NCBI GenBank assembly: GCA_951406725.2
Contig: OX597816.1
Location: forward strand, 7,998,001-8,062,000
Direction: 5' to 3'
DNA: 64,000 bases
Source: Octopus vulgaris
Taxonomy: Eukaryota
The position numbers were made by a program, and so were the translations under genes. Under the pieces are notes generated by a model, which was not told the origin of the DNA, ran no database searches, and saw only the letters and a list, made by a program, of their open reading frames with translations. The number at the start of each line of letters is the position of its first letter. Position 1 is the stretch's first letter. Shown one piece after another: positions 1 to 64,000 of the stretch.

Positions 1-429
1 ATATATACAGTATAGTACTGTTTCTACTTTGTGGATTTTCACCTATCGTGGAGGGTTTTGGAATGTATCACCCGTGATGGATGAGGGATTTCCATAATTC
101 ACCCTGTCACTGCCTACAGGCATAGTATAGTGGATAAGGATGTTGGTCAATGCAGTGTAGTCACCTAGATGTCCAGAGTTCAATCCCAGGCACCAAAATA
201 ATTCACAAAAAAAAATTTTTTTAAATGCCATGAAATGCAGAGAGTGGAATGAAAACAGCACAAACTCCGTGGATCAAATAAAGTGTTAGGTTTGAAATTC
301 CGATACAACAAAAGAGTTCAAGACAAGACACTTCAAGAAGGTTGGAGCATACAACAGCTGGAATGTAGTGAAAGCAGCAGTGGAGATGAGGACACCAATC
401 GAACTAAGGTAAACAGTAAATACATAATA

Positions 430-848
430 CAAATTCTTAGCGGGGCGTCCATGCTAGTGGGGTGCAAAGAGCACCATATGAGCGTGATTGTTGACAGAGC
501 GGCTAACTGGCCCCCATGCTGTGACATGTAAAAGGGCAGCATTCGAGTGTGATCGTTACCAGCATCGCCTTACTGGCATTTGTGCTGGTGGCATGTGTAA
601 GAGATTCGAGCGTGGTCGTTGCCAGTGCCGCCTGACTGGCTCCTGTGCCAGTGGCATGTTAGTTAGTTAATTTGGCATGTAAAAGCACCCACTACACTCT
701 CGGAGTTGTTGGCGTTAGGAAGGGCATCCAGCTGTAGAAACTCTGCCAGATCAAGATTGGAGCCTGGTGCGGCCGTCTGGTTCGCCAGCCCTCAGTCAAA
801 TTGTCCAACCCATGCAAGCATGGAAAGCGAACATTAAATGATGATGAC
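430..848 (+). mobile_element. RTE-tail element (SINE-like or truncated RTE 3' UTR) ending in (GAT)n
   Basis: Repeated GGTGGCA(C/T)GTAAAAGCACC units, then GGCGTTAGGAAGGGCATCCAGCTGTAGAAAC and a GATGATGA tail. Same family at about 3570-3820(+), 4025-4340(-), 4930-5040, 5660-6122(+), 6590-6960(+), 7012-7200(-), 18770-19140(-). Confidence 0.8.
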
Positions 849-1133
849 AAATACAGAATTGTAAGATACAGTTTGAATAAACAAGTTTTGTTTAACACAT
901 TTTGTATTTTTTTAAACAGTCCTCTAATATTTCACCGATTGAAACAAACTTAAAATGGAACACACAAAGAAAGCAGGAGTTTATAAGAGAGAGCAGAATC
1001 GCAGGCGGGGAATGTTGAAAATCAGTGAAAGCCAAGACGAAAGAGATGTGGGTTGTGAAATAGAAAAGAATTCCATCAAAACAATCGTTTTTCCTCTCTA
1101 AAGTAATATTCAAACTGAAGTTAATGTTATCAG

Positions 1134-1725
1134 AGGCACAGACAGGGCTGTGTGGTAAGAAGCTTGCTTCTGAACCACATGGTCCCAGGTTCAGTTCCAT
1201 TGCGTGGAACCTTTGGAAAGTGTCTTTTACCCAAGTGCCTTGGGTTGACCAGACCCATGTGAGTGGATTTGGTAGACGGAAACTGAAAGAAGCCTGCTGC
1301 ATGTATATGTGTGTTTGTTCCCCACTACTGCTTGACAATTAGTATTGGTGTGTTTATGTCCCCTGTAACTTAGCAGTTCAGTAAAAGAGGCTGACAGAAA
1401 AAGTACCAGACTAAAACAAAAAAAGAAAAAAAAAGAAAAGAAAAAAAAAATCAGGCAATGGTATTGATTCATTTGACTAAAAAATTGCTTCAAGGCAGTG
1501 CCCCAGCATGGCCACAGTCCATGGAATAAGCTGCCAGACGAGATGGTGAAGATGCCGACGACCGCTCGGTTCAAAGTCTCCCTTGACCTCAAGTGGCCTG
1601 TACTCTTTACATGAACACCACCCTGTACATAACTCCATGTCCCCCTACATGGCCTTGATCTTTGCTTTTTGAGCCAAAAAATTAATTAACTAACAAATGA
1701 CTGAAACAAGTGAAAGAGAAAAGAT
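1134..1725 (+). mobile_element. tRNA-like SINE family A, interrupted by a CR1 3' fragment
   Basis: Head GGCTGTGTGGTAAG...GGTTCAGTTCC (A/B-box-like). The tail CCAGCATGGCCACAGTC|AAATGACTGAAACAAG is split by the insertion at 1520-1693. Confidence 0.8.
1520..1693 (+). mobile_element. CR1-type LINE 3' end
   Basis: Translates as WNKLPDEMVKMPTTARFKVSLDLKW (CR1 ORF2 C-terminus), then a short UTR with an (AACT)n-like tail. A second copy lies at about 18243-18380 on the minus strand. Confidence 0.7.
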
Positions 1726-1899
1726 TTAAATAATTGATAAGAATCTAGTATAATGAAGGAGAGAAAATGAAGTTTAATTAAAACTAAACCCAAGTCGGAG
1801 AGGTTTTAGACAAGGTTGAATAAGAGGAAAAAAAAAAAAGGTTGCCACCTTTCAACTGTTGGCAAAATTATTTGAACAAACTTTTACCAGTAATAACTG

Positions 1900-2338
1900 G
1901 GGCAGGATGTATCTAAGAGACAATATTAGGGGTTCTTGACTAGTTGGCTTTTGTTGACATGGAGAAAGCCTTTGACAGGACCTCCCACCTCCTTATCTGG
2001 GGGCCAATGCAGAAGTTAGGGATAGCCGAGTGGTTGGTGAGGGCTGTAACAAGTCATGTACAAGATGCTGTCAGTAAGGAGAAAGTATAAAGCATCCATG
2101 CTGGCACTGTGCAAAAAGCGCCCGCGCAAAAGGTGTGCAAAAAGGTACCCACGTAAAAGGCACCCGCACTGGCGCCATGTTAAAGGCACCCAATAAAATG
2201 GTTGGTATTAGGAAGACCATCCAACTATAGAAACCATGCTGAAACTGACATTGGAGCCTGGTGCAGTTCTGAGACTAACAGCCTGTCAAACCATCCAATC
2301 CATGCTCACCTGGAAAATGGACATTAAATGATGATGAC
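1900..2338 (+). pseudogene. RTE LINE reverse transcriptase fragment plus 3' tail
   Basis: LAFVDMEKAFDR...LIW..MQKLGIAEWLVRAV (RT motif), followed by a degenerate RTE 3' UTR ending in ATGATGATG. Confidence 0.75.
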
Positions 2339-2403
2339 TTATGAACCTGGAGTTAATGCTTAGACAACGAAGAAGTCAATAAAAAAAATCAAAGATTTCC
2401 TAC

Positions 2404-3032
2404 CTTGCATTTTGGACATCGTTGTGCATTAAGCTGACCATTTTGGTAATTTTTAGCCCAAAATTTGACCATTTTGTCTCCTTTCCGGAATTGTTTGCAA
2501 GTAATTCCTTCGTGCCATTGTGCTTGACAAGGGAAGCATATCGCAGTTGAACAGGTGGAACAAACGACCTTTAAACCTTTTTTCCATTTTTTATGCTTCA
2601 TTTCAGATTTGTCAATCGAGATAATGGAACAACAGTTTGGACAGGTTTTCACACAAGGATCCTTATTGGCATCAACAAGAAACTTGTTGAATCTCTCTTT
2701 CAGAGATGATGGTAAGTAAGCCATGATATCGTCCTGGTTAATGTAATGCTCACAGGTGTTAAGACATTTTATGTTGACAATTCCTAACTGAACCTTCTCA
2801 GACAGGTAACGCGTTAAGCACGAAGAACAGACCAGGTAATTGCAGCATGGCCGGTAGTGAACAGAGGTAGAATTACTGCAGCACACCTCACAGACATCTG
2901 AAGGAAACGCTAAATTTAGCATAGAAAAGTTCTCAATGATATTATCCAATGTAAGTGCATCGGGCAGGTTGAGTTGTCTCAGGTAGAAGTCATTCAGCAT
3001 GGCCTGTTCTTCCGTTATTCCTGATGCCATGG
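2404..3032 (-). CDS. RNF217: Coding exon of RNF217-like RBR E3 ubiquitin ligase (RING1 + IBR + start of RING2)
   Basis: ORF 2389-3060 gives CEVC...RPCC...VCSSCLTRYLSEKVQLGIVNIKC (RING1 with the RNF217-type PCC and VQLG), KTCPNC...VVCSTCSTAICFPCQAQWHEGITC (IBR) and KGDK...WA...GQLNAQRCPKCK, matching RNF217 as I recall it. Acceptor ttttattacAG at 3034-3033, CCATGG start at 3030-3028, donor AAG|GTAGG at 2403. The remaining RING2/TM exons were not found in the window. Confidence 0.88.
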
Positions 3033-3078
3033 CTGTAATAAAATAAAAAAAAAATGTCATTTAAAAGATACAACTATA

Positions 3079-3460
3079 TGCAGGAGTGGCTGTGTGGTAA
3101 GTAGCTTGCTAACCAACCACATGGTTCCGGGTTCAGTCCCTCTGCGTGGAACCTTTGGCAAGTGTCTTCTGCTATAGCCCCGGGCCGACCAATGCCTTTT
3201 GAGTGGATTTGGTAGACAGAAACTGAAAGAAGCCTGTCGTATATATGTGTGTGTGTATGTTTGTCCCCCTAGCATTGCTTGACAACCGATGCTGGTGTGT
3301 TTACGTCCCCGTCACTTAGCGGTTCGGCAAAAAGAGACCGATAGAATAAGTACTGGGCTTACAAAGAATAAGTCTCGGGGTCGATTTGCTCGACTAAAGG
3401 CAGTGCTCTAGCATGGCCGCAGTCAAATGACTGAAACAAGTAAAAGAGTAAAGAGTAAAA
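3079..3460 (+). mobile_element. tRNA-like SINE family A, full length
   Basis: GCAGGAGTGGCTGTGTGGTAAG...GGTTCAGTCCC head, internal TA/TG microsatellite, tail AAATGACTGAAACAAG(TAAAAGAG)n. Other copies: about 12085-12510(-), 18145-18680(-), 19325-20110(+), 25280-25735(+), 30297-30690(+), 36934-37329(-), 45440-45865(-), 47905-48295(-), 51846-52268(+), 53169-53572(+), 57813-58280(+). Confidence 0.9.
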
Positions 3461-4454
3461 GCATGTAATTTTATCTCAGACTTCTTGGTATACTTTAACC
3501 ATTAAGATTCTACAGTTAAGAATGGTAAAAGATAGAAACAGTAGAAGCTAGACAAAATGCTGTGCATTTTTCGTGTCGGTGACATGTAAAAGCACCAATC
3601 AATTGTGGCCGTTTACCAGCCTCCTCTGGCCCCTGTGCTGGTGGCACATAAAAAACACCTACTACACTCACGGAGTGGTTGGCGTTAGGAAGGGCATCCA
3701 GCTGTAGAAACACTGCCAGATCAGACTGGAGCCTGGTGCAGCCTCCATGGCTTCCCAGACCCCGGTCGAACCGTCCAACTCATGCCAGCATGGGAAGCGG
3801 ACGTTAAACAACGATGATGATGTTTCTCTACATTCTGGGTTCAAATTCAGTGAAGGCCAAGAAAATGTCAAGGACCAGAAGCAGAGGGTTAGCCAGGTTA
3901 ATTGGATATTTTTCTCTTTCAAAAAATATGTGAACTGGTGCCAAAAGTAGAAACCAGATTTATACAACACAAACAGATGCCAGAAACCAAGTTAATGACT
4001 GACTTTTACACTGAGAGGCAGATATCATCATCATCATCGTTTAACGTCCGTTTTCCACGCTAGCACGGGTTGGACGGTTCGACCGGGGTCTGGGAAGCCA
4101 GGGGCTGCACCAGGCTCCAGTCTGATCTGGCAGAGTTTCTACAGCTGGATGCCCTTCCTAACGCCAACCACTCCGAGAGTCTAGTGGGTGCTTTTTACGT
4201 GCCACCTGTACAGGTGCCAAGGGTGTCCGGCATCAGCCACGATCGGTTGGAGCTTTTAATGTGCCACCGGCACAGAAGCCAGCCAAGGCAGCACTGGCAA
4301 CGGCCACGTTCGGATGGTGCTTTTTATGTGCCACCGGCATGATTAGGAGATTAATTTTATTAAAATGTTTCCTAAAAAGGGGATTGATATCTCCTCCAGT
4401 CAGTTATATGAACTAAGGTCATGTAGAACCCCATCATTAAAGTAAATAAAAAAG

Positions 4455-4772
4455 AGCACTCTGTCGGTTACAACGATGAGGGTCCCAGTTGATATGACCA
4501 ACGGAACAGCTTGCTCATGAAATTAACGTGTAAGTGGCTGAGTACTCCACCGACACGTGCACCCTTAACATAGTTCTCGAGGGGATTCAGCGTGGCACAG
4601 AGTGTGACAAGGCTGGCCCTTTGAAATACAGGTACTACTCATTTTTGCCAGTTGAGTGGACTGGAGCAATGTGAAGTAAAGTGTCTTACTCAAGGACACA
4701 ATGCATAGCTGGGAATTGAACTCACGACCTTACAATTTTGAGTGGAATGCCCTAACCACTAAACCACGTACT
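4455..4772 (-). mobile_element. tRNA-like SINE family C
   Basis: Minus-strand head GTGGTTTAGTGGTTAGGG...GAGTTCAATTCCC. Body shared with about 43540-43920 and 51197-51495. Related heads at 34425-34720, 34810-35000 and 35235-35490. Confidence 0.8.
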
Positions 4773-4800
4773 TTCACATTAAAGTATATACACTTGTAAT

Positions 4801-4930
4801 AAAAGCAATAACCAAACTGAAACCAACTCCCATCTGAATGTGGCCGATGCCAGTGACCCTCTGACAAAAGCAATAACCAAACTGAAACCAACTCCCATCT
4901 GAATGTGGCCGATGCCAGTGACCCTCTGAC
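4801..4930 (+). repeat. Perfect 65-bp tandem duplication
   Basis: AAAAGCAATAACCAAACTG...GTGACCCTCTGAC occurs twice in a row. Confidence 0.9.
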
Positions 4931-5230
4931 TGGCCCCTGTGCCGGTGGCACATGAAAAGCACTATCCAAATGTGATTGATGCTAGACCAGCTTGACTGGT
5001 TCCTCTGCTGGTGGCACGTAAAAAGCACCTACTATACTCTTGGAGTATATTATTTCCATCCAGTTTCCGGATGGAAATAATACTGGAATAAACTAACCCT
5101 GAGTTCAATCCTAGACAGGGGCTTGGAAAATAATACCTACAAAAAAAAACATCAGCAAGAAATACCTTAGGAATGAGAACAGTGTATCCCAATAGTCAAA
5201 TAAAGGGTTGGGTTCGAAATTCCACCAGGA

Positions 5231-5272
5231 CACCTGATGAAGGCTGGAGAGTACATCAGCCGAAATGTTGTG
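5231..5272 (+). ncRNA. Minimal type I hammerhead ribozyme motif (one stem III substitution) in a Penelope-like terminal fragment (about 5165-5350)
   Basis: cac-CTGATGA-A-GGCTG-gagagtacat-CAGCC-GAAA-t-GTT-gtg. Stem II is 5 bp and stem I is cac/gtg. Confidence 0.7.
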
Positions 5273-8200
5273 GTAACAACAAACAAGATGAGGACAAATA
5301 TCCATCCATTGTAAACATTGTATATAATTCCTCATCTCAGAAATATAGAATAGTAACATTGTGTATTTCATATACAATGAGAATTATCCAACAAAGCATA
5401 ATATATTTGTCAATGCAGTTTTTTAGAATAAAATACATTTCAAAGAGGTTTCTTAAAATGGTTATCGAGTTTTTTCTTTAATGAACATTATCAAAGCAAA
5501 ATGGTAATTTCCAAATAAGGACCCACACTGCTGGTGTCCATTTCTATTTTGTTGTAGAAGTGGTAGGACAAGCTGTCTATTCCCTGGATAGGCAGCTTAA
5601 ACAATTCAGTTAAATTTTACAAAGTGAACTTTGCGAAGACTTGTTGAGGCAAGTGAAATTGAAATCAAATTCGATGACTGGCATCCGATGCTAGTGGAGT
5701 GCTAAAAGTACCATACGAGTGAGATCGTTGCCAGAGCAACAAGCTGGCCTCCGAGCCAATGACACGTTAAAAAACACCATTCGAGCGTGATCGTTACCTG
5801 CGTCACCTTACTAGCACTTGTGCTGGTGGCATGGGGAAAAAACATTCGAGCGAGGTCGTTGCCAGTGCCGCTGGACTGGCTCCTGTGCAGGTGGCACATA
5901 AAAAGTACCATTTGAGCGTGGCCGTTGCCAGTACCGCCTGACTGGCCCTCATACCGGTGGCACGTAAAAGCACCCACTACACTCTCGGAGTGGTTGGCAT
6001 TAGGAAGGGCATCAAGCTGTAGAAACTCTGCCAGATCAGATTGTGCAGCCATCTGGTTTGCCAGACCTCAGTCAAATCGGCCAACCCATGCCAGCATGGA
6101 AAGCGGATGTTAAACGATGATGAGACATGTTATTTCCCTCCTAATGCTTTTTACATTCACAGGAGTGAATGAAATATGCTGAGTCACTGTGATAAACAAC
6201 TACTGCAGGATGTACAGCAATGAATTATAAAACTTGTATTACTAAATTAGATCAGGTAAACAAACGAGGCAGTTAGGTGTACCCTCACATACACACACAC
6301 ATTGCCGTAACCGGATACAAGTTGCCAACTCAAGTGGTCGTTCGGTACATTTGTTCTCTTCAATATTTATGCAAAATCTAATCAATGTGGAAACAGAACA
6401 GAAAAATGTTTAGGCTTGCATTTGTAATGTCCCTGTCTATGATAAGGGTCGAATGTATTTCATTAATCTTTAATATATATCACCATAGTAATAGTCCAAT
6501 GGATGTTGCTATAAATAGCAGTCGTTGTCTAATACGTATTGCCATAAATAGCAGTTGTTTAATATATATCACTAAAAAAAATAGCAAATCGAAATCTTTC
6601 AACATCAATGGAAATTGTAGCTGAGATACCAGTGCCGGTGGCACGTAAGAGAACCGTCCGAACGTGGCCGTTGCCAGCACCGCTCCAACTGGCCTCCGTG
6701 CTGGTGGCACGTAAAAAGCACCATCCGATCGTGGCCGTTTGCCAGCCTTGTCTGGCACCTGTGCAGGAGGCACGTAAAAAGCACCCACTATACTCTCGGA
6801 GTGGTTGGCGTTAGGAAGGGCATCCAGCTGTAGAAACACTGTCAGATCAAACTGGGCCTGGTGCAGCCTTCTGGCTTCCCAGACCCCAGTTGAACCGTCC
6901 AACCCATGCTAGCATGGAAAACGGACGTTAAACGATGATGATGATGATGATGATGATGATGTCTAATAAAAGTCGATTCTGTTGACTAGAGAAGAAAAAA
7001 AAGGAAACTAGCATCATCATCATCATCATCATCATTTAATGTCTGTTTTCCATGCTGGCATGGGTTGGACACTTTGACAAGAGCTGGCAAGTCAGAAGAC
7101 TGCGTCAAACCCTAGCGTCTGTTTTGGCAGGGTTTCAAGGGCTGGATGCCCTTCCTAAGGTCAAACGCTTTACAGGATATACTGGAGACTTTTTATGTGA
7201 CACCAGAAGCAGTGAGGTCACCAAATACTTTAAAAGACAAGGCTCACCCCACCCCTGCTTCACTCGAGGTGGGGAGGGGGAGTAGTAGTGAGGAAGGTGG
7301 GTTTGTGCAAGAGAGGTTAGAATATGACTGGAAGGTCAGAAACAGACATCTTGCAGTGAAGAAGGTACATGTCTACCTCAGTAGGGAAGAGAGAGCATGG
7401 AAGACGGGGGGGGGGGGTAGTGGGGTAGGTAGGGTACACATACATAGACACATATATATATATATACATACAAAAATACACACATACACACAAATACACA
7501 CGCACACATAGATACAGACACACACATGCGAACACACACACGCGCGCGAACACACACACACACACATGCGAATACATATACATATACGTGTGTGTACACA
7601 CACACACGAATACCCTCACACACACATACGAATACATATACATATACGTGTGTGTACATACACACACACACACACACACACAGGTTTATCTCTATAGATA
7701 ATGTGCTGGTGTATATCTTAGGCGACATGGTTGTGGAAATAGTTACTGAGAGACAACAGAGTGACACTGTTAGGAGGAAAGATTAGGAAAGGTAAAAGGG
7801 AGGAGGATGAAATTCCTATAGAATCCAGAGCCTGCAAATGGAGTGTCCCAAGAACATAAGGGGGTGACCCAAACTTCACATCTGACAGACACTTCTGAGG
7901 AATTTCGCTGTTCCTTTCGCAAACATTAAAGTGCAAATAAAAGCAATTAGTTTTCTTTCAAGTAGATAAAAGTTTATTTTCCCTATCTAACATTTTCACC
8001 GAGGGGTGAAATAAAAGAGGGTAGATCTACACTGGAGCGAATTTGTAGAAAATTTCATTAAAATTATCCATTTTCTGGAAGTTAGGGGGGAAACAAAATC
8101 GGTCGATGGGGCGCAGTTGTGTAGGTATGCCAAGTCAGAACCCATTTGGTTAATATCTAGATCCGCACCCGGTGGGAAAAATGGAAACGAAAATGTGTAT

Positions 8201-8769
8201 ATCCAGATTCGTTTCAAGGTGTGCAAATTGCAATTATGTCAAAGAAAAATGGTGAGTGCGCTCACATTCTGACACAATTTTGTTTTTCGAAATTTTGAGT
8301 TTTATTTTGTGACGTGTGTAAGAATGTCATGACTCAAAGCCCACCAGATTTCTTTCTTCCGTTTTTGTTTCCATAATAAATTCCGATATAATCCTAATTA
8401 TAGGTATTTGTAGAAAATGTCACAAATTACCCATTTTCCTGAAAGAAAGCAGACTCGTAGGGGTTTTCGGAAACTCATCATAGCAAAATTCTATGTAATC
8501 AGAATCGACACCATCTGAAGTATATTTGTAAAGAAAGTCATCAAAAAATTTTTTTTTTCCCCTTAAAGTTACGAGGAAACAAAATCGGGAGAGGAGAGTA
8601 GGTAAGCCTATTCTCATTTTGGTTTTGATACCCGAGTATTGACCGAGAAAAGCCTTCCCTTTTATTAACGGTATCTCTCGAACCTCTTCACCCATAGGAA
8701 TAGCACAGTTAGGAAGCGAGCAGTTATATCTAACCCATAGCGACTGCCATCCACCTTGTCATAGGATAT

Positions 8770-8897
8770 ATATATATTTCTTTATACAAGGGGCTAAGCA
8801 CAGAGGGGACGAACAAGGACAGACAAAGGGATTAAGTCGATTATACCGACCCCGAAAGGATGAAAGGAAAAGTTGACCTCGGCGGAATTTGAACTCT
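8770..8897 (-). mobile_element. SINE family B fragment
   Basis: GAGTTCAAATTCCGCCGAGGTC(A/G)ACTTT...CCTTTCATCCTTTCGGGGTCG. Family copies at about 16415-16630, 21440-21620, 26468-26885 (dimer), 28555-28760, 29090-29360, 35955-36190, 50400-51145, 52822-52995, 54098-55037. Confidence 0.8.
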
Positions 8898-8911
8898 GAT
8901 ATATATATATA

Positions 8912-9073
8912 TATATATACCAATTAAGGACTGAACACGAAAAGTGGACAGTCAACATGCTAGATATAGACGTCAAATCGCCATTCTAATCTTTGTGGGG
9001 AATGGCGATTTGACGTCTATATCTAGCACGTTGACTGTCCACGTTTCGTGTTCAGTCCTTAATTGGTATATAT
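8912..9073. repeat. Near-perfect long inverted repeat (about 75-bp arms, 13-nt spacer)
   Basis: Left arm TATACCAATTAAGGACTGAACACG...AAATCGCCATTC. Right arm GAATGGCGATTT...CGTGTTCAGTCCTTAATTGGTATA. Two mismatches. Confidence 0.95.
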
Positions 9074-12000
9074 AAATATTTTAATCTTCGGATTCTTTTA
9101 ATATGCTAGACCACTGGTTTTAATTGATAAACATCAATTTCTACCCTTAATTAATATTATATATATATATATAGGTGTGGACGCAGTATTGGGCCCCTAA
9201 CAGGGGATCACCGCATGGCCACACATTAACACCCGTTCACGGGTGAGGTGAGGGTCAACGAACTGCATTACCTCTGGATATCCTTGTTGCTTATTTTGAT
9301 TTTAATCACCTTACTTTGAAATTGTATGGATAATACCGTACTAAATTCTGCTGCCTCAACTTAAGTACTATATATATATATAAGCCATATTATAAATGGC
9401 ATAATTACAGTTTGGCGACCCATTTTGTGATGACTCAGCTTTCTAAAGATTGTATATTTTAAATTAAAATATTGCAGCAATACATTCTTGAAGCTGTAGA
9501 TTGTGATTATATTAATGGCATTAAAATAATTTCTTGTTAAGGAGTTTCAAATCAATTACTCCACCTTGCTTTGTTTCCTCATAACTCTTAAAAAGTACAG
9601 ATTTTTAAATGAAATTTTACAGAAATACACTTTCGGGTGTGTAGGTTATAATGATATTTCAATATAAGATTTTATAATGTTAATGTTTCAAAAAGTTACT
9701 GAAATTGGTGGCAACAAAACCAGGCAAAGTGGTGGTGATGTAAAGAACAATACGAAATTCGTCCAAATCTTTTAATTTAAAATTTACGAATATAACTGTA
9801 ACCTACACTCTCGAAAACATATCTGTAAGATTTCACAAAAAATAATACGTATATAGTAGAAAGTTATGCAGAAACGAAGTTGTGAGGCCCCAAACTGTAG
9901 TTATGCCCTACCATTAACCATTTGACTGTGCAGTATAGCGATACAGTTCACTTTATAAAAGGAATGAATTAATGAGTAAATAACAATTAAATGTAAGGTA
10001 AATGCCTCTTTTAAACGGTGTTTTGCTGATAATACAACATGAATAATATAGCAGTGAAAGAAACGAAGTGATAACAAAGAAGGTAAACAAAGAAAGTTTT
10101 TTTTTTTTTCTTCAGTCATTTAACGACGTCACAAAAGAACTGAAAGAAGTAACCCAACTGAAAACTAATTAGATTAATTAAAATAAGTAATTAAATTGCT
10201 TTTTCTCCTTTGTATGTGTGTGTGTTATTACAGAGTTATTTGATGAAATTAGTGGAGGAAAGGAAAGAAAATCTACTTGCCTTGGTTTAGTGGTGGTGGT
10301 CAAGGAAATAACGTCTCACACACAATGGACTGGTGACCAACGGAAGGAATTAATTGAACTGAATCAACCAACAGTTTTCGTGGCTGAATGTCTGGTCAAT
10401 CTGCTGACCATCGATGCTTTTAGTTTAACATAACAAAACACAATTTCTGCTTCTTCTTTGGCCGCAATATAAGTCGAAGAGTTTGAAATTAAATTAATAG
10501 AAATGGAGCCACGAAAGTGCTGACTAATTAAAAAGTAATGATTGCAATTAGTGATTTATGTATCAAAGTAATGTGCGCCGAGTTATAAAAAAATTAATGT
10601 CCACGAGTGTTATAATTATATATATCCACACACATATCATTTGTTAATTAATTGAAAAGAAATATATTCCTGGCCGTGCGATTCTGTAAAACTTCCAACT
10701 TGTTGAGGGACAAACAATTAATGGTCGAGGGAACTTGTTTTTGTGAGTGTGTGTGTGTTGGTGTAGATTATTTAAACGTAATTATTTGCAATATTTCAAA
10801 TAGTTATGAGGAATAAACAGAACTTAGCCTCCGTCTAACTCAACTTAACTGTTATTAGTCAAACTGACGCCGAACACTTTTATTATAAGCGATGAGGGAG
10901 AGACGGAGGAGACCGAGTGGTGGCCGACCACTAAATTCATGTCTGACAGCAACTTTCTCTCTCTCTCTTTCTCTCTCTTTTTTTTTTTAATCAAGACTTT
11001 TATGGAACGACACCTTCGACGTCTCACTCGTGTTTTTATACGGACATAGGAGCTGCTTACATTTCTAAAAATAGCAGCCAAAATATTCTTAAAATCCTAT
11101 TCTACGTCTTAAAAAGGACCCATAACATTGTCCAAAAATAAGACGGGATAGCCATGGATGGAATGCCTTTCACCTTAAATTCCCTTAGAGTCGGGGTTAA
11201 ACAGTTTCGCATTTAGAAAAAGAATCAATATTTGTAAGTTTGATCATAAATAAAACAATTAAATTTTTAATGTTTTCTTCGTCAAGTTCCGAAAAGAAAA
11301 AAAACTTTAATAAACCGTTTTTTAAAATTACAATTAACAACTTATTTCTTAAATTGTTACCTTTCTTTTGCAAATAATTATTTTGAGATTAATCATTTTA
11401 TTTTTACAAATTCCATTTCATCACTGCATCCCAAAACACGACCACATTTTTAATATTTGTTTCACGAGGTCGTCTTCGCCTTTCACTCTTTCGGTGTCAA
11501 GTTGGAGTATTGGGGTCAGTAATATAATAATCGACTTATTCCTTCCTAGTAATTACTGGCTTTCTATCAACATTTGAATCCAGAATCTACTTCACTCATT
11601 TATAATATTGTAATAAACAAAATAAATACGTTTCGCATTTAACAAATGACTTTTTATTAGAAATCATTCTTCTCAAATTCATTCCTTTTTCTCATCATTT
11701 TCCTCTTATGACCTGAACCCTTTTAAGTCTAAAGTAAATTCATTCCTTTCGTCTCCCCTTCCTTCGTTGTCCCTTACACTAAGTCGCTTCTCGCCTTGTT
11801 TGGGACTTGGTATATATGTTTCTTTCTTAGCCACACAGGGCTGCTCACAGACGGGACAGATTATAAAGTAAAGCTTATCTTTTTGGGGAGAGAAAAAAAG
11901 CGGGGTAGGTTTTCGATCAAAAGGGATCGTAAAAGGGAAAGAAAAAAAAAGAAGAAAAAAACAGCGGTCTTTCGGAGATGGTATATCAAAACTGAAAGTA

Positions 12001-12785
12001 TTTTTTATTCAGCAATTTTCGTAAATTTTGTTTTATGCATTTTATTTTTTTCCAGATGAATCGCTTATGCTTATGTGTGTACTTTTTATTCTTTATATTT
12101 TTTTTTTACTTGTTTCAGTCATTTGACTGCGGCCACGCTGGAGCACCGCCTTGAAGGATTTTTTTTAGCCGAACAGATCGACCCCACGACTTATAAGCCT
12201 AATACTTATTCTATCGGTCACTTTGGCCGAACCGCTAAGTTATGGAGACGTAAATACGCCTACATCGGTTGTCAAGCGATCGTGGTGGCGGCGGGGGACA
12301 GACATAAATACACACACACACACACACACACACAAATATATACATATATATATATATACGACGGGCTTCTTTCAGTTTCCGTCTACCAAATCCACTCACA
12401 AGGCTTTTGGTCGGCCCGAGACTGTAGTGGAAGACTCTTGCCCAAGGTGGAACTGAACCAGGAACCATGTGGTTGGGAAGCAAGCTTCTTATCACAAAAC
12501 CACGCCTGTGTATGTATGCGTTAACACATACACACACAAAAAATGCATAAACGTAAACGATTAAGCTGGGGGGAAAAACCCCAACTAAAATAACAACCTT
12601 TCAGTTTTGATATACTTTCCCCGAAAGATTGCCAAAAACGATTAATTACCAATTCTAAATTTTCGTCATAGCTTTGTTTGAAATTGTTGGCTATACAAAT
12701 GGGACAGATTTATATGACATGGTTTGTGTTTATACGATTAGAATTTTAAAATAAAATAAAACATAACTGCTGTTAAAACTATAAA

Positions 12786-13222
12786 GGGATCTTTTCGGTT
12801 TGAACGGCAGTTTTTCTAGCGGTGTCATATGAAATTGTCACCCATAATTATGACCCTAGTATCGATCTATTGCATTTCAATCTGTTTTATGGTTAGGGGT
12901 GGGGTTAGAGTTAGGGTCAGGGGTGGGGGTAAGGGTATCTTTTTTTCTTCACAAATGTAAATAAACCCAATCTGTTTCTTAAACGAGGGACATATTCATA
13001 CGGCACAGAATGTTTTCCACCTCAATAGACGTCACTGATTGGTTGAAATTGCAGAAATTGAAGAAAAAAACAACAAATATCTTACAAACTATAGAATTTT
13101 CTCAATAAAGCCAAGAGAAAAAGATGTTTTATAAACACATTTTACCAGTACACGAAGTTTAAAAGTGTTTAGTTACGTGGAAATTATTTTTAAAAAACTG
13201 CCGTTCAAACCGAAAAGATCCC
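12786..13222. mobile_element. MITE with about 30-bp TIRs and internal TTAGGG-like repeats
   Basis: TIRs GGGATCTTTTCGGTTTGAACGGCAGTTTT and AAAACTGCCGTTCAAACCGAAAAGATCCC, with TATAAA on both flanks. A second copy lies at 44703-45116. Confidence 0.9.
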
Positions 13223-14053
13223 TATAAAGATAATTAAACAGTGTATGTTTATGCACAACACAGCGTAAATCAGAAGAACAGAAATGAATTTAAATATCAT
13301 AAAGTCTCACTGTGAATAGCGAATCCAGTCTATGCTATTGTATGCGAAAAAGAGGGAGGGAGTCTCGTGACGGACATTTCTCAATTTGCTGTCCGCTCGT
13401 CAGAGTGGCAGACGATTTTTCTCAAAAGGAAAGAATATATTTAATTTCACACAGACATACGTATAAAAAGGAAATACAGAATACCTATACGAAAGAAAAT
13501 AATTTAATATTTAATCTCTCTCCCCTCACACACATTTGTATTAACAGATTTGCTGTGAAGTGTTCTATAGATGTAAAAAGCACATCCGATTATACATGTT
13601 TTCAACAAAGGTGTCATTTTCTGTCATTGAATAAAACTCATTTTTTTTTTGACACAGGTGCACTAGTATTTAACAATGGCTAACAAAAACAGACCAGTCT
13701 TCGTGTGATAAATCTCAGTGATTAGAGATGATTCATTGGGTTGCGGTAAAAGGAAATATCCGTCTCCCTCGTTCATAACTCTTCGAACAATCTTTCTTTT
13801 ACCTAACAACGACCTGACCCAGTGCTTATCTTTAGAAACCTATCGTTCCTGTTAGTCATAACTGTTTCAGACATTACAGTCCAACGAAATTATTTCAGAG
13901 GCACAGGAGTGGCTGAATGGTAAGAAGCTTGCTTACCAACCACATGCTTCCGAGTTCAGTCCCACTGCGTGGCACCTTAGGCAAGTGTCTTCTACTATAG
14001 CCTCGTGATTGGATTTGGTAGACGGAGACTGAAAGAGGCTCGTCGTGTGTGTA

Positions 14054-14091
14054 TCTTTCTGTTGAAGAGCGTAGGCTCGAAACGTAAAAGA
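14054..14091 (+). ncRNA. Minimal hammerhead ribozyme motif, CUGUUGA core variant (copy 1)
   Basis: tcttt-CTGTTGA-A-GAGC-gtag-GCTC-GAAA-C-GTA-aaaga, inside a short element (about 14045-14187) followed by (TA)n. Confidence 0.65.
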
Positions 14092-14186
14092 CTTGTTTTA
14101 TTTATATTCCTGAGCGCCATACTAATACAATTGTTTGTTTGTATTCCACCTGCCTTCGTCTTTTGTTTATTTTCATAAAGCTTCCC

Positions 14187-14232
<46 letters not shown>

Positions 14233-14267
14233 TTGGAAGAGGTTGTGTGGCATTCAATCATATAATA

Positions 14268-14329
<62 letters not shown>

Positions 14330-14375
14330 TATATACATACGTATATATACATACTTACGTCTATACGTATATAAA

Positions 14376-14411
<36 letters not shown>

Positions 14412-15008
14412 TGTATGTATGTATGTATGTATATGCATATGTGGGCACAGGACGTCACGAAACGTTAACAACAAAAATGTATGAAGCACGTGTACATGGA
14501 ACATGAACTATTCTTTCGAGCAACGAAAGACACAAATGGAAAACGAAACAAACAACATAAAAAACGAACCCTTCATCAGTTGTTGACTGTTTTTCTACTC
14601 TCGTATTTCGAGCATTTAACAACAATATACGCTTTCGATAAAATAGTTACTCCCGCAAAGCATTTAATAAAATTTGGGATTTTGCAGAGGGTCAAAATTG
14701 GTAACACAAACACAAAGGGCTGCTAAGCCTATTCAACAAAAACAATAACAACATTTAACAAAAACATCTTGAAAAGATTATTCCGGAGCATATTCATCAT
14801 CTACTTCAATTCCTGCTTTCCATTTGCTTGGCAGACGGTCAGACTGTCGTTTAAAGATGTTTTTGTTAAATATTGTTATTGTTTCTGTTGAATGAAATTT
14901 GTTGACAAAAAGCTGCAGTAATTATGCACCAACCTAATAGTTCTTAGGCATGATTATGTATGTATGTATGTATGTATGTATGTATGTATGTATGTATGTA
15001 TGTATGCA

Positions 15009-15450
15009 TGCAGTGTCTGTGCAAGACTCTGCCTCAGTAAAGCTGGACTCCAGAGTATTGCGCCTCCACATACATGTATGTATGTATGTATGTATGTATG
15101 CAGTGTCTGTGCAAGACCCTGCCTCAGTAAAGCTGGACTCAAGAGTCATCTTCGTAGTCATAAAACGAGACAGACGAGTGACAACCTGGCCACTGGTGGT
15201 GGTGTAACACACCATACTAATCATATCTGTCGGGCATGTGGAAGAGAGTGTAATTCGGCAGGAGGACTTAAACGACATGCAAAGGTACACGAAGCCCAGT
15301 TACAACTACAGTCGGCTATTGCCGGTAAAGGTTTTAGTTGCCAATTCTGTACAAGACATTGTAGATCTTTAGTCACATTCGATCACAGCACCAGTAATAG
15401 TTAAGCTTCGTGCAATGGCCATACTCGATCACGAGGGGGCAGCCATCATG
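15009..15450 (+). mobile_element. 5'-truncated RTE LINE 3' end with C2H2 zinc fingers
   Basis: CSVCARPCLSKAGLKSHLRSH, CRACGRECNSAGGLKRHAKVH, CQFCTRHC. Highly similar to 31981-32340(-) and embedded in (TATG)n. Confidence 0.8.
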
Positions 15451-15781
15451 TATGTATGTATGTGTGTGTGTGTGTGCCTGTGTTTGTCCCCCCACCCACT
15501 CATCGCTTGACAACCGATGTTGGTGTGTTTACGTGCCCGTAACCTAGTGGTTCGGCAGACGAGATGGATAGAATAAGTACCAGGCTTACAAAGAATAGGT
15601 CCTGGGGGTGATTCGTTCGACTAAAGGCGGTGCTCCAGCATGGCCACAGTCAAATGACTGAAACAAATGAAAGAATGAAAGAATAAAAGAACAAACTGAC
15701 TTTGCACCTATCTTCACAAACCTACCATTCGTGTCAGTCCTAAGCGCTTCAGACGTTGTAGTCTAACAAAATTATTTCATA

Positions 15782-16176
15782 CTAGCAGTGTCGCCCGGCG
15801 TTGCTCGGGTTTGTTTCGACCCTTTAGAATTGGAATTTTTGAAAAGTAAACATTTTGCATTATGTAGCTTGTTAATTCTCTTTAAGTGAGCATTTTTCTG
15901 GTTGAAATACACCGAACAATGGCGACACAGCAGTTTTAAAAAATAGTAGAAAATAAGGATTTTCATAGAAAAAAAGCACCTTTTTGATGGAAATAATTTT
16001 TGGTGTTAACATAGTCCGATTTGAATTTTATCTTCTACGGAAGGAAGAGCAAGACTTCTTCTATCATACTCTCAATTTTGGTCAACTTGCGCCGCAGGTT
16101 CTCGGAGGAGATAGTGTTAGTTGAAGGCTACCACACCTGCCATACACAGATAACTTCAGCTTTATAAAGAGAGAGA
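15782..16176 (-). mobile_element. Non-autonomous Helitron
   Basis: On the minus strand it starts with TC after an A and ends CCCGAGCAACGCCGGG (hairpin)...GCTAG before a T. A near-identical copy lies at 22805-23203. Confidence 0.8.
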
Positions 16177-17276
16177 TTAGCTGAAGCAGTCTGACAAATG
16201 ATTCAACTAAAATGGATTTGTGTTGCAAGATTCTTGATGTGAAATCGTGTGTTGAAACAGATATTGTTCTATTTCGGGACGGTCATTTTCTTTTGCACTA
16301 TATATTCATTCCTCACTCGTTCATTGCTGTTCTTATCTGTGTCCATTTTCCTGGAAATCTTCGTCGGAGCAAGAGCACACACGGAGACGGAAGAGGTTAC
16401 AGATATGTGACGAAAGATTTAGCACGCCGGGCGAAATGCTTTGCGGTATTTCGTCTGCCACTACGTTCTGAGTTCAAATTCCGCCGAGGTCGACTTTGCC
16501 TTTCATCCTTTCGGGGTCGATACATTAAGTACCAGTTACGCACTGGTGTCGATGTAATCGACTTAATCTGTTTGTCTGTCCTTGTTTGTCCCCTCTGAGT
16601 TTAGCCCCTTGTGGGTAATAAAGAAATAAGATATGTGACGAAAGATTTCCGGACAATGGACATGAGTTAGAGTGAGAACAGAAATAAACGCGTGATGAAC
16701 GAATATATAGTGTGTGTGTGTGTTTATTTGGCAAAAAGAAAAAGAAAGAAAAGACCGTCCCGAAATGCAACAAAACTCAAATAAAATTCACTCAGAAATA
16801 AAAGATTATCATTTTTGTTTTTTTGCCACTCACACACAAACCAGACATAGTTCATTTTCATTTTGCAGCCGATCATTGTCGATTATAACGAAAATCCTAA
16901 TCGTTAATAATTATTGACGGTTAGGTTTTTTTTCGTTCGTCTTCAGCTATTTTCTTTCCTTTGACGTTATTGTCCACTCTCGTAGGACATAAAAGGAAAG
17001 ATTGCATAAGACTGCATGTCATACTTCCTGAAATATGCATAAACCTAACTGAAAACTCAGACGCAGCTATAGGTTGTTGTGCAGGCATTCACGCACGAGT
17101 GCATTGCTTTTCATAGCAGAAACAACGGTTAACCAATGAAAGCGATTACATAGATCCTGGTCGTTTAATCTCTCTCTCCCTCTCCCCCCCACACTCACAC
17201 ACACTCACACACACTCACACACACGACAGAAATAGACACCCTTATAATCACTGAAATTATACATTCAAATTATTTG

Positions 17277-17990
17277 TTAATTATTATATTGTGAATATCT
17301 AATATTTAGTAGACACACCTTTGCATTTTTCAATGCAGGGACCCTACTAGGCATGCTATTGATCAGATGACGAATACTCTCTTCAGGAGTTTCTTGCCAA
17401 GTTTCATGCAGGAATCTCAAAATACCTGGCTTTGAGGATGCTTTCTTGTTCTTTGTATGAAGTGTCCTGTCCATTATGTCCCAGAGGTGTTCAATAGGGT
17501 TCATATTTTGGTGACTGGCTTGGCCATGGAAGCTTTTTGATGCCATTCTCTTCCAACCAGTCTTGGGTCTCTTTAACCGTGTGAGAAGGAGCCCCATAAA
17601 TAAAGAGTTTTCTTTAATCATTTCACCACTGGAGAAGATTGGTAGATGACCTTTCTGCGATATGGACACATATTCATCTGAGTTTATGATTCCTTTACAC
17701 TCCACCAGCTCTGATCAACCATTGCTCCAAATTGCTCCCCAGGCTATCACAGAATAGCTGCCATGTTTCATTGTTGGCTGCAATCTTTTCACATCAAATT
17801 CTTGATCACAGTCTCCAGACCCACACTTGACCACCGTCCGGAAATGCAGCAAATCTGGATTCATTAGAGAATATGACAGGGTCCCAAAATGTCAGTGGTC
17901 TCTCCACCATCACTCTGGCTGGATCCTTTCTTCACTCGATGTTGGCTGGTCAAAGAAGTGGCTTCCTTTTTGCTGCTCTGACATAGTAAC
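17277..17990 (-). pseudogene. Tc1-like transposase remnant
   Basis: [12 protein letters not shown]...GGQVWVWR (about 17810-17885) and NMNPIEHLWDIM, both Tc1 DDE motifs, with frameshifts. Confidence 0.8.
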
Positions 17991-19136
17991 CAAGTTTGTG
18001 GAGACACTCAGCGATGAGGCTAGCGGGAAAATAAGGACTGGACTAGAGATTAAAGAGAACTTAGGACTCAAAGATGGCGACTGGTGTTACTCAGTGTGGG
18101 GTGAGTAACACACTTTTCACATTTTCATTTTCAAGATATCATTCATACTCTTTTACTTGTTTCAGTCATTTGACTGTGGCCAAGCTGGAGCACCACTTTT
18201 AGTCGAGCAAATCGACCCCAGTACTTATTCTTTGTAAGCCTAGTAGTTAGTTCGTTCATTTTTTGGCTCAAAAAGCAAAAAAGCAAGGCCATGTAGGGGG
18301 ACATGGAGTTATGTACAGGGTGGTGTTCATGTAAAGAGTTCAGGCCACTTGTGGTCAAGGGAGACTTTGAACCGAGCGGTCTTACTTATTCTATCGCTCT
18401 CTTTTGCCAAACCGCTAAGTTACGGGGACGTAAGCACACCAGCATTGGTTGTCAAGCGATGTTGGGGGGACAAACACAGATACACTCACACACACACACA
18501 CACACACACATATGTACGACGGGCTTCTTTCAGTTTCCATCTACCAAATCCACTCACAAGAGTTTGGTCAGCCCGAGGCTATAGTAGAAGACACTTGCCC
18601 AAGGTGCCACGCAGTGGGACTGAACCCGGAACCATGTGGTTCGTAAGCAAACTACTTACCACACAGCCACTCCTTTGCCTATAGAATATCAGTGTTATCA
18701 TAAATGTATGTTAACATAAATTTAAGATTTTATTTTTTCCTGTTCATTTTCATGTGTCATTCATAATATCATCATCATCATCATCATCATCATCGTTTAG
18801 CGTCCGCTTTCCATGCTAGCATGGGTTGGACGGTTCTACTGGGGTCTGTGAAGCCAGAAGGCTTCATCAGGCCCAGTCAAATCTGGCAGTGTTTCTACGG
18901 CTGGATGCCCTTCCTAACGCCAACCACTCCGAGAGTGTAGTGGGTGCTTTTTACGTGCCACCCGCACAGGTGCCAGACAGAGCTGGCAAACGGCCACGAA
19001 CGGATGGTGCTTTTTATGTGCCACCGGCACGAGGGCCAGGCGAGGCTGGCAACGGACACGAAACGGGGCGGTGCTGGCAACGGTCGCGAAACGGAAGGTT
19101 CTCTTACATGCCACCGGCACTGGTAACACATCTGCA

Positions 19137-19217
19137 ATTTCCATTGATCGATTTCGATTCTGATCCTCAGAATCGAAATCGATCTGAGGATCAGAATCGA
19201 AATCGATCAATGGAAAT
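19137..19217. repeat. Nested fold-back palindrome at the 5' junction of an RTE-tail element
   Basis: ATTTCCATTGATCGATTTCGATTCTGATCCTCAGA, spacer ATCGAAATCGA, then TCTGAGGATCAGAATCGAAATCGATCAATGGAAAT. Confidence 0.9.
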
Positions 19218-19481
19218 CGATTAGTATCATATTTTATTTTTGTATAATTTTAATTGTTATGCGTCCCCACATGTTTTGCAGTGTCCCCTCTATGATATGC
19301 CTTTTATGGCAATTTAAAAGAAATAAAGAAGCTTGCTTCCTAGTGACATGGTTCCGGGTTCAGTCCCGCTGCGTGACACCTTAGGCAGGTGTCTTCTACT
19401 ATAGCCTCGGGCCGACCAAAGCCTTGTGAGTAGATTTGGTAGACGGAAACTGAATGAAGCTCACTATATATATATACATAC

Positions 19482-19668
<187 letters not shown>

Positions 19669-19681
19669 CATATACATACAT

Positions 19682-19760
<79 letters not shown>

Positions 19761-20300
19761 CGCACATACATACATACACACACATATATATATATGTTTG
19801 TGTGTGTGTATGTATATATATAAACACACACACACACACAAACACACTCATAGTTATGTATGTGTATGTGTTTACGTGTGTGTGTGTGTGTGTGTGTGTG
19901 TTTGTCCCCCCCCCCCGCCATCTCTTGACAACCGATGCTGGTGAGTTTACGTCCCCGTCACTTAGCAGTTCGGCAAAATAGACCGATAGAATAATTACTA
20001 TGCTTACAAGAAAATAACTCTTAGAGTCGATTTGCTTGTCTAAGACCCCTGTAAGGCGCTGCTCCAGCATGGCTGCCGTCAAGTGACTGAAACAAGTATA
20101 AAAATAAAAGACGATATATATATATATATAATTCATCACATGAAACCGGTTTGAGGCCAGGTATTTTGTCTCACGTCAAACAGAATATAAAAGAAGTATA
20201 CAGAATGTAAACCAGAAATGGGACAATAGAAACGAATTGGAAAGGCTGGTGATTAGATATTATATGTGTGTGCGTGTGTGTGTATATGCATATATATGCA

Positions 20301-20371
<71 letters not shown>

Positions 20372-20418
20372 GTACACATACACACACATATATATATAGA
20401 TATATATGTACACACACA

Positions 20419-20485
<67 letters not shown>

Positions 20486-20772
20486 GTATTTTGAAGAGGT
20501 CACGGACAACAGGTTTTTGAGATTTGATGATACGCCGTAAAGCTAAACCCTTTATGGACCAGAAACATGATTATCCCATAAACCGGACTTCCCCACTTTT
20601 AATACACACACACACACACACACACACATCGGTATTTTCCATTAAGAAAAAGGCTGGGGAGCCAGAAACAGCCATTACATTCTATAAAAGTCACTTGTCT
20701 AGTTAGAGAAGAAAGTAAAAGCGAATGTTTTAGCATACTTCCATGCTGTGTCAAATTTTACTTTTTATCCCC

Positions 20773-20841
<69 letters not shown>

Positions 20842-21037
20842 CCTCACTCATATGTGTGTATGTATATATATATAAGTGTAACTACCCGAAATAGTCATGA
20901 CGTCTGGTACTTGACTGAGGAAAGAAAGCCACAAATGACCCGTCTTTTTTTGCCTGTCCTTCTAAATGCTGTTTCTCTTGTTCGCCTTCGTATCATCTCT
21001 CTGAATGTTTTAATGTCCTCTATTGCATTTTTGTTCC

Positions 21038-21094
<57 letters not shown>

Positions 21095-21675
21095 GTTGAT
21101 GACTGATTTCATTGTTTTTGAGACATTTAAATGCATATTTCTTTCGATTAGTGACAATTTGTTTGACAGTAGCATTTTACTCAAATGGGAATTTGGAAAA
21201 GAGATCAATATATAGGTAAATATTTACCTGGATATATTATCATTGTTGTATGAAGATTTATCTGACAATTGTTATAAAAACATTGAAGTACTTGTGAAAA
21301 AAGGAAAGAAAAAAACATTGTGACAATCATTCCTTGGCGAAATTCGATTGTCTAATATATTATCTTTACCTGTTTTCACAAACTGAGCTCTCGAACACAC
21401 ACACACACGTGTCTGTGTGTGTAAATGTACTGGTTTACAAATTTTGGCTTAAGGCCAGCAACTTCGGAAGAGGGCGTAAGTCGATTATATCGACCCCAGT
21501 GCTCAACTGGTACCCATTTTATCGACCCTGTAAGAATTTGATCTCAGAACGTAAAGACAGACGAAATACCGCAATGTGTTTTTCCCAGCCCGTTAACGAT
21601 TCTTCCAGCTCGCTGCCTTTGTTTGTGTAAATATATTAGATGCTACATTATATTACTGATTTACCGATCCGTTAA

Positions 21676-21897
21676 CCCTTTCGTTACTGTATTTCTGTTG
21701 AGATAGTCTGTGTTTTTTTCAATTAATTATAAATATAACAAAGAATTTAGTAAAATAATTTAGTTATCATTAAGCTAGTGTCAGGAACATAAATTGTGAC
21801 TAAGGTTTTGTGGAAGATTTTAATTCAAAATTTATGAAAATAAGACATTTGTACTCAGAGCCAGAGGTGGTTTCAGCCGGGTTGGTAATGAAAAGGG
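21676..21897. mobile_element. piggyBac-type MITE
   Basis: TTAA|CCCTTTCGTTAC ... GTAATGAAAAGGG|TTAA. Confidence 0.8.
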
Positions 21898-22724
21898 TTA
21901 AAGTAACGTGCAAGTGGTTGTGTATTTCGCTCAGACGAGCATCCTTTAAGTAATTATCCAAGCCGTACGACCGTTAAATTACAGTTTTCCCTCAAAAAGT
22001 TTCCCACCCCCAAAAGACTCCCAAGCAATGGGATCCAACCTCAAGATTGTGACCTCGAGATTGTGACCTCAAGATTGCCAAACGACTTTCTTAGCCTAAG
22101 CCATCTAACCACGTGTTCATTTGTCACATTCCTGAACGACCTTTCGTAATTCTCTTTCTTCCTGTTTGATGAGAAGTATTACATCGTGTGACATAAAACA
22201 TCCCACTAGAATGTAGTGACGTCGTATGATGCCATCTTCACACTTATTCCAGATTTTGATGTGAGTTGAATTTCGGTTTTATTTGGAGAAACAGGAATTA
22301 AAGAGCGATGTTTGAAAATAATAGATGCAAAGAAATATATGCAGTAAAAAAGAAAAAAAAAAGCTGTTTCATCAGACGTTCTTTATAAATGTCTCTGTGT
22401 ACGTAACGCCTATTCTAAGTCATGGGAAGGCTGAAGTAGGAAATGCCATATTTATTTAGGTGGGAAATAAAATGTAAATGACTCCTCGACATTATAAAAG
22501 CGTTTGTTTTGCTTGTCTTTAAAAGGGATAGGTGGGCGAGAGATTGCTATCAGTTACTGATTAGGAAGTGCGTCTTGTGTGACAGACCCCGTTTACAGGG
22601 GACCTCAATAATCAAATAGATGGAGCAATGGAATTATGTGTTGAGGCTAAATGCTTATTGAAAACTCCTGATGGCAATGACCTGTCAATATTATATGATC
22701 TACTTGTAACATTTTGTTTGTATT

Positions 22725-22767
<43 letters not shown>

Positions 22768-22804
22768 TAGTAAAAGAGAACGTTTTGCTAAGAACTATAA
22801 CAAA

Positions 22805-23203
22805 CTAGCAGTCTTGCCCAGCGTTGATCGGGCTTGTTTTCTTTTCGACCCTTTAGAATTGGAATTTTTGAAAAGTAAAAATTTTGCATTATGTAGCTTG
22901 TTATTCTCTTTAAGTGAACACTTTTCTGGTTGAAATACACCGAAAAAATGACGACACAGCAGTCAAAAAATCGTAAAAAATAGGGATTTTCATAGAAAAA
23001 AAGGACCTTTTTGATGTAAATAATTTTTGGTGTTAACATGGTCTGATTTGAATTTTTTGTTCTACGGAAGGAAGAGCAAGCCTTCTTCTATCATACTTTC
23101 AATTTTGGTCAACTTGCGCTGCAGGGTCTTGGAGGAGATAGTGTTAGTTGAAGGCTACCAAACCTGCCATACACAGACAACTTCAGCTTTATATATATAG
23201 AGA
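22805..23203 (-). mobile_element. Non-autonomous Helitron (copy 2)
   Basis: Same sequence and termini as 15782-16176. Confidence 0.8.
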
Positions 23204-24224
23204 TAAAGAAACCTTTAAATGGAACAGTCAATTGGACAGCTAGATTCAGAGTCAAACTGGTAAATCGTATCTTGTTCAGCAGCATTCATCCAGTGCTGTA
23301 ACTGATGATGTTATACACTACCAATCTATGGACCCACCTTCCATGCCAGATCACATAAAATGCCCTTCCTCCTACTAACATGGAATGAAAACTTATTTTG
23401 ATTGCATGGAATTGTAACATTATCACCAACTACTTAATTATGATTAGCATAAGCGAAACCAGTCGACAATATAAATATTTTACTTGATAAAAAAAATATT
23501 TTGCGCAATGTAAAATTTCTGTGTTAGTTTCCTTCTGTGTATTATTCACTACAACTCACAGCCTGCTACATGCTGAGACAAAATTTTTCTTGGCGCCGAT
23601 ATACAGGAAAACATTGAATAAATATTCACTGGTTTGACTGAATAAAAATCTGTTATATTCAATAGATGCAGTATTAAAATATCCATTTATGTATCGTGTT
23701 TAATGTAAATATATCACCGTGAAGACCAATTTTTACTCCAGTTTTTGCCCAGAGATGAATATCTCCTATGGATATGCATACAGTTTGTTTATTCAGCATT
23801 ACAGGCAAAATATTCACAACTATTCTCGTGACTACAAAATCTGGCAGAAAGAACTCTACTGGAAAGCTATTATATGTTCAGGTGTGTCCGTCCTGTCACT
23901 GATGAGATTTCTCATTGAGTCAGCTTCCGAGAAAGTGTCGTGATAAGAGAAAGACACAGTTTGGTGTTTAAACCACATAAGAGGTCAAACGATACATGGA
24001 TATGTGTGGGTGGGTGGGAATAGGACGATGACAGTTAAGATAAACATAATTGTTAGATGTTGCAATAAATCTCTCTCATTTAACAGAAAAAAGTGCGGAG
24101 AAGTAGCGAAACACAGAGGAGTTAAGCCATAACTATCATTCGCCTTTTATTTTGAAGTTCCGTTAAGGGGTTTTGAACATACGACCTGTGATCTGGTATC
24201 CTAATAATTTATCAACCTGTCTAA

Positions 24225-24617
24225 TCTTTATATATAAAAGTCAAGTTGTGTGTCTGTCTACTCCGATTTAGATTCCTAACTACTCCCACATTTTGCGGTG
24301 CAGTTTAACCAAAACCAGGTATCTTATAGTCGTGATTCATATCGAGCCCTTCTGGGTATTAGCGCGCGTCTACGATGAGTCTACGATAAAAAAAAATACC
24401 ATAATTTTTTTCCATTTTAATGCATTTTTTCGCTATTATATAAGGGAAGTAACTCTCTAAAAATGTCTACGATGAGTCAACGATTTAAAAAAAATTTACC
24501 ATAATTTTTTTTCCATTTTTAGTGCATTTTTTTGCTATTTTTTGGCTATAACTCTCTAAAAATGCTTATATAGTTATTTCCCTTACAAACCCGAGCAACG
24601 CCGGGCGATACGGCTAG
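24225..24617 (+). mobile_element. Non-autonomous Helitron, different interior
   Basis: A|TCTTTATATATAAAAG...GTGTGTCTGTC...CCCGAGCAACGCCGGGCGATACGGCTAG|T, with an internal tandem repeat of about 100 bp. Confidence 0.8.
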
Positions 24618-25422
24618 TTTACCTATAAATCCCTACAACATATTTTAGTGGAAATTAGGAATCTCGTTCTGAAAGTGTGAGAAAGCTATTTTTTTTTCTT
24701 TTATATTTTATCAATTATTCCATAGATTTCCAGTCTCTTCAAATATGGCGTTCGATCCCTTATTTGCATAAACGTTTCATCGATCAATTATCATTGTAAA
24801 CCCATTGTTTGATGTACTCTTAGTTTGTCCTTCCTCATCGCCCATCGATTTCTATAAGCACCACTGTAATCGCTCGCCAATTAATATAAACAAAGAATTA
24901 AAACGCTTGTACTTTTTGGTTATCTCAAACCCCATTAAAAAATTGCCATTAAAAATTGGGTTATCTTCCCACTAAAAAATCTAATAAATGTGGAGAAAAG
25001 AGACTGGATTAAAAGAGTTAGGTCCTTTTGCTTCAATACTTCAACACATTGTTGACTTTTGGCCTCTCTACCGGAAATGGTATAATTTGTAATAAAAATG
25101 TTATCAGGCGCAGGGGTGGCTGGGTGGTAAGTAGCTCGAACAGTGTTTTTGGGGGTTATCGGTCGGTGGGCGCTGGTGCCCCTCCCATTTTTATTCATTT
25201 TTATCGTTATCATCCTCATTACATCCTTGTCCAGCCCGCAGATTCTCTGTGTACTGCCCTTGTGGCAAACTATGTGAATAAAAATAGCTTGCTAACCAAC
25301 CACATGGTTCTGGATTCATTCCCACTGCATGGCACCTTGGGCAAGTGTCTTCTACTATAGCCTTGGGTCGACCAAAGATTTAAGTGGATTTGGTAGACAG
25401 AAACTGAAAGAAGCTCGTCGTA

Positions 25423-25497
<75 letters not shown>

Positions 25498-25869
25498 GTG
25501 TGTGTGGTGTGTGTGTGTGTGTATGTTTGTGTGTCTGTGTTTATCCGCCAACATCGCTTGACAACCGATGCTGGTGTTTACGTCCCCGTAACTTAGCGGT
25601 TCGGCAAAAGAGACCGATAGAATAAGTACTAGGCTTACAAAGAATAAGTCCTGGGGTCGATTTGCTCGACTAAAGGTGGTGCTCCAGCATGTCCGCAGTC
25701 AAATGACTGAAACAAGTAAAAGAGTAAAAGAGTATATATATAGACACACACACAAACACACACACACAAACATAAATACAGCGATTAACTTAGTTAAGAT
25801 GTTCCACTTGTTTTCAGAAACTTCATCGTCATCGGTAGAAAAAAACAACTCTGCTCAATGCAGGCAAAA

Positions 25870-27110
25870 TCAGAAATGATTCTAGAAATGAAGCAAAAAG
25901 ACCGGATGAAAAGAATGGTTTCATTCATATTTTATTTCCAAAGAACACACACGTAATTCTAAAACATTATTTGGCATTTATAATGTTCCAGATCATTCCA
26001 GAATGTCGACACCCTTCAGATGTAAATTTATGTCGAAGTAGTTTACCCAGCACAAGTACCACTTCCTTAATAAAATCCATGGATTAGAGTGTAAATTCTA
26101 ATAGAAAAACCCTTCACCACATTTTCAAGCAACATGTTAAAGAAACAGATGGCCAAAGTAAGCAACCATGCTGGGGCTAAGAAACTATGATTTCTATTAA
26201 GGCTACGAATGATATCAGAATATTTTAGGATGAAGTAACTGAGGAATTTATGAACTGAATTTGAAAGGGGTCTTGGTCAGAAGAATGCAATGATTTTAGG
26301 GAATTTGATGCAGAGATAATAGCAGCAGACATCAATGTGATCGTTGAGTTGGACAATGAAGGGGGAATGCAAAATCTTAATGTGACAGTTTTCGAAATGT
26401 TAATATAGCGCTGATAGTAAAGAAAATTATCTGGAGAAGAGCTGCAGGAGTGAGAACATCCGAGTTAGAAGGCAGGGAGCTGGCAGAAACGTTAGCACGC
26501 TGGGCTAAATGCATAGCGGTATTTCGTATGTCGTTACGTTGTGAGTTCAAATTCCGCCGAGGTCGACTTTGCCTTTCATCCTTTCGTGGTCGATAAATTA
26601 AGTACCAGTTACGCACTGTGGTCGATATAATTGACTTAATACCTATGTCTGTCCTTGTTTGTCCCCTCTATGTTTAGCCCCTTGTGGGTAATAAAGAAAT
26701 AGGTATTTCGTATGTCTTTACGTTCTGAGTTCAAATTCCGCCAAGGTCGACTTTGCCTTTCATCCTTTCGGGTTCGATAAATTAAGTACCAGTTACGCAC
26801 TGTGGTCGATATAATCGACTTAATCCCTTTGTCTTTGTTTGTCCCCTCTATGTTTAGCTCCTTGTGGGCAATAAGAAAATAAGGAGTTAGAACACCCAAA
26901 CAACCTCAGCAAAATTACGGGAATCATAGGCCATGTTTACTGAGAAAGACCCTGACCGGGAGTGCCAATGGAGGCGAAGAGAACAGCCTGATAATGTGAA
27001 TTACTTTGTGAGATAAGATTCAAAGAAACGCAGACGACATTAGATATGATAAAACGACATTTCATGCACCTTCGTCAATTTTATTCGTTATGACCACTTT
27101 TAAATTAATG
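25870..27110 (+). pseudogene. Highly degraded pogo/Tigger transposase, interrupted by a SINE-B dimer
   Basis: Residual TTSLIKSMD*SV (TTSLIQPMDQGVI-like), DEVT, ECNDFREFDAE and EKDPDRE motifs. The SINE at 26468-26885 is flanked by GAGTTAGAA on both sides. Confidence 0.55.
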
Positions 27111-27995
27111 GAGAGAAGACCTATGTAGGGATAATTAAAATTAACTAATTTATCTTGTTTCAAAATTTTTTTAGCATAGATCTTAATTGAGCTTATTTTT
27201 AATTTTATTATAATTTTAGGTCATAATGTATAACATGTGAAGTAAGCTTAAATGGTTGGAAGGTGTGGTGGTGAGTCACTGGATTTTCCAGTTGTATAGC
27301 GCTGTTTATCATATTCATTTATATTTGCATTGTCACCAAAAATAGCCACGAACCCCTCGATATGTTACATTTATCCCGTAATGTGATGTCTTGTTTTATA
27401 TTGCAGTTTTAGGAACGTATCTAGAGAGCTAATTGAGGTATATATATATATATATATAGCAATTAGCAAATAACGTAATCGGATATACATATTTTATCCT
27501 TATGAAAAAAAAAAAGTGTTGTTGAATCTATTTGTGAAAAAAACTAAACAATAGGTGTAGGCGTAGCTGAGTGGTAAGAAGCTGGCTCCCCCCAACCACT
27601 TGGTTCCAGGTTCAGTTCCACTGTGTGAGTTTTAGATTTTTCACAACTAGACTCAACAACATTTTTTCTTAGTATTCTCTTGATCTTTCATAAGGATAAA
27701 ATATGTAAATCCGAATATGTTAATTGCTATTTCCTCCATCAAGTCTTCTGCAACAATAATAATAATCTTTTGATGCAAGTTTTTTGCACTGAAGAGAACA
27801 GTGATATGTAATTAATTTAATTTAATTTAATTTAAATCCTAATCATTCTACCATGTTATTTACATGTTAATATTCCTGTTTGAAACGATCGTATGCATGT
27901 ATTAAAATTCTTTTTTAAATTTTAACATCTCTTCTCCATCTTTAACAGTTTGTTGAGTATCTATGGGATGCCTTTCCATAAATTCTCAACACACA

Positions 27996-28042
<47 letters not shown>

Positions 28043-28074
28043 CTATTTTAAACACACACAAAACCCGTTAGATT

Positions 28075-28146
<72 letters not shown>

Positions 28147-28251
28147 CATATATATATACAGTAATCAAAATGGAGAAAAATTGATCAACAATTGACTTAC
28201 ATCAATTATTATTTTTTAATTCAGTACAAAAAAGAATGGTAAATACGATAA

Positions 28252-28299
<48 letters not shown>

Positions 28300-28980
28300 T
28301 CTGTGAACAATAATAGATTTAAGCACAAAAAAAAAAATAACACTTTCAAAAGAACACGCATGCTACATACTCCTACCATCACCACTACACTTGTTTCACT
28401 ATATACATCTCTGCATGCACGTCCAACGTCAGTATATATGGCAATATTTAGACATAAATATGTCAAGGATCGCTTGGTTCAGCGACACGGCGTGCCTAGC
28501 TGCAATTCAAGAGGTACTTCGGTCGATAGTCTGAAGTGACATACGGGAAGTCTTTTAAGGCGGTGAGTTGGCAGAAACGTTAGTATGCCGGATGAAGTGC
28601 TAAGTGGCATTTCGTCCGTCTTTACGTTCCGCCACGTTCGACTTTGCCTTTCATCCTTTCGTGGGTGGATGAAATACGTATCTGTGGAGCACTAGGCGGG
28701 TCACTGTAATCGACTTCCCCCTACCTCGAAATTGCTGGCCTTGTGCTAAAATTTGAAATATATATAAATATACTTATTCCCTTTTATTCTCTTTTACACG
28801 TTTAAGGTATTTGACTGTGGCCATGCTGGAGTACTAGCTTTAGTCGGAGAAATCGACCTCTCGACATAAACAAACCAACATCGGTTGTCAAGCGATAGTG
28901 GGGCGACAAACACATACACACCCACACACCCACACATATATATATACATACATATATATATATATGTGTGTGTGTATATA

Positions 28981-29025
<45 letters not shown>

Positions 29026-29353
29026 CATATACACATAGACACACACACACACACACACACACACGTACACATAAATACACACAAGACGGAGAGGTGAGCA
29101 AAAAGCTTAGCTATATTTCGTCCGTCTTTACGTTCAGAGTTCAAAATCTTCCGCTGTCGACTTTGTCAGTCAGCATTTCGGGGTCGATAAAATAAGTACT
29201 AACTGAGCACCGGAGTCGATGTAATCGTCTTACCTCCTCCCACTAAATTGCTATCCTCGTGCTAAAATTTGAAACCAATATTTAAATATTTGTACAAGGT
29301 CGAGAGCTGGCAGAATTGTTAGTACTTCGGGCAAAATGCCTAGCGGCTTTTCG

Positions 29354-29425
<72 letters not shown>

Positions 29426-29519
29426 GAATCCAAACAAAGAAGAACGAACATGAAAAATCAACGTGAGAACGTGGTATAAGTAATGTATTATCAGACGCTC
29501 AGGAAAGGAAAGAAAGAGG

Positions 29520-29554
29520 ATTTAATGTTTCGAGCAAAGCTCTTCTTCAGAAAT
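29520..29554 (-). ncRNA. Minimal hammerhead ribozyme motif (CUGAAGA)
   Basis: Minus strand: attt-CTGAAGA-A-GAGC-ttt-GCTC-GAAA-C-ATT-aaat, in a (TA)n-flanked element at about 29423-29630. Confidence 0.6.
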
Positions 29555-29625
29555 AGAGGAAAGTCCAAAAGAAGGGAAGACGGAGGAAGAAAATCACCAA
29601 CGATTCACGTGTGGTTACATTTTGA

Positions 29626-29695
<70 letters not shown>

Positions 29696-29928
29696 CTACG
29701 GAGATGTACTTGCATAGTAAGTGACCTGATGTGAGGTCGTGCGCTAAAACGAAAACAACTGCAGTGTGGGAAGTGTTCACAAGCCATTTAAAAACACACA
29801 AAATCCGTTAGATTCACTTCAACATTTAAATTTAATCTATCAAAATATTTTTGTCGCTTTGATACCGCGACCTGTTCACTTACAAAATTCCGTGCAGGAC
29901 GGAATTTACAGATATTTATTTATATATT

Positions 29929-29981
<53 letters not shown>

Positions 29982-30164
29982 TATCACTTAGATCAGATTT
30001 GAAAACCCCACTAGAATGGGAGAAAGCGCTAATGATCTAAGTGATATGATATATATATATATAAAATGTAATATATAAATAAATATCTGTAAATATAAAC
30101 CATCCGATCTTCTGATTACCTCATTTCTTCTAATATATAATACCTGTACATCATCTCCAAACCT

Positions 30165-30297
<133 letters not shown>

Positions 30298-30689
30298 ACA
30301 GGAGTGGCTGTGTGGTAAGTAGCTTGCTAACCAACCACATGGTTGCGGGTTCAGTCCCACTGCGTGGCATCTTGGGCATGTGTCTTCTGCTATAGCCCGG
30401 GCCGACCAATGCCTTGTGAGTGGATTTGGTAGACGGAAACTGAAAGAAGCCTGTCGTATATATGTATATATATATATGTGTGTATGTGTATATGTTTGTG
30501 TGTCTGTGTTTGTCCCCCTAGCATTGCTTGACAACCGATGCTGGTGTGTTTACGTCCCCGTTACTTAGCGGTTCGGCAAAAAGAGACCGATAGAATAAGT
30601 ACTGGGCTTACAAAGAATAAGTCCCGGGGTCGAGTTGCTCGACTAAAGGCGGTGCTCCAGCATGGCCACAGTCAAATGACTGAAACAAG

Positions 30690-30738
<49 letters not shown>

Positions 30739-30740
<2 letters not shown>

Positions 30741-31121
30741 GTAATCTCACGCCATATCGCGGTCCACCTATCTCGCAGTCAGAGCATCGCGGATTTTTCT
30801 CGCTAGTATATGTAAAATTCTATCGCAGAATATATCCTAAATATAATCGCTGGTTTCTGCAGCCGATAGGCATTTATATATATTTTTAGATTATAATTAT
30901 TTCTGTGGAGAAAACGGACGCTGCAACAACCAAAGCCTCCGCCACGGATCCCAACAGCCGCTTCCATGCAAGAATCGGCCTTATTTGTCATCAAAGGCAT
31001 AAACACGGACAGAGGGGAAGACGTTGTCAAGAAACCAAAATAAACGATAAAACGCCGCAGCCGCCGATATTTCTGTGGGAGGTTTTGAAACGTGACGTCC
31101 GCGATAGTCGAGGGATTACAG
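30739..31121. mobile_element. Tigger/pogo-type MITE
   Basis: Imperfect TIRs CAGTAATCTCACGCCATATCGCGG and CCGCGATAGTCGAGGGATTACAG in a TA-rich context. A similar terminus lies at about 40-90. Confidence 0.6.
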
Positions 31122-31688
31122 TGTATATATATAGTAAATATATATACATTTTTCCCCAATATAGAATAGCTGTTTGTATCTAAACACGATTAAATTACTT
31201 CTACTTAACTAAACAGGAAATGAATACTTGCTCGATTAAAGAGAACATATCATTTCATATAATATAGAATTGTTTTCGCCGGGAAGTCAGTTTCTCAAAT
31301 TTTTCTTTCAAGGACATTTTCGAGGGAAATAAAAATTCGAACAGTCTCTCTTTTGGTGGCATATGTCTGTGTGTCTGTGTGTGTAATTGTGCGTGTGCAT
31401 GTATATGAATGTGTAATTGTATGTGTAGGCGTAGGCGTGGCTGTGTGGTAAGAAGATTGCTTCCCAACCACATGGTTCCAGGTTCAGTCCCACTGTGTGG
31501 CAACTTGGGTAAGTGTCTTCTACTATAGCCTCGAGCTGACCAAAGCCTTGTGAGTGGATTTGGTTGACAGAAACTGAAAGAAGCCCATTGTATACATACA
31601 TACATACATACATACATACATACATACATACATACATACATACATACATACATACATACATACATGCATACATACATACATACATACA

Positions 31689-31720
<32 letters not shown>

Positions 31721-31804
31721 CACATACATACATAAATATACATACATACATACATACATACATACATACATACATACATACATACATACATACATACATA
31801 CATA

Positions 31805-31909
31805 CCTTGTTGTTGATGTTGAAATTCCAATGGAAGAGCCTTGGATCTAGGTTAGAAACCAGCTCCTTCTCTATTGGCAAGAAATCTTGAAATATTACTG
31901 AACAATGAC
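31805..31909 (+). mobile_element. 3' UTR fragment of the (TACA)n-associated RLE LINE
   Basis: GTTGATGTTGAAATTCCAATG...GGATCTAGGTTAGAAACC...GGCAAGAAATCTTGAAATA matches 60250-60350 and is flanked by (TACA)n. Confidence 0.75.
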
Positions 31910-31980
31910 ATACATACATACATACATACATACATACATACATACATACATACATACATACATACATACATACGTACGTT

Positions 31981-32853
31981 ATGGCTGCCCCCTCGTGATC
32001 GAGTATGGTCATTGCACGATGCTTAACTGTTACTGGTGCTGTGATCGAATGTGACTTTTTAGCCCAGCTAAAGATCTACAATGTCTTGTACAGAATTGGC
32101 AACTAAAACCTTTACCGGTAATAGCTGGCTGTAGTTGTAACTGGGCTTCATGTACCTTTGCATGTCGTTTAAGCCCTCCTGCCGAATTACACTCTCTTCC
32201 ACATGCCCGACAGATATGATTAGTATGGTGTGTAACACCACCACCAGTGGCCAGGTTGTCACTCATCTGTCTCGCTTTATGACTACGAAGATGACGCTTG
32301 AGTCCAGCTTTACTGAGGCAGGGTCTTGCACAGACATTGCATGTCAGCATCAAAGGAAGGCCCTTCCCTTCTGGAAGTGTAACAGCGATGCCCTTCCTGA
32401 CATCCCTCCTTACTTTCTCATGTGCAACTCGAGATTTCTCAAAAGTGGCTGTCCCCTCGTGCACAATCCTTCTCCACCTGCTACAATCAATAGCTATGCC
32501 CTCTCATGTGTCAGGAGAGATGCAAGCATCTCTTAAGGAAGCCTTCAGCAAGTCCTTATACCTCTTTTTTTGGTTTATGTGGAGGTCGTTCTCCTTTAGC
32601 TAACTCTCCATAAAAGAGTTGTTTTGGCATCCTTGAATCCTTCATATGACCAGATGACTACTCCATCTGAGCCTTTGCTTTAACACAAGAGCTTCTATAC
32701 TTTCACACCGAGACGTGGGTCACATATCGATACCACCTTAAACAACTGGAACGTTTCCATCAGATGTGCCTCAGACGGATCTATGGCATTAAGTGGAAGG
32801 ACCGCATCAGTGATCTTGAAATATTGGAAGGCTCTCGGTGTGAAAGTATAGAA
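31981..32853 (-). mobile_element. RTE LINE 3' portion with a 5' inversion and three C-terminal C2H2 fingers
   Basis: Minus strand 32713-31981: SIEALVLKQRLRWSSHLV...MPKQLFYGEL...KPKKRYKD...three CxxC/H-H fingers. Plus strand 32710-32853: ETWVTYRYHLKQLERFHQMCLRRIYGIKWKDRISDLEIL, the adjacent upstream part of the ORF in inverted orientation. Confidence 0.88.
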
Positions 32854-33346
32854 ACATACGTACGTACATACATACATACATACATACAAACATACATACA
32901 CACATACATACACATATACATACATGCATATGTTTGTATCTTTGTCTGTGTTTGTCCCTCACCACCGCTTCACAACCGGTATTGGTGTATTTACGCCCCC
33001 ATAATATAGCGTTTCGACAAAAGAGATCGATAAAGTATGTACCAGGCTTACAAAAGAAACAAGTAAGTACAGGGTTTGATTCGTTCGACCAAAATTCTTC
33101 GAGGCTGTGCCCCAGCATGGCCGCAGTCTAATAACTGAAACAAGTGAGAAGTTTTCTACTTGTTTTTTTTTTTTAATTGCTAAGTCTTTGATCAGATCCT
33201 CACTTTGACACCATGAACACTTCAAAATTATATTTCCGATCATATAAACCATTTTGAATATTATTTCAGCAAGTTTAAAGTGATTAATTTAGTGCCGTAA
33301 ACCATTTACTATTTCTGTCCCCGCCTTCTCTTGATGTCCTAAGCAC

Positions 33347-33946
33347 CAGGGCCGTCACTAAGCCCCTGCAATCCTTCTGGTCGCAGCGGGCCCTTCGCGG
33401 TTGAGGGGCCCCAAGTTAGGATCAAAGTACGTAGATGAGTCATCTATTTATTTTGACTTAGACGTCGAACAAGAATTAAATTATGTTTACTGAAATTTTC
33501 AAGAAATAGAATGATAATAATACATTGTACCTGCAAAAGTTCTTGTAAAAATATTAGTCTGTACCACGAACGTGAACCAGATTTTGTGAATTATCTGTGA
33601 TATCTATTGAATCAAGCTCTCAGCCTGATTATTCTGAACTGATCAATGATTTCGTGAAGCGAAAAGTGCGCCATGTTTGTCTTTGAAACTTGCCTGGATT
33701 ATAAAAGTGGTCTTTTATTCATATCTGGAAGCTTTACTTAATGAAATTTGTAATAGACACAAATAAATTTAACTGGTTGTATTTTTAAAGATGTTCTTTA
33801 GAATAACGTGAAGTATTCAACGATAGAATAAAGTAAAATACAGCTATGAATAAAAGGTGCATAGATTATGAACTTTGATCGAAGGGATGGGGCCTCGAAA
33901 CAAAAACTTGCAGGGGGGGGCCTCTAAAAGCCAAGTGGTGGAGCTG
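33347..33946 (+). mobile_element. Internally deleted hAT element with 8-bp TSD
   Basis: CTAAGCAC|CAGGGCCGTCACT ... AGTGGTGGAGCTG|CTAAGCAC. Internal ELSVISIES...DYSELINDFVKRKVR resembles a hAT C-terminus. Confidence 0.8.
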
Positions 33947-36267
33947 CTAAGCACGTGCTTTTCCCCCCGAGCAAATGGTATCAGAAAGGATGGTTATCTT
34001 GATTGCTTATGCTAATCACGTGCTGCTCGAAACGGAACTGATCTTTTAATGTGTTGGCGCTCTTCTGTGAACCGCAAAGAAACTTTACACGTTGTGGCTT
34101 TCGTCTGGGTCACACAAGAAACGATTGATTCCCAACATTGTTTATAACGAAACACGGTTTGATACAACATACAGTTCATTCCCGGTTTCAAGGACTGTTA
34201 CCCACAACAGAAATAATTAGAGTTAAATAGGTTAATTTAATTAAGCAGTAAAATATTTCAACTATTGGTTGCTGTCGTAGTTTTTACGTGATTGACAGCA
34301 CGATAGAAAAACTAAAAATATATTTTTGCAATTTCCTCATACAGAATACATCCGGTTGTAAATCTTTATCTAATGACTAAACTATAAGAATAGGAGAAAA
34401 CAAAACCGCAATTCATAGAAGTTCAGTGTTCCTTCTCGAGCCACGCCTGGCTCAGAAGGGCCGGTTTTTCTGTTTCCTTGGCGTATAGGTTCCCCACCTG
34501 GACGGGACGCCGGTCCGTCGTAGGTGAGCTGCAAGATGCAGGAGGAAAGAGTGAGAGAAAGTTATGGCTAAAGAGTTAGCAGAAGTTTGCCATTACCTTC
34601 TGCCGGAGCTGCGTGGAGCTTAGGTGTTTCGCTCATAAACACATCACTCGGTCGGAGATTCGAACCCGCGATCCCTCGACCGCGAGTCCGCTGCTCTAAC
34701 CACTACACCATGTGCCTCCACATAGAAGTTCATTGAATTGAAGCTGCAGAGTTGTGTGCTTAAAACGTTCCTTTCGTAACTAAAGGATTCTGATTTCGAT
34801 CTTGTTGTACTCATGATCGCAAGATCGCGGTTTCAATTCCCAGACCGGGTGGTGCGTTGTGTTCTTGAGCAAAACACTTCATCTCAGATTGTTCTACGAT
34901 CACTTCGACACCTGACGCGTGGCCCACAATGCACCTGTTCAGGTAAAGTTGATTTGATGGAGAGAGAGTGAGCTTAATGTGTGGCGCGGACATTTGATTA
35001 CTGTAAACCATGGGTCACCAAACTACGGCCCACAACATTAATTTGTCCAGCTCGCCATCATATGCTGAAAAACAAATAAACATGCTTTTATACGGCTTCT
35101 TACACTTCTTAGATTACGCATGTCGTATGTATACCGAGTCAGTCACTTCACATGCTATGTATCTCACGCGCCATAATAGTTACTACAGTACATCACGTGT
35201 GCCTCGGGTTAATCAGTTATTAAAAAATAATGAATAAATAAATGCGCCCTTTTAAAGCCTAGCCAGGCTCATGGGCCCGGTTTCCCGGTTTCCATGGCAT
35301 ATGTGTTCCCCAGCTGGATGGGACGCCAGTCCATCACAGCGTTACTCATTTTTGCCAGCTGAGTGGACTGGAGTAGCGTGAAATGAAGTGTTTTGCTCAA
35401 GAACACAACGCGTCGCCCGGTCTAGGAATCGAAACCACAATCTTACAATCATGATGCTGACACCCTAACCACAAAGCCACGCGCCTCCACGGTCAGTTAT
35501 TAGTGTGTGGTGACGTCATTCTTCAGTGTGCGTGTGCGGGGCTGGAACCTTCTGGAAAGGCCTGCGGAAGTTCCCTAATACACATGCGCTAAAAACTGGG
35601 AAGAGAAAATTCTATGGCGTTCGTTGAAGAGAGAAGACGTGTTTAACGTGTTATCAGCCTATTCTCCTGTCCCAGACGCTTGGGATTTGACCGGCTCTGT
35701 TGCTGCTGGAGTTGTTGTGAGGTTCATCTTTACAAATGTTTAACTTCAGTCTTGCTGTACCTACACCAAGTGGTTACCAATTTACCAACGTGCCTTCTTT
35801 ATGTAAATAACGAAACAAAGTGTCATATTTTTTAAGGTTGCTTTCTTGTTCCTGACTCCGGTAGTTTTTGGAAACAAAGAAGGAAATTGTGTTGCACCCA
35901 AACAGTGCAAAAGACCCAACCTGTTCCAGACAGTTCCTTAACAAGTGATTACAATTTCTTTATTTATTGCCCACAAGGGGCTAAACATAGAGGGGAGAAA
36001 CAAGGACAGACAAACGGATTAAGTCGATTATATCGACTCCAGTGCGTAACTGGTACTTATTTAATCGATCCCGAAAGGATGAAAGGCAAAGTCGACCTTG
36101 GCGGAATTTGAACTCAGAACGTAGCAGCAGACGAAATACTGCTAAGCATTTCGCCCGGCGTGCTAACGTTTCTGCCAGCTTGCCGCCTTCATTAGCGATT
36201 ACAATTAAAACGAGAATATCGGACGCCGAGGCCTAAAACTGCTGTTGTTTTTTCTTCACCCGTCGTT

Positions 36268-37840
36268 GTGGCTACTAAGAAGAGAAAGGTTGATGATGAA
36301 TGTCGCATTTTCAATAAAGAATGTAGAGAAAAGTACTTCTTTGTGGAAAGAAACGACCAGAAAGCTAGTTGCCTGATAAGCAACGACAGTGTTGCTGTTA
36401 CGAAAGAGTACAATATTCGTCGCCACTACGAAGTGAGACATCTCTCAACACATTCTAAATATTCTGGAAAGTTGCGGTCCGAGGCGGTCCGAGAAATTTG
36501 AATCTATGAAACGTAATTTGGAATTTCAAAGGAATTTCTTTACGAAAAAGTTTGTTGCAAATGAATCTATCATTCGTGTAAGTTGCAAAGTAGTGAATAA
36601 GTTGGCAGAGCGAGGGAAACCATTTACTGACGGAAAATTTCTAAAAAAAGTGCATAACGGAAGGAATAAATGACTTGTGTCCTGTAAAAGCTAACATGTT
36701 TGGCTGTATCAGCCTTTCAGCAAGTTCAGTTGTGTGGAGAATAGAAGAATTTGGAGAGAATATACAGTTACAGATACATGAGAAAGCTAAGAAATGTTTG
36801 TGGTACTCTCTTGCAGTAGATGAGTCTGCTGATCTCTCTAATACGTCACAACTTCTTGCGTTCATTCGTGGTATTAATTGCAACTTTGAGATTATAGAAG
36901 GAATGGCATCCGTTTGCATCATACATGGAACAACTCTTTTACTTGTTTCAGTCATTTGACTGTGGCCATGCTAGAGCACCGCCTTTAGTCGAGCAAATCG
37001 ACCCCAGGACTTATTCTTTGTAAGCCAGGACTTATTCTATCGGGGTCTTTTGCTGAACCGCTAAGTTACAGCGACATAAACACACCAGCATCGGTTGTCA
37101 AGTGTTGTTGAGGGGACAAACACAGACACACAAACATATACACACACACATATATATACATATATACGACAGGCTTCTTTCAGTTTCCGTCTACCAAATC
37201 CACTCACAAGGCTTTGGTTGACCCGAGGCTATAGTAGAAGACACTTGCCCAAAGTGTCACGCAGTTGGATTGAACCCGGAACCATGTGGTTGGTAAAGAA
37301 GCTACTTACCACACAGCCACTCCTACGCCAATTGGAGAAGATATTTTCATAGAGGTGCAGAAAACCTTGCAAAACTACAACCTTCAGTGGAATCAGCCTC
37401 GGTGTGTTACAGTCGATGGAGGAAAAAACATGGCAGGAGTGAGGAAGGGTTTGGTGAGGCGGATCCAGACCAAGTTGGAGGAGCTTCAACTTCCGAAAGC
37501 TCTGTTTATACACTGCATTTTACATCAGCAAGCACTCTGTGGAAAACACTTAGATATTTCTTGCGTACTAAAACCGGTTACAACTGTGGTGAACTTTATT
37601 TGGAATCATGGGCTTAATCACCGACAGTTTCAGGCTTTCCTTGAAGAAATGGATTCTAATTTCTGTGACTTGCCTTGCTACACAGAAGTGAGATGGCTCA
37701 GTTGCGGTAAAGTCCTGTTTCGTTTTTATAAGCTCCGAAGAGAAACAGATCTTTTTCTCGCCAAAAAGAATAGAGCTGATCCACAGCTGTCAGATCCTTC
37801 ATGGTTATCAAAGTTGTCATTTTTAGTTGACGTCACTTTT
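36268..37840 (+). pseudogene. hAT (Buster/SPIN/GTF2IRD2-like) transposase, frameshifted and interrupted by a SINE
   Basis: KRKVDDECRIF...CLI...KEYNIRRHY (BED-like), YSLAVDESADLSNTSQL, HGTT|GEDIF split by the SINE at 36934-37329, VTVDGGKNMAG, HCILHQQALC, EVRWLSCGKVLFRF. Confidence 0.9.
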
Positions 37841-38790
37841 CATATTCTGAGGCATATCACGATATTAGCGGTCCTTCCTGAACTGTTGAAGGGTGAGGTT
37901 TGTCCTCTCCGTCACCCCAAAGCAGTGGCGGAACAGGTACTTGGTGAAGGGCTTCTTGGAATTAGAAATCACCTGCTGGTCCATGGGCCGCAGGATAGGG
38001 GTGGTGTTGGGGGCGGAAGGTAGAGAACCTTTATAAACTTGAACTCTTCGAGGATGTCATCTTCGGGGATGTCATCTTCGAGGTGAGGTGGGTGAGCAGG
38101 TGCATTAACCAGGACGAGAAGTGCCTGCAGAGGCAGGTTATTTTCCCGGAGATATTTCTTAACATTAGGATCAAAGACCAGATTCACTTTTTACACAAAG
38201 AACTGCCTGGTGACCCACGCCCTCGGGTTTGCTCTCCACATAACCTGCAGTTTTTCTTTCAGAATCTTATGTGATTTAAAGGTTCTGGAGTTTTCCGAAT
38301 GATAAACGAGCAGCGGCTCCATCTTGCAGTCGCCGCTAGCATTGGCGCACAGTGCGAGGGTTAGCCTATCCTTCATGGGTTTGTGGCCGGGCACCCTCTT
38401 CTCTGCCGTTTTATAAGTCCTCCTTGGTATCTTCCAAAAACGTCCTGTCTCGTCACAGTTGAAGAGTTGTTGGGGGATGTATCCTTCAGCTGCTTAAATT
38501 CCAGCAAAATTTTGAGGTAATCCTCAGCTGCCTTCATGTCGGCGCTCGCTGTCTCACCATGCCAAATAAGGGAGTGAATGCCGGTCCTCTTTTTAAAATT
38601 CTCGAACCAGCCCCGACTGGCTTTAAATGTCTCACCCGATGCCTCGTCCGTACAAGTGCCTGGGATCTGCGTAAATAGCTCGTGCCCACTTGCAGATTAT
38701 AGCCTCCGTCACGGTGTCTCCTACAAAGTGCTTCTCTGTCAATCACACCATCAGAAAGTTCTCCATATTTTCATAGATGCCGGATGTTTA
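37841..38790 (-). pseudogene. Tigger1/TIGD1-like pogo transposase fragment
   Basis: FKASRGWFENFKKR, FNCDETGRFWK, PGHKPMKDRLTLALCANASGDCK, MWRANPRAWVTRQFF, LLVLVNAPAHP. Confidence 0.9.
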
Positions 38791-39766
38791 GCAATTATTT
38801 CAGATCCACTCACAAGGCTTTGTTCAACCTGAAGCTATAGTAGAAGACACTTGCCCAAGGTTCCACGCAGTGGGACTGAACCCAGAGCCATGTGGTTAGT
38901 AAGCAAGCTACTTACCACACAGCCATTCCTGCGTCATATATATATGTGTGGGATAATTATAATCCTGGCTATTACCTCTTTAGCGCGTCATGCCAGATCT
39001 TGGCTAGCGTGGGATCTCGAAATCAAAAGGAGATCCGTAAGATTTCGATTGATATAAATGGAAACACTGCACAACTCCAAAGTGAGATCCTGTACGCTTA
39101 AAATAAGTCCAGCAAAGCATCATCGACCAAATGGAAGTTTTGAGAGGAGTTTATTTGGAAATATTGTCACAATATATAAATAAACTGAATACTTATGGAT
39201 TTTAATTGATATCTCCTGCGGGTTTTTAAGACAGTCCTTAATAACAAGTATAGAGATAAGTGAAAATAAAGTTGAAATAAAAGCGGTTGGAATTTATCTT
39301 GTAGATCAAAGCATTATCCGTTGAACGACCATTAACCATTTAATGGCTTTTGTGACGACAATAGCAGTAAGATGAGATTTGCAAAGGAAGTCCGCGTTTC
39401 TAGTTTCTTTATCATGAGGTCTATTACGTAAATACTACGAGAATAACCAATAACAGGAACACTTTACTGCTTAATTAAGGGAACACTTTACTGCTTAATT
39501 AAGGGAACCTATTTAACTCTAATTATTTCTGTTGTGGTTAATATTTCCTGGTTTGAAACCGAGAAAGAACTGTATGGTGCATTAAACCGGGATTCGTAAT
39601 AAACAAATGTTGTGAATCAATTATTACTTCTCTGACCCAGATGAAAGCCACAACGTATAAATCATTTTTGAAGTTCACAGAGGGCGTGCAAAGACATTAA
39701 ACGACGAGTTCCGTTCCGAGAAGCTCGTGTTGATTAGCATGAGAAATCATGCTAATCGTGAGAAAT

Positions 39767-39955
39767 CAGTCAAGACGAAGAGCGCGATTCGATTGCAAGA
39801 GATCTTACTGAACGATATTTCAACAGTATGTCTGTCCTTGTCAAGTTCAAAATAAGAAGTGATAGAAATTCAGGAACTTGACAAAGACAGACATACTGTT
39901 GAAATATCGTCCAATAAGATCTCTTACAATTGAATTGCGCTCTTCGTCTTGACTG
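39767..39955. repeat. Long inverted repeat (about 82-bp arms, 25-nt spacer)
   Basis: CAGTCAAGACGAAGAGCGC...TTGTCAAGTTC and GAACTTGACAA...GCGCTCTTCGTCTTGACTG, with a few transitions. Confidence 0.92.
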
Positions 39956-39992
39956 TTTACCGTTGTGGAGAGTTACGTCAATCCTTTTTTAA

Positions 39993-40063
<71 letters not shown>

Positions 40064-40214
40064 TGATGATAATAAGTGACAATAAAAGAATGAGACCTCG
40101 ATATTAGGTAAATGACAACTTACTGTTTGTCCTAAATTACACACACACGCACGCAGACACACACACACGCACGCACGCACACACGCACACACGCACACAC
40201 ATACACATACACAT

Positions 40215-40277
<63 letters not shown>

Positions 40278-40353
40278 TCGCCATGTTGATTCGCTAGCTT
40301 CTGCACGCATTTTTTTTCTCTCCTTGTTTCTCTCCGTGTTTCTTTTCTGTGTA

Positions 40354-40391
40354 TCTTTCTGTTGAAGAGCGTAGGCTCGAAACGTAAAAGA
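40354..40391 (+). ncRNA. Minimal hammerhead ribozyme motif, CUGUUGA core variant (copy 2)
   Basis: The 38 nt are identical to 14054-14091. The host element (about 40276-40487) lies between (TA)n tracts. Confidence 0.65.
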
Positions 40392-40534
40392 CTTGTTTTA
40401 TTTCTATTCCTGAGCGCCATACTAATACAATTGTTTGTTTATATTCCACCTGCCTTCGTCTTTTGTTTATTTTCATAAAGCTTCCCGTTATATATATATA
40501 TATATATATATAGTAAGGACCGTAGATGGATGTG

Positions 40535-40970
40535 TTATGCGTGTTTGCATTTGGACCTATGGAACAATTTAAAAAAGTTGTAGAACCTATGACGACATGT
40601 AGAAAATGCTTCGTTTTGTTTACTTAGTAATTGCAGTGAATTATCTATTAATATTTGGAAGGCTTCTTTTAGACATAGTCCACAAGTGGGATCCCTGGCC
40701 TTGATATGGGACTCCGGAATCTATTATGGCCCAGGATACCTTTCTATTTATTGGATGGTGCATATAGTTGGCCAGGGAAGTAGATATGCTATACTCCTCA
40801 TACTTAAATCAGTTTATATGTGCAGAATATCTCTGTTTGAAATTTATAGTAGATCCGATATAGTAGTTAGTAGAATTATGCAATACGTTGTCGACCGTGC
40901 ATTTGTATACTACAGGAAATCTTCAACAGTGGACTTGCAACAGGCATTTGTTCGCCGATCGGCAGTTGCT
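40535..40970 (-). pseudogene. Penelope-like GIY-YIG endonuclease / C-terminal remnant
   Basis: Hand translation: SNCRSANKCLLQVHC*RFPVVYKCTV...YYIGSTINFKQRYSAH...STSLANY...VSWAII...(frameshift)CGLCLKEAFQI...NEAFSTCRHRF. Confidence 0.8.
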
Positions 40971-41073
40971 CTATCTGTTATACGAGTGTTATTAGTGGAA
41001 AGGGAGGATGCAGTACTATTTACGGAGAATTTAGGATTAAGGGTGTTGACACGCATTATGATTGTTGTTGTTG

Positions 41074-41116
<43 letters not shown>

Positions 41117-41117
41117 C

Positions 41118-41765
41118 TTTTTTTTCTTCTTTCAAATTTGCTTCCATTTCTTGCCGAGTGTCTTCCCGACTCCTAGGGCAAAGAAACTCATAGTATACAT
41201 TGGTAGGCCATTAAACTAAACTCACTAGTTCGTTCATTTATAAAAAAGAAAATTTTAAGTTAAATTAAAATACATGGGTAGTAATAGTTCTCACATCGAC
41301 TATGCTCTTCTCAATACGTGTGATGTACCAGTTAAGACAATCTTTTGCACTTCTTGCAGGGATGGTAAGCCAGGGATCATTCTCATATAATTTTCGGTTC
41401 CCTTCTTGATCATTCCTAGTGCTCCTACGATCACTGGTACTGTAACCGCCTTGAGATGCCACATTTTGTCAATTTCAATGAGTAGGTCTTTATATTTTCT
41501 GAGCTTGTCAAACTCTTTCGCTGAGATATTATGATCACAGGGGATGCTCATGTCGATCAATAAGCAAACTTTATTGTTTTGGTCTTTCACAACAATATCT
41601 GGTTTATTGGCCTTGATGGTTCGGTCTGTATGTACTGGGAAGTCCCACAGAATCGTTACATTTTCTCCTTCAGTTACAGCTTCAGGGTGGTGATTATACC
41701 ACTTGTCGGCAGTTTTGATATTGTAATGCCGACTAATTAGCTAGTATAGATATTGGCCAACTCGG

Positions 41766-41769
<4 letters not shown>
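41118..41769 (-). mobile_element. R4/Dong-like RLE LINE 3' end inserted in (TAA)n
   Basis: ILWDFPVHTDRTIKANKPDIVVKD...CLLIDMSIP...KEFDKLRKYKDL...VPVIVGALG...QKIVLTGTSHVLR (PD-(D/E)xK RLE), with TAA repeats on both sides. Confidence 0.88.
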
Positions 41770-42432
<663 letters not shown>

Positions 42433-42440
42433 ATTAGTAG

Positions 42441-42540
42441 NNNNNNNNNNNNNNNNNNNNNNNNNNNNNNNNNNNNNNNNNNNNNNNNNNNNNNNNNNNN
42501 NNNNNNNNNNNNNNNNNNNNNNNNNNNNNNNNNNNNNNNN
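42441..42540. other. Assembly gap (100 N)
   Basis: Run of N. The sequence ATTATTAACATTAGTAG appears on both sides. Confidence 0.99.
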
Positions 42541-43140
42541 ATTATTAACATTAGTAGTAGTAATGGTATTATCACTGTCAATGACACTAGTAATAGTAGA
42601 GGTGGTGGTATCGGTCGTATTAGAGTTATTAGTATTAGTGGTGGTGCTTTAAGTATTCTATTTTATTCCTCTTATAAACTGTGAATTTTCCCACTCACAA
42701 ATGCCATTCATGTCCATCATACTTTCTAGCTCTATATACGCATTTGCAATATGAATGCATTATTGAGAACGCTACCAAAATACTGCCTGGGTTTACCTGG
42801 GACTTTAACTAAAAACCTGTACCTTCATATCCTCTGGGAAAAGATGAGTTGTGAACATTATTCTCCTGCCTGTATTCTTCTAACTACTTTTTCTCTTTAT
42901 TCTTCTATTTTACTCCCTTATAAAATGGGAATTCTATTCCTTGTAAACTGTAAATATTCCCCGTCTAAAATATTCATACCATGTCTCTGATGACGGCATA
43001 CCCAGTGCACGGACATGCTAATCTACCACTTGGGTTATACCAGAAACATGAATGAACGTACAAATAATACTGTGGATCCCAGCATTGGAAGGACGGAAGC
43101 AATCGGTATGCTAAATAATGCGAGCAGTAGACCCCATAAA

Positions 43141-43380
43141 GGACGCAAAAAGTGTAATTGTAGGGACTCTCTATGATGTCCGATTAGCGGAAATTGTTTC
43201 CAGGATAATGTTGTTTATAAATGTAGCATTGAAACGCAGAATGGCCAGAGAAAAATATATATTGGTAGTTCGATAGACTTCAAGCAGAGGTACCGAAGCC
43301 ACCTAAGTTCTTTTAACGATTTTAAACATAGGACATCTATGGCATTTGGCATCATATGTAAATAACCTTAAAGAAAGGCT
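43141..43380 (+). pseudogene. Penelope-like GIY-YIG fragment
   Basis: GRKKCNCRDSL*CPISGNCFQDNVVYKCSIETQNGQRKIYIGSSIDFKQRYRSHLSSF. Confidence 0.8.
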
Positions 43381-44513
43381 GTAAGACTTCAAATTCACCC
43401 TTACCCTAATTAAATTATTCTAAATGACTTGAGATACTCGTCCTACTTTGGTTTTGATTTTTCCTCTAATATAATATATCAATATATATGTGTGTGTTTG
43501 TGTGTATGTATGTATGTATGCACGTACATATGTATGTAAGTACTCCGTCGGTTACGACGACGAGAGTTCCGGTTGATCCGAATCAACGGAACAGCCTGCT
43601 CGTGAAATTAACGTGGTAAGTGGCTGAGCACTCCACAGACACATGTACCCTTAACGTAGTTCACGGGGATATTCAGCGTGACACAGAGAGTGACAAGGCC
43701 GTCCCTTTGAAATACAGGTACAACAGAAGCAGGAAGTAAGAGTGAGAGAAAGTTGTGGTGAAAGAGTACAGCAGGGATCACCACCACCCCCTGCCGGAGC
43801 CTCGTGGAGCTTTAGGTGTTTTCGCTCAATAAACACTCACAACGCCCGGTCTGGGAATCGAAACCGCGATCCTACGACCGCGAGTCCGCTGCCCTAACCA
43901 CTGGGCCATTGCGCCTCCTACGTACATATGTATATGTACATTATGTATGAGTGCGTACGTGTGTGCGTGCACGTTAGTGTGTGTGTGTGTGTGTGTGTCC
44001 TTGTCTGTGTTTCTGTTTCCACTGATTAGCAACTATTCAAGTTATGTCGTCTTAATATAATGCAACTAGTTTTTAATGACCAACTCCAAATAGCTCAATA
44101 AACTAAATTTGAAAGTAAGTCACTGACGTCAATGAGACCGACGTAAATCCTTGAATGCAGTGCTCCAGCCTGGCCACAGTGAAATCAGCAACAGTAAGAT
44201 GAAGTGTTAGTATATGAATTAAAATAAGGATTTTGATGGCTTGTATTATGAGAAGCTCTTTGTGGTCGAGTATCATCCGGGTTGTTAATTAGGTCTCTGT
44301 CATGTGAGAACTGCTAATGACAACTCATTTCCAGTACAAATCGTGTGACTAGCAACTAACTATAACAAGATAATTAGATGTCGCCCTGAATTCTGAATCC
44401 TCCAGGATAGATTGTTTTGTCGTGAGGGTTGTTTGTTTGTGTATGTTGTATTGTTGAAGACCATCATCGTGTGGTTTAGCTAGCTGCGTGTATTTATAAA
44501 AGAAACACACCCA

Positions 44514-45303
44514 GGGTACTACTAGCGAACAGTGGTCCCGGTGCGCGCACTCGCACATCCGCGTTAGCTAGTCGTAAGTAGTCGATCCTGCAACGACATG
44601 CGCGTATATTTGTATTTCAAGGCTGAATCCATATCAAAGAAAATTAAATAATATTTTTCGAACAAAGTAAATAATTTTTTAAACTAAGTAAATAAATTAT
44701 TTGGATCTTTTCGGTTTGAACGGCAATTTTTTCTAGCGGTGTCATATGAAATTGTTACCCATAATTATGACCCTAGTATCGATCTATTGCATTTCAATCT
44801 GTTTTAGGGTTAGGGGGTGGAGGGAAGGGTATCTTTTTTTCTTCAGAAATGTATATAAACCCAATCTGTTTCTTAAAGGAGGGACATATTCATACAGCAC
44901 AGAATGTTTTCACCTCAAATAGACGCCAGTGATTGGTTGAAATTGCAGAAATTGAAGAAAAAACAACAACAAATATCTTACAAACTATTGAATTTTCTCA
45001 ATAAAGCCAAGAGAAAAAGATGTTTTATAAACACATTCTACCAGTATACGAAGTTTAAAAGTGTTTAGATACGTGGAAATTATTTTTAAAAAATGCTGGT
45101 CAACCCGAAAAGATCCTAAAAACGCAAAGTAAATAATTTTTTACACTAAGTAAATAAATTATTTTTATAAACAAACTAAGGTTAGGGTTAGGGTTAGGTT
45201 TTGAGTTAGGGTTAAAAAGTCGTTGTAGGATCGACTACTTACGACTAGCTAGCGCGGATGCGCGAGTGCGCGCACCGGGACCACTGTTTGCTAGTAGTAA
45301 CCC
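44514..45303. mobile_element. MITE with about 85-bp TIRs, internal (TTAGGG)n and a nested MITE (44703-45116)
   Basis: GGGTACTACTAGCGAACAGTGGTCCCGGTGCGCGCAC... and ...GTGCGCGCACCGGGACCACTGTTTGCTAGTAGTAACCC. Flanks are ACACCCA and ACACTCA. Confidence 0.85.
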
Positions 45304-45648
45304 ACACTCAGGACGTTTAATAGATTTATTGATAGAAATGATTTACTGTGTTGGCTATCGAGGAAAGAAAAATGCAGATAATAAAACTGCCATCTGGGAG
45401 GAGAGAACCGCTCTATATCTTGTTGAAGGTTAACTTTTCTCTCTTTTACTCTTTTACTTGTTTCAGTCATTTGACTGCGGCCATGCTGGAGCACCGCCTT
45501 TTTAGTCGAGCAAATCGACCCCGGGGCTTATTCTTTGTAAGAACTAGTACTTATCATATCGGTCTCTTTTGCCGAACCGCTAAGTAACGGGGACGTAAAC
45601 ACACCAGCATCGGTTGTCAAGCGATGTTGGGGAGACAAACACACACAA

Positions 45649-45701
<53 letters not shown>

Positions 45702-46564
45702 CGACGGGCTTCTTTCAGTTTCCGTCTACCAAATCCACTCACAAGGCATTGGTCGGCCCGAGGCTATAGTAGAAGACACTTGTCCAAGCTGCCTCGCAGT
45801 GGGACTGAACCCGGAACTGTGTGGTTGGTAAGCAAGCTACTTACCACACAGCCACTCCTGCGCCTATGTGGCACATCGTGTGTTATGACCGAAGCCTTCT
45901 CTTGCTCGAGGTGGTTTACCTGGTGAGTTAGGCGCCAAACTGTTTAAAAAGGGTAAAAAGGGCGACCAACTTTAGAACACCCGAAAAAAACCCCACATCA
46001 TGCCACAGCACCTGTTACAAAAACAGGCATATCCAAGATTGAATTGCTTGGTGAGTCACTTGAACGCAATGGCGACTCCATGATGTTGCTTTTTTTTTAT
46101 ACAGAATACAATTTCGGCATAACGCCGAACACAAAAATTTGGGTTTACGCCCTACAGAATTGGCTTAAAGCCGTACAGTTCATCAATAATTCACCCGCAG
46201 GGTAGGGTGGGGGGATTAACAACAAGTCGCTTCAAAGAAGCAATAAACAGTTCTTTAACAAAATCGCAAAACAACAGCAACTCACTGCAACAATGTAACA
46301 TGCCAACCACTCGAAAATCGATTTTTTATTACCCACATGGGGCCAACAAAGAGGGGACAATACAATCTGATTTTGGGGTCAGATGAGCGAATGATTATAC
46401 AAAAAAATGACATTAAAAATTTTACAAAAATAAGAAAATATAATAAAATCGAATGGTAGGACTGACTGGAAGACATTACGGATGGAGTGGTGTTTAATTC
46501 GGACCCCACAAGCCCCGCATCGCTACTGATACCTGAGTATACGAGGCATCAGATGTAGTGTGCT

Positions 46565-47140
46565 AGAGGGAAGTCTGCGCTGGTATGGTCATGAGATGCG
46601 TGTGGATGAGGACAGCTGCATCAAGAAGTGCTGATCTCTGTGGAGGGAATGTGAAGAAGGGTGGATCCAGGGTGACATAAGATGAAGTGGTGAGAAAGGA
46701 CCTTGAGATTTGGGGCCTCACAGAGATGACAGGAGACCGAAACGTCTGGCAGATTGCTGTGATTGAGAAGACACGTCAAGTTAAATAAAATCGTGGCTGT
46801 GCCTAGCTACAGACATACCCACTACGTCCCGCTCTCAGCTGAGGGTCCTAGTTTTGCGGGATCGTGGGTGTTGGTTGCACGTAAAAACACCCGTGCCGGC
46901 GCCGCATAGTCACGCCCATGTAACACGTAACAGCGCCCGTGGTGGTGCTACATTAAAAGCACTCAGTACACTCTTTAAAGTGGCTGGCGTCAAGTAGGGT
47001 ATCCAGCCGTAGAAACCATGCCAAATCAGACAAAATGGGGGTCTGGGGAGCTCTCCATCTGGCTGGCTCTTATCAGACCGTCCAATCCATGCCACCATGG
47101 AGGACGGACGTTCAATGATGATGATGATGATGATGATGAT
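46565..47140 (+). mobile_element. RTE LINE C-terminus plus 3' UTR
   Basis: LRWYGH...VDEDSCIKKC...DEVVRKDLEIWGL, then an RTE tail ending in (GAT)n. Confidence 0.75.
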
Positions 47141-47254
47141 ATATATATATATATATAACGGGAAGATTTACGAAAATAAACAAAAGACGAAGGCAGGTGG
47201 AATACAAACAAACAATTGTATTAGTATGGCGCTCAGGAATAGAAATAAAACAAG

Positions 47255-47292
47255 TCTTTTACGTTTCGAGCCTACGCTCTTCAACAGAAAGA
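47255..47292 (-). ncRNA. Minimal hammerhead ribozyme motif, CUGUUGA core variant (copy 3)
   Basis: Exact reverse complement of 14054-14091, in an element at about 47159-47320. Confidence 0.65.
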
Positions 47293-47378
47293 TACACGGA
47301 AAAGAAACAAGGAGAGAAACAAATAATAAATTATTATTTACGTATATTTATTAATTATTTTATTATTGTAGTTATCTT

Positions 47379-47482
47379 TAACCTGATGAGTGGCTATATT
47401 TATATTGAAGTGATTTTACTACTACTACTAATATTTTTACTATAATCATTTCTTAAATATAGCCACGAAACACGTGTCGTTA
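47379..47482 (+). ncRNA. Canonical type I hammerhead ribozyme with extended stem II
   Basis: taac-CTGATGA-GTGGCTATATTTA...TAAATATAGCCAC-GAAA-CACGT-GTC^-gtta. The core is complete, stem II is a perfect 13 bp, stem III is the palindrome ACACGTGT, and the predicted cut is after C47478. Confidence 0.85.
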
Positions 47483-47638
47483 TTCTACCAAATATATACG
47501 TTTTATTTATTATTTTGCACATTACTTAATCATCGTCATATTTTTTATTCTTATATTTAATCTTTCAATTAAATGTAATTTTCTAGATGGTGTAATTTAA
47601 TTTTTCATTTTGAATTGATAAAAGGTGGGTTTTTTTCT

Positions 47639-47689
<51 letters not shown>

Positions 47690-48398
47690 TACATACAATT
47701 AACGAACCAAATTTTATAAAAAGAAACCTGCCCAGTACACTTTTCTTTGATCACGATTCTCTTCGAAGAAATCGTTACAGCAAAACGAATTTGGAATCTG
47801 AAGCTAATTAATTTGACTAAACTGATTAAACTCTGATCTTCATTAATCTCTTGTAAAGGCAACTGGTGACTCTGTTAGAAAGAGAAGCAGAACTCATTAT
47901 AATGTTCTTTTATTCTTTTACTTTTTTCAGTCATCTGACTGCGGCCATGATAAAGCACCGCCATTTTGGTCGAACAAATCGACCCCAGGACTTATTCTTT
48001 GTATGCTATCGGTCTCTTTTGCCAAACTGCTAAGTTACATGAGCATAGACACGCCAACATCGGTTGTCAAGCGATGTTGGGGGGACAAACACAGACACAA
48101 AGACACACACACACATAAATATATACATTTATATGATGGGATTCTTACAGTTTCCGTCAAACAAATCCACTCACAAGTTTTTGTTCGGCTCGAGGCTATA
48201 GTAGAAGACACTTGCCCAAGGTGCCACGCAGTGGGACTGAACCGGGAATCACGTGGTTGGGAAGCAGGCTTTTTACCACACAGCCACACTTGCACCTTGG
48301 CACTATTAGAAAATTTTAAACACGGAATATATTCAATATTAAATTCTGTGATGCATTTAATTTGGTGGTGCCTCATTTTGTGGTGTCATGGCTTCTTT

Positions 48399-48480
48399 TG
48401 ACTCGGAGTCATTTAAATAAAAATTCTATATTACTCTTATGATGCTGACTCAGCATAAGTGAAACCAACGTGACGTCACG
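48399..48480. promoter_or_regulatory. Candidate bZIP site cluster (T-MARE + CRE)
   Basis: TGACTCGGAGTCA (48399-48411), TGCTGACTCAGCA (48443-48455), CGTGACGTCACG (48469-48480). Confidence 0.35.
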
Positions 48481-49090
48481 GAGTATCACTTGATACAGAC
48501 CCATTTAACAACCTGGATGGTACTCATCTTTCATGCTATTTTAAGACATATCTCAATATTTGCATTTCCTTTGAACTTGAATGCTCCGTAGTTGTATGAA
48601 TTGATGTTTTGTTCTATTTTTATACTTGCTTTTAAGTAATCGTCAACTTGTACAAAACACTCGCAACCGGATATAGTCATAAAATATGGAACGATGGGAA
48701 GCTAACAGTTCTCATTTATAAGATCTTGTAATGTTGTTAGGGATTGAAAGTTTTAAGATTTCAATAGATTACAATGAATTATTTTCGCCATTTCATTTAC
48801 TGGCTTTCGGAGAATCGTGTGAAAAACATTGTAATTGCTAACTAACCACTTCATCTTCTCCTTTAAAACAAACCATTTGTAGTGGCTTTACACGGACGCA
48901 CGACCAGCTGGAAATGGCAATCGGGTTTCTCTCAAACAGCATCCTATCATCTTAAATATAGAAGGGTTCGTTGTTATCCCTGATAGAGAAACATGCAAGA
49001 TACCCACAACTGGATAAAACGTCATTGATCACAGATCTCGAAATCACTGTGAAATAACAACTCTATTATGTCTATCAATATAGACTTAAA

Positions 49091-49196
<106 letters not shown>

Positions 49197-49295
49197 ATCC
49201 AAACATGAAAACACTAAGAGAAAACACAACAACGCGAGGACGTGGAACAAGTATAGTGTTATTGGACGCTCAGGAAAGGAAAGAAAGAAGGAGGA

Positions 49296-49328
49296 TTTAA
49301 CGTTTCGAGCGGAGCTCTTCGTCAGAAA
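49296..49328 (-). ncRNA. Minimal hammerhead ribozyme motif (CUGACGA)
   Basis: Minus strand: ttt-CTGACGA-A-GAGC-tcc-GCTC-GAAA-C-GTT-aaa, in an element at about 49192-49393 next to (TA)n. Confidence 0.7.
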
Positions 49329-51595
49329 CGTAGGAAAAGGAAAGGTCCAAGGAAGGGAAGACGTAGGAAAAAAATCGCCAACGATACACACGGTATATAT
49401 ACTCGAGCAAAACGCCCTTCCGCGTCCAACGGACGGTACTGAGTTGTCAAATATTTAAAACAAACTTTCCCAAAACAACTTGTCCGACCGTCCCATAGGC
49501 CTCTCCTTTGAGAATCACTGATTTAACCTAAATTTGAGACGCCAGCAAAAGAAGAAATAAAGATAGACTTTTTCTATTCCAAAGAAAAACGATTTTATTC
49601 ACTTTATCGATCGCATTCTCACCTGGAATCGATTTTTGCAATTTTTTCAAGATTTATACACGCCCTGATACCGTCGGTATCGACATATCAAATTTGAGCG
49701 CAATCGGATGGGGGATGCCCAAGATCCTAGAAGACACACACACACAGACAGACAGAATGGATTTTATATATATAATATATATATATATATATACACGAGT
49801 GAATAGACAAACGAAATTGGCACTCAGCACATTCATAAGTGTTACATATATTTTTCAATAACTGTGGAATTCGGCTCCATGTAACTGAAAGTTTTGAAGG
49901 CTCATAAAACGAACTTTTTAAGCTTAGGGAACCGAATGGAGGTAGTTCAAAATGGCTACAAGGGATTGGTGAGGCAGGTCACATGATGCTGTCAATATTA
50001 GTATTGATATTGTAGCGACAGCATGTAAAATGAAGGAATACGATTAATACTTCATGAAACTGGTTTCTAAGAATTGCAAGTGTCACCAGTCATTTTCACG
50101 AGGTGCAATGATAAACAGTATTGTATCTATAACTGGGTTATAGAGGCGGCGGTTTAACAGAGCTTTTGGAATCAGGACCAATGAGAGGCGAGAGTTCAGC
50201 TGATCTGAAGCTCAGATGATCAAGGAGGCGGGGATTTAAGAATATCTGACGGGTTCCCCTCCCCTAAAAAAATTAACAAGTAACCCTCAAGCCTATGAAT
50301 TCTGAGAGGACCCACTTGTGGGGCCTTGAAAGTAAGTCTTATTCAACATTCCCTCATTGGCCCTACTCAGAGGATAAAAAGTCTGTGGCATTCGTGAATC
50401 CCTTTTACGCTCTGAGTTCAAATCCTACCTTAAGTAACTTCCCTTTCATCTTTCTGGGGCCGGTAGTACTATATAATGATTTCAAACTTGGGCACAAAGC
50501 CAGCAAATTTGGGGAAAGGGATGAGTCGATTACATCAACCTCAGTACTTAACTGGTACTTATTCTATCGACCCCTAAAGGATGAAAAGCAAAGTCGACCT
50601 CGGCGGAATTTGAACTCAGAACGTAAAGACGGACGAAATGTCGCTAAGAATTTTGTCCGGCGTGCTAACGATTCTGCCAGCTTGCTGCTTTGGTAGTACT
50701 ACATAATAATGATTTCAAATTTTGGCACAAGGCCAGCATTTTGGCTAAGTCAATTACATGGACCCCAGTATTCGACTGGTGCTTATTTTATCAACCACCC
50801 GCACAAAAGACAAAAGGCAAAGTCGACCTCAGCGGAATTTGAACTCAGAATGTAAGGACAAACGAAATGCCGCTAAGCATTTTGTCCGGCGTGCTAACGA
50901 TTCTGCCAGCGCCATATTTTGATTGAACCAGTAAAGCATGCGAGATGGGAATGTTATTGTAATACTCCTTTCCACTATAGGCACAAGGCCTGGATTTTTG
51001 TGAGGAGGGTGACAATCGATCACTTCGATCCCAGTACTTGACTGCTTCTTAATTTATCGACCCCAAAAGGATGAAAGACAAAGTCGATCTAGGCGGAGTT
51101 TGAACTCAGAACGTAGAGACAGACGGAATGCCGCTAAGCATTTTACTCTGACAGCGCGCCACGTGGGTAGTACTCTATATTGATTAAGTCAGTAGGAGTA
51201 CTCCGTCGGTTACGACGACGAAAGTCCCAGCTGATCGGATCAACGGAACAGCTTGCTCGTGAAATTAACAAGCAAGTGGCTGAGCACTCCACAGACACGT
51301 GTACCCAAAATGTAGTTCTCGAGGAGATTCAGTGTGACACAGAGTGTGACCAGGCCGGCCATTTGAAATACAGGTACGACTAATTTTTGCCAGCTGAGTG
51401 GACTGGAGCAATAAAGTGAAATAAATTGTCTTGCTCAAGGACACAACGTGTTGCCGGGAATTGAACTCACGACCTTACGATCGTGGGCCGAATTAAGTCA
51501 GTAAAGCATGTGAGATGAGAATGTAATTGTAATAATAAAAAGCTCTGTGCTGTTCTGGCTAAACCTGTGATTAGATACAAAACTACACGACGAAA

Positions 51596-51731
51596 CAGGG
51601 GCGGACTGAGCCGTCGGTCAGTCGGCTCTGACGAGGCCCGCACTCTACATGTCAACTCTACTAATATCAATGCTAAGGGGCCCAGTAAACAGTTATGTCC
51701 GAGGGCCCTTAATACTCTCAGTCTGCCCCTG
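51596..51731. mobile_element. hAT-type MITE
   Basis: TIRs CAGGGGCGGACTGAG and CTCAGTCTGCCCCTG. The 8-bp flanks are CGACGAAA and CGACGAAG. Confidence 0.8.
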
Positions 51732-52499
51732 CGACGAAGTGATAAAGTTTATTACATTTACTACATTCAAACCAAAGTGGTTGGACTTACTTTATTAGCT
51801 GCCAGGGCAACAACTCTCAATATTCTAAAGCCGATAGCAACAATCGGCGCAGGAGCGGCTGTGTGGTAAGTAGCTTGTTTACCAACCACATGGTTCCGGG
51901 TTCAGTCCCACTGCGTGGCACCTTGGGCAAGTGTCTTCTACTATAGCCTCGGGCCGACCAAAGCTTTGTGAGTGGATTTGGTAGACGGAAACTGAATGAA
52001 GCCCGTCGTATATATGTGTATATATATATGCGTGTGTGTGTCTGTGTGTCTGTGTTTGTCCCCCTAGCATTGCTTGACAACCGATGCTGGTGTGTTTATG
52101 TCCCCGTAACTTAGCGGTTCGGCAAAAGAGACCGATAGAATAAGTACTGGGCTTGCAAAAGAATAAGTCCCGGGTTCGACTTGCTCGATTAAAGGCGGTG
52201 CTCCAGCATGGCCGCAGTCAAATGACTGAAACAAGTAAAAGAGTAAAAGAGTAAAAGAGTAAAGAGTAATCTCTTATTGACACAGGTCCCACTTGACCAA
52301 CTATTTTATAAGAACTACAGAATTGTCCATTCAGTGTATAAGCTTTGTTGTATTTTCAATCCAAAACCAACAAGGAAAATAGTTTGTGCTGTGGATAAAG
52401 TTCTGTTAATTGTTTATGAGTGTTGCGCATCGTTTATATGTAATCAGAACCCCATCCAACCACTAGCATCGCATTTCTTTCATTCTATGACCAACGTGA

Positions 52500-52800
52500 T
52501 AATACATAGCACGATGTACTGCAATAGCTTGGGTTTCAAGGGCCCACAGCTGTTTAACTGTCTGCCGAAGCATCTGAGGAGACTCCATGGAGTGGATGTA
52601 GACGTTTTCAAAGGTCAACTTGACCTCTGGCTCGCCGAGATCCCGGATGAGCCAATATCTAAGCAAGAAACTCAAAAGAAGGCAGTAGCATCGAACTCCA
52701 TCCTTCACCAGAAGCCGCTCCGACGAAGGTGGAAGGTGGAAAGATGATCACAATGGCGGTGCTCCAGCATGGCCACAGTCATTGGACTGAAACATATAAA
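52500..52800 (+). mobile_element. CR1/L2-group LINE 3' end sharing its tail with SINE family A
   Basis: NSLGFKGPQLFNCLPKHLR...FKGQLDLWLAEIPDEP...ASNSI, followed by GGCGGTGCTCCAGCATGGCCACAGTC...GACTGAAAC, the same motif that ends SINE A. Confidence 0.7.
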
Positions 52801-53897
52801 AGAAGAAAAGAATACCCTCGTGTTACGTTCTGAGTTCAAATTCCGCCGAGGTCGACTTTGCCTTTCATCCTTTCGGGGTCGATTAAATAAATACCAGTTA
52901 CGCACTGGGGTCGATGTAATCGACTTAATCCGTTTGTCTGTCTTTGTTTGTCCCCTCTATGTTTAACCCCTTATGGGTAGTAAAGAAATAGGTATCTAAC
53001 ACAAATAATTGATGGAACTAACTTATCTTCCAGTGATCCTTTATCTTCTGAATAATCCCCCAGTCAAAGGATGAACGGTTATTTCATGCAGGTTACAATT
53101 ACGGAACGTTAACCTTTATGCAATTTTACATTTTGAAATTATTGTTTGAGGTTTTACTGCGCTTTCTAGGCGCAGGAGTGGCTGTGTGGTAAGTAGCTTG
53201 CTAACCAACCACATGGTTCCAGGTTCAGTCCCACTGCGTGGCATCTTGGGCAAGTGTCTTCTGCTATAGCCCCGGGCCGACCAATGCCTTGTGAGTGGAT
53301 TTGGTAGACGGAAACTGAAAGAAGCCTGTCGTATATATGTATATATATGTATATATGTGTGTGTGTTTGTCCCCCTAGCATTGCTTGACAACCGATGCTG
53401 GTGTGTTTATGTCCCCGTTGCTTAGCGGTTCGGCAAAAGAGACCGATAGAATAAGTACTGGGCTTACAAAAAGAATAAGTCCCGGGGTCGAGTTACTCGA
53501 TTAAAGGCGGTGCTCCAGCATGGCCGCAGTCAAATGACTGAAACAAGTAAAAGAGTAAAAGAGTAAAAGAGAGTATTCCACCCCGGCCGACTTCATTTGA
53601 CCCGTCAACCAACCGTCCCTCCCCAAAAGAAACATATTGATTCTTACAATAATTTCAGCTTTTTTTTTTATTGACGTTTTCATTCTTTTGTTATATGATT
53701 CGGTCTCCGTTAAAATCAATCATATCAGATCGATGAATTCCGAAAATATATTTATTACAATTGATCTTATACTCTTTTATTCAATATAAAAATTATTTCA
53801 AAAACATTTTCTATGAATAAAACCGTTTAATTCAAATTCTGCTTTTAAATGTTGACCTTAAAAAAAAAATGTTTTTAAATTTTCACAACCAAACAAT

Positions 53898-54108
53898 AAC
53901 ATCGAATTTCTGCAAGATTTTGATGTTAAGCCAAATCTGGAATGGTCGGATTTTTGATTTTCGGTAGACTCTCCCTCTCCCCACGTGAGTCTCGAGGAAA
54001 ACTTTATGTCGTCGATTGACTTGATCGAAAATAGCAGCCAAGCCCGCCTGAAATCAAACACTAACGTCTCAGAATGGGAAGACAATATAACCGTTTCTAC
54101 TATAGGCG
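53898..54108 (+). repeat. About 210-bp direct repeat, copy 1 (copy 2 at about 56510-56719)
   Basis: ACATCGAAT...TAGACTCTCCCTCTCCCCACGTGAGTCTCGAGGAAAAC...CCGTTTCTAC(T/C)ATAGGC is present twice. Confidence 0.85.
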
Positions 54109-54274
54109 CAAGGCCTGAAATTTGGGGGATTACATTGTTCCCAGTGCTCGACTGGTACTTGTATCGACCCCGAAAGGGATGATAGGCAAAGTCGACTTCG
54201 ACGGAATTTGAACTCAGAACGTAAGAACGGACGAAATGCTGCTAAGCAATTTGCCCGGCATGCAAATGATTCTT

Positions 54275-55037
54275 TTATACTCTAGGCACAAGGCCCGAAA
54301 TTTTTGGGTAGGGGACCAGTCGATTAGATCTATCCCAGTACGCAACTGGTACTTAATTTATCGACTCCGAAAGGATGAAAGGCAAAGTCGACCTCGACGG
54401 AATTTGAACTAATAATGTAAAGACAGACGAAATACCTATTTCTTTACTAGCCACAAGGGGCTACACACAGAGAGGACAAACAAGGACAGACAAAGGGATT
54501 AAGTCGATTACATGGTCCCCAGTGCGTAACTGGTACTTATTTAATCGATCCCGAAAGGATGAAAGGTAAAGTCGACCTCGACGGAATTTGAACTCAGAAT
54601 GTAAAGACAGACGAAATACCTATTTCTTTACTACCCACAAGGGGCTAAACATAGAGGGGACAAACAAGGACAGACAAACGGATTAAGTCGATTATATCGA
54701 CCTCAGTGCGTCACTGGTACTTAATTTATTGACCCCAAAAGGATGAAAGGTAAAGTCGACCTCGACGGAATTTGAACTCAGAATGTAAAGACAGATGAAA
54801 TACCTATTTCTTTACTACCCACAAGGGCCTAAACACAGAGAGGACAAACAAGGACAGACAAAGGGATTAAGTCGATTATATCGACCTCAGTGCGTAACTG
54901 GTACTTAATTTATCGACCCCGAAAGGATGAAAGGTAAAGTTGACCTCGACGGAATTTGAACTCAGAATGTAAAGACAGACGAAATACCGCTATGTATTTC
55001 GCCCGGCGTGCTAACATTTCCGCCAGCTTGCTGCCTT
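54275..55037 (-). repeat. Head-to-tail tandem array of SINE-B-derived units (about 183 bp)
   Basis: The unit ...GGATGAAAGGTAAAGTCGACCTCGACGGAATTTGAACTCAGAATGTAAAGACAGA... recurs about four times. Confidence 0.85.
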
Positions 55038-55508
55038 GACATTAGATAATATAATCTTAGGATATGTTCGCTGAAAATAAGATGGAATGGTCGCAGTTGG
55101 AATGCCGTTGACATTCGATCTGCTCCTTCAGAGCTGACACGAAGCTAAGCATTAACAACTCACAAATGGGTGTCAGCGGAATACTCTGCCATTTACCCCA
55201 TAACACATCCCCTTCAAATGTTGGATTGGATTTCTCTTTCAAAACTCAATATATCTTTTATTTTTTTCTTTTGCATCTTTTAGTCATTTGACTGCGGCCA
55301 TACTGGGGCACCGCGTTGAAGAATTTTTAGACGAGTGAATCGTTCCCAGTACTTATTCTGTCGGTACCTTTTGCTGAGGTGCTCAGTCACGGGGACATAA
55401 GCACACCAATACCGGACGTCTAGTAGGAGTTTTTGCATGTGTGCGTATATATATAAAGCCTTGTGAGTAGATTTGATCAACGGAAACTGAAAGAATCACG
55501 TTTTAAAT

Positions 55509-55545
<37 letters not shown>

Positions 55546-57978
55546 TGTGTGTGAGTCTGTGTAAACACGACTATGCTCAAATTATTTTCTTATTAATCTT
55601 TTATAATTGGTTTAGACCCTCACAAACTCATTTTCCCAATAAACTGTTAGGATAGCGCCTTGTCACGTGTTCTGCGGTAAGTCTCAAAGAATCTTGGGGA
55701 ATAATTTTATAAATGAAAGAAAATCCTCACCACTGGACATAAAAATCAAGAAATGGTAAACCCAAGAAGATTTCCTTATTTTAGGTTTGTAGTTTATTAT
55801 TGGTGGAACCGCTGTGGTTATTCTTCTTCTTTTCTACAATTGTCCATAAAACTGGAATACAGTAAGTTGCTGCTTTTCTACGCAATTTTATTTCATATGC
55901 TTCGTTATAAGGAGTGACACTGGCTGTTTGTTGTTTATGCACGGTCAATCGTCGATAAAGTGTTGTACTTGTGTGACTCATGTAACAGTTTGAGTCATGG
56001 AGTTTACAATTTTTGCTTATATTGAAAATTTGTATCTTGGTTGTCTACAATGTGTTCTATATTTTGCTTATTAGAATATGGGGACAATTATGGATATTAG
56101 ATATAAAGTACGAAGCTACCATAAAGAAAGGTTTGAAATCAAAGACATGATATATTAATATGATAGAAATCCTCACAATTCTGCTAAAGCCTTACTGTCA
56201 ATCCTTTAAAGTTTCAGTTCTAACAACGCATATATTCATATTGAAACAATTTTACACGCTACTTTTATTGAAGATTTGAGAAATAAGAACATACCATGCA
56301 GTTTGAACTGGAAAATCATGGCTAAATCTAAATCTTGATCGAATTACAAAAGACTGTAAAACTATTAAATAAATGTAACTCTTTTTGCGGAGACACAACT
56401 ACACAATAGACGTTTAGAGACGTTTGTTACCATCAAATATTTAAGGCTTACAATTTCATATCCTAATAGATAATAGGACTTTAACCAGTTTTACGCATTC
56501 ACAACGTTCACATCGAATCTCTGCAAAATTTTGATGTTAAACCAAATCTGGAATGGTCGAAATTTTGATTTTTCAGTAGACTCTCCCTCTCCCCACGTGA
56601 GTCTCGAGGAAAACTTTATGTGGTCGATTGACTTGATCGAAAATAGCAGCCAAGCCCGCCTGGAATCAAACACTAACATCTCAGAATGGGAAGACAATAT
56701 AACCGTTTCTACCATAGGCATCACATCCGTTGATTTTTTCCTTCTCTTCTTCCCAAAAGAAAAGCTTTACTTTGTATTTTGTCCCTTCAGTGTTCGGCCC
56801 TGCATAGCCAATAAAGAAATCTATCTTCTACCTTACCTTTGCACTTTAACATCCCACCTCTAAACATATGCAACTATCGGCATCCATATTGTTATCTAAC
56901 GATGATGGTCGGCATCTGCTCTTATTCCCTTATATAATAGACACATATCATGGGAACATCATGGCACCAAATTGTCTTTCATTACGAGCAACACGGAACG
57001 AAAGCCACCACAATCTTTCCAAATGTTGGACCTCATTTTCACTGAGATTCCCTACTGGCGAATGCATATCTTTAAGATACATCCTCGTATATATATGTAG
57101 TGGATCTTGCAGGCATGAAGTGGATTCGATCCACCATAGCCAAATTTCAAGTAACAGTTCAACAGAACTTTTCTCGCGGTGGAACAATGTTTTTTTTTCA
57201 GTGACAGCAGTTTTACATATGCCAAATGCCTTTAGCTAGGCCGAAACAATGTCTTCGCCTCTTGACCCTTCTAACCTCTTATAGACCACCAAAAGCTAGA
57301 ATTAAGATAACAAGTACCACCAGCTAAATCCATTGTTCTCATCGATATGTCTATCCTTCTGAATAGTTATAAAAACAAGAACTCCCAAGCAAAAATCAGC
57401 TAGTCACTTGGTGACAACTCGTGAGTTGAGAGAGAGCTGACATCAACTAGTGAACCGACCACTAGAATCATGGCCACAGGCAGGCAGACAAACGGCCAGA
57501 GGGAAAAAGAAAGAAGTTTAGAATCAGCGACTATACGAGACCCAACTTCCCACACTCTCTCACTTTCTCTTCTCTGCACATTACCATATCTCTGTCTCTC
57601 TATGGTTTACTACTACAATAAGAACAGACAGGCCGAAATTAACTTTTTCACTTCGCATGCTCTAGGATTTTATCACCTGCCCGTCGAGGCAAGGTATTGT
57701 ATAATGTAACGGTAAAAATAAATATTTTCTTCACAACTTCAATCACTGTTCTTTCATCCTTACATAATGAAGAATCTCAAACTTCATCAAACAAATCTTC
57801 AATCGTTACATAGGCGCAGGAGTGGCTGTGTGGTAAATAGCTTGCTAACCAACCACATGGTTCCGGGTTCAGTCCCACTGCGTGGCATCTTGGGCAAGTG
57901 TCTTCTGCTATAGCCCCGGGCCGACCAATGCCTTGCGAGTGGATTTGGTAGACGGAAACTGAAAGAAGCCTGTCGTAT

Positions 57979-58063
<85 letters not shown>

Positions 58064-58363
58064 GTGTGTTTGTGTGTCTGTGTTTGTCCCCCTAGCATTG
58101 CTTGACAACTGATGCTGGTGTATTTACGTTCCCGTCACTTAGCGGTTCGGCAAAAAGAGACCGATAGAATAAGTACTGGGCTTACAAAGAATAAGTCCCG
58201 GGGTCGATTTGCTCGACTAAAGGCGGTGCTCCAGCATGGCCGCAGTCAAATGACTGAAACAAGTAAAAGAGTAAAGAGTATACCACTTTTGTGGTCAGAA
58301 CTTACTCTTCTACGATATTAGTGAATTTTTATTTATTTCCTGATGCATTTCTCTTAAAATAGT

Positions 58364-58422
<59 letters not shown>

Positions 58423-58441
58423 CACACACACACACGCACGC

Positions 58442-58503
<62 letters not shown>

Positions 58504-59126
58504 TTGTGGAAGTTGAAAAGCTATTTTATTTTTCGGTACAAAAGTTATTATAAAGCATGTTTTTATCTTTACGAAAGATTTCCGTCGGAATTCCACAGAG
58601 GTTATGACATTTCCGCCCGAAATTCCAGAACATACTTTTCAGGAAAGCATTATTTCCGCAAAAAGTTGGTCGGTTGTGATTATACAACCGTATATGTCCA
58701 GCAGTTGTTATCGCCGCTTTTCATACTTCTAGCGTCGGCCATATTTTAATCATTTTGTTTTATACATTTGCATGCAGTTGCTTAGTTCCAAGGTCGGCTT
58801 TGTTACTGGGAAATACACACACACACACACATATATATATACATACAGGCAAACATACATGCATACATACAGGCAAACATACATACATACATACATACAT
58901 ACATACATACATACGAGCATGTCTAGATATGTAACTATATGCATGAGAATACATACATACATACATACATACATACATACATACGTACATACGTACATAC
59001 GTACATACGTACGTACATACATACATACATACATACATACATACATACATACATACATACATACATACATGCATGCATGCATACAACGCATACCTACATA
59101 CATACATACATACATACATACATACA

Positions 59127-59156
<30 letters not shown>

Positions 59157-59158
<2 letters not shown>

Positions 59159-60350
59159 AAATGCCTTTCAATGTCGCATCATATTCCTTCGGCAACATCT
59201 TTTAACTACCAAGCGCGAGGAGCATCCCTTGACCAAGTTTGCATACATGAAGCTAATAACATCATAAGACTTGGAAGGCAGCTCCTTGAGCAACAGTCTT
59301 TATCTGATAACCTAGAATACATGCCCAAAGAAGTCGCACGACTCTACCGCAACGTATCATCAGATGAAAGGATGAGTCTATACGAGCAGAAGACTATGCA
59401 AGGATATGTTAGTAAAAAGCTCCGTGGTGATAGTTACATCATCAAAGCAGTTTATCACGGACCAATAGCCGGATTACTACGTCCCACTTTGAAGGGTATG
59501 TGTTTGCAATCCAGGAACAGGATACACGAAAGGGAGATGCGGGAAAAACCTGTAAAATGTGACAACCGATGGCAGACTTTGCGGAGTTCACATCATAAGT
59601 GGTTGTCTGAAAATGTCATCACGGTATTATCTACCGATGAGACATGATGTTGTAGCTAGGATACTTTATAATGAAATCCGTCTGAAGGATAACCCTTAGG
59701 ACAAAGAAATAAGAACCCACAATATGGTAGAAGCCATAGCCACTCATAATGAAAAGGAATACTGGTGGAATGTACCGGTGAAGACCTCAATAAAATGTGA
59801 GCACAACAGACCAGATATAATGATTTGGGATAGAGAAGAGAAACTGTGTACAGTTGTGGAAATTAGCTGAAGATCAATGAAAAAGAGAACATCTATGCTG
59901 AACTATTGAGAAATCTGCAGTTACTCTATCCAGATTACAAGATCAGGTTTATACCTGTAATTATTGGGGCCCCGGGATATGTAACGTATTGCCTAAATAC
60001 CAAACTCGAGAAATTAGGCTTCTCAAAACTAGAAAGTAGACAGCTAATTCGAAGACTACAGATTCAATCCATCACTGGAATTGTAAAAATCTGTAAAACT
60101 TTCCAGAAGCTTATCATTTAAATATATATGAGTATGTCTAGATATATGTAACTATATGCATGAGAATACATACATAAAACATACAAATCTGCACATACAT
60201 ACATACATACATACATACATACATACATACATACATACAAAAATACTCTGTGGTTGATGTTGAAATTCCAATGAAGGAACCTTGGATCTAGGTTAGAAAC
60301 CGGTTCTTTCTCTATTGGCAAGAAATCTTGAAATAAACTGAATAATGACA
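59157..60350 (+). mobile_element. R4/Dong-like RLE LINE 3' portion in (TACA)n
   Basis: FEGYVFAIQEQ, HIISGC...RHDVVAR (CCHC knuckle region), YWWNVPVKT...HNRPDIMIWD...VVEIS...EKENIY...IPVIIGA. It is frameshifted and (TACA)n lies on both sides. Confidence 0.85.
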
Positions 60351-60618
60351 CACACACACATACACACACAAACATAAAGACAGACAGACAGACCAAAATC
60401 AACCAACAGGCCCGTACATTGCAAATACAGTCTATTGGCGGAATGGTAAAACTTTGCAAGGTTTAAAATACGACATTGTTTTCGTTATCCACATTCCAAC
60501 GATGAAGCTTTGCATCTTTGTTAAGAACTAGCTCCTTTTTCAAAGGAAGAATTTAAATAATTAAAAATAGAAAAGAAACATACATACATGTATGTGTGTG
60601 TGTGTGTGTGTATTTATA

Positions 60619-60690
<72 letters not shown>

Positions 60691-60770
60691 ATTCAAAATG
60701 TGACCGCGTGTGTACCGTTGGCGATTTTTTTTCCTCCATCTTCCCTTCTTTGGATCTTTCCTTTTCCTAT

Positions 60771-60806
60771 GTTTCTGACAAAGAGCCCCCGCTCGAAACG
60801 TTAAAC
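60771..60806 (+). ncRNA. Degenerate minimal hammerhead motif (G8A)
   Basis: gttt-CTGACAA-A-GAGC-cccc-GCTC-GAAA-C-GTT-aaac, same family as 49296-49328. Confidence 0.5.
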
Positions 60807-60913
60807 CCTCCTTCTTTCCTTCTTTCCTGAGCGTCCAATAACACTATACTTGTTCCACGTCCTCGCGTTGTTGTGCTTTCATGTTTGGATTAACTATATA
60901 TATATAAAACATA

Positions 60914-60961
<48 letters not shown>

Positions 60962-60964
<3 letters not shown>

Positions 60965-62217
60965 GGGTTGGTCAAAATAATGGAAACACCTTAAAATTTC
61001 AAACAAATTAATTTTAATATAGGGTAGGACCGCCTTTGGCAGTAATTACAGCTTGAATTCTACGAGGTATGGATTCGTACAAAGTTTGAATTGTTTCCAA
61101 AAGAATTTTTGTCTATTCTTCAGCTAAAACAAACTCCTGTTCTTGTAGTGATGAAGGTGGAGGATATCGAATCCTTACTTGTTTTTCTAAAATGCACCAT
61201 AAATGCTCAATAATATTGAGATCTGGGGACTGTGGTGGCCAGATAAGATGTTCAACTTCACTAGAATGTTCCTCGTGTCATTCAGTAGCAACTTTAGCTG
61301 TGTGAATTGGTGCATTATGATCCTGAAAGATGGCATTTCCCTCCGGAAGCAGTTCTGCAACCATAGGATGAATTTGATGAGATAAAATGCTTAAATAGTC
61401 TTGACTATTAATTCTACCATGAAGGGAAACCATTGGGCCGGCGGTTTCCAAGATATAGCCCCCCTCCCCCCGATCATCACAGTTCCTCCTCCATGTTTAA
61501 CAGCTGGAAGAAGGCAGTCTGGGTCAATTGTTTCTTTTGGCTGTCTCCACACGTATACTCAGCCAGTGGTCGGAAATAAGGTAAAGGAAGACTCGTCCGA
61601 GAAAATAACATTCTTCCACTGCTCTAGGGACTAATTCTGTAGGTTTTTACTCCACTCTAAACGCTTTGCAACTTTTGTTTTTGAAAGTAGTGGTTTTCTG
61701 ATTGCAACCCTCACGTGAAATCCAGCTTTGTGCAGCTCCCGGCAAGCGGTTTTTGTGGAAACTGGGTTCTCGAGGTGGTCATTAAACCCTGCAGTAATTT
61801 TGGGAGCCGCACTTTTGTGATCCTTTCTAAAAATACGCGTAAGAGTCCAACGGTGTCTACATGAAAGTTTTGCTTCGACGAGGAGGTTTTTTCCCTCTTT
61901 CCCAAAGGCTGTCATTACTTCCGAGACAGTACTTCTTGATACACCAAACATTTCGGCTGTTTTCGTTACGCTAGCGCCTGCCATACGAGCACCAACAATT
62001 TGAGGTCTTTGAAAGTCTGATAGATCTGTCATTTTAATGGATTTTAATTACCTTTTTCTGAGGATATCTGAAAAGAAACAGCAATTTTAGCAAAACATAT
62101 TAAGCAACACTAATAATAAATCAAAAAACAAAAATTAACAGACTTTTGACAGTTTTATAGATATTTCAAAATTATGATGCTATGATGCTTGGTGTTTCCA
62201 TTATTTTCTTCAACCTG
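60962..62217 (-). mobile_element. Tc1-like element with TIRs and decayed transposase
   Basis: TA|CAGGGGTTGGTCAAAATAATGGAAACACC ... GGTGTTTCCATTATTTTCTTCAACCTG. Translations include MTDLSDFQR.QIVGARMAGASVTKTAE, VIFSDESSF, FQDHNAPIH and SPDLNIIEHLW. Confidence 0.92.
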
Positions 62218-62239
62218 TGTGTATGTGTGTGTATGTATG

Positions 62240-62325
<86 letters not shown>

Positions 62326-62326
<1 letters not shown>

Positions 62327-62527
62327 CTTTACTAGAATGTTCCTCGTGCCATTCAGTAACAACTTTAGCTGTGTGAATTGGTGCATTATGATCCTGAAAG
62401 ATGGTATTTCCCTCCGGAAGTAGTTCTGCAACCAGAGGATGAATTTGATGAGATAAAATGCTTAAATAGTCTTGACTATTAATTCTACCATGAAGGGAAA
62501 CCATTGGGCCGGCGGTTTCCAAGATAT
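62326..62527 (-). mobile_element. Duplicated internal Tc1 fragment
   Basis: Near-identical to about 61258-61457 and abutting the Penelope RT. Confidence 0.85.
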
Positions 62528-63990
62528 AGACACCCTGTTAAAACAACTCCTCAAACATGTCAAAAGCTATACAAGGGACGACTTGGATATGCTCAATCAC
62601 CTACCGAATACTATAAACAAAAACACCACACTGGTATCCTTCGATGTTGTCAACCTCTACTCCAATATCCCCCAAAACCTAGGACTAGAGGCAATCCAAT
62701 TCTGGCTAGAGAATCACGCCAACGAACTACCACATCGCATCAAAAAAGAATTCGTGATAGAAGGGGTTAAATTCATCCTGGAAAATAACTTCTTCGCCTT
62801 CAAAGACAACTTCTACCGACAAAAATCGGGGACTGCGATGGGTACACGAATGGCCCCCTCCTTTGCCAACCTAGTCATAGGATATCTAGAGATCAGTCTG
62901 TATCGTAAGGTTCTAGAAAGATATGGCAGCCCTTTCTCCATCTACATAGAAAACAACTGGAAGAGATATCTAGATGACTGTTTCATTCTTTGGCATAAAA
63001 ATATAGAAAAACTCATAGAATTCCAAGAAATTTTAAACGGACTGGACGTAAACATCCAATTCACGATGGAATATAGCCAGCAACAACTCCCCTTCCTCGA
63101 TATCCTCATTAAGAAAGCTAATAATGTAATAGAAACAGACATATATTATAAGCCTACAGATTCTAAGCAATATCTTCCATTCAATTCATGCCACCCCAGA
63201 CACACCAGGATGAATATCCCCTTCAATCTAGCAAAAAGGATATGCACTATAGTTTCTAATGCAAACACCAGAGACACACGACTACAAGAACTAAAAGATA
63301 CCCTTTCACCAGGAACTACCCACCTTCACTTATTGACATGTGCATTCAACGTGCCCTTCAACTTAACATCAAGGAACTGAGACATCCCAAATCAAAGAAA
63401 AACTTACGACCAAAAGCCTTACCATACATCTCCACACACAACCCTCTCAATAATGAAGCATTCGGCACCATCCTCCACAACATGCCCCTCCTAAAAAAAG
63501 ACCACAGAATGAACACAATCCTCCAAACACACACGATCATAAAAAGCAAGAGACAGCCTAAATCTATGAAAAGTCTCCTAACACAAGCCCGAATACACTC
63601 TTCAACACAAGCCGACAGTAAAAAAATATGGAACACCCAATTGCGGGATATGCGATTATCTAATTGAGGGATCAGAGTTCTCCTTCAAACAGGGACAACG
63701 GTTTACAGTGAAAAGCAACTTCACATGTGCTTCGGAGAACCTAATATACTCACTAACCTGCTCCGGGTGTCAAGAGCAGTACATAGGCCAAACAAAAAAT
63801 AGTTTGCGTAAAAGAATGGCCCTGCACAGATCCCAGATAAAATTCCCCAAAACAGAAAAATAGCTTTCAGCCAACACATAGATACTTGCGCCAACAACAA
63901 AACACCAGGCTTCAGGATTTTCCCCCTCTACCAATTTAACGGGTCTACGACAAACGATTAATATACCTCAACTTTAGAATAAAAGAAATA
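62528..63990 (+). mobile_element. 5'-truncated Penelope-like element (RT + Cys-rich linker + GIY-YIG), frameshifted
   Basis: LVSFDVVNLYSNIP, YRQKSGTAMGTRMAPSFANL, WKRYLDDCF, LPFLDI, YYKPTDSKQYL..SCHP. After frameshifts: CGICDYL...FTCASENLIYSLTCSGCQEQYIGQT...LRKRMALHRSQI. Confidence 0.93.
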
Positions 63991-64000
63991 CACACACAAA

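Follow-up and report, generated by a model that had tools for sequence, protein, structure and literature searches.

A natural A6U variant of the minimal hammerhead motif in the terminal repeats of an abundant Penelope-like element of Octopus vulgaris

The closest described relatives of the motif analyzed here are the minimal hammerhead ribozymes (min-HHRs) that lie within pseudo-LTRs of metazoan Penelope-like elements (PLEs) (Cervera and De la Pena 2014, PMC4209133). According to the portions of that report used here, they have a type I layout with a U-rich 5' flank, an extra base after A9, a G10.1-C11.1 pair closing stem II, no loop III, palindromic positions 15.2/16.2 and an NUH triplet, and they occur as one motif per terminal repeat, mostly in solitary truncated copies. 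Both the published consensus (CUGANGAH) and the search descriptor demand A6, U3-A8 is the sole core variant in the text examined, and the same portions describe min-HHRs as cutting poorly even as dimers. A natural pyrimidine at position 6 is known from the hammerhead of phage Bcep176 (Perreault 2011, PMC3088659; Naghdi 2020, PMC7151607), a single phage sequence with C6 that has been assayed and is slow in Mg2+ and faster in Mn2+; in the relevant sections of these papers natural A6C hammerheads have low but detectable activity, and good rates are recovered in Mn2+ (PMC7151607). The Poseidon element PAc of Anolis (PMC11167929) carries a hammerhead near the start of reverse transcription, and in the part of that study on which we draw the motif cuts only with the element's protein, uncut RNA is apparently the main template, and hammerhead mutants insert normally in vitro, which makes cleavage dispensable for insertion in one in vitro study. 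Finally, elements of the Neptune clade, as presented in part of Craig et al. (2021, PMC8557442), encode a reverse transcriptase (RT), a CX2-5CxxC linker and, at the C terminus, a GIY-YIG domain with an internal CxxC, and show microsatellite targets and partial tandems; the purpose of PLE hammerheads is called unclear in the same source.

Here, we analyzed a 64-kb window (the whole stretch of O. vulgaris DNA under study, 64,000 nucleotides) in which the same 38-mer occurs without a single difference at 14054-14091 (+), 40354-40391 (+) and 47292-47255 (-). The next match at up to 12 mismatches is a single sister-family copy at 60770, with 11 mismatches. A sequence-only reading of this DNA had described three identical 38-nt motifs with hammerhead anatomy and U in place of A6, and sequence comparison within the window confirmed that description. 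The motif is of the minimal type I layout and lies on the sense strand of the element's open reading frame (ORF). In the first copy, the core C3-U4-G5-U6-U7-G8-A9 with its extra A occupies 14059-14066, with U6 at 14062 and the variable N7 at 14063. Stem II (GAGC/GCUC with a GUAG loop) follows at 14067-14078, and its majority state is constant in all U6 subfamilies sampled. The segment at 14079-14086 contains G12-A13-A14, the ACGU palindrome (15.1-16.1) and A17, with the predicted cut between 14086 and 14087. Stem I reads UCUUU/AAAGA and the 3' part reads A15.1 C15.2 G16.2 U16.1 A17; judged from these letters, the palindrome would make stem III only between two motif copies. A shifted register, UUGAAGA (U3-U4-G5-A6-A7-G8-A9), was also considered and rejected, as it breaks stem II and its 'U4' is the freely varying N7. 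Further downstream, a CCYGAGCG block (14109-14116) is conserved in both U6 and A6 sister families; in both, its potential pairing partners are G12 and the 3' strand of stem II (predicted probability 0.11-0.40), and such pairing would be a possible inhibitory switch.

Comparison with the min-HHRs revealed that every feature tested is present in the octopus motif except A6. Stem I has 5 bp in the window copies and 4 bp in older layers, within the published range of 4-5 bp, and stem II, which forms in the predicted fold, has 4 bp and is shorter than in most min-HHRs in the part of the report that we used (PMC4209133). The extra A after A9 and the loopless stem III, which the sequence-only reading had regarded as oddities, both belong to the metazoan PLE consensus set out in that part of the report; thus, only A6U departs from the published min-HHR design. 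The Rfam hammerhead models detected neither the U6 motif nor the canonical A6 sister copy in the window, and are therefore uninformative here. In comparison with Bcep176, the octopus has U6 in a dimer-type motif that is present in about 20,000 copies, has evolutionary depth and is known from sequence alone.

The three motifs lie in PLE tails of 140 bp (14048-14187, +), 213 bp (40275-40487, +) and 164 bp (47159-47322, -), which share the 3' end CTTCCCG followed by (TA)n and differ from each other at 2-4 positions per 140 shared bases. The 5' end of the second tail (40275) coincides with a truncation hot spot of the family, ~105-110 nt upstream of the cut. The first tail adjoins a tRNA-SINE-like repeat on its upstream side and (TA)n on its downstream side. 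This abundant SINE-like repeat, whose head we take to be tRNA-like, lies at 13901-14046 and in about 15 other places of the window, and one of its copies is joined directly to the first PLE tail.

Longer genomic copies run upstream through a C/T-rich tract into an endonuclease (EN) reading frame. A protein search, in which 150 of 18,557 candidates were scored and many scores were equal, yielded open frames of up to ~1,200 codons, and 20 loci with long frames were taken from it for analysis of the layout. The repeat unit measures ~4.5 kb, and the ATG of its ORF lies ~760 nt downstream of the motif, whereas the ORF of Anolis PAc begins inside the motif, and whereas protein-assisted cleavage has been shown in vitro for that element in the part of the study used here (PMC11167929). 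The ORF matched Pfam RVT_1 with 32.1 bits (cut-off 29.6) and GIY-YIG with E=0.005, which is below the cut-off; a GIY-YIG-type motif with CxxC is present in the sequence, and Pfam gave no match to the endonuclease region alone. DKG, GVAMG and YIDD motifs were identified, together with a CX4CxxC linker (residues 836-844) between RT and EN. Exact U6 motifs were found on both sides of the ORF, ~4.5 kb apart, in 11 of the 20 long loci, and a twelfth locus has a one-base motif variant on the downstream side; tandem copies with long open frames thus carry U6 in both terminal repeats. A single ORF with RT and C-terminal GIY-YIG, a partial tandem pseudo-LTR layout and 5'-truncated copies are all features of EN+ PLEs, and by its sequence features the element is an EN+ PLE of apparent Neptune type, with a linker that also occurs in Nematis.

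Because the long loci show a 4.5-kb unit with motifs flanking the ORF, the window copies are 5'-truncated tails of an autonomous PLE, which is very abundant and has recently been spreading. The sequence-only reading had seen 140-210 bp elements ending in CTTCCCG/(TA)n; the ends were described correctly, but these are not independent elements. Its suggestion to look for full-length PLEs with the motif was borne out by the 11 long loci. A non-LTR retrozyme, with non-coding tandem units of 170-400 bp, was rejected, as the unit here is 4.5 kb long and coding and the short copies examined are solitary, truncated and share one 3' end. We also looked for a second canonical hammerhead within the 4.5-kb unit and found no other core on the sense strand. 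Two antisense core-like strings are present in the unit.

To count the base at position 6 across the 2.8-Gb genome, a 32-nt pattern with this position left free was used. It had 4,993 matches, and the reversed-pattern control had 0, which shows that the motif is not a product of chance. A6 occurred in 12 of the 4,993 matches, of which nine can be assigned by their flanks to young or middle layers and the other three to old ones. A further 14,718 matches were obtained for non-A6, non-U7 cores with the identical stem II, and U6 was found in 99 of 100 among the matches listed; as the two sets are disjoint, there are at least about 19,500 U6 copies. A6 cores with the GAGC/GCUC stem II were found 6,225 times, 96 of 100 among the matches listed having other loops and belonging to sister families; of these, the families with UCC/UUU loops are the closest true relatives with A6. 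Three A6 sister-family tails lie in the window itself, at 49325 (-), 29550 (-) and 60774 (+), with CUGACGA and CUGAAGA cores and, in the third, a G8 change. They have the GAGC/GCUC stem II and a downstream CCTGAGCG block in common and are natural positive controls.

A core-blind sample was obtained by searching on stem I and the downstream flank only, which gave 14,730 matches, of which 101 copies were scored. A6 was present in none of them. Among the 95 flank-selected copies without indels, 93 had U6; N7 was U in 37, C in 20, A in 23 and G in 15, and N17 was A in 68, U in 25, C in one and G in one, so that the H17 rule (A, U or C) is followed by 94 of the 95. All sites other than N7 and N17 had the majority base in 86-95 of the 95 copies, with the lowest values at CpG positions. 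The invariant core residues C3, U4, G5, G8, A9, G12, A13, A14 and A15.1-U16.1 are the majority state in all layers, in 90-95 of 95 copies per site. These counts, and the presence of U6 in both repeats of long-frame copies, show that U6 is the state of the master element and not a product of decay, as the sequence-only reading had proposed; the genome-wide count of U6 against A6 that it had suggested gave a family majority of U6. In the oldest layers, 100 copies among the 528 matches were counted by hand, with U6 in 89, C6 in eight and A6 in three. An ancestral A6 subfamily within the GUAG-loop lineage had been suggested by a tree that included copies chosen for A6, and was rejected in view of this count; the A6 copies within this lineage are most likely mutations after insertion. 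The eight C6 copies among the oldest GUAG-loop layers (including L383) may be post-insertion transitions or a small C6 subfamily, and the latter, if real, would be a counterpart to the A6C variant of the phage. Four organisms have the tail together with the letters diagnostic of its subfamily, in a comparison that records presence only and resolves no base variants, even at N7.

A tree on the flanks alone, combined with the oldest-layer count, gave the following ladder of master states from oldest to youngest: U6U7, U6C7, U6G7, U6A7, U6C7, U6U7/GUA (the window copies) and U6U7/GUU. In each of the subfamily layers sampled, which span a synonymous divergence of at least 0.35, the majority base is U6; the samples behind the ladder come from the places listed first on contig C1, and masters with altered flanks could escape the anchored patterns. 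In the endonuclease region, the U6G7 layer (eight copies) and the youngest layer (10 copies) differ at 29 of 104 four-fold sites (Jukes-Cantor (JC) distance 0.35) and at 19 of 355 zero-fold sites (0.056). The distance of copies to their subfamily's own majority is 5.2% for U6G7, 1.7% for the window subfamily (three copies) and 0.2% for the youngest. Between six copies of the oldest layer and the youngest, 172 of 428 four-fold sites differ, a figure that includes the decay of those six copies themselves, and the zero-fold difference is 0.15. The 28-nt block of the oldest-layer majority equals that of the window, 14 of the 28 bases being fixed by the search pattern. Thus, the sequence-only reading of U6 as a trait of a young family did not hold, since 89 of 100 oldest-layer copies listed already have it and the divergence spanned is at least 0.35.

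Within the block, the majority base is unchanged at 26 of 28 positions, and only N7 (U/C/G/A) and N17 (A/U) turn over. At a rate of 0.35, 12 core sites would all escape fixed change with a chance of 0.015, and 26 sites with one of about 1e-4, from which we conclude that the block is under purifying selection at the level of the master. The constraint spans loop II and stem II as well as the catalytic residues. N7 (window position 14063) changed three times within the 0.35 interval, which is above the neutral expectation (p=0.005), and about five times along the whole ladder; such rapid turnover possibly reflects escape from a host factor. It should be noted that the neutral chance of no change at U6 is about 0.6-0.7, and its non-reversion alone is no evidence of selection for U. 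The pattern as a whole, with N7 and N17 free and the rest fixed, resembles catalytic constraint. On these sequence comparisons, the U6 variant is real, fixed, old and constrained.

Several indirect lines bear on cleavage. We found 94 places that have the sequence downstream of the cut but lack the normal preceding bases, and 23 of the 30 inspected were true truncations. Copies starting within ~2 nt of the cut number about 72 of an estimated 5,500 (1.3%), without a peak, and starts at the cut are spread over positions that are ambiguous through TA microhomology. Of 36 intact short copies, half (18) have their end at the base of a predicted hairpin, 100-115 nt upstream of the cut (window ~40275-40285), and this hot spot is either a reverse-transcription stop or a transcript start. 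Of the 5' ends near the motif that are joined to (TA)n, hand counts placed 7 of 34 in U6 loci and 6 of 32 in A6 sister loci at 0 to +2 of the cut (Fisher p=1). As the A6 sister family is also without a clear pile-up of 5' ends, this test may be blind, and it does not distinguish a slow ribozyme from a dead one. Ends that lie a short way upstream of the cut made up 11 of 34 in U6 and 4 of 32 in A6 sister loci (p=0.08), an excess that is a weak hint of less cutting with U6. The upstream cut was the 5' end in none of 20 long copies, 12 of which run through both motifs. Nearly all insertions carry the uncut motif. Few copies begin at the cut and long copies run through it; with either core type, the template is thus mainly uncut RNA.

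Folding with nearest-neighbour energies, in which tertiary contacts are ignored, predicted that the U6 monomer forms a rod of -10.2 kcal/mol, in comparison with -7.8 kcal/mol for L036, a natural A6 copy of the same subfamily; the predicted G5-C15.2 pairing is 0.98 in the former and 0.10 in the latter, and the predicted cost of the active dimer is 5.7 and 0.9 kcal/mol, respectively. In the U6A7 and U6C7 layers the predicted dimer cost is only 1.3 kcal/mol, which would make the brake layer-dependent. A U6 dimer could be drawn, at a predicted -14.7 kcal/mol.

On this evidence, we see about an even chance that the motif is a braked ribozyme, which depends on a dimer or on protein and rarely cuts. 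A6U likely slows self-cutting to a trickle. From the position-6 literature, the substitution would weaken the CUGA turn, and U4-G5-U6 would pair with A15.1-C15.2-G16.2, by which the monomer would be closed as an inactive rod and the dimer palindrome hidden; cutting would then need a second motif copy and probably the element's own protein. Reverse transcription would start ~100 nt downstream of the cut and would have to cross the site, so that uncut RNA would serve as the useful template and little would be lost through slow cutting, which may even help the element. Occasional dimer cleavage of tandem read-through transcripts, with unit release or circle formation, could keep the rest of the core fixed. 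The positions that turn over, N7 and N17, coincide with the free positions of a working hammerhead, and the palindrome has persisted, suggesting that catalytic geometry still matters. Removal of an upstream AUG as the cause of U6 was rejected by reasoning only, as a change at N7 would do the same for free.

The strongest competitor, which we regard as clearly less probable but serious, is that catalysis is dead or irrelevant and that the 28-nt block persists for its RNA structure, or as a DNA signal, recognized by the element's protein or by host factors, with A6U tolerated, or favored in that it stops cutting of the template. Loop II and stem II are conserved as strongly as the core, which a protein-binding site explains equally well; other blocks of the tail are conserved too, U6 would make a continuous rod, and a 5'-end peak at the cut was not seen. 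It would also accord with the normal insertion of the Anolis hammerhead mutants and, in the part of Craig et al. used here, with the Naiad PLEs, which thrive without canonical hammerheads (PMC8557442). However, the turnover sites are exactly those free in a working hammerhead; N7 would lie opposite A14 in the rod, yet all four bases occur there; and the ACGU palindrome has been retained although it is needed only for a dimeric stem III. In addition, the A6 sister families show similar free positions.

More doubtful is the idea that U6 is a second working core, adopted more than once by PLEs as a switch that would be off as a self-paired rod in solitary copies and on via protein, a partner copy or metal. 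If it were true, functional ribozymes would have escaped A6-based descriptors by the tens of thousands in each genome. Improbable, too, is a fully working U6 core that cuts in cells as well as A6 does, with the help of protein, a dimer or Mn2+, the RNA being rejoined into template circles. The good rates of A6C in Mn2+ (PMC7151607, in the section used) and the success of the lineage, whose motif copies outnumber those of A6 sister families sharing its stem II by a factor of ~3, favor such a core. All tandem junctions shown among the long copies look alike, and uniform junctions would fit a circular template, but read-through of tandem transcripts accounts for them without circles. Furthermore, in the part used of a comprehensive mutagenesis of another hammerhead (PMC9901934), CUGA-turn mutants showed low activity, with a C3-G8 swap as the sole rescuing second mutation, and the two youngest layers are predicted to form the closed rod.

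A neutral relic, in which A6U ended the ribozyme's activity and decay of the block is still to come, is largely refuted and very improbable. A6 in 44 of the 44 rows seen of the published min-HHR alignment would suit it, but the descriptor behind that alignment required A6 (PMC4209133), and the near-complete lack of fixed change in the block, for which the chance is about 1e-4, speaks against it, as the synonymous divergence covered is at least 0.35 and the flanks and N7 changed repeatedly. Least credible of all is that U6 is kept for a 3' splice site that overlaps the motif and whose polypyrimidine tract would be longer with U6: the first AG within the motif follows a pyrimidine tract of 50 nt, and the report on min-HHRs mentions, in the part used, that PLE terminal repeats can hold introns ending at stem I, the D. 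virilis intron ending at helix I (PMC4209133), but the A6 sister families have the same tract and contigs of four probable RNA runs showed no splice joints within 1 kb around the motif, a weak test confined to contigs.

Whichever of these readings applies, the locus offers a natural controlled experiment, with a U6 lineage that has long frames and almost identical young copies, rare A6 copies in the same subfamily and abundant A6 sisters with the same stem II, and thus a natural test of whether RNA cleavage is required by PLEs. Should U6 cut, a natural alternative is tolerated at a position held to be invariant, and ribozymes are undercounted by standard searches; should it not cut, a hammerhead fold has long been retained for a non-catalytic job. 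No description of a natural A6U hammerhead was found in the literature searched; outside it, work of 2017 by Luense and colleagues, reportedly on about 150,000 PLE variants, and by Arkhipova and colleagues may contain one. New here are the age of the variant, its subfamily ladder, the quantified constraint and the occurrence of U6 in tandem copies with long open frames.

Some further features of the region were observed. At 62466-63827 (+), the window contains broken frames of a further Penelope-like RT/endonuclease, which shares 28% identity with the ORF of the U6 family. Transposase-like fragments at 61631-62537 (-), which we take to resemble Tc1/mariner transposase, are split by a (TA)n run. 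A long near-perfect hairpin at 39800-39922 gave a sub-threshold Rfam match of miRNA type and is possibly a small inverted-repeat element. Elsewhere in the genome, L133/L134 (G000:C1:1878305-1878476) and L060 are inverted pairs in which two U6 tails, separated by 150-400 bp, stand head-to-head, a layout already known for PLEs from the part of the min-HHR report used here (PMC4209133).
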